From: Paecilomyces variotii
Taxonomy: Eukaryota
Reading direction: 5' to 3' (one strand)
DNA length: 64,000 nt
Assembly (NCBI GenBank): GCA_004022145.1
Contig: RCNU01000001.1
Below are positions 1-64,000 of the stretch, piece after piece (position 1 is the first letter of the stretch; every line of letters begins with the position of its first letter). The position numbers were made by a program, and so were the translations under genes. The notes under the pieces are model-generated. The model had not been told where the DNA came from, made no database searches, and saw only the letters and a list, made by a program, of their open reading frames with translations.

Positions 1-787
1 GAGAACCCGTTAGTTATACTCCTTATATTATTATAAATTACAGCTGTTTTCCCACAGTGGGTCGATTGTAAGGGATGATGTATATCCCCACATACGACGT
101 CGCGTAGGTTAGGGCATCTTATCGTTTATTATTATGTACAATGTATGTATGTATGTACATATATTGCATATGATATGGGAATGATAATGGCATGCATGGA
201 AGTATGTTGCTGAGATGGAGTTTGAATTCTTACTTTTTATGAGTAAAGCTGGATATTAGTTATATGTTTTTGGTAGGATGAATCTGAATCTGATTTTTTT
301 TTTCTTTGGTTGGGTTTTATTATATACATTCGTGTTTATCAGTAAGAAGGGATTTATGAAATATTATCCATATTAGTGATAGTGTGATTGCCATGAACTA
401 AAGGTAGAATTTATAGAATAATGTATGTATGTACAATGCTAAATCCAAAGACATGTCGTCAATGGCCCAGGGAACGGCGATGATGTCCTATGCTTTAAAA
501 TGGTCCTCGAAACTAACAGTGATAAGGATGCTTAGGATTATTGACGAAGAGAAATTTTCGTTCTCCGTGCCAAATGTCCCGGGTCATACGCCTGCGATGC
601 TGTTGTCGCGCCAAGAAAAAGGAATGGCTAGAGATTAAAGATAGTAGTAGTAACAGTAGTAGTAGTCGTACAGGGGTATATTTGAAAGAAAGCAGAAAGA
701 AAAAGAAAAGGAAATAGTACAACGAGTGGCGGAATATGCATCACTTGTAGGCCTGATGTGTCAACCCCCCCAGGAAAGGGTGTTATG

Positions 788-2103
788 TCATGTCCGCTGT
801 GACACCGCTGACGTTCCGGTGATTCGCTTGCGGGCGACAATCACGCTCTTCAAAGCGCCGAGCCATTTCGCAAGAGCCTCCTCATCAGGGGCACAGAATC
901 TATAGGATTTATCCTCGGCAATCACTTGAAGACAGAAGTTCTTCGAGCGGGATATGGGATCGATTTCGGCCGCATTGATGACCTGGTCCATCGGTACAAG
1001 CTTTACGACAGAGTATTCCTGATTCAAACTTGTTAGCCTATTTGTAGAGACCTCAAAGCTATCCGTTCTGGAACAGAACTAGGACTCATATGGGACGTCT
1101 ATTTCATACCTGCTCATTTTTGTAGAAGGAAAGACTCTTCGGGCGGAGAACCACCCACAGCTTTTTCCACTGTCGCACGCCTCTCTTCGCTCTTAAGCAT
1201 TGAAGGTAACCGTGGCAAACGACTCTCTCAGGATCTCCCAGACCCACGTCGCTGGTCTGGCTGGCGTCGCGGGGTAACGGAGGTCGTGTATCCGTATCCG
1301 GAGGAGCAGATACAGACAATTTGGGTAGAGACGTCGCAGAGCGCTGCTTCATGCCGACACTGGGGCCATCAGAGAACTCTGAGTACGAGGTGACGTCGTT
1401 CCCTGAGTAGTCCTGCATGTATGGCACCCTCGAGCCACTGCGTCCGGGTGAGAGACCGCGAACGACATCAGGAGAAATTGCTCGCGGTACATGGTCGACA
1501 TCCGAGTGATCACTTGCATTGTCCGTCGTCAAGCCGTCACCGTTTCTGCTTTCGCGCATCCTGGCCTGAGCAACATAAGCCTCCTCGTCTTCGTCGACAC
1601 GAGCCTCAGCACGGATGCGTTCAATCCAGTCGTCTGCATCCTTGGCCGACGTCGCCTGGAACCTGTAGTTCTTGGACGGCGAGAAAATGCCAAAGACGTG
1701 GTCTCTCCTTGACCGCGGGGATTTGATAGGCGCAACTGCAGTGACTTCGGACAAGGTGACGGAGAGTCGCAGCCTAGTTTCCTGCTCATCTTTATAGACC
1801 GACAGTAGGTTTGGGCGAAGGACGAGGTAGACAGCTTTCCACGACGATTTGAAGGCCTAAACTAGGTCAGACAGCACGATTTCTCCAGGACATGGACACG
1901 TTACTGACATGTTTGCTCTTGACCTTCCGATAGACCATGCCACTCTTCAGTACTCGATCAAATTCGAAGCTTCCATTCTGGTTCACGGGGGAGAAAGTGT
2001 CCAAGTTCAAATGGCCGTTGCGATAGGTATTGGAGCCTTCTGACTGAGAGAGCGATTTGCCTGCCCGGACCGAGCGATCAGGGAGCTGGACCGGCTGGCT
2101 CAT
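788..2103 (-). CDS. Tandem PH-domain protein (Opy1-like), about 390 aa; exons 2103-1909, 1856-1110, 1018-788
   Basis: Two PH signatures: VLKSG..KSSWKAVYLVLRPNLLSVYKD..YRFQA..DWIERIR and VCHGYL..RQWKKLWVVLRPKSLSFYK..YRFCA..KWLGALK. GT-AG introns with branch sites give an in-frame total. Confidence 0.85.
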
Positions 2104-5100
2104 GGTCAAATACTCGCACGTTGGGAAATAAAGTGGGAGCGCTGGTCGAGTGATAAAGCAGCTAAAGTCGGGACTTCGGAGAGGACGTAGCAGATACGAA
2201 AAGGAGGCCGATGGGTGATATGGTCGTGCGATCCAGTAAGGGTTGCATTCATATTACCGGAGCTCGCAAGCCAACTGACGGGGTAAGGGGGGGGAGAGAG
2301 GGGGGGAATGCAGGAGTTCAGTCTTGATATAAAAGCTGAGGAAGGCTTTGCGCGTATGAAAGGAGCCCATCGACCGATCCGACGATCACAGGACTCCTGT
2401 TTGTCTGATTGTCCACGACGTGGGAGGCAGACTGTATGGTGAGGATATTCTCTGACGAGATCGGAGACAGTCGAAGGCGGCGGGCGCGGCAGTATTATTG
2501 AGGAGTCTGGATGGAGCACGGAGTAACTTTTAACTACTCTTGTTCCTGGCGGCTGTCGGTCGAAACCCACACTGCAACGTCTTCAAACAAGTCGCGAGCT
2601 GTTCGCCTCGCAGAGGCGCGGCTGGTATTGATAAAATCACTGGCTCTAGTTATATTATTATTGAGATGAGAATCGGATGATCGATCTAGGACGGTACTTC
2701 ATTTTATCAGTTCGTTTGAGGCTTCAGGGAGCGCAATAATAATAGTTCGGCTGCTTGGCACTTCAACTTGGCTCCTGGCTAACACTCTTTGGCGTCTAGT
2801 AGATGAACGGCTCCCCAGAATAATAATAATCGGTTCGGCAAGGCTATCTAGTCTTTCGACGGTAGCTGGATTCCGGCATGCTGTGTTGATAGGTAACGCA
2901 ACTGCTCTTTCGAGCCTTCTCCATGGTAGCAGGTCCCAAGGAAGCGGAGTTGCAAAAGATTGAGTCCTACGAACTTGTTCCATGTAGTCGAGTCTGGGTC
3001 ATTCTATTCTTAGTTCTTTTTTTACCTTGGGACCACTGGCATGCTGGCTCCGGAACCGTTCAACGGCCTCTCCTCGGGAGGCGTATTATCATCCCGTTTT
3101 ATCTGGGCCATTCTGGTCGCGCTCTCTGTCACATCGCATCTGGTGGCGCAACTTTTACAGGTACATTCTCAGACAGAACTTCTCAGGAACCATACTCTGG
3201 CCTAACACTCCTCCAGCTCATTGTTTCTAGTAAATGCAAGCCTCCAGTTGCTGGGCAGTAGTGTCAGGGGGGAAGCAACCCTTCATGTGTCTTGATTACC
3301 TATGCAACAGAACAGCAGACAACTAACCACCTGTTGCTGGCATGGGAACGCCCCCCGGCTCTTCACACATTTATTGCACAGTCGTAGCTACTACTGGCGA
3401 CACGTGGTCTAGGGACCGTTGTAAATCATTAGACGACATTCCATGAGCATATGTATGTACGTACATTACCTTTGTTTAGATTGCAACGTAGAGCGCAAGT
3501 GTCATTGATTGCAGGGATAACCATACTTCGAAGGAGAACCTAGCCGATAATCTGCACTGGAAAGAGAGACTATCACTGCACCACATGTTGCCTGAGAAGA
3601 TGTGTATGGCTGGTGGCAATGGTGGCGATGCACGATGCGGCAGAGCGACGACCCAGTAGCCTATCCTTATCGATCTGAGCCGTGGAAAGAGTTTGTGTTA
3701 AAACATATTAATATTGCCAGTGTATATATGTATATATCTAGCTGGCAACCTCTGGAATAATATCAAGATTATTCCCCCCTTTCCCGGAATAATTAATTCC
3801 TCGACAAGCCCTTCCAGGTACAGCCAGCCCTTGCGCCGTGGATCGAGTAAAAGGCCACATTGGCAGATACGAAGTGGACACGTGCGGACCCGGGTCGAGA
3901 CTCCCACGGCACAGCTGGTATTGTCACATTGTTACCGATTCAGAACATGTGAGCGACCCTCGCTGGTTTCGTCCAGATGCTGTCGGTTTTTCCTATGTAG
4001 CCTTTACCATCTTTGTGATTGGGCCAGACTAGAGCCTCATCCTTTCTTGAAGCGTTGCATGTCACGAGCAGAGTTACCCCGTCGAGGGCAACATTTTTCT
4101 ATTTGAGCGCTAGATGGGTTCTAGACGTGCTCTAGTTGTTACCAGGAGGATCCGTCCGCAAATCTGGCCCGAAGAGCGACTGTAATCTTGGCGTTTCAGT
4201 ATTGTTCTGGCAGCCGCGCCCGGTCATGTTGGAGTCTGCGCGTATTGTCGGCATTATTGGTAATGTTTGGTTGTTAACTAGTTAGGTAGTAGTTAGTTAG
4301 TGAATCGGCGATCGATCTGGAGTCTGGACAATGATACAGAGTAGAATCTGATGGGAAGGAATCGATTCTCTGCTGCGGTCTTATGTTAGTTAATTATTAT
4401 TATTAACTACTCCAAACATATGATATCAATGAACCAAGGATGGAATCATGTACTGTATAATACGAATCAGAGCGCAGCAACACGCTTACCATTAGAGTAC
4501 TGGTAGTTAAAGCAACCACCAGCAAAGACCGTCGATCAACTCTAACCAACTGGTTAATTAATTAACTGGTTAACCAACTAATCCATATTATTAAATATTA
4601 TAAAATAGTTATAGGATGACTTCACACAGCGTGTGTGCATGTCCAGGCTCTCTGGTGGCAATAGGAGGGATAACCTGTAACGGTACGATACGCGTCTGAT
4701 ACGGCCCATCCGCGTCGTCCAGCAGCGTAACTGCCCGTCATTTACGGAAAACGCCTTAGTCCTTTCGCTTGCGCATCCCTGGGCTTGGCAGGCTTCGCGG
4801 ACGGCTCGAGCGCGCCCATCCCGTCGAACCCCAAAATCATCTCTCAGGCCATCCATCGCTCCATCTGCTCACCCTCTGCGATTCCTCTTCCCCATCGAAA
4901 ATCCCCCCTCCGATCGCCTTGGAGCTCATGACTGCGTCCTTCTTCTTTGCAACACCCCGTCGACCGTACTGCCACTGACCGTCACGGCTGCTTCTGTTGC
5001 ATCGATTTCCGGATTCCCCCCTTCTGCCTCGGGTCGACAGGAAAGGAAGTTGGGGAAAGGAGGCATTCCTCCAGCCGCTCGTTACTTTCCGCTCCCGTCC

Positions 5101-5118
5101 ACATCACCAAGAAGGTGC

Positions 5119-5141
5119 GAGAGAGAGAGAGAGAGAGAGAG
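5119..5141. repeat. (GA)n microsatellite upstream of the mannosyltransferase
   Basis: Seen directly. Confidence 0.9.
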
Positions 5142-5320
5142 AAGGGCTGTCTCCGCCAGAGATATCGGTATCGTCCACGTTGTCTTCTGCCATCCTTCCT
5201 GGTATCGACTTGTCCGGCACTTGATCCTGCGCCATCGAAGGCCTCCGGTCCCGCTGGGATTGTAATACCACTTCTTCCCTTTCGTTTTCAGAGCCTGCGC
5301 GCTACTACCGCTTGACACCG

Positions 5321-7108
5321 ATGGGCTTCATACAGCGGATTACGAAGCGTTTGCCTTCGACACCTGCGCTGCCGTCGATCGAGGACTTCTCGCGTGAGAA
5401 GGGCCGGTCTCTTCCCAGATTTGCATTTTTCAGACGGCGGATACGACTAAAGGGGAACTCTTCCATTTCGATACCCTTGGGATTTGTCTTATTATTTCCA
5501 TGTCTTGTAATAATCCTCATTCTGCTTCTTTTCGTTCGACATCCTTCTTCCCCCGGTCGAATCCTCATACCAGCCGGCGCGCCGCCATCAATAAGGTTCG
5601 TGTCTGACTTGTCTCCAACTTCCTATGTTGTCCTATAGACTTGAGAGAAAGACATCACGCACTAACCAGCATTTACACTCCCAACAGAAAAATCAGCGAG
5701 AAACATGACAAGGTCTTCGCCACCGGATGCCAAAATATCGACACGAGTGGCCCAAGGGCAAATGCCGCCTTCGTGGTTCTGGCCCGAAACAAGGAGATCG
5801 ATGGTGTTATCCAGTCGATCAAGTCCATCGAGCGACACTTCAACCGCTGGTGGCACTATCCATACGTGTTCCTCAACGATGGTGACTTCGACCAGAAGTT
5901 CATGGACACGGTGAAGAACTATACCAGTGCCCCGGTCGAGTTTGGCAAGATCGATAGCAGCATGTGGGGCTACCCTGACTGGGTCGACCACGAGGTCGCC
6001 AAGGAAGGTATCCGGAAGCAGGGTGATGCTGCTATCATGTACGGAGGAATGGAGAGTTACCACCACATGTGCAGGTTCTACTCTGGGTAAGTCAATTGCG
6101 CTACGTGGCGTTACAGAAGGATCCAGCTGCTAACCAACGCAGCTTCTTCTACAAGCACGAGCTCCTGATGAAATACGAATGGTACTGGCGTTTGGAGCCA
6201 GAGATCAAGTACTTCTGTGATATCACTTAGTATGTTCTTTCCCGTCATCCCGTTACTCTGGCGTCAAACTCACATCTTTCTTTCAGCGATCCCTTTGTGA
6301 AGATGGCCGAATATAACAAGACATACGGGTTTACGATCGCCGTCAAGGAGCTCCGGGAGACAGTACCCAATATTTTCCGCTATGCCTCCGCTTACAAGCG
6401 CAACAAGGGTCTCGAGTCTAAGGGCCTTTGGGAGATGTTTCTGGAAGAACCGGAAGAACAGACCGAAGACAAGCCCAAGGAAGAAAAGAAGGAAGAGAAG
6501 CTCCCAGAGGAGATCCTGCAAACCGAGCAGGGTGACCAGAGCATTCCGGATATTGACCCTGAAGCTATGGAGGGCGAGAAGTACAACATGTGCCATTTCT
6601 GGAGTAACTTTGAGATCGCACGTCTGGACTTTTTCCGAAGTAAGGAATACGAGGAGTTCTTCGATATGATGGATAAAAGTGGTGGTTTCTGGATGGAAAG
6701 AGTGCGTCCTACATCTTTCTTTGCTCCCGTGTTCTTCTGAGGACCTCTACTAACTGGTTTCTGCAGTGGGGTGACGCTCCTATCCACTCTCTTGCCGCCG
6801 GTGCGCTTCTCTCCCCGAGCGACATCCACTATTTCCGCGACTTTGGCTACAGACATACCACCATCCAGCATTGTCCCGCCAATGCCCCGGCACGACAACT
6901 TCCCCGCATTCCGTACTTGGAGAAGACAACGGAAGATGAGAAAAAGCGGATTGAAGAAGATGAATACTGGGCTACTCCGGACCCTGTCAAGGAGAATGGT
7001 GTTGGCTGTAGGTGCAAGTGTGACACTGATATCGTCGATGTCGAAGGTAAACAGGGCAGCTGTCTCGCGCAATGGGTTGAGGTGGCTGGAGGTTGGGCAT
7101 CGCCGTAG
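5321..7108 (+). CDS. GT15 KRE2/KTR-family alpha-1,2-mannosyltransferase (Ktr5/Ktr7-like), about 505 aa; exons 5321-5595, 5688-6086, 6143-6229, 6287-6701, 6767-7108
   Basis: N-terminal TM anchor; motifs NAAFVVLARN, YPYVFLND, SYHHMCRFYSG, WYWRLEP, CHFWSNFEI, ERWGDAP. The spliced frame is intact. Confidence 0.92.
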
Positions 7109-8795
7109 AGTTGAGATTCTTATTACGTTTTTCATTGTACCAATTTTCGCCTCGATTCCATACCTATTTTTCTTTTTCGACTTTGAGCATCGCTTGGGTC
7201 ACCGTTGGAGTTATTTGCTTGGCCTGCATGTCCATATCGGCCGTGGTGGGGTTGTTCCGGACGGCGTTAAAACGGATCTGACGGGACTTCATTTGAGGAA
7301 GTCAATGTCACCATTCTCGTCAATATTGCCTGGCTCATCTAGCGTGCTTCTTGTACGTTTCAGTTGGATTACTGTTTTTCGGTCCTGTCATACGCCATCT
7401 TCTTGGAAAACAGTGTTTTCAGACCACCGAGTCGAGCCCTTCACAACACGAACCACTAATTGACTCGGTGTCACTACGGAGCATAGACTTGTCTCTCTGG
7501 GAAGTCAAATTTGGGACTATTCCGGGGAACGTCGCTCCACACACACATTGGGAGATGATTGATGTGCTCCTCTCATGGTTCTGTGGATGTGCACTCGACA
7601 TACCTGCATCCGCGGACGATTTGTTTTGCCTCGTCGGGTACGATGCCTTTCACCATTGATCGTAAAGCAGGGAAGGCGCGGTAGTGTCCAACATGCCGTC
7701 GCATCTGCAGACAAGCGAGACCTCGATCAAGATGTTCACGAGACGATGACTGTTCAAATCGCGGAGGGAACAAGATATAGGCAGGCGTTTGAAGGGGAGG
7801 ATGGCAACAAAAATCTGAAGGTTTTGCTTCTGATCTATACACGCTGTTTTGAGACTCCCTTTCCTCCTTTCATATCTCTCCCGTTTTGCGTCCTTTTTCC
7901 TCCCTATTGCTTATCATTGCCAGCACTTGATGAAATGTACATATCCCTTCTTCGTACCACAAACGCGCTACCCTACACGCATTGTTCTGCAACGCCAACA
8001 ACAGGATGTCTATAGAGCATGGGGAGTGATCTGGTCATGTCCGGGGTAGTCGCGATCTTCCTGTTTCTTCACTAATGACTTCATATGCGTGTTTAATGGT
8101 ATCTTGGCCATTATAGTATAACCACAACACTTCCACGGAACTTTCTCCACCCTGTTGTATTCATCATCAAATTTAATCCCATATTCCCTATCTCATACAT
8201 GTCGCCACAGTAACTAAACATGAAATCACCTGTACTTTCTAGGTAGTTACTTGAGTGGGTAATGAGTAAACAATACCATTTTTTGTGAATTACATACAAT
8301 GTTCAATGGTGTTATCACACAAACACTGTTAGATAGGAATAAAAGTAAAAGGGTATTAGAATTCCGATTTGGCATGTATGAGAATATCAGGTTGTGGTAG
8401 ACATCCGAAGGCATAATATCAAATGCAATTGGTTAACTTCATCAAGAAGGCTTGATAATAACCTCATTAACTTTGCGTCGAGTATCAAGTATAAACCAAA
8501 CACCATTTTCCACTTTTCTTTTTAAGCTTAACGTTAAACAGCTGGGATTGTAGGATCCATGATTGCCGTCCGTCGAATCGGAGAAAAGGGAAGTGGTATA
8601 GTCGAAAAATATCAAAATGTTGTGATAAATATACGTGGAGAAATGAAGAATTCACGAGTTTCGAACCCTATTCACATGATAATGGTATAATAAAAAAATT
8701 TGGCTGCTCTAGGAAACACGGTTTTTGTCCCTTCCCATTACGTGCTACCTAGATTGTGGTATATCTATGGAGAAAGCAAGATCGTGTCAAGTCGC

Positions 8796-9607
8796 TTACA
8801 GAAGGAAAGCGGCGACACCCAGAACAGCAGTGAGACCAGCGCCGGCACCGGCGATGTGACGGGAAGCAGCACCAGTGAAAGCGGGAGCAACGGGGGTGCT
8901 GGAGGCAGAGGTTCCGGGGACCTGGCTGGCACCGGGGACGCTGGGGACGACGACAGAGCTGCCGGAGTAGACGGGAACAACGGAGGCGGAAGAGGGAGAA
9001 GGAGAAGAGCCAGCGGGGGCAGTTGGGCCAGCGCTGTGTTTTTATATTAACATTTGTTTTGTTTCATTGAGATCAGTCCATGGTTGCTTACCACTTGTTG
9101 CAGTAGGTCACGGTCTTGCTCAGGAGGGGACGAGAGACAGTGTAAGGGCCGTTGCTCATGGTGAGAGAGGTGGGCTGTTTTGTTATTGCATGTTAGCACT
9201 TCTTGACCTCGAGCGATCGAATCTTATCTGTCGGTTTATTTATTGTTGTTTTTTTTTTGGTGGGTGTTCGTACCTTGGTGACACTGTAGGTCTGGCTACC
9301 GTGGGTGATGACGGTGGCCTCTGGGCACCAGGTAGTGTAGTCCTTGACAATATCGGTGGTGATGGACGGGGTGGGCTGTGTTTTCTTTTTGTCAACACTC
9401 TTGAACTGGCGCAATCCGATCTTATCGTCTGTTGCTTCTTTCGGCTCATACCTTGACAATAGGGGTCTGGACACTAGAGGACTGAACAACGGGGGTGCTG
9501 GAAGCCTCCTCCGGGCACCAGGTGGTGGTGTCGTAGATAATGTCGGTGGTAGTGGTGGCAACAGCACCGGCCGCGAGGGCAGCAAGAGCAGCGATGGAGA
9601 AACGCAT
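8796..9607 (-). CDS. GPI-anchored Ser/Thr/Pro-rich cell wall protein (Ccg-6/Sed1-like), about 192 aa; exons 9607-9452, 9375-9274, 9174-9092, 9033-8796
   Basis: Signal peptide MRFSIAALAALAAGAVA; two TT-WCP repeats; C-terminal GPI signal FTGAASRHIAGAGAGLTAVLGVAAFLL*. Not present as a single ORF in the track. Confidence 0.85.
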
Positions 9608-9789
9608 CTTGAAGATTGGGTTGGTGGAAAGTTGGGAGTTCGTCGGATTAGGTATAAAGTTGGACTTGCGAAAAGTCGAGCGAATTGGTTTCAGTAAGGA
9701 ACGGAACGCTGAACAGCGGGGCTTGTTGATTGGAAAAGAATGTAATCGGTATGAAACCGGAATGGATAGATCAACGAGCGTGGATGAAG

Positions 9790-9834
9790 AGAGAGGGAAA
9801 CGAGCGAGGGAGCAGAGGGGGGCGTTTCTTTATA
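9790..9834 (-). promoter_or_regulatory. Putative core promoter of the GPI wall protein gene (TATAAA followed by a CT-rich box)
   Basis: TATAAA on the minus strand at 9834-9829, then a pyrimidine-rich tract, about 220 bp upstream of the ATG. Confidence 0.45.
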
Positions 9835-12800
9835 ACGGTGTGTTTGGGCGACGGTGGAGTTTGGGGGCGTTTGGCGGAGGTTTAGGGGCAGAGGCCGTGG
9901 CAGTAGCTGTAGATCCGCCCAGAGCAGCCCAAGACGGGCTGGGCGGCGCGGGAGTGTGCACGGGTGCGCCTTATGCCCACGGCCCAAGCCCGTTCCTGGC
10001 AGCCCCTGTCTCTCATATCCACATCTCGACTTCGACATCCCGTCTTGTCTGTCCCGTCTAACTAACTAACTATCTATCTATCTACCGCGCTCAGGCGGAC
10101 CTCATCTCGTCCTGTTGCGACTTGTGATCATGCGAACTCCAGTCCTTCTCAACAGGCCCTTGGATATACTGTACGGTTCTCTCGCGTCTCTGTTTTGTCA
10201 CTCCTCGCGCCTTCTCTCCCCACATCTCTCCACTGGTGCTCTCGATCCCGTTCCCACTGGCTAGGACTCATCCCTGGTCTTCACGTTCGTTGCCATGATC
10301 TGCATCCTTTAAGCGGTGCTGCAGGTAAGTTTAATCGTGCAAATGGAGGACTTCCCAATCGGGTATTCATGTCCTTCCATAATAATAATAATAATCACGA
10401 TTCCAGCTCTTTGTCGTCAGGTTACTCTGCGCCAGCGTCCTCTAGCGCTGATAGTCTTAACGACAGTACTACCATCCTATGGGTTTAGTGAGTGCCACGG
10501 ACTCAGGACCTTACTCTAGAATGTGGGAGGGGGAGAGAGTCACACCTGCTAGTTCAAAGGCTCGGCAGTTCTATAATAATCAGTCACGAGTCTATGTATG
10601 GCGGTTGGCCATGAAAAGTCGGTTCAAGCGTCGCTGGGTTTGATGAAGGATGGACGTCCGCGAACGTGGCTCAGGGGCACTCGGGCTCAAGCGAAGCCAA
10701 GAACCTTCAACTGACGCTACTGCCAGGGGCGAGCCGTCCCGTCAATTCTCATTGGGAGTTACCACGGCACTTAACCTGACTGTGTTTTCCTGGCCAAGTA
10801 GCGTCGTCGCGGCCCTGGATCGGTTTGATTACTTTTGAATCGGTCCTGATCTATCTATGTTCTGAAACGGAAATCCTACCGGTCTCTCGCCGTTTGCGAC
10901 TGGTACGCTGTCTCGTGCTAGTCACAGGGTGACGTGTTGACCAACGAGCGCCTTACTCCGTGTTGTTTAACTAATCCCGCAGTGTCTGTTGTATATTAGA
11001 GTTGACCCCATAAACAACACTACTTAGATGCTGATAACGATCGTCAACCGTGTGCCACATCAATGATCAGGGTCCTTTACGAGTCCTCCATTGCATAATA
11101 GTGATGCATTGTCCTGTTCGACGGAGTACACTTCACAATTTCGGATCTCAAAATTATATCAGTTATATTCAGAAGCTACTGAACTTCTTTTTCATCGCTT
11201 TTCTAACTGGCCTTTCTGGATTCAACGATCAAAAAGGGGATAATATAACATGCTCCAGCTTGTCGCTGCCGTCTCTGCAGATCGGATAGTACATTTATCC
11301 CGATCTTTGCCACGCAACAAGGCTACGAGCTCCTCCAGAGTCCTACTCAACGTTGCCGTTGGAAGGTTACGATAGGGCTCCGCTATCAAGTTCGTGTGGA
11401 AAGCTTGTCCCGGCCGTCCATCTGACATTCCAGAGATCGCAAATATCAAAAGGTCGAGGGTAAGCGCATCTCCAATGAAAGTTACGTTTATGTTATTCTG
11501 TCGATGCGTGTGCTTCGCATGAATTGCAAGGACGTGGCAACACAAGATCCAGCTCCAAGAACGCTAGATCTCAAATCTGGACCCTAGGACAACCCTAGGA
11601 CATGACTGTGCTAAATCCAGAAATGCTGCCATGCGCGGATGATATCCGTATCTGAGATTGACGGCACCGAATACACTCAATAAACCGGCCCCCGGTTCAC
11701 TCTAAGACAGTAATTAGCTGTCCGCCCAAGTCGGCTTTGTTTACTGACATTGAATAATAAAGATCGGCAGACGGCGTGTCTATCAATTGCCCTGAAGGGA
11801 CTGATTATCAGATCAAGCTTTTCAAACAAACGATCCTTCTCTAACTGCTGTTAAATTAAGAAGCAGGATCGAATATAATTGCTATTTGTGGAACCCACGC
11901 TATAAATCCTCTAAATAGTACGGGTCATGATCAGATTCAGATTCAGATTCCGAACGCCTCTCAGACTCGCTCTTATTATTGCTCTGATGGTCCGCGCTTT
12001 GGCTGTGAGTCTGTGACATGTTTTTTATTTCTGCCCCGTGGTGGGCCTCAGATGGAGTAGCAAGCTTCTAGAACCCATATTCCACTCTAGATAGCAAAAG
12101 CGATAGGAATACATAATGTCACGCCGGTATCTGAGACGTTAGCCGCCGGAAAAGTGCATTTCGTCCAACTTTCTGCGTGATCTGGAAGTATGAGACTGGA
12201 TGGGACTTCCTCGTCTCGTTTACATCATATTAGCAATTTGAAGATGCGGTCTGTCTGAGATGTGTGGGATTGTCACAGTATCTGCTTGCTTCGAATGACC
12301 GCCTTCTTCATGTCGGTCAGCAAGTCGCCTCCAGTCTTACCAGTACATGAAGCTACGCAGTAATTGCCCGAAGCCATAGGTTGTTGAACTCATCCTCGTT
12401 ACTCTTTCGGAGAAAGCATAAATGACAAGACGCCACTGGCTTCTCTTGAGCTATTTGCTTCTTCCACGCTAAGCCTGTACGAAACGACGATATGATTATT
12501 CCTCGAGCCGGGCCTTCGGGTGGATACCGCGCTTGTGGTACGGAGAATATTACTTTTACAGCTCTTCATAGAAGCATAGATATACGGCTTCTTTTTAAGA
12601 CCGAAGGCGTATGCTTAAGAGGAACGACCAACGCTGCCCCGTCTCCAATTCTGGCCGCCATGGAGCCAATCCTTTCAGCTACTGGGGAAGAGCTGCGGTC
12701 ATCGACGAACATCCTCAAGATAGCATGACACGAGTCGAGCATGCTTCTTCCCAGTGCCAGTGACAGACAAGCAACAGGGTCGCCATCTAGAGCAGCCTCA

Positions 12801-13416
12801 AGTCACATCAAATAGCACCACCACATATGACACCACAATATGATTCCGCACGAGAACCCAGGTCCATACTGGCGACAAATCATTGGGTGAGTTGACTCCA
12901 CGTCTATAACAACCGCAAGTGTTGGCTTGTGTGCAATCTGTCGCCGTGTCCGGCACCTTGTGACGAGAATGCACTACACAACATATTTCCAATCCGATGG
13001 TTTCATATTGTCCCTAAAAGGATGGTGAATCGGGCCCGGGACATGTCAGCATCGCCCATGGGAACCAGCTCGTGAGAGCCGACGCGCACGAGTGCTGAGG
13101 AAGCCGAAGAGGCCGTCTCTTCATCTTGGATTTAGTTGTGTGAAGAAAGAAAAACGGAAAAAAAAAGTCGCGCGGGGGAAGAAAAGGCAGTGGTTGGTGC
13201 ACGGACCCGATGGAGGTCGGAAGCGGCCGGCGCTGAGTGGACGGAGAAGAAAGTCACGCTCCGATCCAGCTGGGCGAGAGCTTTCCCGCGGGTAACGACG
13301 GTCGTTCATTATCAGAGCTACTCCACATCCATTGGGATATATTACTATTATATCGCTTCTGGCCTCAGCTTCTTTGCTTACAGAAGCCAGAGTCTCTGAT
13401 TGCTCTTTCGTACGCC

Positions 13417-15243
13417 ATGTCTCTAACCCGCTGCGGCCGACAAGCGTCGCGGCTCATCCCCCTCTCCAGCAGCTGCGCCAGAGCTGCTGCTACTGCCCGC
13501 TCCAGATTCCAGCCAGAGCACCCATCTAGAATCGCTTCCCAATGGCGCGCCGTATCTTCTAGTCAAGATGGACAGCACAGCGTATGCTTGGTATCTATTC
13601 CTGTCTCGTGGCTACTCTGCTGACGAGTCTCTATAGCTCCTCTCCGCACACCTCGAGGAGGCCGACCCCACAGTTTACAGCATATTGCAAAAGGTCCACC
13701 TTCCCCACGGTAGCACGGTCTTAGATAGCCCAATTCTGACTGCCATTGCAGGAGAAAAAACGCCAGAAGCATTTTATCAACCTGATCCCCTCGGAGAACT
13801 TCACGTCGCAGGCCGTCCTCGATGCCCTTGGCAGTGTGATGCAAAGTTGGTTTCCCTCGAACCGTGGCTAGGACTCGTCTGACAGCTCGTTCTTTTCCAG
13901 ATAAATATTCAGAAGGATATCCGGGAGCGCGATACTATGGAGGTAACCAGTACATTGATGAAGCGGAGCGACTCTGTCAGCAGCGTGCCTTGGAGACCTT
14001 CCGGCTGAACCCTGAGGAGTGGGGTGTGAATGTGCAACGTGAGCTATTATTTCCATAGCAATGTCAGGGAGAGACGTCCTACTGACCATGAGCAGCTCTT
14101 TCTGGATCTCCCGCAAACCTCTATGCCTATTCAGCGCTTTTGAACACTCACGACCGCATTATGGGACTGGACCTTCCCCATGGGGGTCACCTGTCGCACG
14201 GTTACCAGACCCCCACAAAGAAGATCTCCGCCATCTCGAAGTACTTTGAGACCCTTCCATACCGTCTCGATGAGTCGACCGGCCTCATCGACTACAACAA
14301 GCTGGAGGAGCTTGCGCAGTTGTACCGTCCCAAGCTCATCGTTGCGGGTACCTCCGCATACAGCAGATTGATTGATTACCCGAGAATGCGCCAGATTGCG
14401 GACTCTATCGGAGCCTACCTGCTCAGCGATATGGCCCATATCTCGGGACTTGTTGCTGCCGATGTCATCCCATCCCCATTCCCGCACTCTGATGTGGTCA
14501 CGACCACGACTCACAAATCTTTGCGTGGACCGCGTGGTGCTATGATCTTCTATCGCAAGGGCGTCCGCCGGACGGACAAGAAGGGCAACCAGGAGCTATA
14601 TGACCTCGAGAACCCGATCAATGCATCGGTCTTCCCGGGACACCAGGGTGGACCCCACAACCACACCATCACTGCGCTGGCCGTCGCGCTCAACCAGGCT
14701 CAGTCGAAGGAATTCAAGACTTACCAGCAGACGGTCCTGGCCAACGCCCAGGCTCTTGCGGAGAGACTGGGTAACCCCACCAGCAACGGAGGATTGGGAT
14801 ACAACATCGTGTCTGGTGGCACCGACAACCACCTGGTTTTGCTTGACCTCAAGAACCGTGGCGTCGACGGTGCCCGAGTTGAGCGTGTTCTCGAGCTGTG
14901 CGGTGTTGCCAGCAATAAGAACACCGTTCCCGGAGACAAGTCGGCCCTGAAGCCTGGCGGTCTTAGACTCGGAACCCCTGCCATGACTTCCCGTGGTTTC
15001 CAGCCTGAGGATTTCCGCCGTGTGGCCGAGATCGTTGACCGTGCAGTGACTATCACGCAGAAGCTGGACAAGGCGGCCAAGGAGAGTGCCGAGTCCAAGG
15101 GCCGCAAGAACCCGGCCAGCGTCAAGGCTTTCCTGGAGTACGTTGGCGAGGGCGAGGAGATCTCGGAGATTGTGCTGCTGAGAAAGGAAGTTGAAGACTG
15201 GGTCGGAACTTTCAGCCTTCCATGGGCCAAGGAGGGCGAGTAA
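13417..15243 (+). CDS. SHM1: Serine hydroxymethyltransferase, mitochondrial type, about 533 aa; exons 13417-13581, 13637-13693, 13752-13845, 13901-14038, 14096-15243
   Basis: [35 protein letters not shown] motif [14 protein letters not shown]; Arg/Ser/Ala-rich N-terminal presequence. Confidence 0.95.
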
Positions 15244-15577
15244 ATGATGCGACGGATATGATTTGATTTACCTGGGTCAACCCTAATGACTGATAAGTTT
15301 CGCCTTTCCAGCTCCCTCTGTCATTGTTTGTTGGCAAGCGACTGTGAGCACACGAAGACGAATGCACTGTACTGTACTATGACCTCATCCCGTCTGGAGA
15401 ATATACTTTTTGCGGTATATATCAATGCATTCGATATGCGTTTTTTTTTTTAACTTGGCAACATATGCAACTCTGTAGCCATCTCGATCTACCATTGCTA
15501 TCGAGATTCCATTCACTAAATCATCATCTCTCCCTCACTCCACCAAGACTGAAAAGAGCCGTGAAATGTAATCTAAA

Positions 15578-16048
15578 TTACAACTTCGCATCCCCCTTAA
15601 TCACATCTCGAACCAACTTCAACGCCTCCTCCGCGAAAAGAACCATATTCTTTTCGCGATCGTTGGTCTTCGTATCGACTTCGCGCGTATACGTCCCAGA
15701 CGGAGAAGATACTGCTAATGTGACGTAGCCACTATGAATGGGGTATGGTCAGTAAGCTCCTTAATGGAGACGAATTAGAACCATAGAGGAGGGTGAGGCA
15801 GTGAGGATAATCAAAAAGTAGCTATCCGTCCCCAAGAAAGTAGAGTAATGATTTAGGGATTAGGTTGGGTGGGACAGAATCTTGTTTGGGGGACTAGGAT
15901 TATATGCAGCGTGGATGGATGTAGTGGAACAGTGAAGAGGGAATAATTAAAGCATTAAAGATATTACAAGACGGGGGGGGGGGGTAGACGCAGGGAGCAA
16001 ACAAAGAAAGAATGAGAAAAAACCAGGATTCTGTTATCTCGGTTTGAG

Positions 16049-16086
<38 letters not shown>

Positions 16087-16947
16087 AGAGAGAGAGAGAG
16101 AGAAATACAGTTCATCAGGGATTTAAATGGGCTTTTGCTTTAGCAAACCAATCTACGGGTAATGAACATACTCGGATGGAATGGAATGGGATGATTCGAG
16201 CAATCAGGAAGGGATATATACCCCCAAACGAACAAGATTGATTTCACTCTCAAAGGCCAAAACAAAAGGGGAAAGGAAAAAGGAAGACGAACAATGACAA
16301 TAAGGGAACCAATGAAGTTAAAAAAGAAGAGACTGCTACTTACGGTGTCCTCGCCTTAGTCTGCCCGCCTGTCGGTCCTGCTGTACCACTCTCACTGACG
16401 GTATACGTCGACTTCAATGTGCCGCGGACATGGTCAGCTAGTCCGGCCACGATAGCTGGTGTGGGACCAGTGTAGTTCGTGATATCGGCTTCTGTCCAGC
16501 CGCCGAAGGCGACGCGGGATTCGAGGGTGTAGAGCTTTATTTGTGTTGTTAGTTATTTTTAATCGAGGAGATTCTGACAGTTGATTCGATTATCTTGTGC
16601 GCGTCGAGTTGAAACAGTAAGTTGGGAATAAGAGAGGTATTTGTATTAGGAGCAAGATATATAACATGTTGAATGTGGAATGTAACTTAAAAGAGGGGGA
16701 GGGGATTACCGTCAATCCACCCTTATAGATAGCTGATGCCCCCGCAGTCGAGAGGATAGAGGCAGAGATGATGCCGCCAGCAGCCTGCGATTTTTAGTCG
16801 AGATTAGATGTTACATTCAGAAAGAAAGGAGATAATGGATAGCAATCTCACCGTTTCAGCCACGGAGATGGTTTCTTGTTTCTCTTTGAGGAGACCGGTT
16901 ACTTCCTCGATGATTCCCCGCAGTGATGGAGGAGGGAATTCGGCCAT
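15578..16947 (-). CDS. CinA C-terminal-domain (PncC/NMN deamidase-like) protein, about 171 aa; exons 16947-16852, 16784-16710, 16534-16344, 15731-15578
   Basis: TISVAETAAGGIIS..GASAIYKGGLTLYT..SESGTAGPTGG..PGYVTLAV..DREKN matches the CinA/PncC pattern. All four exons splice in frame. Confidence 0.85.
16049..16103. repeat. A35 homopolymer plus (GA)n tract inside intron 3 of the CinA-like gene
   Basis: Seen directly. Confidence 0.9.
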
Positions 16948-17792
16948 GGTTGGATCTTGATGCTTTCTGCGGGACGCGGTCTTTTCCGTAAATCGTATGT
17001 TCAATGAGTCGAGTGTTTAAGAGTAGGATAGAAGTCAGAGTATATCTAATAGTAAGCGTTCAAGTTCGAGATGGTTGTGTTGCTTTTCAAGAGTCTTGAG
17101 TCGTTCTGCATTAATAATAATGACATCCGGGCCGAGGCGCTTCGGGATATGAACTTAAGCTGCGAGCTTAGTTATCCATGTTTGTCTTTTCTTTACTGAC
17201 TAAATGCACCCCACTGCTCGTTTCTATATGAATCTACATGATAAGTTAACTACTAAGTATATCAAAATGATTCAACTCCCATCTGAAAGGCAAGCTGATG
17301 TACTGTATACGACGGTCGAGGACGCCTTTCGTCATTGGCCCAATTTCATCTCTGTCTTCGTCCCGAATTTCCATTCTTCGGCGAAGATTGCTACCGGCAT
17401 TATCACCGCTTGTGTATAGAATCTGCAATTAAATGTTTACAACGTCCGGTTAGTTGCAGTTGAATGAACATAATCGTGAGACCTGCTAGCCAGCACCCGT
17501 CAGCAAACAGCCGCTTTCTACCCGTCCCTTTGCATCATCAAGAAACGAAACCGCTGCAAGATGTCATAACGGAAGCCTCAACTGACAATTCGACATCATC
17601 GTCAGACCTCCGTAGAGTCATTTGTCGATTCCATCGGCGTTACTATATAGATATGCTGATGATTCCCCACCTCCCTATCCTCCCTTTGTGCAAGACACCT
17701 AGGTCATGATCATCGTCTTTAACAAGTCTATCGAGAACCCAACGACCAACAAAGTGCCTTGGCCTCCCCCATCGTTTCATCTATGATCCAAT

Positions 17793-18575
17793 ATGTCTTC
17801 TTACGCTTTACCCCTCCGTGGCGGCAGTGTTGCGTCTCCTTATGTGGCTGGATATGATTATGGACCACGTCGGAGCCAGAGATACCCCCCCGAAGGTCCC
17901 CTGTACGGCGGTGTTTACCCCCAGAGGGTACCCTACCGTCCTCGTCCTGTGAGAGCAGCCCCTCGTCATCGGAAGAGAGAGCCCGATGTGCGGTTTGAGG
18001 ACGCCATGAGTCGTCTCCATGTCACTTTGACGGATGCGGTGAATTTCTTCAAGGACTTTGATGGTGCTTTTGCCCACGAGACGAGTGGCATCAAGTCGTA
18101 TGCAACAGGCCCAATCCTCGACAAGTTGTGGCAAAGAAAAATCTTACCCGACAAGGCGAACGAGGTGCATTCTGCGCGACGGACATCGAACGAAGGATCG
18201 GAGGGTGATGAGGGAAGCACCAGTGGCCAGCAGGAAGAAGCCTTTCGAGACCATCTGAGCCGTGTTCATGATGATATGTCTCAGGCCGCTCGTTCTCGCG
18301 GCCCAGGCATCTCCCGTTCCGACATGGATAGCTTGGGTCGACTGCGGGAACTGCTGATGAGACAATACGATGTGTTGCATGGTATCAGCAACAAGGTCTA
18401 TACATCCAGGAAGTATCTCCAAGAGTTCATCAAGGAGGCTGAATTTTTCAGGGACTATATGGATAAAACTAGAGAGTTATGGGACTTTGGCCATGACAGA
18501 ACCGAGAAAGGTAACGAAAGCGACGAGGGCTCTCAGGAGGGTAGCAATCCAGAGGAGACTGCATTTGGCGACTGA
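17793..18575 (+). CDS. Hypothetical protein, 260 aa, single exon
   Basis: Long ATG-initiated ORF in good context (caatATG) with coding-like codon usage; no recognised domain. Confidence 0.7.
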   Translation: MSSYALPLRGGSVASPYVAGYDYGPRRSQRYPPEGPLYGGVYPQRVPYRPRPVRAAPRHRKREPDVRFEDAMSRLHVTLTDAVNFFKDFDGAFAHETSGIKSYATGPILDKLWQRKILPDKANEVHSARRTSNEGSEGDEGSTSGQQEEAFRDHLSRVHDDMSQAARSRGPGISRSDMDSLGRLRELLMRQYDVLHGISNKVYTSRKYLQEFIKEAEFFRDYMDKTRELWDFGHDRTEKGNESDEGSQEGSNPEETAFGD

Positions 18576-18765
18576 TGATCCTGTCGATGAAGTTTGTCTG
18601 TATTCTCTTTGGCTCCCCCCCCCCCTCTCTCTGTCTCTCTCTTTCCCCCTCTTTTTTTTTCTTTTTCGTTAAGATAGCTGGTGAAGTAACTCCAGTGCCT
18701 GTCGTTTTAGCAAGCTTTTTCTAGCCAACGGATGTTGTATCTTCAATACATTCATAATGTTTCGT

Positions 18766-19993
18766 TTAGTATGCCAAACCAGGCCAATCTTCAAGCATGT
18801 CGTTAGTGAAATAGGCCGACGAAAAACGGGATTTAATGTTGACTATCCAACTTACCAAACGTTGTCCGTTCAGTCAACCTCTTTGACACTTCGACTTCGT
18901 CCCCCACACGGAGTGTCATGCCGTTCGAAGCTTGATCTGGAAACCCATAGCGTCCAAAGACCGGACTATACTTTACACCTTTATCCACGCGTCGGTCCTT
19001 CATCAATTTCTTGAGCACTTTGCCTGATTCCCCAGTGCCAAACTTCCCCGTTGTATAATCAATGTTGAGACTCTGGCATCTGGTACAATTGGCCGTTAGG
19101 AGTAACTTCACCTTTTCATCTCCAACCGTCAGCTCGCCCCAGAAGTCCTCTTCGAATGCTTCTTCTGAGCCGGAGACCACTATGTTCGGACGAAACTTGA
19201 TGATATCCACCTCTTCACCTTCAGCCATACGAGCGGATACGTTGTGCAACGATGTTTCCGACACGACCAGGAAGGCTGCACAGTCCGCAAATGTAATCTG
19301 GCCCTCATCTCCACCGTTTCCACCCAACAGAGGGACACTGTTCATCACCATAGATAGCCATCCACCCCCACCGTTAGCATTCTGTTGTTTCCGCGCTGCT
19401 GCCTTGGGTGACAATGACCCCAGTACAGATCTTCTGTTCTGTCCCAGATATGCTAGGATGACCCTGTATCCAAGGCATTCACTGAACCAATCATTGTATT
19501 CATGTCCCATATCATATCCTTTGGTCGGACTCTCGTGCATCACGATATCCAGCTCGCGCAACCCCTGTATGTCTGGCTCTAGAGGAATCTCGAGCGTCTT
19601 GCGACCTTGGCTTGAATCAGAACTGACGGGCGATTGATATGTTACTCGAATCCTCCCGCTGTCGTTCCCCTCTTCACTTGGTAACACCAGGTCTGTCAGG
19701 AAAAGGGTCAATTCTGCATAATAGGAGACGTGCATATTTTCGAAGTCGCCGGTGTTTTCGTCATTGACTTTGAGCAGCATGAAACATCTGTCGTATTCGA
19801 ACCCGCTCCTTGTGATGGCTGCTTCCGTCATGGACGCTGGACGGAGCGATTTCACGGGATAGACGTAGAGCTGTGTTGGATTCGTTGTGTCAGAAAGGGT
19901 GATGATGTGCAGATACCTTCTCAGAGCTTTTGCGACCTAACGCAGGAATACGGGGAGATTTCCTGCATTGTAGCTTACCTGGCTTATCTTCAT
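18766..19993 (-). CDS. MOSC-domain (mARC/YcbX-like) protein, about 350 aa; exons 19993-19979, 19870-18856, 18788-18766
   Basis: MKISQ|LYVYPVKSLR, YDRCFML, TFADCA, KFRPNIVV, FEEDFW, conserved Cys in NCTRC, ends DWPGLAY*. Confidence 0.9.
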
Positions 19994-22359
19994 CTTTGAT
20001 GCCTGAATTGGATAATGTCCAAGTATACACTCTAATCATTAATTGGATTAAAGGTCCTGTACCGCTTGACTGGGCGCCCAGGCGATTTTCGGATAATCGT
20101 ACAGTTCCTGAATGCCGGAAGAGAGACAAGAGTACTCGATGATAACCAAGAAGCAGAGCAGGAGTCTGGACAAGGGATAGTTAGACGAGGGATATAGTAG
20201 CACGCAGCGACTATCTTAGGAAAAATACGACAGTGTCCCCGATAGTTAGATAGCTATATGTTGTTGTCGCGACGTGGAAGCTTCTCCATGGAGTAAGCAC
20301 TAGATACGGGGAAACTTCCATGACTCACTTGGCGCGCAGCTTGCTGACACGGAATTGGGTGCGACGTATAAGCCCGAGGGCGAAGAGAGAGGTTACAGAT
20401 GACTGCTTTCGGTATCAATAATATGGTTTGATTAAAGCACTTTGGGAAATGTATATCTCGTTCCAAAGTGGAGGACTTTCTCGATGTTCCTTCTTTGGGG
20501 TGGATCTTGGAGGAGGAGATGTGTAAGCAAGTGCGCTCATGCGGCATTTACTTTCCAGATCGAGATATCCGATCCGTTCAACGGGAAAACTGATGCGTAT
20601 TCAAGCACGGCAGCAAAGACAACTCAGTGATATCCAGAGAGGATCAAAAATTCGTGTTCATGGTTCAGACGTGTCTCCTATTTCTCCGTATGGCGACGTT
20701 CAGAGGGCTTTGGCAAAGGTATATTCGAAAGGATATTCGATCGTTTCGACTACGGCTATATTTATGGCGATGAAAGCGATAATCACCAGACTTGGGAACT
20801 AAAGACATCAACTTTATCTTGTTCTTGCAGACATTAAGCTATGGCCCTCTCTGCTGAGAGTTGGTGATTGTCTCAGGTGCGTACAGGATAAATTGTCCTT
20901 GGATCTCCGGGAAGAAACAGGTTGTACACCACGCATCCGGCATCTGCAATTTGAAAAGGCCTGTTTAACTTAAGAATGGCAGGTCTGTCATAGTAGATTC
21001 CTATGTCCACCAGTTATTTCCAGTTAATGACATTGTAAGCGGGTATCTTGCTGCTGCGCCACAATCCCGGACCCTGCACTTTAATCGGTTGCGGCACCTC
21101 TCTAGCTGAAGACAACGGTAGATAGCCGAATACTTGAGAATGCACAGCAAGTGTCCGATTTGCAGCCGAGCTTTGAGGTTCCTGAGTAATTATCGGTTAT
21201 GCGTCTTACTCTGTTGGGGTTGACAGGGAGGCCAAGGCAGAAACATTACATGTAACTATCAGGTGTGTACAGCTTATGATAATAATGCCACAATACATCG
21301 TTAATAATATCCTTTTGTTGAGATGATATTCACGCGAATATTTCAGGTATTACTTGATTGGAAACTATAGAGATGCTGGCATTACCGGTTATACCCAACG
21401 TTGGGAATACATCAGCGACCGAAGACCGTTTTCTATCATTATTACCGGCACTGCGATACTTAAGTATAAGATCCGCCCGCTAAATATAGAATTCTGCAGG
21501 GCAAGTTGAAACATGTTTCTCCCCACAAGGAACCATGGAGAACAGGAAACTCAAAAGATAAAGAATAAAAAAATTTGCTTTGGTTCCTTACTTCCATTGT
21601 TGATGTTGCTGGTGCAACTTGCAGTGCAAAAAATGCAGACTTCTGTGTCTTAGCACAAAGGGAGTTACTGAGCCATGACGGTTCTCGTAAGACTTCATTA
21701 ATACATAGATCACTGCCTAACAGCGAATAGGCCGAGTTATCCGGCACTACCAAACAGACTGAAGAAACAAGCTGATGATGTAGCGGAGCACCGCCACAGC
21801 CACGAGGGCGTCATAGCCAGTGATCATCTCCATTGGGGATTCTTCTGGTTTGTGGGCGACACTCAACCGCAGCAAGTCTCCCACCGTCTCTCCAATCGGG
21901 CACCTCATCACCGCAAGCTGAAAAACTTCTTCTGGACGGTTTCTAGTCGCGCGCTGTTGGTGGAGCAGTCAGCGAGAACTACTAACAAACGGTAGAACGC
22001 GCTGGACTGGTGATCGGATCCTCCGCGGTACCTGAGCGCCCTCGCCTTCTCTCCAGTATCGTATCGTCATTCCCACTTGATCTTCGACTCCGCCCGCCTG
22101 TCAACCTGACGAACTAATTGTCTTGGCCCCCAGAACCAAACACCTGAGTCTAGCGCGCTGATAATATTCTCGATTTCCTTGACATCTCTCGTCACTCTTG
22201 TTCACCTGAAGGTACCCTTCGCAACCCGGCGGCAACTTCTGCGTCTCGATTCACCAGACCCCGCGATACACCAACACCTACTATTCTGCATACGACCTGA
22301 CTACGGTCCTTCTTCAGCCGCACACGGCGGAAGTTGCGCCGCATTCTCTCAGCGCGACG

Positions 22360-24321
22360 ATGGAGACTACGGTCAATCTTCGTCGCAAAGATACCACAAA
22401 GGGTCCTCCGTTGAGGATCCTTTCGTTGGGTAAGTACCTCGTACCAGCATGGAAGACAACCACTGGTTGCTGACAATTTTGTAGATGGAGGTGGTGTTAG
22501 AGGTTACTCGATGCTCATCCTCTTACAGGAACTCATGTACCGTACCTATGTCGAGTGTGAAGGCAAAGCCCCTCGTCGGGATGAAATCCCCAAACCGTGC
22601 GAGCATTTCGACCTTATCGCGGGCACAGGAACTGGTGGTCTGATCGCCCTCATGCTGGGACGTCTCCGCCTCGATATCGAGACTTGCAAGGAGGTCTATG
22701 TGCGCATGACCAAGATGGTCTTCGAGACCGACAAGACTATTGCTGGAATTCCCTACCGATCCACATTGTTCAAGGCCTCGAGACTCGAGGAGGCTATTAA
22801 ACAATGTGTGCGAGAGCACACCGTCTTTGAATCGGAAGGGAATGACATGGGCGGTTCTAGCAGAGACTCCATCAGTCCTATCTTCAGTCCCAGCAGTATC
22901 AGCATTCCGCGGAGGACGCTTAGTCGTGGCAGTGTGAGCACTGTTGGGGCATCCAGTCCCACCACGCCTGTCAGTCAGAGGAACTCGACTTTCATTAATG
23001 GACTAAGATGGGGCAACCCCGATGCTCTTCTCTATGATAACCGAGAATATAGAACAAAGACGTAAGTTTCTCATTGTTCATTCTCTAACCGGCTGCTGAT
23101 CTTTGGGCCAGTGCTGTCACTGCTGTCTACAAAGGGACATCTAGGAATGGTTCCGCCGCTTTACTACGGTCCTACGATTCGAGAAAGGAGCCTCCCCCTG
23201 AATTTAACTGCACGATTTGGCAAGCTGGTCGAGCCACATCTGCCACGGGACTGGCATTTAAGCCCATCCAGATCGGACAACATGTCTTCATTGACGAAGG
23301 GGCCGGAACGTACAATCCCGCACCCCTTATTCTCGATGAAGCAACGGTAAACGAGTGGCCAGGAAGGGAAGTTGGCGTCTTCGTTAGCATCGGCACTGGA
23401 AAACGACCTGCGGGAACAAACAGTCGTCAGCACGAGTGGTGGGAGTCCTTTTTCAGTGATGCTCTGGGCACCTTCGCGGAGGCGCGAAGACGACTGATCG
23501 CTAAGATTGAGGGATGCGAAGACATCCATCAAAATATGCTGCGGGACCACTTGGCGAAAAGGAACGTCAGCAAGGACAACTACTACCGATTGAACGTTGA
23601 GGTGGGAGTTGGAGAATTCGGAATGAACGAGTGGAACCGACTGGCAGATATAAGTACGAGTACTCGAAGGTATCTGTCAAAGCCAGATGTGCAGAAGATG
23701 AATCTCAGCGCCTCTGTCAAGCTCGCCAAGATTGACCGCATGCACCGTCGGCTTGCTGCCCACACTGCAGCTGCGAATGCTCCTGATGAGGTGGCTGCAG
23801 CTCCTGGAATAACATCTCTTCAGCAGATGGCTGTCCCCCCACCAATGAATCCCATGGCGGTAGAGCTTCCTGCAGAGCTACCTGCAGATATTCCATTCGA
23901 ACGCCTATCAGTATCACAACCCAGTGTTCATCTTACCTCTCCCCAGGACAAATTCAGCATAGTCGCCTCCGACGAGCCTTCTGTACCAGGGGACCAAAGC
24001 CATATTCATCCCGCCTTTCGTACCAACGGTGACAATCCCTTACGGCATAGCTACGAGCATAGTCGGCCCAGTTCACAGCAGCATGGCTCGCCGCGTCACA
24101 GTGCAGAATCCATGGATGTAACGCCTCCTCCTGTTCCACCTAAGACTCCAATTCCGTATCCTGTCGGTGATGGAGGAATCACGATGCCTCTGCCACCTGT
24201 CACTGCACCACCACCCTTGAAACCTCATCATCACCATTCTTCGCTTCTCCCTCCCTATCCAGTCGATGGACCACCACCTGCTGTCAACAAGCTGCGGAAG
24301 CCGACCTACAACGTGAGATGA
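22360..24321 (+). CDS. Patatin-like phospholipase-fold protein with Pro-rich tail, about 618 aa; exons 22360-22429, 22485-23061, 23112-24321
   Basis: RILSLDGGGVRG, PCEHFDLIAGTGTGG, IWQAGRATSA, FVSIGTG, YYRLNVE. Confidence 0.9.
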
Positions 24322-26008
24322 TCATCGAACGGTGATGGGTTTCTGTAATGTTTTTTTGAAGCTATCTGGGATCCAGTATCTCATTCGGAAAGTTCCATCA
24401 CGAAGACGGGCACCGCGACAGTCTTTTCCTAACCTCGCTCATTGAGAATCACGAAGATCATGATCCCATCTGATGTTATTATATTCCCTTGATGTACCCA
24501 GTTTGTTTGACGAGTTCTTCACATTGTCACGTCTACGGGAAGGCGTTATCCGCTCTGTTCACACATTCGTCTGTTTTTGTATTTATCTTTTCCGCATTGT
24601 GATACCAAGACGGCCCGTGAGATAGGATGGTACGGAGGGACCAAGGACTGGATGGGCAAGGAAGGCGCGGGTGGGATGGGAGCAATGTATCATCTATTAC
24701 CTAGTAGCTGTTGAGATACGTTCTTTTGTTAGCTACAACAGCACCAAGAGAAAACATGAACATTGAATGCTCTATTTGCTTGCCATTACTGCTTGCTATT
24801 ACCGTAGCCATCTCAATTAACTGGGTCACGCAATCTGATCTTGTAGAGTCATATTTCTCCCATTGCCGGGAGCTGATTAAGAGGGAGGGTCAATAGTCAA
24901 TAGAACCATGCAAGACGCGCCAGGAGACAAAGAAGACAGAAACGGAGGAATGACCTCGACTCCGCAATGCCTTTCAGGAGTCTTGCAGCCGAAACTCCTG
25001 TCGAAAGGTGTCCTGTGCTCACGAGGCGGAAAAGACAGCCAAGCCAATGAAAAGTGCTGGAGAAACAGCCTACTAACAAATGGAGTCGAGTGGAATCGAC
25101 GCTTGCCTCTTCGGATAATACTCTCCAACGACCGGCAACCCTTGACTTTTACTTGCTCGCAATAATGATGCGGATACCCTTCTGCGTTGTAAAAGTGTGC
25201 TGTGGGTGTGGACTCATCCGTGGGTAGCGTTCCTTTGTGACTTACTGCAGAACCATGGTGATGGGATGAATCAATTTACGGTCTTGGCCGTGCATCAAAC
25301 TCCCAACACTGTTATCGACGCTGCGATGATGACGCTGCCGCGTTGTCCTCCGCTTTACGGAGTTGCCTTCTCTCTCAGTCATTCCTCGAAAAGATGTCAT
25401 CTGCAAGCACGAGCAGTCGTCTCCTACCTCCACATGGACAGGTTTTCTCCCAGCATCGCGGCGTCACTGGCTATGTAGGCCAAGCGACAGCGGACGTGTC
25501 ACGGCTCTTTCCTCTTATCTGATCAGCACCTGTCGGTATCATGTCGTCGCAGAAGAAGCTTACCGGAACAACCCATGCAACCCCCGCTGAGGGAGTGCAG
25601 TTCACTATCGAGTTCTCCGGCTCACGATATCGTGTGTAGTGGATACGCGACCACGGCGACAAGGCGGCCCAAAATGCGACCCAAAAGCAGGAGACCCTAG
25701 ATACGCAGTGCACAGCGAACACTGTGTCGCCGGTTTAGATGAGATGAGACCAATTTGCGCCCTATACAGCTTCGAGACACCTATTACGTGACCGGGTTAT
25801 GAGGTTGGAATCGACTCGGTGGGCCTAAATCGTCGCCCAAAGACATCTTCTAAAGACCTCGCGAGCATCGATATCGAAATCAGGCTGGAGTGGGATATGT
25901 TGAAGGGACAAGAGAGACATCACCCACCCGGAGGCCTTGGTGACAATCGACTACTTGGTTGCCATCATCGTCATCGATACTGCTGCAGAGAATAATCGCC
26001 GACAACAA

Positions 26009-28510
26009 TCACGGATTTGGAGATCCAATAGCGAGGCATGGTGGCATAAATGCTACCCATGAGCCAGCATCTCGATCATTCTTTGCAAGTGCGAGCTGAA
26101 GCAACCTGCTGAGAGCGAGCCAAGCCAGCTTTGCGGAGGCATTCGTGGTAGCCATCGCCTGAAGCCACTGGAGGACCATCACGGCATCAGCAGCGAGACT
26201 GTCTATCGAATCGGGCACATGGACAGCAGCATATACAATTTCTGTGGTCAAGATAGCTGCAGCCTGCACAAGATAATGCAGAATACTCCACCACGGCGTC
26301 GCCATATAGAACGCATATTTGTCTGATTCTTTCCTCAGAAAATGGACGAGATTTTGCGCTGAAGCCACGCAACGGGCGGCAGCCACCTCGTCTGAGCGTC
26401 GAGATTCTGTCGATTGATCTGGCATAGAGCTGACGTGACCGCTATCTGTCACGCACAGACAAGGTCGGTTAATTAAAAGACTTACGCTGTAACATCTAAT
26501 CTGCAAATGCATCACTTGAGAGCGGGCCGCAGAGGTCTGCTCAGTTCGTTGACGAAGCACATCCTTGAATACCGGCGTCCAAATTGCCGACCATCTTGCC
26601 AGTTTCGAATTCATACGTTCTACAATGCGTTGTATCTCGACCCATCGGAGAGTTACGGTACTTGCACTGTAGAGATATATCAATGTCTCACTCAATATCG
26701 CATCAAGTTCCACCGTGGACTGGAACGGATCAATCTTGACACGTGAAGGCGTTTGAGCCTCATCAGATGCCCTGTCATCGGATACGGAAGGATCGATGTT
26801 TTTGGACTTCGAGTAGTCTGAAAAACTTGTCTCAGGGGCGTCGTGAATCTTGACAGGTCTGGGCATTCCAGTGCTCACAGCACGTCCAGATACTCCCGTC
26901 GGACGGCCCGTAAGACAGCACAGCTGAGTCTCAAGTGATGCCAGGGAATGCCATATTCGCCGTTCCATATCATGTTGTACCTCTGCCACTGAGGGGTCTA
27001 CACTTTTCAAGTGAAGTCCCAAAGTATAAGCCTGAAGGATGGCGGTTCCGGTAGTATGCCAGGCTCTACGGACGATCAACAAGCCATTCACTCAATACCC
27101 CGTGACGACGAGACTTACCTGTTCACCTGGTTGCTAGCAAAGAAATACATGCCCGTCAGCGCGTCAAGTCTGATATGGTTGAGATCCGTCCGATCCAATG
27201 TGCGGACAAAATCTTGCATCACCAACCGCGAGCGGACATAGTAGAGGGTATGATCATTGGGTTTGCCTCTCCACTCCATCTCTAGTGCCTGGGCACACAG
27301 TTCACCCAGGGAGAATATGACATTAAGGGTGGCGATCCAGATCAAGATATCCTCTGTGAGTGGGCTGCCAATGGACCAGTATCTCTCGTATTGTTCTCTG
27401 AACTCCTCCTCATTGATTACCGGGAAGAATGGATGGACGGTCGTTAGATAGGAATCGAGGAGGGCATCCGCCACCGCGCGCTGAGGGAGCTGAAAGGCGT
27501 TTACGTTTTCACCGAATTCTCCGAAGTCGTCCAGATCCAAATCATCGAGATAATAGACACACGAAGATGCGAGAGCGCGGGAAAATTGCTGCCTGTCGCC
27601 TATCTGATCTAGCGTTTCTAGCATCTCCACATATTTCACCGATGTGAGTGGTTCTCTTGTTAGGACCTTTGGCATTTAGCAATGTTTTTCTCATGTGAGG
27701 TGCAATTTCGAGCACGATACGCGTACCTTTTCGACAATCTCTTCCATCCACCTTACGGCCGAGGACTTCCCCAGAAAACCAACAGACCTCTCTAGCACCA
27801 TCACATCATCTTGGATACGGTCTTGAAGCCGAGGCGAGCCTACAGAGCCTCTTGCTTCCATCTCGTCCGCCTTGGGCTCTTGAGACTGGATCTGCGGTAC
27901 GTCATCTTCGTGGGCTGCCTGTGTCGATGTTATCATTCAGCTTCTGCTCTCTCTGGCCAAAAGAGCCGAATTATCACGAAATAGAGCCTACCAGGGTCTC
28001 CTGGACAGCAACCTGTGTTGCTGCATCGAGCTGTGGAAGCACCTCCAGGAGAAGATCCCTATAAACGTTGACCGTTGCAGTCAAATCTCGCATATCCCTG
28101 AGAGATGTTGAGCCCCTGCAGTTAGACTCCCTCTACCAGATCCACATAACGGCGACGAATTTGGCTTTGAAAGACTTCTCAGGGAGAGGAAATACACACC
28201 GTTTTGCTTTCTCCCCTCTCGCGTCCGCGTAGTAGCAGCCAACGTGGAGTTTTCGGCATCGAGCACAGACAGGACGTCCGCCGTCACATTTGCGCTTGTG
28301 GGCTCTGCATGGTTCACAGGCGTGACTGACCCTCAATCTTGGCTTCCGCTCGCGTGCTGAACCGGTTTCTTTTGAAGAAGGAGAGTGGAAGCTATCCTTT
28401 GAAGCTGGGCCTGGTGTGGATCCCCTGGGCGGTGGTGAGTGTAGAGGAGCTTTTGTATTTTCGGGCGGTGCTGGCTCTACGCGCCTGTGGCGAGCGCCGC
28501 TGTTGGGCAT
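26009..28510 (-). CDS. Zn(II)2Cys6 fungal transcription factor with middle-homology domain, about 743 aa; exons 28510-28200, 28115-27992, 27918-27727, 27666-27119, 27065-26009
   Basis: ACEPCRAHKRKCDGGRPVCARCRKLHVGC; YLTTVHPFFPVI; LGLH..ERRIWHSL..TGRP. The splices keep the frame. Confidence 0.88.
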
Positions 28511-30691
28511 GATCTTTCATTGAAAATGAAGAATGCGAAAGGAGGTTAAACGAGGGCTATGCCTGTGCTGGTATTCGAACCGTGTCGCTGGAGGATATCC
28601 CCAAAGGTCAGGTGATCACAGGAGAGATTCGCCTGTCTTTTGAGGCTATATTCGATGTACTTTGGGAGTACAGTCGGAGTCAACTACGTCTTGGCAGGCG
28701 TTGCATCACGTGGGCCAGCCGTGGGACTGATATGAACGTCAGAATCAGGATTATCCATCTGTCGAGACTAACGCTCTCCATCTCGTAGAGGTCCGTTATG
28801 CTTTTGATCGATATCTTGAGCGCATGATGAAGACGAAAAGACCAAAGCGATGCTGAAGTACGTAATGCTTATTTCCACTCAAGGGCGGGCTAACTTGTAG
28901 TGTATTGGATTACTGTCGACCTCCATGGCAGCTGATCTACTGACACTTGAACGCGGTATCCTTTTACAAGGGCGTTCTTTACTTCCCAGCGATCCAGCAT
29001 AGGTCAGGAGAAGTAGTTTTGATCTCTCATTTGGTATAGGAAGCACTATTGCGCTTAGCCGAGAAGGAAATGCTCGATGCTTTTATGCTTGCTACTATGA
29101 TGAGAAAGGATGGATCGAAGGTGAGTTGACAAGTGGCCTATGGCGATTAACAGAGGCAGTCTGGCAGTTTTCTCGTATACGATTATTATCTTATCAGGCC
29201 CCCACCGACTTCGACTTTATATTTTTTGATTAAAGCGATATATCCTTCTCAGGTCGCACGCAGTGCTATGAGGAGCTGTATCATTTCTGCCATCATCATC
29301 GAACCAGTGACATACTCTGGTATTCCGTCGTGCGATTTACACGGCTCTTAGTTTAAATAGGGGATCTCTGAGAGCTGCGCACTGATCATAATCATAATAA
29401 TTGTGTCCTGCGCACAAAAGAGTAGGCGAAAAAGGGAACGAGGGGAGTGGACGGTCCAGTTAATTTTCTGTCAAATCCAGGCTGCTGGCACCAGACTTGA
29501 GGATCCAAGGGTAGGTTGCGGTGCCACAGTGTTTCAGGCAGGATGGTCGTTGTCTATGGTAGAAGAAATGAAGACGAAGATCGGTCCAGTCCCTGAGAAG
29601 GTGGAAACGCTTAAGCTATTATCTATGGTAGTTTAAACTAGTCAACTAAATTTAGTGGAATCCTGGTGGCTGGAAAGTTGGGGCTGGGCTTGCCTCGATC
29701 GCCACCGCGGCAACGATGTGCACGATACAGGCGTGGATTTGCAGCTGTGAGGGCAGAAAGCACAGAGAAGAGTCCGTAGAGATGGAGACAGATGGAGAGA
29801 GATGAAGCAAGAAGCAGGAGAACCTGTGTCTGGTTCCTGTGAGATGTATCGAAACCGATAGGTCAGAGACAGCGCCTAACAAAGGGCAGCGTGGATGTTC
29901 CGCCACTCGTCCTCCACGTTAGATTTCGAGCTGGCGCTGACGACGTTTCGGAACGTCTGCTCCTGAGCGAATCGCCCAGCCTCCCTCTCCGTTCCCCTTT
30001 CTCATCGGCTGGGGGACTTTTCCAACTCCCATCGCCCTCGTTGATTCATTGTCGTGCGTCTGTTCATTCTATCTATCGAGATATTCGCCAGGCGACGATC
30101 GAGCAACGCAGGCAAGTGTGCTCGAACGATCTAGTCCGGACTCCACGTCGCAGACTGTGTGCACGCATACCAGTCTACGGAGATACCAACGCTTCCACCA
30201 TACGGCATATTTCCCCGCACTACGATTGATTCGAAACTCTTTGGGAAGAAAAAAAAAAGCCTGGAACAACGCCGCTGATCTGCTGAAGGCAGACCATTTG
30301 GGATTGTATCTCACGTCATCGGCATCAAATATTAATATTCAACCCGTGTTCCAGAGGTAGGACGTACCGAACGTCTGCCCCAGGCTCTGGTGCAGAGCCT
30401 GTGCTCAAAGGCCGTCATCGTGAAACGAATCGGCTAGGCTCCAGTTTCACAGTTTCGAATTCTGCAGCGACAGACGATCTGCACATGTTTGACGCCGCGA
30501 CCCAGCGTCAATGATCCCCTGATCCCTGAGCGGTTGTATTTTCGACCACCCCCCTTTTCATCGCAGGACTTCCCCTTTAGTTTGAACTTCGTTATCGACA
30601 CCTCTTGACAGTGCTCGTGGGCTGTCGTCCCGAGTGAGAGACGTTCTGACGCAACGGTCGCCATTGCTGGTCAGTGGCCCTCATTGCCGTC

Positions 30692-33256
30692 ATGGAAACT
30701 TCCGCATCGGTCCTCGTACATGCAAACGAGCTGTACGCCCGGTCCAGTACATCCAGCAGCTCAGATAGTCGGCCACCCGTGTACAAAGCAATCGGGATTT
30801 CATTAGCTGTCGCCTCGGGACTTTTCATCGGAGTGTCATTCGTGCTGAAGAAGACGGGGCTGCTGAAGGCCAATGTCAAATACAACGAAGAGGCCGGTGA
30901 AGGCTATGGCTATCTCAAGAACTTCTGGTGGTGGAGTGGAATGACCTTGATGATCATTGGCGAGATATGCAACTTCGTCGCCTATGCTTTCGTCGATGCC
31001 ATTCTGGTCACTCCGCTGGGTGCGCTCTCCGTGGTGATCACAACCATCCTGTCCGCCATTTTCCTAAAAGAACGACTCAGCTTTGTCGGAAAAGTGGGAT
31101 GCTTCAGCTGCATCATCGGGTCTGTTGTGATCGCGATGAATGCCCCTGAGCAGTCTTCCGTGAACGACATCCAGGACATGCAACACTACGTCATCGCACC
31201 GGGTTTTCTCAGCTATGCCGGCGTGATCATCGTCGGTTGCGCCTTTCTTGCCTTCTGGGCTGGTCCCCGCTACGGCAAGAAGAATATGTTCGTATACATC
31301 AGCATCTGTAGCCTGATAGGAGGATTGAGTGTCGTTGCGACACAGGGTCTGGGTGCGGCCATTCTGGCCCAGATAAGGGGTGTTCCTCAATTCAAGCAAT
31401 GGTTTCTTTACGTCTTGTTCGTCTTTGTTGTTGCGACGCTCCTGACGGAGATCATTTTCCTCAACGTAAGTTCTGCCAGAACCATGAGCTCGAAACGGAT
31501 TGCTGACTTCCCCTTGCAGAAAGCACTGAATATATTCAATGCCGCTCTAGTAACGCCAACGTATTATGTTTTATTTACTAGTGCCACGATTATAACCTCT
31601 GCAATTCTCTTCCGGGGATTCAAAGGTTCCGCTGTTCAAATTACAACAGTCATAATGGGATTCCTTCAAATCTGTGCAGGCGTAGTGTTACTGCAGCTTT
31701 CCAAGTCGGCCAAGGATGTGCCAGATGCGGCAGTCTTCAAGGGAGATCTGGATCAGATACGGGAGGTTGGAGAACAGGAAGAGCCGGAATTGGAACCCAA
31801 GGCGGATGCTATTCGTGGTACTGCGGCCATTCTCAGACGGATCTCGACTTCAAGACAGAAGATGGAAGCGGAGGAAGCCCGTCGGTACTTCAGAGAGAGG
31901 CAAGAAGATCATTTGAGGCCTCCGAGCGAAAACGAGATCATCGAGTGGGACGGGTTAAGACGGCGCAAGACCATTATAGGACAGGGGCCGACTATGGCAC
32001 GACCGCGTACACCTGGAACTCCAGTCTCTGCAAGGACTCTTCATCCACCGCTGGGTATGTCGCATTTCCCGGAGGACGAAGAGCCGGAAAGGCCGAGCAC
32101 CAAGCAAAGCGGCCATTCATTCTTTGGTGATGTCGTGTCCCGGGCATCCAGTGTACTTCATCCGACGCAGTGGAGACCAATTCACGAAGAGCATAAGACG
32201 CACAGTCCACTGCACCCAGTTGCTTTGACCGACATATCTGTTCATCCGAATAAGGGCGGCGATACGGCTTATCACGGAGCTGCTCCATACCCTGGTGCAG
32301 ATCTTGATCCGCCTTTCCAGCCGAGACTTGGAAGAGAGCGTAGCGATACCCCTCGTTCCATCTCATGGGCTGATGAGAACCATCAGGTACAGTCGCCTAC
32401 TCGTGGTGGCCAGTTAGCGCCTGAACAGACACCAAATAGCGCTCGACGTCAGTTCTCATTCCAAAATGTCTTCCACCGATCGAAGACTGGCGAACAGTCA
32501 CCCAGAAGTCCGGCTAGTCCCGTGCGTGGAATCCTGAGACGGGGCCATCGTACAGACAGCCTGGAGCAGAGACGGGCGATGAAACATGCGACTGAAGAGG
32601 AACGCTTGGGGCTGGTGAAGGGTGATTCGCGTGGCAGTGATGGGGAGGACTCATTGGATGAGAAGTTGCAACGGACATTGTCCTCGTCCAGTGATTCGAG
32701 TGTCGAAGACTTGGTTCCCAGACCGGTACATTTCTCGCGTCCGCACCAACCATCGGTATCAACCGCTTCCACTACTACGTTCCCCGCCTACGAAGAGCCG
32801 CCACATTATGGGGAGGTCGAACACTACTATATGTATCCTCCTTCGCAGCAGGTAGCTTCCCCGATCGGAGAGGCGCTTGAGCACAGCTGGCAGATGCCCC
32901 ATGTTGCATCCACTGCTCATGACACCACCGATGCTTCTCGACCCCATGTAGTTCCTGCTCGAAGACCGAACCCACTACCTCGTATCCCGTCCGAAGAGTC
33001 AGCAGCAGGCGAAAGCGCTGAACCCTACACGCGAGTCGAACTCCGATCCCCAGATCTCGGCTACAGCAGCTCCGATCATGGAGTCGCATCTCTGTCTTCA
33101 TCACAGACATCTTCTAATAGCCGCGGACGTCGAGAAAGCGGCTGGCGAAGAGCAGGCCATCGATACACCAGAGGTGACTCGGCCAGCAGCGGCAGCAGCA
33201 ATGAAGACACCGGGGGAGGTCGAAGACAGATCAGCAGAGACGGAGCGTTCCTATGA
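30692..33256 (+). CDS. NIPA/DUF803 magnesium-transporter-family membrane protein with long disordered C-terminus, about 836 aa; intron 31466-31519
   Basis: IGVSFVLKKTGL, GEICNFVAYAF, LVTPLGALSV, ALNIFNAALVTPTYYV; multiple TM segments. Confidence 0.92.
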   Translation: METSASVLVHANELYARSSTSSSSDSRPPVYKAIGISLAVASGLFIGVSFVLKKTGLLKANVKYNEEAGEGYGYLKNFWWWSGMTLMIIGEICNFVAYAFVDAILVTPLGALSVVITTILSAIFLKERLSFVGKVGCFSCIIGSVVIAMNAPEQSSVNDIQDMQHYVIAPGFLSYAGVIIVGCAFLAFWAGPRYGKKNMFVYISICSLIGGLSVVATQGLGAAILAQIRGVPQFKQWFLYVLFVFVVATLLTEIIFLNVSSARTMSSKRIADFPLQKALNIFNAALVTPTYYVLFTSATIITSAILFRGFKGSAVQITTVIMGFLQICAGVVLLQLSKSAKDVPDAAVFKGDLDQIREVGEQEEPELEPKADAIRGTAAILRRISTSRQKMEAEEARRYFRERQEDHLRPPSENEIIEWDGLRRRKTIIGQGPTMARPRTPGTPVSARTLHPPLGMSHFPEDEEPERPSTKQSGHSFFGDVVSRASSVLHPTQWRPIHEEHKTHSPLHPVALTDISVHPNKGGDTAYHGAAPYPGADLDPPFQPRLGRERSDTPRSISWADENHQVQSPTRGGQLAPEQTPNSARRQFSFQNVFHRSKTGEQSPRSPASPVRGILRRGHRTDSLEQRRAMKHATEEERLGLVKGDSRGSDGEDSLDEKLQRTLSSSSDSSVEDLVPRPVHFSRPHQPSVSTASTTTFPAYEEPPHYGEVEHYYMYPPSQQVASPIGEALEHSWQMPHVASTAHDTTDASRPHVVPARRPNPLPRIPSEESAAGESAEPYTRVELRSPDLGYSSSDHGVASLSSSQTSSNSRGRRESGWRRAGHRYTRGDSASSGSSNEDTGGGRRQISRDGAFL

Positions 33257-34219
33257 TCCTTTGGGACATAAGCTCCATTCTTGCTCTTCTTCTGTGTGAT
33301 TATTCTTCACATGTGGATATCCTGGGCGTTGGAAGCCGCCATTTGTTTTTTTTTTAGATACGACCTGATGATGCTCCTAATGCCTCTTGCTCCTTTTTTA
33401 TCTTCATGAAATGTACTGTACTTACATCCTTTGCCTGTACTTTCTTTTTTTGGATTTTGCTATATGGGAGGATGTACCAGGGCTCCAATCGCTATTTTTT
33501 GTCATACATACCTTTTTATATTGTTTATTGTTTTCCTCTCCACATACCTGACATGACGTGAATGACAATGGCTATGGGTCGGATCTACAGAGTACCTAGG
33601 ATAGGATTCATCTAGGAGTTCCGGAGGCTAGCATATAGTATAGATATTGCTTAAATATAAATATAAATCTATTCTTATTTCAATTCACTTTGGAGGATTT
33701 CGATTTTCAGATTTTCTAATACCACCCCGGCTCCCTAATCGACTCCTAGAGTCTTCGTGGACTTTTCCAGGCATGAGAGCGAAAAAAAGAGGAACACTGC
33801 CCGCCAAAAGTAAGGCGGAGGTTTTGTAGCTCTCCCACCGCCTCTCCGAGCTAAAGGAGAGGTGGATGATGTGAGCCTTTTAGATCTAGTAATTTGCTTC
33901 TTTCCCTTCTCTGTTCAATATCACCGTCCAAGATGAAGCAAAAAGGATATTATTTCTGACGTAGAAGTATTATTGTTATACCAATTATATTATAACTTTT
34001 ATAACGCTATTCGCCAATCCAAACCAATCGAATCCTTAAACCAACCTGTTCTATCAGATCCTGGTGAAAATATGCAAGTAATAGTAGTGGTACACAGAAC
34101 ACAGTCCACAGAGATGGACATGTGAGGAGAAGAGCAAAGAAAAATCGTAAATCAACATTCAACATCATCGTCATTCGTGACTGTTACTCTCTTGGATTTC
34201 AAAGAGAGACAGTTCGATA

Positions 34220-35345
34220 TCATGGACCCGTCTTCTTTTTGAACATGTTCAGGACGCTGTGCTGGCCTTTGGGGCACATGTTCATGTTAGAGAATCCGCA
34301 TTCAGGTAGTCGTTTAGAAGCCTTGATGCTTTCGAGGACCCTGTAAGGAATTAATTATGTTGTAAGTCAATGGGGTTCCTTTTTCTCATGGATTATCATG
34401 CAATCTAATGTTAATTGAGTATGGGAGGGGAAGGAAAGAAACATACCACTCGACATCAACAAACTTCACATTCCTCCCAGCAGCACTACCAGATCGTTGC
34501 AGTTCTTTCTGCACCTTCCCAGCAGCAAGACCGCCGCCGGCGCCGGATCCGTTCCCGTTCGGTTTTCCCAGGATGACGTGCGTGACGGTCTGGCGGGCGA
34601 GAGTGATGGCGATTTTGGCGCCGTTGGATGCGAGGAGGTGTTTGAGCTTGTGGTCTGAGATGAGCGGGAAGGTACTGCCGTTTATATAGATTGTTGTTCC
34701 GGTAAAGATGCCGGTGGGGGTTTCTGTTGTGGGATCGAGTTCGGGGGTATTGTTGGTGTCGCTGGGATTGTCATTGCAGAAAGCGAGTTTAGGCCGTGCA
34801 GATGGAGGAGGAAGAGCTGTGTATCCCTTGTGTTGTGGATCAGCTTGGTCTCGACTGCTGTGCTGCGATGTAGATGATGGCGCCGACGACGGTGAAGATT
34901 CTGCTGCTCTCAATTCCACCACCTTCGTCTTCTTCACCGTCTTCTCGTTGAGGCTTCCATTTTCATCCCCATCCCACTTCCTCCTCTTCGCCCCTCCACC
35001 ACCACCACCCATCAATGTCCTAATATCCGCACATCCCAATCGCCGTCTCTCCGCCTCGTCCGCAGATATCCATCTCCATTCTCCTGCAGCTCCGTTCCTG
35101 ATCTTATTCTGGTTCTTACTACTAACACGACAGCCGTTATTCAGCGTCCCATCTCCACTTCCATTCGTGATAGGCTTGCCGAATTGATGTGATAGCTTCT
35201 CTGTTCGCGTAGTGCGCCATTCGGACGTGTTGGAGTATGGGTTCTCTGCGCGTTGGTGGCCGGTAGATGCAGTGTTCCAGGGATCGAAGGTTAGATGGTT
35301 CTGAGGGACGATGGTATGTGGTTTGTTCAAGGGATGAGGGGGCAT
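34220..35345 (-). CDS. Stand-alone BRCT-domain protein, about 339 aa; exons 35345-34447, 34340-34220
   Basis: IFTGTTIYINGST..LKHLLASNGA..VTHVIL..VKFVDVEW|VLESIKASKRLPE is a Rev1-type BRCT pattern. Confidence 0.8.
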
Positions 35346-36134
35346 TGTAGATTGATTAAGCGTTTGGGGAATATAGAGAGAGAGAAATCCCGTCGTGTCG
35401 TGTCTGTTGGCCGGGAGAAAAACGCTACCCTTTTCGAAGATGTGGAAGATAAATTGGAGTAGTCCATGCAACGATTGGCATCTTCTGCAATATAGAAGAT
35501 GAAGAGAAAAAAAAGGTTAGCTGCCTGCGGATTCCCCGCAGTCCAAGTATGTAGTTGCGTCGAAAGAGCGCGTGGGGTTAAGCTGCTATGTAGCTAGCTA
35601 GCTATGGCTGCGGGGCAGAAATTTCCGTCCTTTATGTAGCCACCACGCAGTCTACTTTCTTCAGAGAAACTGCAACTTGTCAGATATGCATAGATGGCTC
35701 ATATCTTCTGGCTGACAAGGAGTGATTGCAGACTTCCACCGGATGAGATGTGCAGGCTGTCAGGAAGGGTGAAGCGCAAGGAGGGACGATGCTCGGTAGT
35801 CTAGACGAGAAAACATGAATTTCCCCGCCAAGATTCATTTGCTCCGCTCATTGTTTTTGTTTTACTGGAATGAGCTTAGCATGAGATCAACCTACCTTTT
35901 AATCTGATCAATTCTTAATTGCCTTTTTTTTATAAATATACACAATTTATATGAGTCCTCAAGTATATAATTCATATATATCTATCATCTCAATAATTAA
36001 ATATGTTTAGATGTATCTATTGACTCTTGATTTAAATTAGAAACAGAATACTAGGTATCTAGTGAAAGAAAGAACAAAGGAGAGACCGGAAAAGAAAAAC
36101 AGGAAAAAAACCTGGCAGTAATATGTGAACAACC

Positions 36135-37667
36135 TTACGGCTGTATCGCACACCACTTTTGTATGTGTTCCAATTGCTCTCCGCGTTTAGCGGCCTGTTC
36201 TCGATATCTTTCGATCTCATTCTGAGATATCGCAAGCTTCTCTGCTAACGCCTTGAGCTCCATCTTGAGCGTTTCAATTTCCTTTTCCCTTGTTTTTATA
36301 GAATCAGTGGCTTTCTGTTCTATTTGCACTTCGCGTTGAGCGGCCTTTTCTCTCTCATTCCGGGATATGTCAAGCTTTTCTGCTAACGACTTATTCCTTA
36401 CCTGGAGCCCATCAATCTCATCGAGTGCGAGTCTTGTGAAAGTGTCAAGTGCCTTTTTAGCATCAAGCGTTGACTCGATAAGCTTTTGAGATACGTCCAG
36501 GTTATCTTTAGAAGAGGGTGTATTAGATTGGCCTAGTTCGATTTTTATAGTGGTCAAGTCGGCCCTCTGGGAGTCATCCCCATCAAATTCGCCAATTTGC
36601 TGAGGTGTCATACTCCTATCACTTCCAGTTGTTGGATGTGTAGCATTGTGTGACTGCTCCCTCGGCTGAGCATAATTAGAGAAGCCTATTCCAACATCAT
36701 CGCGGTCGATAGAGGCTGTATTGAGGCTCTCTTCCGACTGGCGTTGTACAGGATCTCGTGGAAGGCTCCCTTGTTCCGTTGACGGAAGACGGGCCATAGG
36801 AGCTACTGCAGAGTCATGGGCATCCGTTGCTGAACCATTTGGGATCTCAATGTCTGCCGCGTAGGGTTCTGGTGGATTGAAACTGGAACCGATCACTGGG
36901 TCTTTCACAGAGATACCAGATGGTCGGATGGAAATATCAGGCGGATTCGCTTCTCCCGCACTCTGAGGATGTGTACAACTTTCAACCATTATAACGGGTC
37001 TCAATATTTGACTGTTATCACCGTATGTGTCCTAAATTAAGTTATGTATTAGCCTATAGCGCCTGAATAAGGGCATTCTTGGTCGTATCAGCAAGTGGCT
37101 CACCCTCTGCTTCTTTGCACTTCCCCTCATTGGACTTCGCCGGCCAGAAGGCGAAATATCCCCGCTGTCTCTGTCAGTGTCTGTATCTTCCCCTTCGGGA
37201 GTGACTTCGCGGATATTGGGTTGAGATCGTCGCTTTCGTTTCCCCGCCGACTCCGAATTCCGAGATGATGTTGTGGTCCCCGTCTGAGAGTAATAATATT
37301 ACTGTCAGTCGCGTCAACAGTAGCGTATAGAAGATATACTAACTCGGAGGCCAGCAGCTTTATCCTGCAAGATAATTAGCCTCCTAGGTCGTTCTTAAAC
37401 AAGTCACATGCTCACGTACATTCTCGAATCGCAACTTGGCTTCGATGCCACGGAGAGTTCTGTTTGGGAAGTAATCCTAGATCATTGGAGCGTTAGAATG
37501 GAATAATCGATACAGTAATAAAGTACAAGCAAACATATAGGAGAATATCGTGCCCTTTGTATGTCTTTAGTCGGGAGAGGAGGGACTTGATTCACCAGGG
37601 ACAGCAGCAGCTGCGTATTATAGTCCCCCCATCGTGGCATTGAGCCTTTCTTTCCGGGATTTGGCAT
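36135..37667 (-). CDS. Hypothetical nuclear protein with N-terminal Myb/SANT-like motif, NLS and C-terminal coiled coil, about 422 aa; exons 37667-37554, 37476-37420, 37364-37344, 37283-37104, 37031-36135
   Basis: Four phase-0 introns with branch sites join small exons to the 289-aa ORF. WGDYNTQLLLSL..KDIQRDYFPNRTLRGIEAKL; GKRKRR. The first donor is probably GC. Confidence 0.6.
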
Positions 37668-38999
37668 GATTGTAACATATAACAAGGTGCCACAAGATCA
37701 GAGGAGCCAACGTGTTCGCAGATTTTCTGAACGGAAGTTCAGAACTAACTGTAGGTTTCGAAACAAATGCTAGATGACAATCTCAGGAGAAGCATAAGTA
37801 TATACGGTGTGTATAACTCCTACAGAGGATTATCACTGACCCGATCTAACAGGGAAGAAAACTATAGAACCCTTGGGAAAGTTTTGGCGCAGATTTTTTT
37901 TATATTGCCTGTCTTAGCGCCCACAAGGGTCAGTAATGGATAGTCCGCAGCCACAATCAGACAGCGTCTTCGGGCGTTTCGAGACTGCAAATGTTTCAAA
38001 GTATATTCATTCGTAGAAGCGGCAAAAGCTACTTGCTATTTGTCTGATGTCGGCCCTTTTTCCTTTCCTTTTCTTTTCAACGCGAAGCAGCAGAAACAAG
38101 GCTACATGACGAACACCATATTAGATCCAATAGTCAGTGTGAAGTTGGGTACTTTGCAGACATGTCCCTCTTCCATTCACTATACTGCGGCGCAGCATTT
38201 CAATGATTTTAGCCCCCATGAGTTGTATTAGTGCCTCGGGGAATGTTCCGGATAGTGGCTATCCTGCCAATCAGCGTGTGTATAGGCGCCAGGTTCAAAG
38301 TCAGCCTCGTGCAAGTACAGAAAAAGCAAAGAGAAGGGCAAATTCTCCTGTCCAAGAGCCAATCAACCGGCATAAATATCAAGATATTGTCTACCTAGAG
38401 ATGCAGCTAGACGCGTATAAATGATACAAGAAATTAAAGGCTCTGTCCTATACGTCTCGAGTTTCTTTCCGCTTGTGCTCTACATTGCTGTATTTGCTTG
38501 GGGGTTGATATCAGAAATCCAACAATTAGATACAGCCTGTGCTTGGCAGGGAATAGAGTTAACTGGTTGTCTTGATATCCCTGATTCTTGGCTCAGCGCG
38601 AGGCGCAACGATCTACCGGGAGTGTTGTACCCAGCTTCCGCCCGTAAAACAGCCAGGATGCGCAAGCCGTGAAGACCATAGCAAGAGACCAGAAAAAGCA
38701 AGTGCCAGCGTACCTGTTTACGCCGGCCTAAACAGCCAGCCCACAGCTTGACCGCTGAATTTGGCTGGTTCTGATAATTGGACCGCAATATGCACATTCT
38801 GGTGAACGAAGTCTAGCGGTCATAGTGTCACAATGACCTTTAGATTCTGAGAAGAAGAAGAAGAAGAAGTACCAAGTACCAGAGTTCATTTCTGCATCTG
38901 TTAGCATATTCTGATAAACCCAAATGGAAAAGAAGAGGAAAGAAGCGATCCCTCGGAAGTCTGTCTAACCGACCCCTAAATTGTGTGGAGCAGCTGGCA

Positions 39000-39480
39000 C
39001 TGCTGACCTACATGAATCTCAAATTAATATTTCTGCTACTAACTACTGCAACCCAAGTACTTTTGTCCCTACTAGTCAACAATAATAATGGGTCTCGCAA
39101 AGCGTAACTAGATCTTACCTTCCCCTTAACAACGTCGCCATCAATAATGAGATCTTATCCCTTCACCGCCCCACGGGCTAATACTGCGAAGCTATATAAG
39201 CACGTCTCTCCCGTTCGGATACGGCCACTGAAGACTTCCTTGCTCTGGGCCTCTGGCCCACGAAGAATTGGAGCACACCCTTGTGAAAGCTGTGCCAGAT
39301 ACCGAAGGAGAAAATCCAATCGACTAGCCGCTCCTAGCAGCATACACTGAATATGTCGACGATTTCGTCCAGACACCAAGACCAATCTCTTCTATTTCGT
39401 CGCCGGTTGTGGATAACAATTAGAAACAAAAGGCAGCGAATATCGTCGCGTTATATGAGCGAAGCAACTGAATTATCGTT
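39000..39480 (+). pseudogene. Possible decayed coding sequence with stop codons explicable by RIP
   Basis: Protein-like frames interrupted by TAA/TAG that revert to CAA/CAG/TGG; adjacent to the RIP-like tract; family not recognised. Confidence 0.25.
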
Positions 39481-39539
39481 GAGCGTCATCGCCAGTGCGC
39501 TAGTAACTAGCGCGTGCTTATTATTGGTTCGTTTTATTA

Positions 39540-40229
39540 TTAGCATCCAATAAGCTTATCAGGTAATACCCTTTTGTGCCTATCTAAAACAAATACTCGC
39601 GCTGCACCTTTCTTCAATCTACTAACTTCGATATTATATTTGCTCTACTAATTTGCTAGCTTTACTAACCCTATTTAACTATTAACTTTATTAATCTATA
39701 TACCTACTCCTTCAGCTTGAATCTATTCTACTAATTTACTAACCCTTTTAGGACTACTAGATCTGCCTACTATCATCTATGTCTCTATAAACTCTATAAG
39801 CTCTATTCGCTCGTTACAGTCTGCTATCTATACCTGCTTCACTAGTTTGCTTCACTAACTGTTACAACCTAACCCCTAGGGAGTATTCTAGGAGCTGAAC
39901 CGCTGCGCCAGGAAGTAAAAGACTAGGATCCTTGGGCAACGCCCAAGAAACTGCTCTCGCTATATAAGGACAAAGACTTTACTATACCTGCTTCACTAAC
40001 TACTTACTTCGCTAGGTCTACTAAATCTACTAATTCTGATAGATCTATCCCACAAGGTCGAATAAATCATAACTCTATTAACCCTATTATATCTATACCT
40101 ATCTACAGACTACTTATTTTCAGAATCTGAACTCAATATCACGTGAACCCTACCCTACACTACTCTCAAATACATAGGCGCTCAGCACCTAACTGCGCAA
40201 ATGCAATCCGCCACAAGTCTTTAGTAACA
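39540..40229. mobile_element. RIP-like degenerate repeat, including a candidate solo LTR at 39860-40229
   Basis: TpA-rich and G-depleted (8 G in 39601-39720); internal direct repeat CTATACCTGCTTCACTA; TGTTAC...GTAACA termini enclosing TATATAAG and AATAAA; no target-site duplication found. Confidence 0.55.
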
Positions 40230-41977
40230 AAGTTAAAGAAGACAGCGATAAAGAAAGGGTCGAGTTTCAAATAAGAGTCTCTGTCATAATGGATAATGGT
40301 CTGGCCTATCTACTCGAATTGAAAACCAACTGTTTCCCCGGAGTTGCATAATCTACAGTAACGAATTTGCCGATTGTGATAAACCTTCGAGTCCTGTTGA
40401 CGGGTTAATTAAGCTGGTTTAACCTCATTGCATTGTATCGGATAGCTGTAACCTGCATGAACTAGAATGAATTTGTCTCAGTTCGGTTTTGCTTCGATAA
40501 GGAGGAATGTCTACTCCGTAGTGCATAGTTATGTGCTCTTTGCGCAAGCAATTCTGAAGAAGCAGCCCACCAATCGTCATTTTGAAACATGGGGCTAAAA
40601 GGGCTAAGGACTCGAGAAACAAAACAGCTACGCATCAGACCTAGAAGAATTCAACCGCTTATTCCTAATTCATTTGGATGCTGTCACTGCAGCAAAACAA
40701 GGTGCGTGAACTGCGTGATCTTTTCATTCATGCATGCCGGTTCGTCTATTTGGATTTCTGTAATATATCCAGCATCCTAGACCGTTCGGCTGAAACGACC
40801 GTATACTACTATAGCAGTAGTTCTGCAGCCCAGACCGTGAGACACGACTACGACAGAATGGTAAGGAAGAACGCGATAATTTGCAATATATATTAACCTG
40901 GGTTCTCTTCTTCACTAAAAGAAAACGAAAAAGCGCGGTCGTAGCAACCTGCAGATGGACACAGGCGAAATATGGACAGCTCTAGATCCGATCTTGGGAT
41001 CAGACACTCCGTCCAGTCCGTCGATCCTAAAAGCCCGCGGCTGATGACGCCTGTATCAGACAGACCAACCGACTGCTGATCGTGGAGACGTGAAAAGCAG
41101 ACGATCCCCTGGACAAGAAAGGAAAAGTGGTGTACGAAGGAGAGTGAGAATACGCAATCATAAAATGTTTAGAAGAAGGTCTCGGGACATCAGCGGACAT
41201 GATTTAACTGGCCTTTCGTTATCATCACCATCATCTCTTTTAAAACATGCTTTTTGTGGAAATTGTGGTTTCGTCATCGGTAGACAACAATCGAAGAGCT
41301 GTCTGGTGAACCGAGGATTTGCTTGCCCGAAGATTAAACAAGAAAGAAATCAAGTTTTGGGTAAAAAGCTCAAGACCGTTGCCAGTCGTGCGGCTTTATG
41401 CGAGAAGCGAAGATCAAAAAACCAGGACAGTATAATTGCATAAGGAGATTCGTATCATCACGGTCGTTAGAAAGGAAATTCTCAGAAACAGACATCATGA
41501 GAGGAAACTGAAAATAAACAGGAAAAAGCCCAGAAATAGAGAGAAAAAAAAAAAAAACACACGACATGAGTAGAGAAAATCTCGCAGATATATCAGCAGA
41601 TCAACGCTCACACTGGCAACGAATTACATGCCACCAATGAAATCGCCATGTCGAGAAACAGCAGAAAGAAAATTAGAAGGAGCGTCGAATCATGATTCAC
41701 CGCTGCGCGATAATAGGACCATTACCACCTGGTAATGTCACAACATCTCGCAGCACGCTGTACTGGCAGCAATACAGTAGCGCACAATCCCTAAGGCGCA
41801 CCAACAACTGTTGCGCCAACATTAAGTCGTCAATTTGCACACAATATCAATGACACCGTCGACTCCGGGTGCCGACGACTCCAGAAACCCAGAGTCTTAT
41901 CTAGTAACAAGTTACATCAGAGCATGGCTCGGTATGGACCTGGATGTGCTGCGGATACCAAGACAAGTATACCAAAC

Positions 41978-44017
41978 TCATCGACGGCGGCCAATCACAC
42001 TCGCCGCTGTCATGGGTTGCAGACCAAGCGGCCCACCACCGACAGGGCCACCGATCGTGGTCTCTGTGATTGTCTTGCGGCGCTTCTGCTCGTACTCTGG
42101 TCCTCGACTGTCGGGACGGATCAAGCGATCGTCATCGTCATCTCGCAGACGCTTGTTGGAGGACAGGGAACCGTTAAGGGCCGAATAGCTTGGGGCAGAG
42201 TTCGTTGTCGAATATGCATCCCCGTTCGGTGCAGTCCCACGAGTATCGCTGACAATGTTGTAGAGGCTATTAGCCGGGGCGCGTGGGGGAGTGTTATATC
42301 CGGGTGCCCACTGCGATTGAGATCCACCAGTGCGAGGGGTGAGTCGGTCGGCGCCATTCTGGTGCGATGGCGACGCGGTCATATCCGGGGAAATGTGGGA
42401 ATGATCCGCCGTCAGAGCCGCCACAGAAGGGTTGCCGGTGTACGTGTACGAGCCACGGTTGGTATTATAGGCCGCAGAGCCGTCCTGGAGATATTCAGTG
42501 CCATGTTCCTGGACCGTCTCTGCCTCACCCGCTCCATGACCCACATGTCCGTTTCCCTGAACATAACGATCTGGTTTCACATCACCCTGGTCAGTCTCAG
42601 ATTGACCTCCTACACCTCTCCCGGGCGGCGGAGCCATCTCGTTCTTAATGTAAGAGGCCGGAGGGAGTGTCTGCCCATAGCTTGGCATCGATGACTGCTG
42701 AGGAGCATACTGAGCCTGAGACTGAGGGGCAGCAGAGTAATATGGCTTGGAGTTATCGTATCCTGATTGACTCTGGTACGACTGCATACTCTGCATATTG
42801 TTCCCTGGCGGAGTGGTGGCTGGCGTCGTGGGCATGGATCGTGCATTGCTCAAGCCAGTATCGATGGACAGTGGTTGCGAACCTTGGACGTTCTGGCTAC
42901 CCCATTCGTACGAATTGCCATGGCTAGGCATGCCCATCATACTCGATGCGCTGGTGGGCGGTGTCGGGAATGTGTGCGCCCGGTCGAGGCCAGGCCGGCT
43001 GCTGGGGTGAACCAGGGCGTTGGATGGTTGAGCCATCTGGGACGGCACTGGAGTCTGCATCGAGTGGTGGTGGTGCAATGTCGGGGGCTGCTGCGAAGCT
43101 TGAGATGTTCCAGGAGGCTGCGTTCCTTCCAACCGTCTCTGCTGGGACTCGTGCACGACCATGTTGGTCCGGGTCTGGTTAGTTGGATGGTACAATAGAC
43201 CTCCAATGTTGTGCACAAATAGCGGGTAGAGAAGATCAGTGATCTTCTCCTTGTTGGCAAAGTCAAGGGCGCGCTCAAAGGGAATCCTATAGTACTGTAA
43301 GCATGCATTACAAATCCTCATGTTACGGGAAGGAGCCAATCCTACCAAACGCCCTTTAGATGCATTGGGCCAATCTTGACCACATGGCGGATCTTCTCGC
43401 TCTTGAGGATACCATCTCGACGGCCTCTGGTCATTCCGGCCACATTCAGGAGCTTGGTACCGTTGATCATATGGTTATCTTCTCGTCGAGCAACACAGAC
43501 ACCCTTGGCTTCCACTTGATAGCAAAGACTCCCTTCATCCTCCCAGAGAGTGGCCGTGACTCGCGGCTTCGCTCCCGGAGGTGCAATCTGGCCAGTAGTG
43601 TCAAAGGCGTATGGCTGGCTCGCTGTGTTCGAGTTCGTCACATATGCATGGGGCGACACGCTATGGTTGCTCATAGCTGTTTTATCACATCACGTTAGCG
43701 CCGAAGTACATTTTTCAGTGTTTGGAGCCATATCAGGACTTACCAGGCAAGGGCAGCAACTGGGCGGGCACCTGGCTCGTCATCGAAGTGGTCGAAGGCT
43801 GGCTCGCCGCTTGAGGGGATGTAACCCCGTTGGCATATCCATAGTGAGAGTACGAGCCGGTGGGGGCATACGTCGTGGAACCGGGATGCAGAACAGGCGG
43901 TTGCTGGTACGGTTGATAGTGGGTCAAGCTCCCCGCAGTGGCACCCTGCGAGGCGTAGGGCTGCGCAGAGGATAGATGCGAGGAATGCACGTCCATGTAT
44001 GGTTGTGTTTGGTTCAT
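41978..44017 (-). CDS. stuA: APSES transcription factor StuA, about 637 aa from the first AUG; exons 44017-43744, 43676-43346, 43286-41978
   Basis: [71 protein letters not shown]-terminus [12 protein letters not shown]-terminal KRRKT. Confidence 0.96.
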
Positions 44018-46402
44018 GCTGCCAATGGAGCTCTGACCTTGGTAGTAGCCCTCCGCGACCGAATTTGATGCCACGCTGTATTCGGTCTGAGCAGAAGAAT
44101 CCAGAGAGAGGCGGTTCTGGCTACGGCCTGCGACGTCCGCAGACGGAGGCGGGCTCTTGATGTCGTTCACAGAGGCCTGGGAGTACCCCGAGATACTCGT
44201 GCGTGAACTGGGGTTGCTGGACCCAGACGATACCGCCGGTGACGTATCCGGGCCACTTGCTCGCAGCGACGGATAGCCCGAAACGGGCGCCTGGTTGGCG
44301 GATGGGAGAGTGAGCGCAGGAAGCTTGTCACCAGACAGTAGAGGCCGTTCTGCAGCGTGATGGTTATACCACGGAATATCCACGGGGCCTCTGGTGTGGA
44401 CCTGGGAAATCGACGGCAGCTCCAGCTTTCCGGTATTGACGGGAAAACGGCTTTAACAGCGGTGCAAAGTTAGAGTGGGAAGGGACGAAGTGTTCACGAA
44501 AAAAGACTCGTGACGTCCCTGTTCAGATCAATAGAACTCGACTGGTGGAGAGTCGGATCCAGTTCTGTAAACGGAAAACACCAAACAGAAACGGATACCA
44601 CGTCACACCGAAAAAGGAGTATACAACCTCGAGAATGAGCTGTATACAAAGTGTGAAGACCACAGGTCGTCAAAAGCAAATGATAATGGGGGCGTGCGAC
44701 AATGCTGCAAAGCAAATAGAAAAGCACCTGGGGAAGATTGACGCTGAACAAATGTTGCAAGCTCGTAGATGGTCGTAAACGTAAAATGCCAGCTGAGTTA
44801 ATGCAGCTGACGATGCAGATGGCTTATGCAGCACTCGCAAATGGAAACTCTACATCAAAACTTTTCTCTTTTTCTTCTCGTCGTCGTCGTTGTCTCAAGC
44901 TGGAAGCGTGACGCAGGAGGCAGCAAGGAAACAACGGAAATGAATAGCCACGAAAGACAGCAGAATCGCTCAACCAGACGAAGACGGGGTTCGTGGGTAT
45001 CGTGTCAAGTCGTAAAATTCGAACAATAACAGAAGCAACTCGATCGGGACGGTTTCGCGAACCAAACGGGCTGCAACGGCAGGCGGTGCGGGTATACAAC
45101 TTGGGGAGGGGCACTTGGTGCAGAACGAACGAACCGAAGGCCGTACTCGGTATCAACAACAACGGTCTATGGAACACGAGATAATTTTCCTCTTTCGTTT
45201 TCAAAATATTTCTTCTTTTGTGCGAACAGCCGTATCGACAAAGAGAGGCAAGCTGGAGAAACAGCAGTCGTAGTGGTGGCTAGTCGTAACGGTCGTAGCG
45301 GGTCGTAGAATGGGAGGGTTCTGTCCTCGTTTGGCACCAGAGATGGACCAAGGAGATAGAAAGTCGCGTCTGTGAGGGATAAAGCACAGCTGTAAGCAAA
45401 TGTTCGTTCTGTACTCTTCTTTTTTTTTTTCGTTTCTCGTGGCTCGTTTCTCAACAGCAGATCATGAATGCTGGAGAGAGGTGGAGGGGAAGAGAAGGAA
45501 AAGGCACAATGCAGGCGGCTGCAGCAGAGATCGGACGGGGGAAGATCAGGTGCATTGACGGGGAAGATCGGAGAAAATGAAGAAACAACAAATAGGGCCG
45601 GTCTGGCTGGTCGTGGTTAAAGTGCAATGATGGTCGGTGTGTATGGTACGAAACAGTGTAATTGCCAGTAGTCGCAGAGGGGAATTGCATTACCTGCTGC
45701 ACTTTCTAGGAACCCATACAAAAAAGTGGAGGCTGGGGCAAACGCCAGAAAGCGGGAGCCGATCCGGTGTTGCAGGATGGCTTGTGCAGGTAGCTTTCTT
45801 TTTTTTTGGTTTTTTTAATTAATTGGGATATGGAAGAGAGAAGGGAGAAGAGAAAAAGGGAGAGAGGGAGGGAAGAGTGGATTATTGCGTGCAGCCGTCA
45901 CAGCGACTTTCTTCTTCTTTGGGAGAGAAAGAAGAAAGGCCTGGATCGAAGCTGGGTTGACTGCGGTGAGCGAGGAAGCTCTTTCGGGGAGAGAGAGGGG
46001 GAAGAGGCTGCGGAAAGGCCGAGCCGTGACCTTCTTCTTCTAGGCGTGGGGAGGGGGGAAAGCCAGAGTTCAACCAGACAAGAGACAAGACAGACCAGAA
46101 GAGGGGGGGAAGAAAGCAGTAAGGCAAGGCTTTTGGGCGTTTTAGCGGGAGGTTGGGACCGACGGGGCTGGACGCAGGGCAGGAAATCACCGGACTGGAT
46201 GGGGGCAGAGGATGCGTTGGTCCTGGGAGGGGGGTTTGGGGCAGGCCCGGCGATTGGCGGGGCCGGGTGGAGCTAGGACCCGGACCCGATGCGGGAACAA
46301 CGTACAGAGAACTCCGCCAGATTGGACAGCTCGACCTCGTTTGTCACCTGTCGTGATCAACAAGTCAGATTGATTGGCATTCGTCCGGCAAAAACCGACA
46401 AG

Positions 46403-46450
46403 ACGAAGAAAGAAGAAGAAAAAGAAGAAGAAGAATTAGAAGAAGAAGGA
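46403..46450. repeat. Imperfect (GAA)n tract
   Basis: Seen directly. Confidence 0.8.
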
Positions 46451-47353
46451 GAAGATCATGAATAGAGTATGATGCAAAATAAAAAAAAGATCGTCTCTCC
46501 CTTTTTGCTTTGGAGAGTGGGGTTGGGGCCAAGGTAGACAAGAGAACGACAGGATCGCCCGCCAGGACAGCCTCAGGCTGCTATCGCTTTCCCTCTAGCC
46601 CAGCACTGCCAGTGAAGCTTTGTGGAGCTGTCGACGGACAACAACCGTGCGCCCGAGCGGAGTCGATGGAGGATGGATTGCCCTCGCAGGGCCCAGAACG
46701 GAACTCAACTGATTGCCATCACACAGCTTGGTGCAAGGGCCATCCGCTGACGGCCACAGGAACCCTTGGGGTTGACGTAGGGACCATGACCGTGTCCGTC
46801 CCAGGTGCAGATGTAGAAAAAGGTAAAAGGTAAGAAGAGAAATAAGAATATCAAGAAAACGCAAGCAAGCGAACGGTAAGATGCACAGTTGGTTACTTAC
46901 TTACTCAATAACGGCGGTATCCTTTGGCCCCCGGCTCAACAGCGCTGGGCGGCAACCGAGACGGTGTGCTCCGGCGTCCACAGATCGAATGGCGTTTCGG
47001 CTCGACGGTGGATCGGGTATCCGCGCAAAAAAATAAAAATAAATAAAAAGAAGAATGATCAAAAGAAGATCAAGGGGAGCAGCTGTACTAAAGGGAAGAA
47101 GAAAGAAAAGCAAGAGAAGAATGTGTGTAGCCGGCCAACCACAGGAGGGATCGGAGTTTGGCGTGGTCGCAGCTCCTTCGTTGGTCAGAGTTATCGAGAA
47201 AGGCTCCCGCGGACCAGGATGATGCTGGATCTGCTCTGACCGTCGATCGAAACTCGGGACGCAGACACTTCGAATGGATGTTCCCTCTTTATCGGGATGG
47301 CATGGGATCTGGAAGGGGAAACGGAACTGCTACGAGAACGCTGACGTTCTGTT

Positions 47354-47375
47354 CTCTCTCTCTCTCTCTCTCTCT
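47354..47375. repeat. (CT)n microsatellite
   Basis: Seen directly. Confidence 0.9.
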
Positions 47376-50300
47376 ATAAAGAGATTAAACCCCCCTGAAG
47401 GAATATCGATAATATGTCCGGCTGTTGTGTACACGCACGGCTACCGGGTCTGGGGATTGGTCTTCCACACGTTGGGCAACCTGGCTCTGCTTCTAGACCT
47501 CTGTTTTCTGGCTCGTCTCTCCCAATCCAAAATTCCCAAGAAGGAACAGGACGAGCTATGGATGGAGGGGTCCAGACTCTGCTCGGTTAAATGATAGTCA
47601 CTCTATGTTCCCTGTTCTCCAGGAGATGATGATGGCAGCTTCTTGGGGGGTTTCAAGCTCTATACACAAAAGCTCCACGGATTGTATGGTCAACCGGCGT
47701 CCACGAGGGCTGCTAAAAAGTCCAACCAATCGCTAGGGGCGGCGTATCTGCTGCTCTTTCTTTCTGCAAGCGCGGTCTCTGGCAGCTTCGGGACGCGGGG
47801 GAGGGGGGATGGCGTGTTTGGCACTAGAGAAGGGATCTAGAAGAAGGCAACAATACAGCTGTCTAGAGAAGCTCTAGAGGAGCTGCAACTGCATTCGAAA
47901 AAGAAACAAAATGCGGGCAACGGAGCTGCTGCTGCTGCTGCGAGTACGGCAGTCAGGGACGCTGGGAATAGGATGGCGGAAGCAGATGCAAGATTGCGCA
48001 GTCTAAATGGCGGTGGATCGTGGTATAAGAGCCAGACAGCCAGACGGGCTCAATTTCCCTCCCCAATTAGTGACGAGAGATAGTCTCGTCCAGCACGCAG
48101 TTGAGATCAAAACTAACCTGATAGTCACCCATTTTCCCCGCTGAAGCTCTTTTTGGTCTTGATCCCTGGCGGCCTAGCACAGAGTGCCGACTCGAGTAGT
48201 ACTGTACCTATCCGTGGCCCCGCCTATAGTCTAGCTTACTTCCGATGTAACGACTCCTGAGCGACTTGTTCGTCGCGATTCCAGCTTAACCGGACTACTC
48301 TATAGACCGGTGGAGATGGGCTGTAAGCTCGTCATCCCAGGCCATTGGACGTTCCAGGAGCGACAATACCATACTCAATCATCATTATTAAGGCTTCCCG
48401 TCGATCTAGAATTAAGCTGTGGCTCCCTTCTAAAACAAAGGCTTACCCGCTGGCTCTGTTAGTTACTCCTACAACTGGCAGTCAAATCAAAAGAGAAAAG
48501 AAAAGAAAAAAAGAAGCGTCTAAGCTTCTGCTTGGTCCGCCCGGGGCAGCAATGGGAATGCAGGCAAGCGTGGGCTAGCCAGGAAAGACAACGGAGTCGA
48601 CAGTCTGAGAGCTGGACGATGAAAGGCGTTCCCAGGCAGGGATTTTCTGCAAAGAATTTGGACCATTGGTTCACAAGACACCACGAATGATGGCACTACT
48701 TGGGTCAACAATCGGTGAGACCAGTCGATCAAGGGCGACGGCCAAGGAGCGTGTCAGGGACGTGCTTTTGCCGTTTCGGTCCCCCGGATCCTCTGATCAT
48801 GACCTCTTTCGCCAACCCGTGACATGACCACAGGCCTTGTTTCGGCCACCTCATGGCTGGTGGCCAACAGCAGCAGAAGCCACGAGTTCTCTGTTAGGTC
48901 CCCTTCTTGATATGCTCCGTGGAGGATCCACGATCGCCACTGCGCCAGTCAACTACCCTTATCCGGCTGCCGCGCCAATCGATCCTTTTGCAAACGCAGG
49001 AGGGCGTGGCCAAAGTCAAATCGAGCAAAGACGTAGCTATTGGTCTGGCCATCTGCCATCAGGACGCTCGGTAGGTGATGTACAAGTACCCATGGAGTGA
49101 TTTGCATCGCGAACAAGATGTGGCAATGGGGGATGGAAGCAAACCAGCACCACATGTACAGATCAAGGCCCAATAGGTACAAGTACAAACTCTGTCCAGT
49201 CTCGCCCGTAACAACAATAGGGCCATTTCCATCTGATCAAACGGGCCCCATTGGCGGTGATACCTTACCGCTTTACATTTGCCTTGGCGATGTCCTTAGT
49301 CAAGTTTTCGTACTCACTCTGCACAAACGGACCGTTCTCTTTTTCCTTCAAGAATCATCTGTTGCGGCCGCCGGAAAAGCACGCATCAACGATCATGCAC
49401 CGCGAGTGGGGGCAAGAGAGTAGTCTGTGGTTTCCAAGGGCGGGGCGGCCGTGCTGTCAATGTTGGATCTCCCGCCTTGGTTAGTTAATGCCCTTTTTTT
49501 TCAAAAGTGACGGATGATGATTGATTCGAACTGTTGATGGGCTATTTTCGGAAAGTCTTGCGCAGTTTGGCAATATGACAACACCCCCGTTCCCACATCG
49601 ACCGGATCCTCTAATATCGGCTGTCTGATGGCACAGACCCGATCAAATATTCGCTATCCATCCTCACTGTTTTCCTCGCTGTGACACGTCCTTCGAAAAA
49701 GAAATCATTATGAAAAAACCGACAAACCACCGCGGCGCCAGGATAGATGCCGTTGTTCACCGCTCATGAAACCCTAGCTCCATCACTATCACGGCTGTGT
49801 ACTCCTTGCTTGCCTGCTCTGTCCATCTAGCCACTTACGATGAAGCTCGGTGTCCGTCCGCCCTTAGCGCGCTGACTGACAAACCACCGGGTGGATTTTG
49901 GCTGGCTGATAGCGAAACTAGAAAATATCTGGCTATTCTATAATCTGTTAGCCGCCCGGTGGGTCGTTCTTTATGTGCTCCATCCTCTCATGCTTTGTAT
50001 GACGCCGGCTAGGGCTAGTGGCCGGGAAGTCAGAAGTTACCAAGTCAAATCTCCCTCTCGAACCCATGGATGACCGGAGCGTCAGGGTTTCGGCACACTG
50101 CTGGCAGGGTTCCTTGGGAATATTTGGTCCGGAGACATGGCGCGAACCATGGAGAGAGAGGGAGAGGGCGAGGGAGAGAGATTCTAAATAAAGAACTCTT
50201 CCAAATGAAGAACCGCGTTCGTTTTGCCGTCCGTTTCGAGTAAAGCCGCAAACACCTGCTATCGTGATATTATTACTAGACACTGGTCGATCGCTTGTCA

Positions 50301-53300
50301 CTCTTCTCGTACCATGTCTGACTGGTTCTTGTAGACGACCTCCAGCATACGTAATTGTCGGGGTATTTCCCTACCAGACTGCAATTCACTGGATGATAGC
50401 AGGTACTAGAAGACCTGTGTCTGACAACTGTTCTCGGGTATCGACGGATCCGCAGTTGGTGGATGAGATTCGAGACTTGTCACCAGGTAGAACGGTGGGG
50501 AGTGCCAATAGCCGCAAAAATAGGAGGAACCACCGAGAATAATTGTTGAGGCGGTCAGACCGGAATCCGCTGACTGTTCCAGAGAAGCGTAGCGCGTACG
50601 GAGTAGATGGTTGTAAATAATAATGGAGGACTTGTCCTGGTGAGAAGAAGAAAGTCAGTTACTGAGTACTTAGAACTTGAAGCCAGCCTCCTCCAGGTCT
50701 TCAGAACTGGCTGATCCACCCTGAGACGATCGATCGCTCCCGGAGACAGTTCAAACCTAGGCGGGTCATCGAGTTGGTGTTCCTCAGTTTGCCCGCAGAT
50801 ATTCATGCAGGTACAGTAGCGACGCACATCGTTCAAGCAGCAGTGTACGGAGTACTGTACCGGCTCTAGCATCCGCAGCTGTCCATCAGCGGGGATTGTT
50901 TGAGACTTGAGTGCGTTCGTGGATCGCTTCCCGAGTGCCCTAACTCAATAACTAGTTGATCTCGACAACCACCGAGCTGCTGCATCAGTGCACCCTTACT
51001 CGTGAGTGATGGCTACTTTAGCATCCGGGGTAATAATCACTATGGTATTACTATTAACTATTATTGTTATACTTAGTTAGACTCTATAGTGACCCTTGAA
51101 ATCATATAGCCCATCCGCAATGCTGACATGTGCGCTTCGCTTTCAAGTTCGAAGCTATCGACCGCGACGCGTTACTTGCCAAATAATCACAATGCTATAT
51201 TACTATTCTCATTCAAAATATGGGCCTTTTGATTATTGAGCATGATGCTTTCCCCCTTGCCCTTTTTCCGACGAGAATTGGATAACTAATGCGCCATATT
51301 AGTCATGGAACAGATGCCTATCATCTCTTAACACGACAGATCGAAGTACGCCGGCAACCCTCAGCGAATGGAAGCTCATCTCCCTTGACCATAGGGTCCG
51401 ATTGTCGGACATCACACACTAATGAATGGCATGCGGAATGCGAACCCAAGCGATATTAGATCGGAGATTAAAATCGCTGTTCTGGCGCGCGAAACAATCT
51501 CGTTCAACGCCCTCTTACCTCTACTCTTGCGGAAAAGCCAATAGAAATGCAAGCCGCGGGAGTTGTCGTCGACGGATCTGATAGGGCATCCCTTGGAGAT
51601 TAGTGCAACATCACCATCTCGTTATGGACGACTCACTGCCTCCAAAGCTTCAGTCGAGCATCTCACTTGGAACTATCTTTATCTACCTCCCCCACTCGGG
51701 CGGCAAAGGCGAAATTTTAATCAGAGTAATAAGTCTCGCTCGAGGAGTATTCTCTGCATTTGCCACCAGGGTCAAACTCCCATGCATACATAGCTTTATT
51801 TTGCTAAGCTCGTGGCATCGTCGCAGACTGTTCGCTGTTGAGACTTTGGCCACCGGCGCTGCCGCGCTCAGTCTACTGCAAGGGCCACACCGGCGCACAG
51901 CTGCCAATGCAACAGAATTAAACTCACATTGCGTCCGCAGTGGTGCGCGCACGCGAGATCTACCGTACATCGATCCCATACGTTTAACCTTCTGGAAGAA
52001 AAACACAATATCAGCAGACTGCAATAACTGCCAGGTGCTGTGATATTTATTGTGGGGGACTAGTGTGGGACAATCTCGCTGCTTGATGATAATGAGCGCA
52101 CATTGTAACACATCGAGGGGTAGAACAGGTCTTCTAAGTCCTTGAAATTCCCCGCCTACATAACTAACACCCCGGAGTGAGCCAAAGGCGCCCTAACGCA
52201 TTAACCCGGCCCCTACAGATCCTGGGTTCTACGAAATCAACAGACACGCCCTCCTTCGAGAATGGACATCAAGGCCCTGAGAAGCGCCCGAAATAGCCTG
52301 GGTCTCACGGAACTTTCATTTGAGTAATACTCCGTAATCATGTTCGTATTCTCCTCGAGTATTACACTGCATGATCTCCACACTCGGTCCGGTTCATGAC
52401 ATTCACGAACACAGAAAATCAGCGACGACCAGTCATGGAGCTCCGTTTTGACCTCGTAGCTAAATCCTAGTAATATCGACATGGTCCATTGACTTGCCTG
52501 AGAGAGCATCGCAGTATAAAACCATTGTGCAGCTGGCGATAGCATTACTCGGGGAAATTCATTCAGCAATGGTATTCGAACCGAGCCAGTGCTTGATCAT
52601 CGCTCAGATATTCCGTGCTTCTCATATCAGGACATCCTTGGGAACCTGGAAAAAGTCTATAGCTCCACCGTTATTGCTTGATTGGCGATTCCAAAGTTAG
52701 ATAAGATGTCGTGTTTCGCTCGCATTGGAAGAAAGGAAACGATGACTCTGTTGCGAGCGGTTGTGCGACAGAGTCACGGGTGACACTTTGTGATTTGATA
52801 TCCTCGGCACGGCCGACAAGGATTGAGTGACCGCAAAATGATCGCTCCCCTCCTCTTCTCTCTATCTTTCTTCCTTCCTGGTGGCGAGACTGCCGTGTTT
52901 ATCCACGAGAGAGATCCCCATGGGCCAAGAGGGCCAGTCAGGATACATGAGAGCAGCGATATACAACTCCCGGCGCCATCGACTGGCTGCGGAAGCGACC
53001 ACGTATCTGACACACCGGCGATGTCGTTGACCGACTAACTTCCTGACCAGCGACCAGGTGGCTGCCCCGATGTGGTGTCGGTTCACGACGGCGCCTTGTG
53101 CTGGACCACACGGATCTGCCAAAGCTCCATCTTCAAGAGACTATCCCGCGTTTGCCATCTGACCGCCAGTATCACCAAGCGGCCCCCACCCCTCACTACT
53201 CTCTCCCCTTGCTTCCCTGCGTCGCGGAGGAGGGTTGAACCTTGAGGAAGAAGTCGAAAACAGCCTTCTGTTCTCTCAGGGATCCTGTCAGAATCTCAGC

Positions 53301-55174
53301 TGAGCACCGGGCCAGGTTTCAGCTGCAACGACCCGTGGTTGCATATGCGACCGATCCGCGCCACGAGTCTCCATCTTTTTTTAAATTCTTCGAGAGCTTT
53401 GCCAGTCACTACTCTATTGTTAACCAGTGAGACCGCTCTCTTCTAGCCCTTTTTTCTTTTCTCCGTACGGAGATTCCGTATCGATTATCCACAAGACTCC
53501 CTCTCAAATCCCGGTTTTTCTGGTATCTTGCAAAGAAAGGATCCAAGCGCTCTCTCTCTGAGGGATCTGCTGGGTTGTCACAACTAGATAGTGCTCGGGC
53601 CTTCTTTTGGCGGTGGCAGTTCACTGTGTGACCGTTGCTCGCTATCCTTGATCGACCGGTAAGGATCGAAACGACGGGGACCGAACGGACCTCAAATCTC
53701 TTTGTGCGGGAGACCCACGCGATCTTCAGTGCAGGACTTGAGAGTAGTTTGCTAAGACCGCTTGGATAGGGCTAAACGTCAAGCTCGGAGACTACTCCAT
53801 ACCCGTATGCAGTCATCGGGGACGCCGTCCGTCCAGACTCCATTGGGACGTGCGAATGATAGTTATTCCTTGCGTCAGAAGTTCGACAGCCTAGAAGCAC
53901 AATTTGCCCATCTATTACCACTCCTTCACTGACCGGGTCTGAAACCTGACACATCTCACTTTTCTTCTTCACGTGGGTATTAATCGATAATTTGCATCCT
54001 CCACACGCCTGTCGTTCTCACGGACACGCATGGGAAAAGAACTCAGTTTAACGGGTAGCAAGAAATATCCCAAGACATTATTCCCAAGAGAATAAAACGG
54101 TCAGCAAAGAAAGAACTAGTTAGCCTATCCTTGACTATGTACTTCTAATAGTGGGACGCGCTTGACAGCCCTAACTTAACCATATATTCCTTTACCGGCT
54201 GCAGTTCATACTCTCTTAACTTCGCGGAAGTGGCACCGGAACTTCCCCCAGTTTGATTCTGATACGCCCTCGAATTTTATCGGTGCGGCCGATAATCAAA
54301 GTTGCATGAGTGGCTTCTGTTTCAGTCCTTGGCGATTGAGCGATTGAAGGATAGTTACGAGTCCCAGCCACTGACATAATTATCGATTTACTCTTGCAAA
54401 CGCCCTTTTTCTCTTTTCTAGGCCTACAGGAAAGTTTAATAGTTGCCGCTAAGTCTCAATTCTATTTTAATATCGTTACTCGGTTGGTATATACTATATG
54501 ATTAACATTATATTATGGATAGTAACTAATTGATTAATTGATTTCTCCATAACTCGTATAACCGGGGATCCATAATAGCGTGGCTTTTTCTCTTTCTTCG
54601 GACCCTCTCCTTTCCCCGACCACCCCACAGTGGCTTCCTTTTGTATTTTTCTTATTTCTGTGATCTTATAATCCACTGTAATAAATAATGTCTGTAGTAC
54701 ATTCACTTCCCTTCAAACCATATGTATTTATTAGTACTAGTACGCACCTTAGCAACATGGTCCTTTCAAGACCTGTCATTCAATCGATTACGAAGCTGAA
54801 TAATGAAATTAACTATTATCCAAGACCCAAGAAACAAATAATTAGCTGTCAATCCATCCCTCAATCGATCCAGCCATCCATCCATCCCTTCCGGGCCATT
54901 CCTTCCCGGTTCTAGAACTCAGAGAGAGAAAAAAAAGGTACGTATACGTATTTAGTATGGGACAATTCGGGATAGGATTCAACGATGAAATAATAGGATA
55001 AAACAACATAAGAGGTCAAATCATCTCAATTCCGTATCTTTTTCTCTACTTCTCAATCTCCACATGAAGATCCTCCTGGCTTCCTTCCCTTCCCTTCCCT
55101 GCCCCCCATTCCCTTTTTCCACTTAGATATTCTTCGCGTTGTATAATTACACGAAAAGACTAAACTAGAAGATT

Positions 55175-55208
55175 CTTTTCTTTTCTTTTCTTTTCTTTTC
55201 TTTCTTTC
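55175..55208. repeat. (CTTTT)n tract
   Basis: Seen directly. Confidence 0.85.
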
Positions 55209-56372
55209 GTATCCAGCCCGTCAGCTCTTAGTTAGCCCCATATGTAGTTACTAGTTAGTTAGTTAGTAAGACATCTCTGCCCCAGAACCGAAAATAATGC
55301 TTATGCCCCTTGCATACAACTATGCATATGTAACGACTTCCGCGTGGCTGGCGTGGTGTGAATTTCAGAATAAATAGAATAGTACTTACTTACTTACTAG
55401 AGTGGGATTAAGGAGGCAGAGAGGAATGTGATATGGGGTTTCGTTATACCAAACGTGTGCATGTTTTAGGTTATGTATGTACTACGTACTATGTACGATA
55501 GAGTGAGTACGCAGGAGGATCGGTGATGATGTGGTGATCTTCATGTCTACCATAAGTAGTAGATCGAAAGATGATTGATGATTCGATCCTGATGGGAAAG
55601 AATGGAGAAGTATAGTGAATAATAGGACTGAATGGCATGTACCAGTACTCAAATTAACGAGGGTTGGTTATCGTGTATTCTTCATTGTTGGTGTTGGTGT
55701 TTGTGTATGTGTGTGTCATATTGTGTTAGGAAGCTATGTGGTGGTTAGTGTAGGTGACCCGATGAACTAGGTTTTCTTTTTCAGGTAATGGGACATTAGA
55801 CCGATTTTGTACCATGCCCCCGATACAATAGATACTTGTTCCTTTTAGATGCATTAATTAGACGATGGATTCAATGTTTTGCAGAGGTGTAGTTAGAAAT
55901 AGCATATTTCTATATTTTTAGAGTCATCGTTTCCCAGTGATATATATACGTAAACAGGCCGAATCATACTAGGTTCCATTACGGTCATATAATCGCTTTT
56001 TTCAAAGATAGATCCAATTCCAGGTATTATCAAGCATTTGGATTCTTTTTTTTTTCTCCCTCTATGTTCCATCCACGAAGATAGGCGCGGTGCGAAATAG
56101 AAGCCCAATTCTCGATAGCAAGCGAGATATGTACAGTTCAATGACCGCTTGATGTAGCCTGATATATTCCGAAAAAAAGGGAAGCGAGGTTCTATTTTTT
56201 TTTTTAAAGCTCTTCATGGCTAAAGCAAAGAGCGAAAAACTTCCCATTCTTGTCAGCCCTGCTGCAATACCATACCCAAGTCCCAATCATCCGTAACCCA
56301 GTTTGGATATCGTCAACCGTCCAAAGAAAAGTACCCCCGTTCCGTAAATCTTGCCTACCCAAATGCCTGCTC

Positions 56373-59300
56373 TCAAGGACCCTTCCTGTTTATCTGCGAA
56401 GTGTATGCATCGGTGAACATCTGCTGTAAGATATTCATCCATTCTTGCTGGCGATGGGAGAGCGGTTTCTGGGGGTTCTTGAATGTTCCAGACAGGATCT
56501 CCCGCACTTTACTGCCGAGGATTTTGAGAGCTAGAATGGATTTCCAGTCCTTGACGGAAAATCGGATACGGTTGTTGTCGATGGATATTATTCCGGCATA
56601 TAACTAAATTTGAAGTTAGCAAAGGGTTTCATCTTCAGATCAATGTCATGCGGAGTTTAATACCTTGAACTCCGCTTCTCCACACAGCAAAGCAACGGCA
56701 AAGTCGTCCACAGCGCTTGTCTCATGGGCGTTGTAGAACTTGTTGCGCGCCTGCATGATGTGGTAAAACGATAGCCACTTGATACTAGCATCTGCTTGCT
56801 TGTTGACGGATGTTGGATGGAGGCTCACGGCCTGGTTGTTGGAGACATTGCGCCAGCCTTTGCCTTCGCGGGAGAGCAACTTGGGATAGAAACTCCACGC
56901 AATGACCGAGGTGACAACTAGATCACTAGCGCTATTTACGTCGAACCGCTCAGGGACTACAAAGAATTGACGCTGGCGGCCAGAGAAACGGGCCCTTTCC
57001 CAGATGCATTAGTTGGAAGAGCAGGGTAAAGGCAAACCGAGGGGATGCTCACCTCTTTAAAGAAGCCTGTTCCGTATCGTCGAGCTTCATCAAGCCTGTA
57101 TCTGCAATGGAGACCAGAAGCTGCATCTTGATATCTTCGATACTGAGAAGCGCCTGAGGACTGAGGAAATTACTCCGGCAAAAGGAGTATTCGTTTATTC
57201 CCGGTGAGTTCCTTATCCGCTTCCATGCGCAGTAAGCATTGTACACGGTGAGAAGATCCGAGTCTCCTGGGATATGCATTTAGTAAACTCGCCTATAAAC
57301 ATATTAGGTATTTTACCTTTCTTGAAAGACAACCTAGCAAGTTCTTTCTGAGTGTTGGAGCCCATTGTATTGACAAAAGGTGACTTGGAAGACAAGATAG
57401 CCGCAATGCTCACAGAGGCATCTAGGCACTTGAAGAAAGCGCCGTAGATGATGAGCTTCCCTAGGAAGACATCCAGCGGAAGTTTTGCGAGCTGTCTTCC
57501 GAGCGGCGTAAGAGTTTCTGAATTCGTCAGAGCCTTCACTTCTTTCAAAGAGTCGATTGCCCGTCTGATATTCTTTGATGATGGCGGATCAAGAGCCTCA
57601 AGAAGAGTCTGCTCAACGTCGCCCAAGTTGCAGATCTTGACGCGTAAGACCAAATCTTGTAGGGAAAGCCTAAGCATCTCGGGGGTCTGCTGTTCCGCGA
57701 GCTGTTTATCGTGTTAGCGATTGCAGTCCAGTTCCAAGTCAAACCTGGACTTACCAGGCTATCATGTCTATGTTTCGTAAATAAATGGAAACATATTCCA
57801 GTCTGAACTCGCCCAGCTCTTCCACGACGTTGTTTTGCATTTGCGCGTGAGATAAACGATTCCACAAGTCGCGAAAGCTGTCGTCTCTCGTCGAATCTAT
57901 ACAAGTTCTTAGCTTTGGCCAGTAAGTACCACGAATTAACACTAACCGCATCACTTTCTCCTTTCCGGCATCAATAACGGCAGTGATATCGGGAATTGTG
58001 ATACCTAATCAGATTAGCAAAGCAGAAGCAACTAGTTTGGAGATCACCCACCGGTTTCCGCAATATTGGTTGCGATAACGATTTTTCTTGTTCCCTCCGG
58101 GGGCACAAGGAAAGCTTTCTCCTGATCTTCGCTGGGAATAGACGAGTGAAGAGCATGGACTATCCAGCCTCTCCCAAAAGCCGGGTCTGACAAGATCTCA
58201 TCATTAAGCCGGCGGATCTCCGCCATACCAGGCATAAACACTAGAATGGCTTTACTGTACCATTCCAAATTAGGATCGGTGGCAATCTTCGCCAACAATC
58301 TCGTGATCAGATGGTAGTCTAGTCGATACTCGTCGAAGTTAGTGACTGTGTCTCTGGTTTGTTTTGAATAGCCTTCCAGCGTCGACCCAAGACCCCCGGC
58401 CCCCTCTTCGCCAGGGCTGTCCGGAGAAGGTTCTGCGACATCATCGTCGAGCGCAGAGGACTGGTCATCCAGAAGACGATAATTGGTCATTTCAACAGCA
58501 TCTTCGAGATATTTGACTTCCACAGGGAAGGTCCGCCCGGGGATATTCAACACAGGGACGCCACCTAAATAGGACGAGAAACGTTGGGCGTCGACCGTAG
58601 CTGACATCAAAACGAGCTTTAGATCTGGTCTTTGTTGCATCAATCTCCGCAGGATTATCAGCAGGAAGTCGCTATCGATGGTCCGCTCGTGTACCTCATC
58701 CAGTACAACATGCGAGATATCTTGAAAGTCCTGAGGGCGCTCTAGCATCCGTACTACTACTCCCGTTGTTCTAGTTTGTGTCAGTTATCACAGCCGATGA
58801 TGTTAGAATAAGGGCTAGTGACATACGCGTATACCAGCTTCGTGGATTGAGTGAGCTTGCTTTCCAGTCTAATTGCATATCCCACGAGAGACCTTGACGT
58901 CCCAATGTCGTTTTTATTTTCTCCCAACTCTTCACTGACTCTCCGCGCCAACGATATCGCGGAGATTCGGCGAGGCTCCGTGACATATATCTTGCAATTG
59001 CGACCTTCTATCAACTCGTGTTCAAGGATAAAGGAAGGTATTTGCGTGCTCTTTCCACTACCCGTCTCACTGCATATAATGATCGCCTGGTGAGAGTCGA
59101 GTGTCTTGAGAATCTCGTCCTTGTACGCCCATATCGGTAGATTCATCCTTGACTGGACCATACGGTTGAACGCGGGAGTTGAAGCCTTGGCTCTCCATAT
59201 GCTTGCCAATTCATCTGACGGCCCGACATTACCAGAAGGGCGTTGTTTCGTAGAAGGCTCTACCTCGCCTCCGTTTCCGTTTCTCTTTCTGAAGTTGTGT

Positions 59301-61248
59301 GTTAGAACAACATCATGTTCAGACTTCCCTGTGCATTCCTGAATGAGATATTTCAGTCCCCGGACAGTCTTCTTATCGGACTCATCCTCCTGTTCCTTCC
59401 TTAGACTCGCGAATTCTCCCCATAGGTCTCTCCAGACCGCTGGGAGACGCAAATAGGCTTTTGATTCCTTCGAACTCTGCCCGAATATAAGGAAAAGCGC
59501 CAAAGTCGAGACGTATCCTTCTGCCTCCTGAGACGTTTGGGTGGCAATCGTGTCCATTGAAGCAAACACGACATAAGGATTTGATTTGAGTGTCACCACA
59601 TCCAAAGTGAGAGGCAATGGCGTGTCCTGCGGTTTCGACCATTTCACCTCCACAGCTTTTCGATTAGAATACGACGATAGTGAAATATCCTTGTATGTTA
59701 CTTTGCAATTCGCGTCTCTAAACGTTCCGAAACCACGTCAGAATATCTACCAGAGAAGCGGATAGAAACGACTGACCTTGCCTTACAAGCATCTTCGAAC
59801 ACACGTCGAGGACTTAACCCAGTCCATTTCCCGAAATTACGGACCTGGATATTAGCGGGAGCAGGCCCAGCCTGAGCTGTCAGCTCTGTGGTTGATCCTT
59901 CGGCGGAAAACATATCACCGAAGAGGCCTAGGCTCTCGTCTTCGGCTTGAGGTGAGTTCATAGCAGCTAGTTCTTCCTCCGCTATTTTCTCTGCTTCGTC
60001 CGTTATGCGCTGCGCGGCCGAGTCTTCAGGCCGTGGTTCAGCAGTCTTTCGGACAAATGCTGCCTCTCTCCTAAGGTTGACTAGTATGTCCTTCCATCGA
60101 TCTTCCGCTTCCGCTTGATCAAAGAGAATGTCATTTTCAATCTTCGATAACTTGTATTTGATTTTGGCGACTTGAGGATCGGAATCGCGCTCAGATCCTT
60201 TCTGTCCTTTCTTGCCCTTCTTCGGTTGGTCAAAGTGATCGGGCTGAAGATTGTATAGCTGAGTGCGGAGGTTTAGAAATTCTGGAGTAAGATTATCTGG
60301 GTCAAGAGAACCATCAGAATCATCAAGGTCGAAATCGGGCACGCTCGCCACTGTGGGCTGGCTTTTCGGCTTCTTTACTGCTGCGTCAGTCTGCGAGGCA
60401 ATGGATGGAGTAGACGAACGTGGCTGCTCGATTTCTGGCCAGGATTAGCTTCATCATATGTGCAATGGCTTCCAAGATCATTTACCGTTCAACCATGACG
60501 ATTTCATGTCTGACCCCTTGGGTGCCGGGGCCTTGTCCAGATAGGGTGGAAGTTCATTGGGGTCACAATTCATGGCAAGCCATTCCAAAGACTCTTCCAG
60601 ATTCCAAATGACATCTTTACTATTACTTGTAGGGTTCCCGGAAAAGTATACCAAGATATGCTTCAATGCCTCTTGTATCTTTGGTTCCGGAAATCCAAGC
60701 TTAAGCAATGTCTCTCTCAATGTCCAGACTCTAACACATAGGTCCTCTTCTGAAGTAGGACCCTTTGATTCATTGGAATCGTATGCGGGAGGAGGATCGG
60801 TCTCATGCTGCTCTTTTTGAGCTAGATTAAGTAGCTGATCCAATATTTCTGGAGACAACCAATCTGTCAGGCTCAATGTATTCGCTTGAGGGCGAAGGAC
60901 ACGTCGCTCCGTCTCAAGTTTAGCCACCTGACGGGCGGAATCGCTTTTACATTTAGACGCGTATTTATCAACTAGTAATTGTAACTCTGCCTCTTCAAGG
61001 TGTTTCTCAAGATCCTCAGGGCTGTAGTCTTTTAGCGCCTGGCCCTCCGGCGCGGCGGTAGCAGCAGCAGCAGCAGGCTCGCTCACTGGGACTGGCTGAG
61101 ATTTCTCAACATCCGATGCAGCAGTGGATTCTGCGGCGGAGGAGACAGTTGGAGAATCAGTGGTCTTTATCTTTGAAGGGACAGAAACAGTTGCAAAGCC
61201 TCGCGCGGGGTTTGACGCTGGCTTCTTCTTTTTCTTGTTCGGCGGCAT
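56373..61248 (-). CDS. DExH-box (RHA family) RNA helicase, DHX29/DHX57-like; about 9 introns
   Basis: [47 protein letters not shown]2 region [14 protein letters not shown]; long N-terminal extension starting [20 protein letters not shown]. Confidence 0.92.
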
Positions 61249-61549
61249 AGTGAGCCAACACCAGGAACAACAGCCGCAAAGGCCCTAGTGAAAGGACGAA
61301 GACCAGATCGAGAGAAAGTGAAAGACAGCAAGTCAGTGTGAGCTGACCTGAAAAGAACGAAAGCGTGCGTGATGAGACGCGAGAAGATGGAAGATGGGTA
61401 GTCATCAACCCATCGGAGCGGCGATGTTCCCAGCCTGCGGGTGACGGAGCTCTCCCCACAACGTCGAAAACTTTTATGACACAATAGCGGGACGCGCCAA
61501 ACTGCTCGACCAGGAGGATCGTCCACGTCGACATGTCCCATGCCCCAAT

Positions 61550-64000
61550 ATGGACGACGAACAATGGAATGAAGTGAAGAACGGGGACCTGGAGAGCCTG
61601 GGCAACGTCCTGCTGTCGAGCTCGACGTCCAGGAGAATTCGTGCTCTCCAGGAACTTCGGGATAAGAATGGTAAATCCCCCGCCTCATGCTCAAGCCAGC
61701 CCGATCACTGACAGCTCTACAGGCGCTGTTCTTGCGCAGCCCTTTCAGATTCCTCTTCTAGAGCTCTTATTTCGGACATACCCTCTTTATGTCGATCGTC
61801 CATCACGTCAAGCTGTCCAGCAATGTCTGCGCGCCATCCTGCGGGCTCCCATCAAGGCAGATGAACTGAAATATCTGATTCAGAGGCTGCTGAAGGAATC
61901 CTCCAAGCCAACGTTGGCTCCCTCGTCGGCGTTCGTTCTAGTGGAATGGTGTTCTGTTATCCTACAATTCTTTCGCGATGACCCGAACATCCCTCTGTCA
62001 ATGATCCTGGATATCTTATCGGCTGATGCCAGACTGTTGGAGGTTTGCCTGGGAGGAACACCGAGAGCAGCTGTGAGGCAGTCCGCTATCAGGGTTACCA
62101 GACGTGCTCTTAGGGCGACCTTCTCATCAGAACTGCGCGGCCCAGATGCTATACAGGAGATCGTTACGCGACTCACAACTGCTTCAACTGGGGCGCAGAA
62201 AAATGCACCTTTCCTTGGAGTTGTCTCTGGTGTCTCTGCCCGGCTTCCAGACAGAAAAAATGTTATGGAGGGACAAAAGAAGAAGGTTCTAACGTTCTAT
62301 GCCAAGGAAATTCTGGGTGCTCGGGCTTTGGTTCCTGCTCACATAGCCAGCGGCCTGTCTGACTTTTTTGCCTCTTTCGTTACATATGAAGACTTGACGT
62401 CGGACGTACTTCCGACTCTCGAGAAGGCTATTCTGAGGTCACCAGAAGTAGTACTAGGTGGTCTAGTCCCGCCGCTCTGCTCTTCAATTTCTGAAGAGAT
62501 CGACCTTTCCGAGGTTTTCTATTCTCGTCTTCTAAAGCCTCTGCTGTCAAGCCTCAAGTCGACAAACCCGGCAATCAGACAAGGTGCTTCTCTGTCCTTC
62601 GCGTCATTTATCTCAAAATGCAAGACGGAGAGTTGGCTGGGCAAGGTCACGAGCGAGATCATCGGCCCACTGAAGACTCAGAAGATTACAAATGCCGATC
62701 AGCGTGCGGTCCATGCTGAAGTACTCTCGTCTATTCCATGCTTCATTGACCTGTCCCAGGAGATAGTTCGCGGCCTAGTTCCCGTGTTCTCTCGGGAATC
62801 GAACGAGCCGACCTTGGAAAAAGAGATCGGTGCATTCTGCAAACACCTTGAGTTCCTCATTCGCTCCAAGGTCACTATCTCTGACGACGTTATAAGTGCT
62901 CTCGTGAAAGGTTCTGCAGATAAGCGAGTGCCCTTCAAAAAGCTTTGGCAGCTTAATGTTGCGGAATTGCTTTGGAATCTCGATGACGGAGTTCTTCTTG
63001 ATTCTCAGAACCAGTCGCTCATTTCTCAATTTGTGGGCAAGCTGAAGGACACCTTCAATGAGACTGTCTCCAATCCTTTACCTGCAGCTCAAAGCGGTTC
63101 TGTAACAGGAGCATATGCATTTGTTGCGCTGTCCGGCAGGAGATCCAGGAACAAGGAAGATGCTGCATCGTCGGACTGGGCAGACATTGTGAAGCAGTCC
63201 ATGACACTGGCCCCGAAACCATCCTTTGTACTCAACCCCAAGGTTTATTCTAAACTAGTGACTCCGGGTGATTTCTCATGGGAGACAAGGGCCCTTGCTG
63301 CTCTTGCAACGGAGCGAGGTTTCATACAAGCAGACCCTGCCGCGAAGAACTCCTGGGCTCAGGCTTTCCTCTACGCTATAACCGGCACCGAAGTGTCCGC
63401 TAAGACTCGAGAGGAAGCGGTTAATGTGTTGTCTGATGTTTACCTGAAGAATCCGGCTGTGATTGGGAATGCAGTGATTGATGCTTTGTGGAGTTGGATT
63501 GCATCTTGCGTCAACGGCGAAAAGGAATCTGCGGCGGTAATGGCAGGACCAAACAGCGTGAACTTCCTTCATCTGGGGGTAAAAGCAATCTGCCCTCGTC
63601 TTTCGGATTGGCAGAAGACGGGAAATGCAGGATGTGAGGCTGCACTGAAAGACCAGCTCATTCAGCTCATTGTTCTTTGCCGCCCAGGACTTGTACCTGG
63701 TTTTTCTTGGATCGACTTGTGCCTACGGGTCGGTATAGATCCTGGAAATTTGGTCCGCGAACATACCAATGAGTTCATGAAGCAATTGACTAGCGTACTT
63801 GAAAACCCGGTCCGGTCAAAGCTGTCTCAAGCGAAGGCTGCTGTCGGAGGTGCCGCCGGAGACCTAGCATTCGTGGCTCCAGACGAAATGGTACCGCTTC
63901 TTGTGGATCAGATTCGAGATGACTTGGATGTTGCGCGTATATCCAAATTCACACCAACTGATGCTGCAATCGCCCGCACCCCAGAGGGGACGACATTCGT
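61550..64000 (+). CDS. GCN1: eIF2-alpha kinase activator GCN1 (HEAT repeats), 5' part, runs off the window; exon 61550-61670, then from 61723
   Basis: SSSTSRRI..LLELLFRTYPLYVDRPSRQAVQQCL, LEKAILRSPEVVL, KPSFVLNPKVYSKL, SWIDLCLR, AAGDLAFVAP..IARTPEGTTF; frame appears open to the window end. Confidence 0.88.

What the first reader, a model, noticed from the sequence alone, without database searches (positions are those of the whole stretch)
44018..44450. StuA has an AUG-less, in-frame N-terminal extension: candidate CUG-initiated long isoform
Seen: the StuA frame stays open for 144 codons upstream of the first AUG (44017), back to a branch/acceptor-like CTAAC..AAG ending at 44451, with no ATG in any frame. 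It encodes ordered-looking motifs [42 protein letters not shown], then an S/P-rich linker. A CTG at 44425 lies in strong context (AAG-CTG-G: A at -3, G at +4) immediately before LPSI and would add 136 aa; a GTG at 44383 is an alternative. No upstream AUG able to supply this frame exists within the next kilobase. Established: Aspergillus stuA has long leaders, alternative transcripts and translational control, and near-cognate-initiated extensions are known for the fungal regulator cpc-1. Inference: leaky scanning yields two StuA isoforms, the longer carrying LPSI/LPAL motifs that may recruit co-regulators, a hidden layer of developmental control.
Basis: partly seen in the sequence, partly recalled or inferred. 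Interest (0 to 1): 0.78.

Follow-up and report, generated by a model that had tools for sequence, protein, structure and literature searches.

The report
CUG-started long form of StuA
The fungal developmental regulator StuA very probably has a 136-residue N-terminal part that starts at a deeply conserved CUG codon instead of AUG, so the annotated protein is only the shorter of two likely forms.

Summary
The gene (minus strand) is the APSES regulator StuA of Paecilomyces variotii or a close relative. Its frame is open for 145 codons upstream of the annotated AUG (44017), closed by TAA at 44455-44453. No ATG occurs in any frame in this stretch.

RNA contigs from two runs are spliced at both coding introns but colinear with the genome across 44162-45010. 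No AUG-bearing exon is therefore spliced in.

The extension is conserved as protein in long StuA models from Aspergillus, Penicillium, Onygenales, lichen fungi and Dothideomycetes. In 39 of 39 distinct related DNA loci the first conserved codon is CTG followed by GAG. Bases -13 to -1 are nearly invariant, while nothing further upstream is conserved. In 38 of 41 representatives an in-frame stop lies 7-177 codons upstream with no ATG between.

The spacer between CTG and the conserved AUG holds 12 ATGs, against 63 expected from codon shuffles and 100 from dinucleotide content. That fits leaky scanning giving a long and a short isoform.

No translation data exist, and the function of the extension is unknown. 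I found no paper describing this. It is a new member of a known kind.

The parts
44423..44425 (-). CTG, proposed start codon of the long StuA isoform
   Evidence: It is the first codon of the conserved peptide. It is CTG in 39 of 39 distinct related loci, while the next Leu codon varies (CTC 18, CTG 16, CTA 5).
44426..44438 (-). Conserved initiation context, positions -13 to -1 (C AAY ACC GNA AAR)
   Evidence: Bases -9, -8, -6, -3 and -2 are invariant and -7 and -4 are 40 of 41. Position -5, the middle of a would-be codon, varies A/G/T while its neighbours do not. That is a nucleotide-level pattern, not a coding one. Mean information is 1.4-1.9 bits here against 0.14-0.28 bits at -60..-15.
44420..44422 (-). 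GAG at +4 to +6
   Evidence: GAG in 39 of 39 loci, never GAA. It supplies G at +4.
44453..44455 (-). In-frame TAA closing the frame upstream
   Evidence: Relatives have in-frame stops at variable distances of 7-177 codons.
44018..44425 (-). N-terminal extension, 136 codons, ATG-free in all frames
   Evidence: It is conserved as protein in 54 of 90 hits that cover at least 93% of exon 1. Information by codon position is 0.97/1.16/0.50 bits, a coding periodicity.
44303..44425 (-). Most conserved motif, [41 protein letters not shown]
   Evidence: Invariant or nearly invariant columns in alignments A1 and A2. It has no Pfam family.
44015..44017 (-). Annotated AUG ([11 protein letters not shown]), proposed start of the short isoform
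   Evidence: It is the start of the public 637-aa model P0043. It is the first in-frame ATG after the CTG and reads MNx.. in all 38 measurable relatives; in L002 and L005 it lies eight codons upstream of the conserved MNQ.
43744..44017 (-). Rest of coding exon 1
   Evidence: Joint 43676/43744 in RNA contigs of X8 and X14.
43345..43676 (-). Coding exon 2 with the first part of the APSES/KilA-N domain
   Evidence: Joints 43676/43744 and 43285/43345. Pfam PF04383, E 7e-06.
41978..43285 (-). Coding exon 3 including the stop codon
   Evidence: It matches P0043.
44426..45369 (-). Proximal 5' leader exon, colinear with the genome and ATG-poor
   Evidence: X14 record 12 spans 44162-44633 and X8 record 23 spans 44396-45010. 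The leader intron acceptor is at 45369. It holds 1 ATG against 9.1 expected.
44850..44855 (-). ATG-TAG start-stop mini-uORF, the only ATG in the proximal leader
   Evidence: One-codon uORFs also occur in the leaders of the close relatives L002 and L006.

Best explanation
StuA mRNA carries a long leader that is almost free of AUG. Scanning ribosomes first meet a CUG at 44425 in a conserved context with A at -3 and G at +4. A fraction of them initiate there, by inference with initiator Met-tRNA, and make a long StuA of 773 residues. Its first roughly 41 residues are a deeply conserved motif, followed by an S/P-rich linker. Ribosomes that pass the CUG scan 408 nt that contain no AUG in any frame. 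They then initiate at the AUG at 44017 and make the annotated 637-residue form.

Shown here: the frame, the stop codon, the absence of AUG, an unspliced leader in RNA contigs, protein-level conservation, and invariance of the CUG and its context.

Inferred: that initiation happens at the CUG, that both isoforms are made, and that their ratio could be regulated.
For: 1. Anatomy. establish the open frame, the TAA at 44455-44453, and no ATG from 44452 to 44018.

2. No spliced-in AUG exon. RNA contigs of X8 and X14 are spliced at both coding introns. The same runs are colinear across 44162-44633 and 44396-45010, and the only leader joints end at 45369. Twelve cDNA-like metagenome contigs carry an uninterrupted ORF of 750-778 codons from the CTG. 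All 10 of them with leaders of at least 717 nt have an in-frame stop 8-86 codons upstream and no ATG between.

3. The extension is translated.
- 54 of 90 protein hits cover at least 93% of exon 1, extension included. They come from Eurotiomycetes, lichen fungi and Dothideomycetes.
- The frame from the motif to the first in-frame ATG (MNx..) is kept in all 38 measurable loci, although the length varies from 111 to 139 codons.
- Third codon positions are the least conserved, at 0.50 bits against 0.97 and 1.16.
- The four differences between this window and the X8/X14 strain inside the extension (44078, 44084, 44111, 44408) are all third-position and synonymous by my reading. The leader also carries two indels.

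4. The start lies at the CUG.
- Conservation begins abruptly at -13.
- CTG is 39 of 39, GAG 39 of 39 and ACC at -9..-7 39 of 39, across 11 groups at 60% identity. Later synonymous sites vary.
- Among 41 representatives, 38 have an in-frame stop 7-177 codons upstream with no ATG between. Two run off their contig with no ATG.
- Gene models disagree completely upstream of T-x-K-L-E-L-P.
- One Penicillium model, P0013, begins MLELPSISQ.

5. Leaky scanning.
- The spacer holds 12 ATGs in 38 loci. Dinucleotide content expects 99.7 and codon shuffles expect 63.0 +/- 6.7, with a minimum of 43 in 1000 shuffles.
- The 270 nt after the AUG hold 288 ATGs against 187 expected.
- The 400 nt upstream of the CTG hold 29 against 157.8 expected.
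Against: - There are no ribosome footprints, no peptide and no western blot. All the evidence is comparative or structural.
- The related loci were retrieved with the peptide pattern T[EGV]KLELPSI. The residues T, x, K and L are therefore fixed by ascertainment, and loci with another residue such as Met at these positions could not be found. Only the choice among synonymous codons is free evidence, and it rests on the tool's back-translation being fully degenerate.
- The 39-41 representatives are not phylogenetically independent. They fall into 11 groups at 60% identity, and 18 of them sit in one group.
- 11 of 38 loci do carry one or two out-of-frame ATGs in the spacer.
- No RNA structure downstream of the CUG stands out; the z-score is -0.09.
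- Contigs cannot show transcript starts, so a promoter inside the leader or the extension is not excluded.
- One X8 contig ends exactly at 44425 with 25 foreign letters. This is unexplained.
Confidence: 0.72

Rival explanations
1. Only the long form matters. The CUG is the real and main start, the AUG at 44017 is an ordinary internal Met, and little or no short isoform is made.
For: The conserved motif at the very N-terminus and the invariant CUG context show selection on the long form. Nothing here shows the short form as a protein.
Against: If ribosomes did not need to reach a downstream start, nothing would select against ATGs in the spacer. Yet the spacer holds 12 against 63-100 expected. 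In all 38 measurable loci the first in-frame ATG reads MNx.. at the conserved site or, in L002 and L005, eight codons before it. From recall, near-cognate codons are normally much weaker than AUG.
Confidence: 0.12
2. Both isoforms exist, but the short one comes from a separate transcript that starts inside the leader or the extension (an alternative promoter), not from leaky scanning on one mRNA.
For: The leader has alternative 5' exons, with joints 45369/45694 in X14 and 45369/46306 plus 46345/46903 in X8. Contig depth in X14 falls towards the 5' end, although contig depth is a poor measure.
Against: Contigs bridge the CUG in both RNA runs. The ATG depletion covers both the 400 nt upstream and the spacer, as expected for ribosomes that scan through the whole stretch. 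No start-site data exist either way.
Confidence: 0.08
3. An AUG-bearing upstream exon is spliced to an acceptor near 44451 or 44426, so the extension starts with a normal AUG.
For: There is a CTAAC...AAG string ending at 44451. AAAG lies directly before the CTG. One X8 contig breaks exactly at 44425. Many public gene models add upstream ATG exons.
Against: No joint occurs at either place in X8 or X14, whose contigs are spliced elsewhere and bridge the site. Ten cDNA-like contigs of relatives have the same colinear T-x-K-L-E-L-P with an in-frame stop upstream. Base -1 is A rather than G in 8 of 41 loci, so AG is not conserved there. The N-termini of the models share nothing. The foreign letters at 44425 recur in the opposite orientation at another loose end, 47138, and are absent from the window, which looks like a library artefact.
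Confidence: 0.03
4. Initiation is non-AUG but at another codon, such as the Ile codon ATH at +15, the second CTN at +6, or the GTG at 44383.
For: ATT, ATC and ATA are all near-cognate, and Ile at +15 is nearly invariant.
Against: Residues L-E-L-P-S upstream of that Ile are invariant or nearly so. Only the first CTG and its flanks are frozen at synonymous sites. The second Leu is CTG in only 16 of 39 loci. The GTG residue varies (V/A/T) among relatives.
Confidence: 0.04

Closest known systems
Neurospora crassa cpc-1: N-terminal extensions started at conserved near-cognate codons (Ivanov et al. 2017, PMC5487733; abstract and searched passages read)
   Same: It is a fungal transcription factor with a long leader. 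Its main frame is conserved and AUG-less upstream of the annotated AUG, and conserved near-cognate codons are proposed and partly shown to initiate.
   Different: cpc-1 has several candidate codons and two regulatory uORFs. Here there is one invariant CUG at a sharp conservation boundary, an almost AUG-free leader and an AUG-free spacer. That paper does not mention stuA, asm-1 or APSES (0 occurrences). Initiation was tested there and not here.
c-Myc CUG-started long isoform plus AUG-started short isoform (recalled; cited as a precedent in PMC6034079)
   Same: One mRNA has an upstream in-frame CUG and a downstream AUG and yields two transcription-factor isoforms that differ at the N-terminus.
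   Different: It is an animal gene with an unrelated protein. The comparison is from recall, not from a call.
Aspergillus nidulans stuA transcriptional and translational control (Wu and Miller 1997; Miller et al. 1992; only titles seen in a reference list; texts not held)
   Same: It is the same gene family. From recall, there are two transcripts with long spliced leaders and mini-ORFs. That resembles the alternative leader joints and the start-stop uORF seen here.
   Different: From recall, translation there is assigned to the first AUG. Whether those papers noted the open upstream frame could not be checked. No A. nidulans DNA was available, and the 9 gene models from section Nidulantes-type species listed are short.
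Candida albicans EFG1 5' UTR (PMC6034079; searched passages read)
   Same: It is an APSES orthologue with a leader of about 1.1 kb that controls translation.
   Different: The authors state that an extended Efg1 can be excluded because all uORFs end within the leader. The conserved LELPSIS motif was not found outside Pezizomycotina among the hits.

Membership tests
Non-AUG-initiated N-terminal extension with leaky scanning | The frame is open upstream of the annotated AUG, with no in-frame AUG before the next upstream stop | tested here: met
   Window. Relatives: 38 of 41 have a stop and no ATG, 2 run off their contig, and 1 degenerate copy has ATGs.
Non-AUG-initiated N-terminal extension with leaky scanning | The extension is under protein-level selection | tested here: met
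   54 of 90 hits cover it. Columns are invariant. Codon periodicity is 0.97/1.16/0.50 bits. The frame is kept over 111-139 codons in 38 of 38 loci.
Non-AUG-initiated N-terminal extension with leaky scanning | A conserved near-cognate codon in a good context at the 5' edge of conservation | tested here: met
   CTG is 39 of 39, A at -3 is 41 of 41 and G at +4 is 41 of 41. Conservation stops at -13. Caveat: the loci were found with a peptide pattern.
Non-AUG-initiated N-terminal extension with leaky scanning | The region is part of the mature mRNA and is not preceded by a spliced AUG exon | tested here: met
   X8 and X14 contigs bridge 44162-45010. Ten cDNA-like contigs of relatives show the same.
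Non-AUG-initiated N-terminal extension with leaky scanning | No AUG between the two starts | tested here: met
   0 in the window. 12 in 38 loci against 63.0 +/- 6.7 or 99.7 expected.
Non-AUG-initiated N-terminal extension with leaky scanning | Ribosomes initiate at the codon, or the N-terminal peptide is detected | not testable with these tools
   No ribosome profiling or proteomics data could be reached.
APSES (StuA/Asm1/Efg1/Phd1/Sok2) transcription factors | APSES/KilA-N DNA-binding domain | tested here: met
   PF04383 on window exon 2 (E 7e-06, 26.3 bits against a cut-off of 23.8) and on P0043 (E 6.2e-09).
APSES (StuA/Asm1/Efg1/Phd1/Sok2) transcription factors | Orthology to StuA | tested here: met
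   The best hits are named StuA or cell pattern formation-associated protein. P0043 of Paecilomyces variotii is 100% identical over the aligned part.

The most novel reading that the evidence does not exclude
The CUG-started long StuA is the ancestral, fully functional form in Eurotiomycetes, Dothideomycetes and lichen-forming classes. The choice between CUG and AUG would then be the translational switch behind the reported translational control of stuA and developmental competence. Start-codon stringency (eIF1, eIF5, eIF2 phosphorylation, nutrient state) would set the ratio of two regulators with different activity. Decades of StuA constructs and annotations that begin at the AUG would have used a truncated protein.
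Probability: 0.25. Interest if true: 0.85.

Novelty: new member of a known kind. Interest (0 to 1): 0.72.

Why it matters
StuA controls conidiophore patterning, sexual development, secondary metabolism and virulence traits in many moulds. If its conserved N-terminus starts at a CUG, three things follow.

1. Most public models are wrong in one of two ways. Among the 90 hits there are short models that start at the AUG and long models with unrelated invented N-termini.
2. A conserved 41-residue motif of unknown function has been missing from functional studies.
3. The long-reported translational control of stuA gains a concrete, testable mechanism.

The locus would also be a clean fungal model for near-cognate initiation, because it has one invariant CUG, a frozen 13-nt context and an AUG-free spacer.

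Tried and rejected
- Whole-genome search: no genome is held for this window.
- RNA structure after the CUG: folding 44445-44330 gave -32.4 kcal/mol against -32.1 +/- 3.4 for shuffles (z -0.09). There is no sign of a downstream hairpin.
- Structure of a long StuA model (P0001 with 47 relatives): mean pLDDT 40.8 and pTM 0.25, and even the DNA-binding domain is poor. It is uninformative, so no fold search was made.
- ESM Atlas with the extension: no usable hit.
- Pfam on exon 1: no family.
- Earlier findings of this scan: none.
- Runs X1 and X2, labelled RNA, gave long unspliced contigs that still carry both coding introns. I treated them as DNA-like and did not use them.
- RNA editing to create an AUG: no base difference at 44423-44428 in X8 or X14.
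- Readthrough or frameshift from an upstream ORF: there is no ATG for 430 nt upstream, and stops in relatives lie at variable distances.
- Literature searches gave the following.
  - stuA with near-cognate: 0 papers.
  - stuA with CUG: 1 paper, about the Candida CUG clade.
  - APSES with non-AUG: 2 papers, one on EFG1 that excludes an extended protein.
  - stuA with translation initiation: 23 papers, of which 15 were listed and none was on this topic by title or abstract.
  - Searches were too loose to be useful.
- Supplements of papers were not seen. Wu and Miller 1997 and Miller et al. 1992 are not held, so an early remark on the open upstream frame cannot be excluded.

Full report
**What is there.** The finding lies on the minus strand in the first coding exon of an APSES transcription factor.
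- The public 637-residue model of Paecilomyces variotii (P0043) is 100% identical over the part it covers. It differs at a few residues further on, so the window is that species or a close strain.
- The KilA-N/APSES domain is in exon 2.
- The reading frame of exon 1 runs from 44452 down to the splice donor. It is closed upstream by TAA at 44455-44453, and its first ATG is at 44017.
The open stretch is 145 codons rather than 144.
- No ATG occurs in any frame between the CTG and the ATG. Only 0.65% of 2000 dinucleotide shuffles reach zero.
- The 944 nt of leader above the CTG hold one ATG, at 44855, directly followed by TAG. Shuffles expect 9.1.

**Is an AUG spliced on?** Two RNA-labelled runs of a slightly different strain (X8, X14) gave contigs that are spliced at both coding introns, 43676/43744 and 43285/43345.
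- The same runs have contigs that are colinear with the genome across 44162-44633 (X14) and 44396-45010 (X8).
- The only leader joints end at 45369, with donors at 45694 or 46306 and a further joint 46345/46903.
- So the acceptor-like string at 44451 is not used, and the leader next to the extension is one exon of at least 944 nt.
- Runs X1 and X2 gave unspliced, DNA-like contigs and were set aside.
- One X8 contig ends exactly at 44425 with 25 foreign letters. The same letters occur, in the other orientation, at a second loose end (47138) and nowhere in the window. I read this as a library artefact, but it is not explained.

**Is the extension protein?**
- A search with exon 1 found 90 proteins. 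Of these, 54 cover at least 93% of it, extension included. They come from Aspergillus, Penicillium, Onygenales, lichen-forming fungi and Dothideomycetes.
- The other 36 hits are mostly short models that begin at the AUG.
- A profile-free HMMER search with the extension alone found 32 proteins, mostly exon-1 fragments.
- In all of them the sequence from T[11 protein letters not shown] onward is conserved. K, L, L, P, S, S and V are invariant in 20 sequences.
- Everything upstream differs from model to model. The annotated N-termini therefore look like guesses by gene finders.
- The extension has no Pfam family.

**Where does it start?** I fetched 80 related loci from metagenome contigs and reduced them to 41 representatives that differ by more than 3%.
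- 38 have an in-frame stop 7-177 codons upstream of the CTG with no ATG between. Two run off their contig without an ATG. One, a degenerate duplicate in L065, has ATGs.
- Two further loci that my pattern missed show the same arrangement.
- Twelve contigs are cDNA-like, with an intron-free ORF of 750-778 codons from the CTG to the stop. All 10 of them with leaders of at least 717 nt have the in-frame stop and no ATG.
- Position by position, nothing is conserved upstream of -14, and -13 to -1 are nearly frozen (C AAY ACC GNA AAR).
- Within that block, the middle base of the would-be codon GNA varies while its neighbours do not. That is the opposite of a coding pattern.
- The first Leu is CTG in 39 of 39 loci and the next codon is GAG in 39 of 39. 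From the second Leu onward the third positions vary freely (CTC 18, CTG 16, CTA 5).
- Information per codon position is 0.97/1.16/0.50 bits after the CTG and 0.28/0.17/0.14 bits before -14.
- This is the signature of a start codon with its context.
- A lichen-group leader block (GHSRPF as a would-be peptide) is shifted out of frame in L037 and L038. It is therefore leader, not coding sequence.
- One Penicillium gene model begins MLELPSISQ (P0013). That would place an ATG directly before the CTG in that species, but I could not see its DNA.

**Caveats.**
- The loci were found with the peptide pattern T[EGV]KLELPSI. The residues themselves are therefore fixed by ascertainment, and only synonymous choice counts as free evidence.
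- Loci that carry another residue there could not be found.
- The representatives fall into 11 groups at 60% identity, and 18 of them belong to one group.

**One isoform or two?**
- The first in-frame ATG after the CTG reads MNx.. in all 38 measurable loci; in L002 and L005 it lies eight codons upstream of the conserved MNQ.
- The spacer of 111-139 codons holds 12 ATGs in total; 27 loci have none.
- Dinucleotide content expects 99.7. Codon shuffles, which keep amino-acid content and codon usage, expect 63.0 +/- 6.7, and the lowest of 1000 shuffles was 43.
- The 270 nt after the AUG hold 288 ATGs against 187 expected. The 400 nt before the CTG hold 29 against 157.8 expected.
- Selection against AUGs from far upstream up to, but not beyond, the conserved AUG is what leaky scanning predicts. 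Ribosomes that pass the CUG must reach that AUG.
- This does not exclude an additional internal transcript start, which contigs cannot show.

**Within-species variation.** The four differences between the window and the X8/X14 strain inside the extension (44078, 44084, 44111, 44408) are third-position and synonymous by my reading. The leader above the CTG has five substitutions and two single-base indels. The numbers are small but fit.

**Function of the extension.** This is unknown.
- The model of a long homologue was of low confidence throughout (mean pLDDT 40.8), and the Atlas gave nothing.
- No RNA hairpin follows the CUG.
- The motif also occurs inside an otherwise different 405-residue protein that ends in a GATA-type zinc-finger-like sequence (P0117). 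That hints it is a portable module.

**Known or new?**
- Near-cognate N-terminal extensions are a known kind. The fungal precedent is cpc-1 (PMC5487733), which does not mention stuA, asm-1 or APSES.
- The EFG1 leader paper explicitly excludes an extended Efg1 in Candida.
- Searches for stuA with near-cognate (0 papers), with CUG (1, irrelevant), for APSES with non-AUG (2) and for stuA with translation initiation (23; one listed, none relevant by title or abstract) found no description.
- The two classic stuA papers are not held and supplements were closed. An early remark on the open frame therefore cannot be ruled out.

**Verdict.** It is a new member of a known kind. Its practical consequence concerns how a much-studied developmental regulator is annotated and studied.

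Noticed in passing
window 44850-44855 (-); L002 at -405 and L006 at -339 from the CTG: The only ATG in the 944-nt proximal leader is directly followed by a stop (ATG-TAG). One-codon uORFs also sit in the leaders of the two closest cDNA-like relatives. This may be a conserved start-stop element.
   Followed up: partly
window 45369/45694, 45369/46306, 46345/46903 (-): RNA contigs show alternative leader exons joined to one acceptor at 45369. From recall, this is reminiscent of the two stuA transcripts of A. nidulans.
   Followed up: partly
window 44425 and 47138: Two loose ends in run X8 share about 18 foreign letters in opposite orientations, and one lies exactly at the first base of the CTG. 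The letters are absent from the window. This is probably an adaptor or a chimera, but it is unexplained.
   Followed up: partly
P0117, residues 175-220: The LELPSIS...WYN...LPAL motif occurs inside a 405-residue protein that is otherwise unlike StuA and ends in a GATA-type zinc-finger-like sequence. It is either a second carrier of the motif or a chimeric gene call.
   Followed up: no
L065, 2521 and 2736: Two degenerate copies of the motif lie 215 nt apart in different frames, and both are cut short by stops or the contig end. They look like pseudogene fragments.
   Followed up: no
L015, L017, L020-L029, L036, L039, L051 against L037/L038, about -36 to -20: A leader block reading GHSRP(F/L) as a would-be peptide is conserved in one group of loci but shifted out of frame with a stop in L037 and L038. 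It is a conserved leader element, not coding sequence.
   Followed up: partly
P0001-P0051 (public gene models): Long StuA models carry mutually unrelated N-termini of 1-130 residues before T-x-K-L-E-L-P, and other models start at the internal AUG. This points to systematic misannotation of the start.
   Followed up: yes
P0093, residues about 100-115: One Aspergillus-like exon-1 fragment has unrelated sequence in place of KLELPSISQ directly before [13 protein letters not shown]. The cause could be an intron, a frameshift or loss of the start region in that lineage.
   Followed up: no
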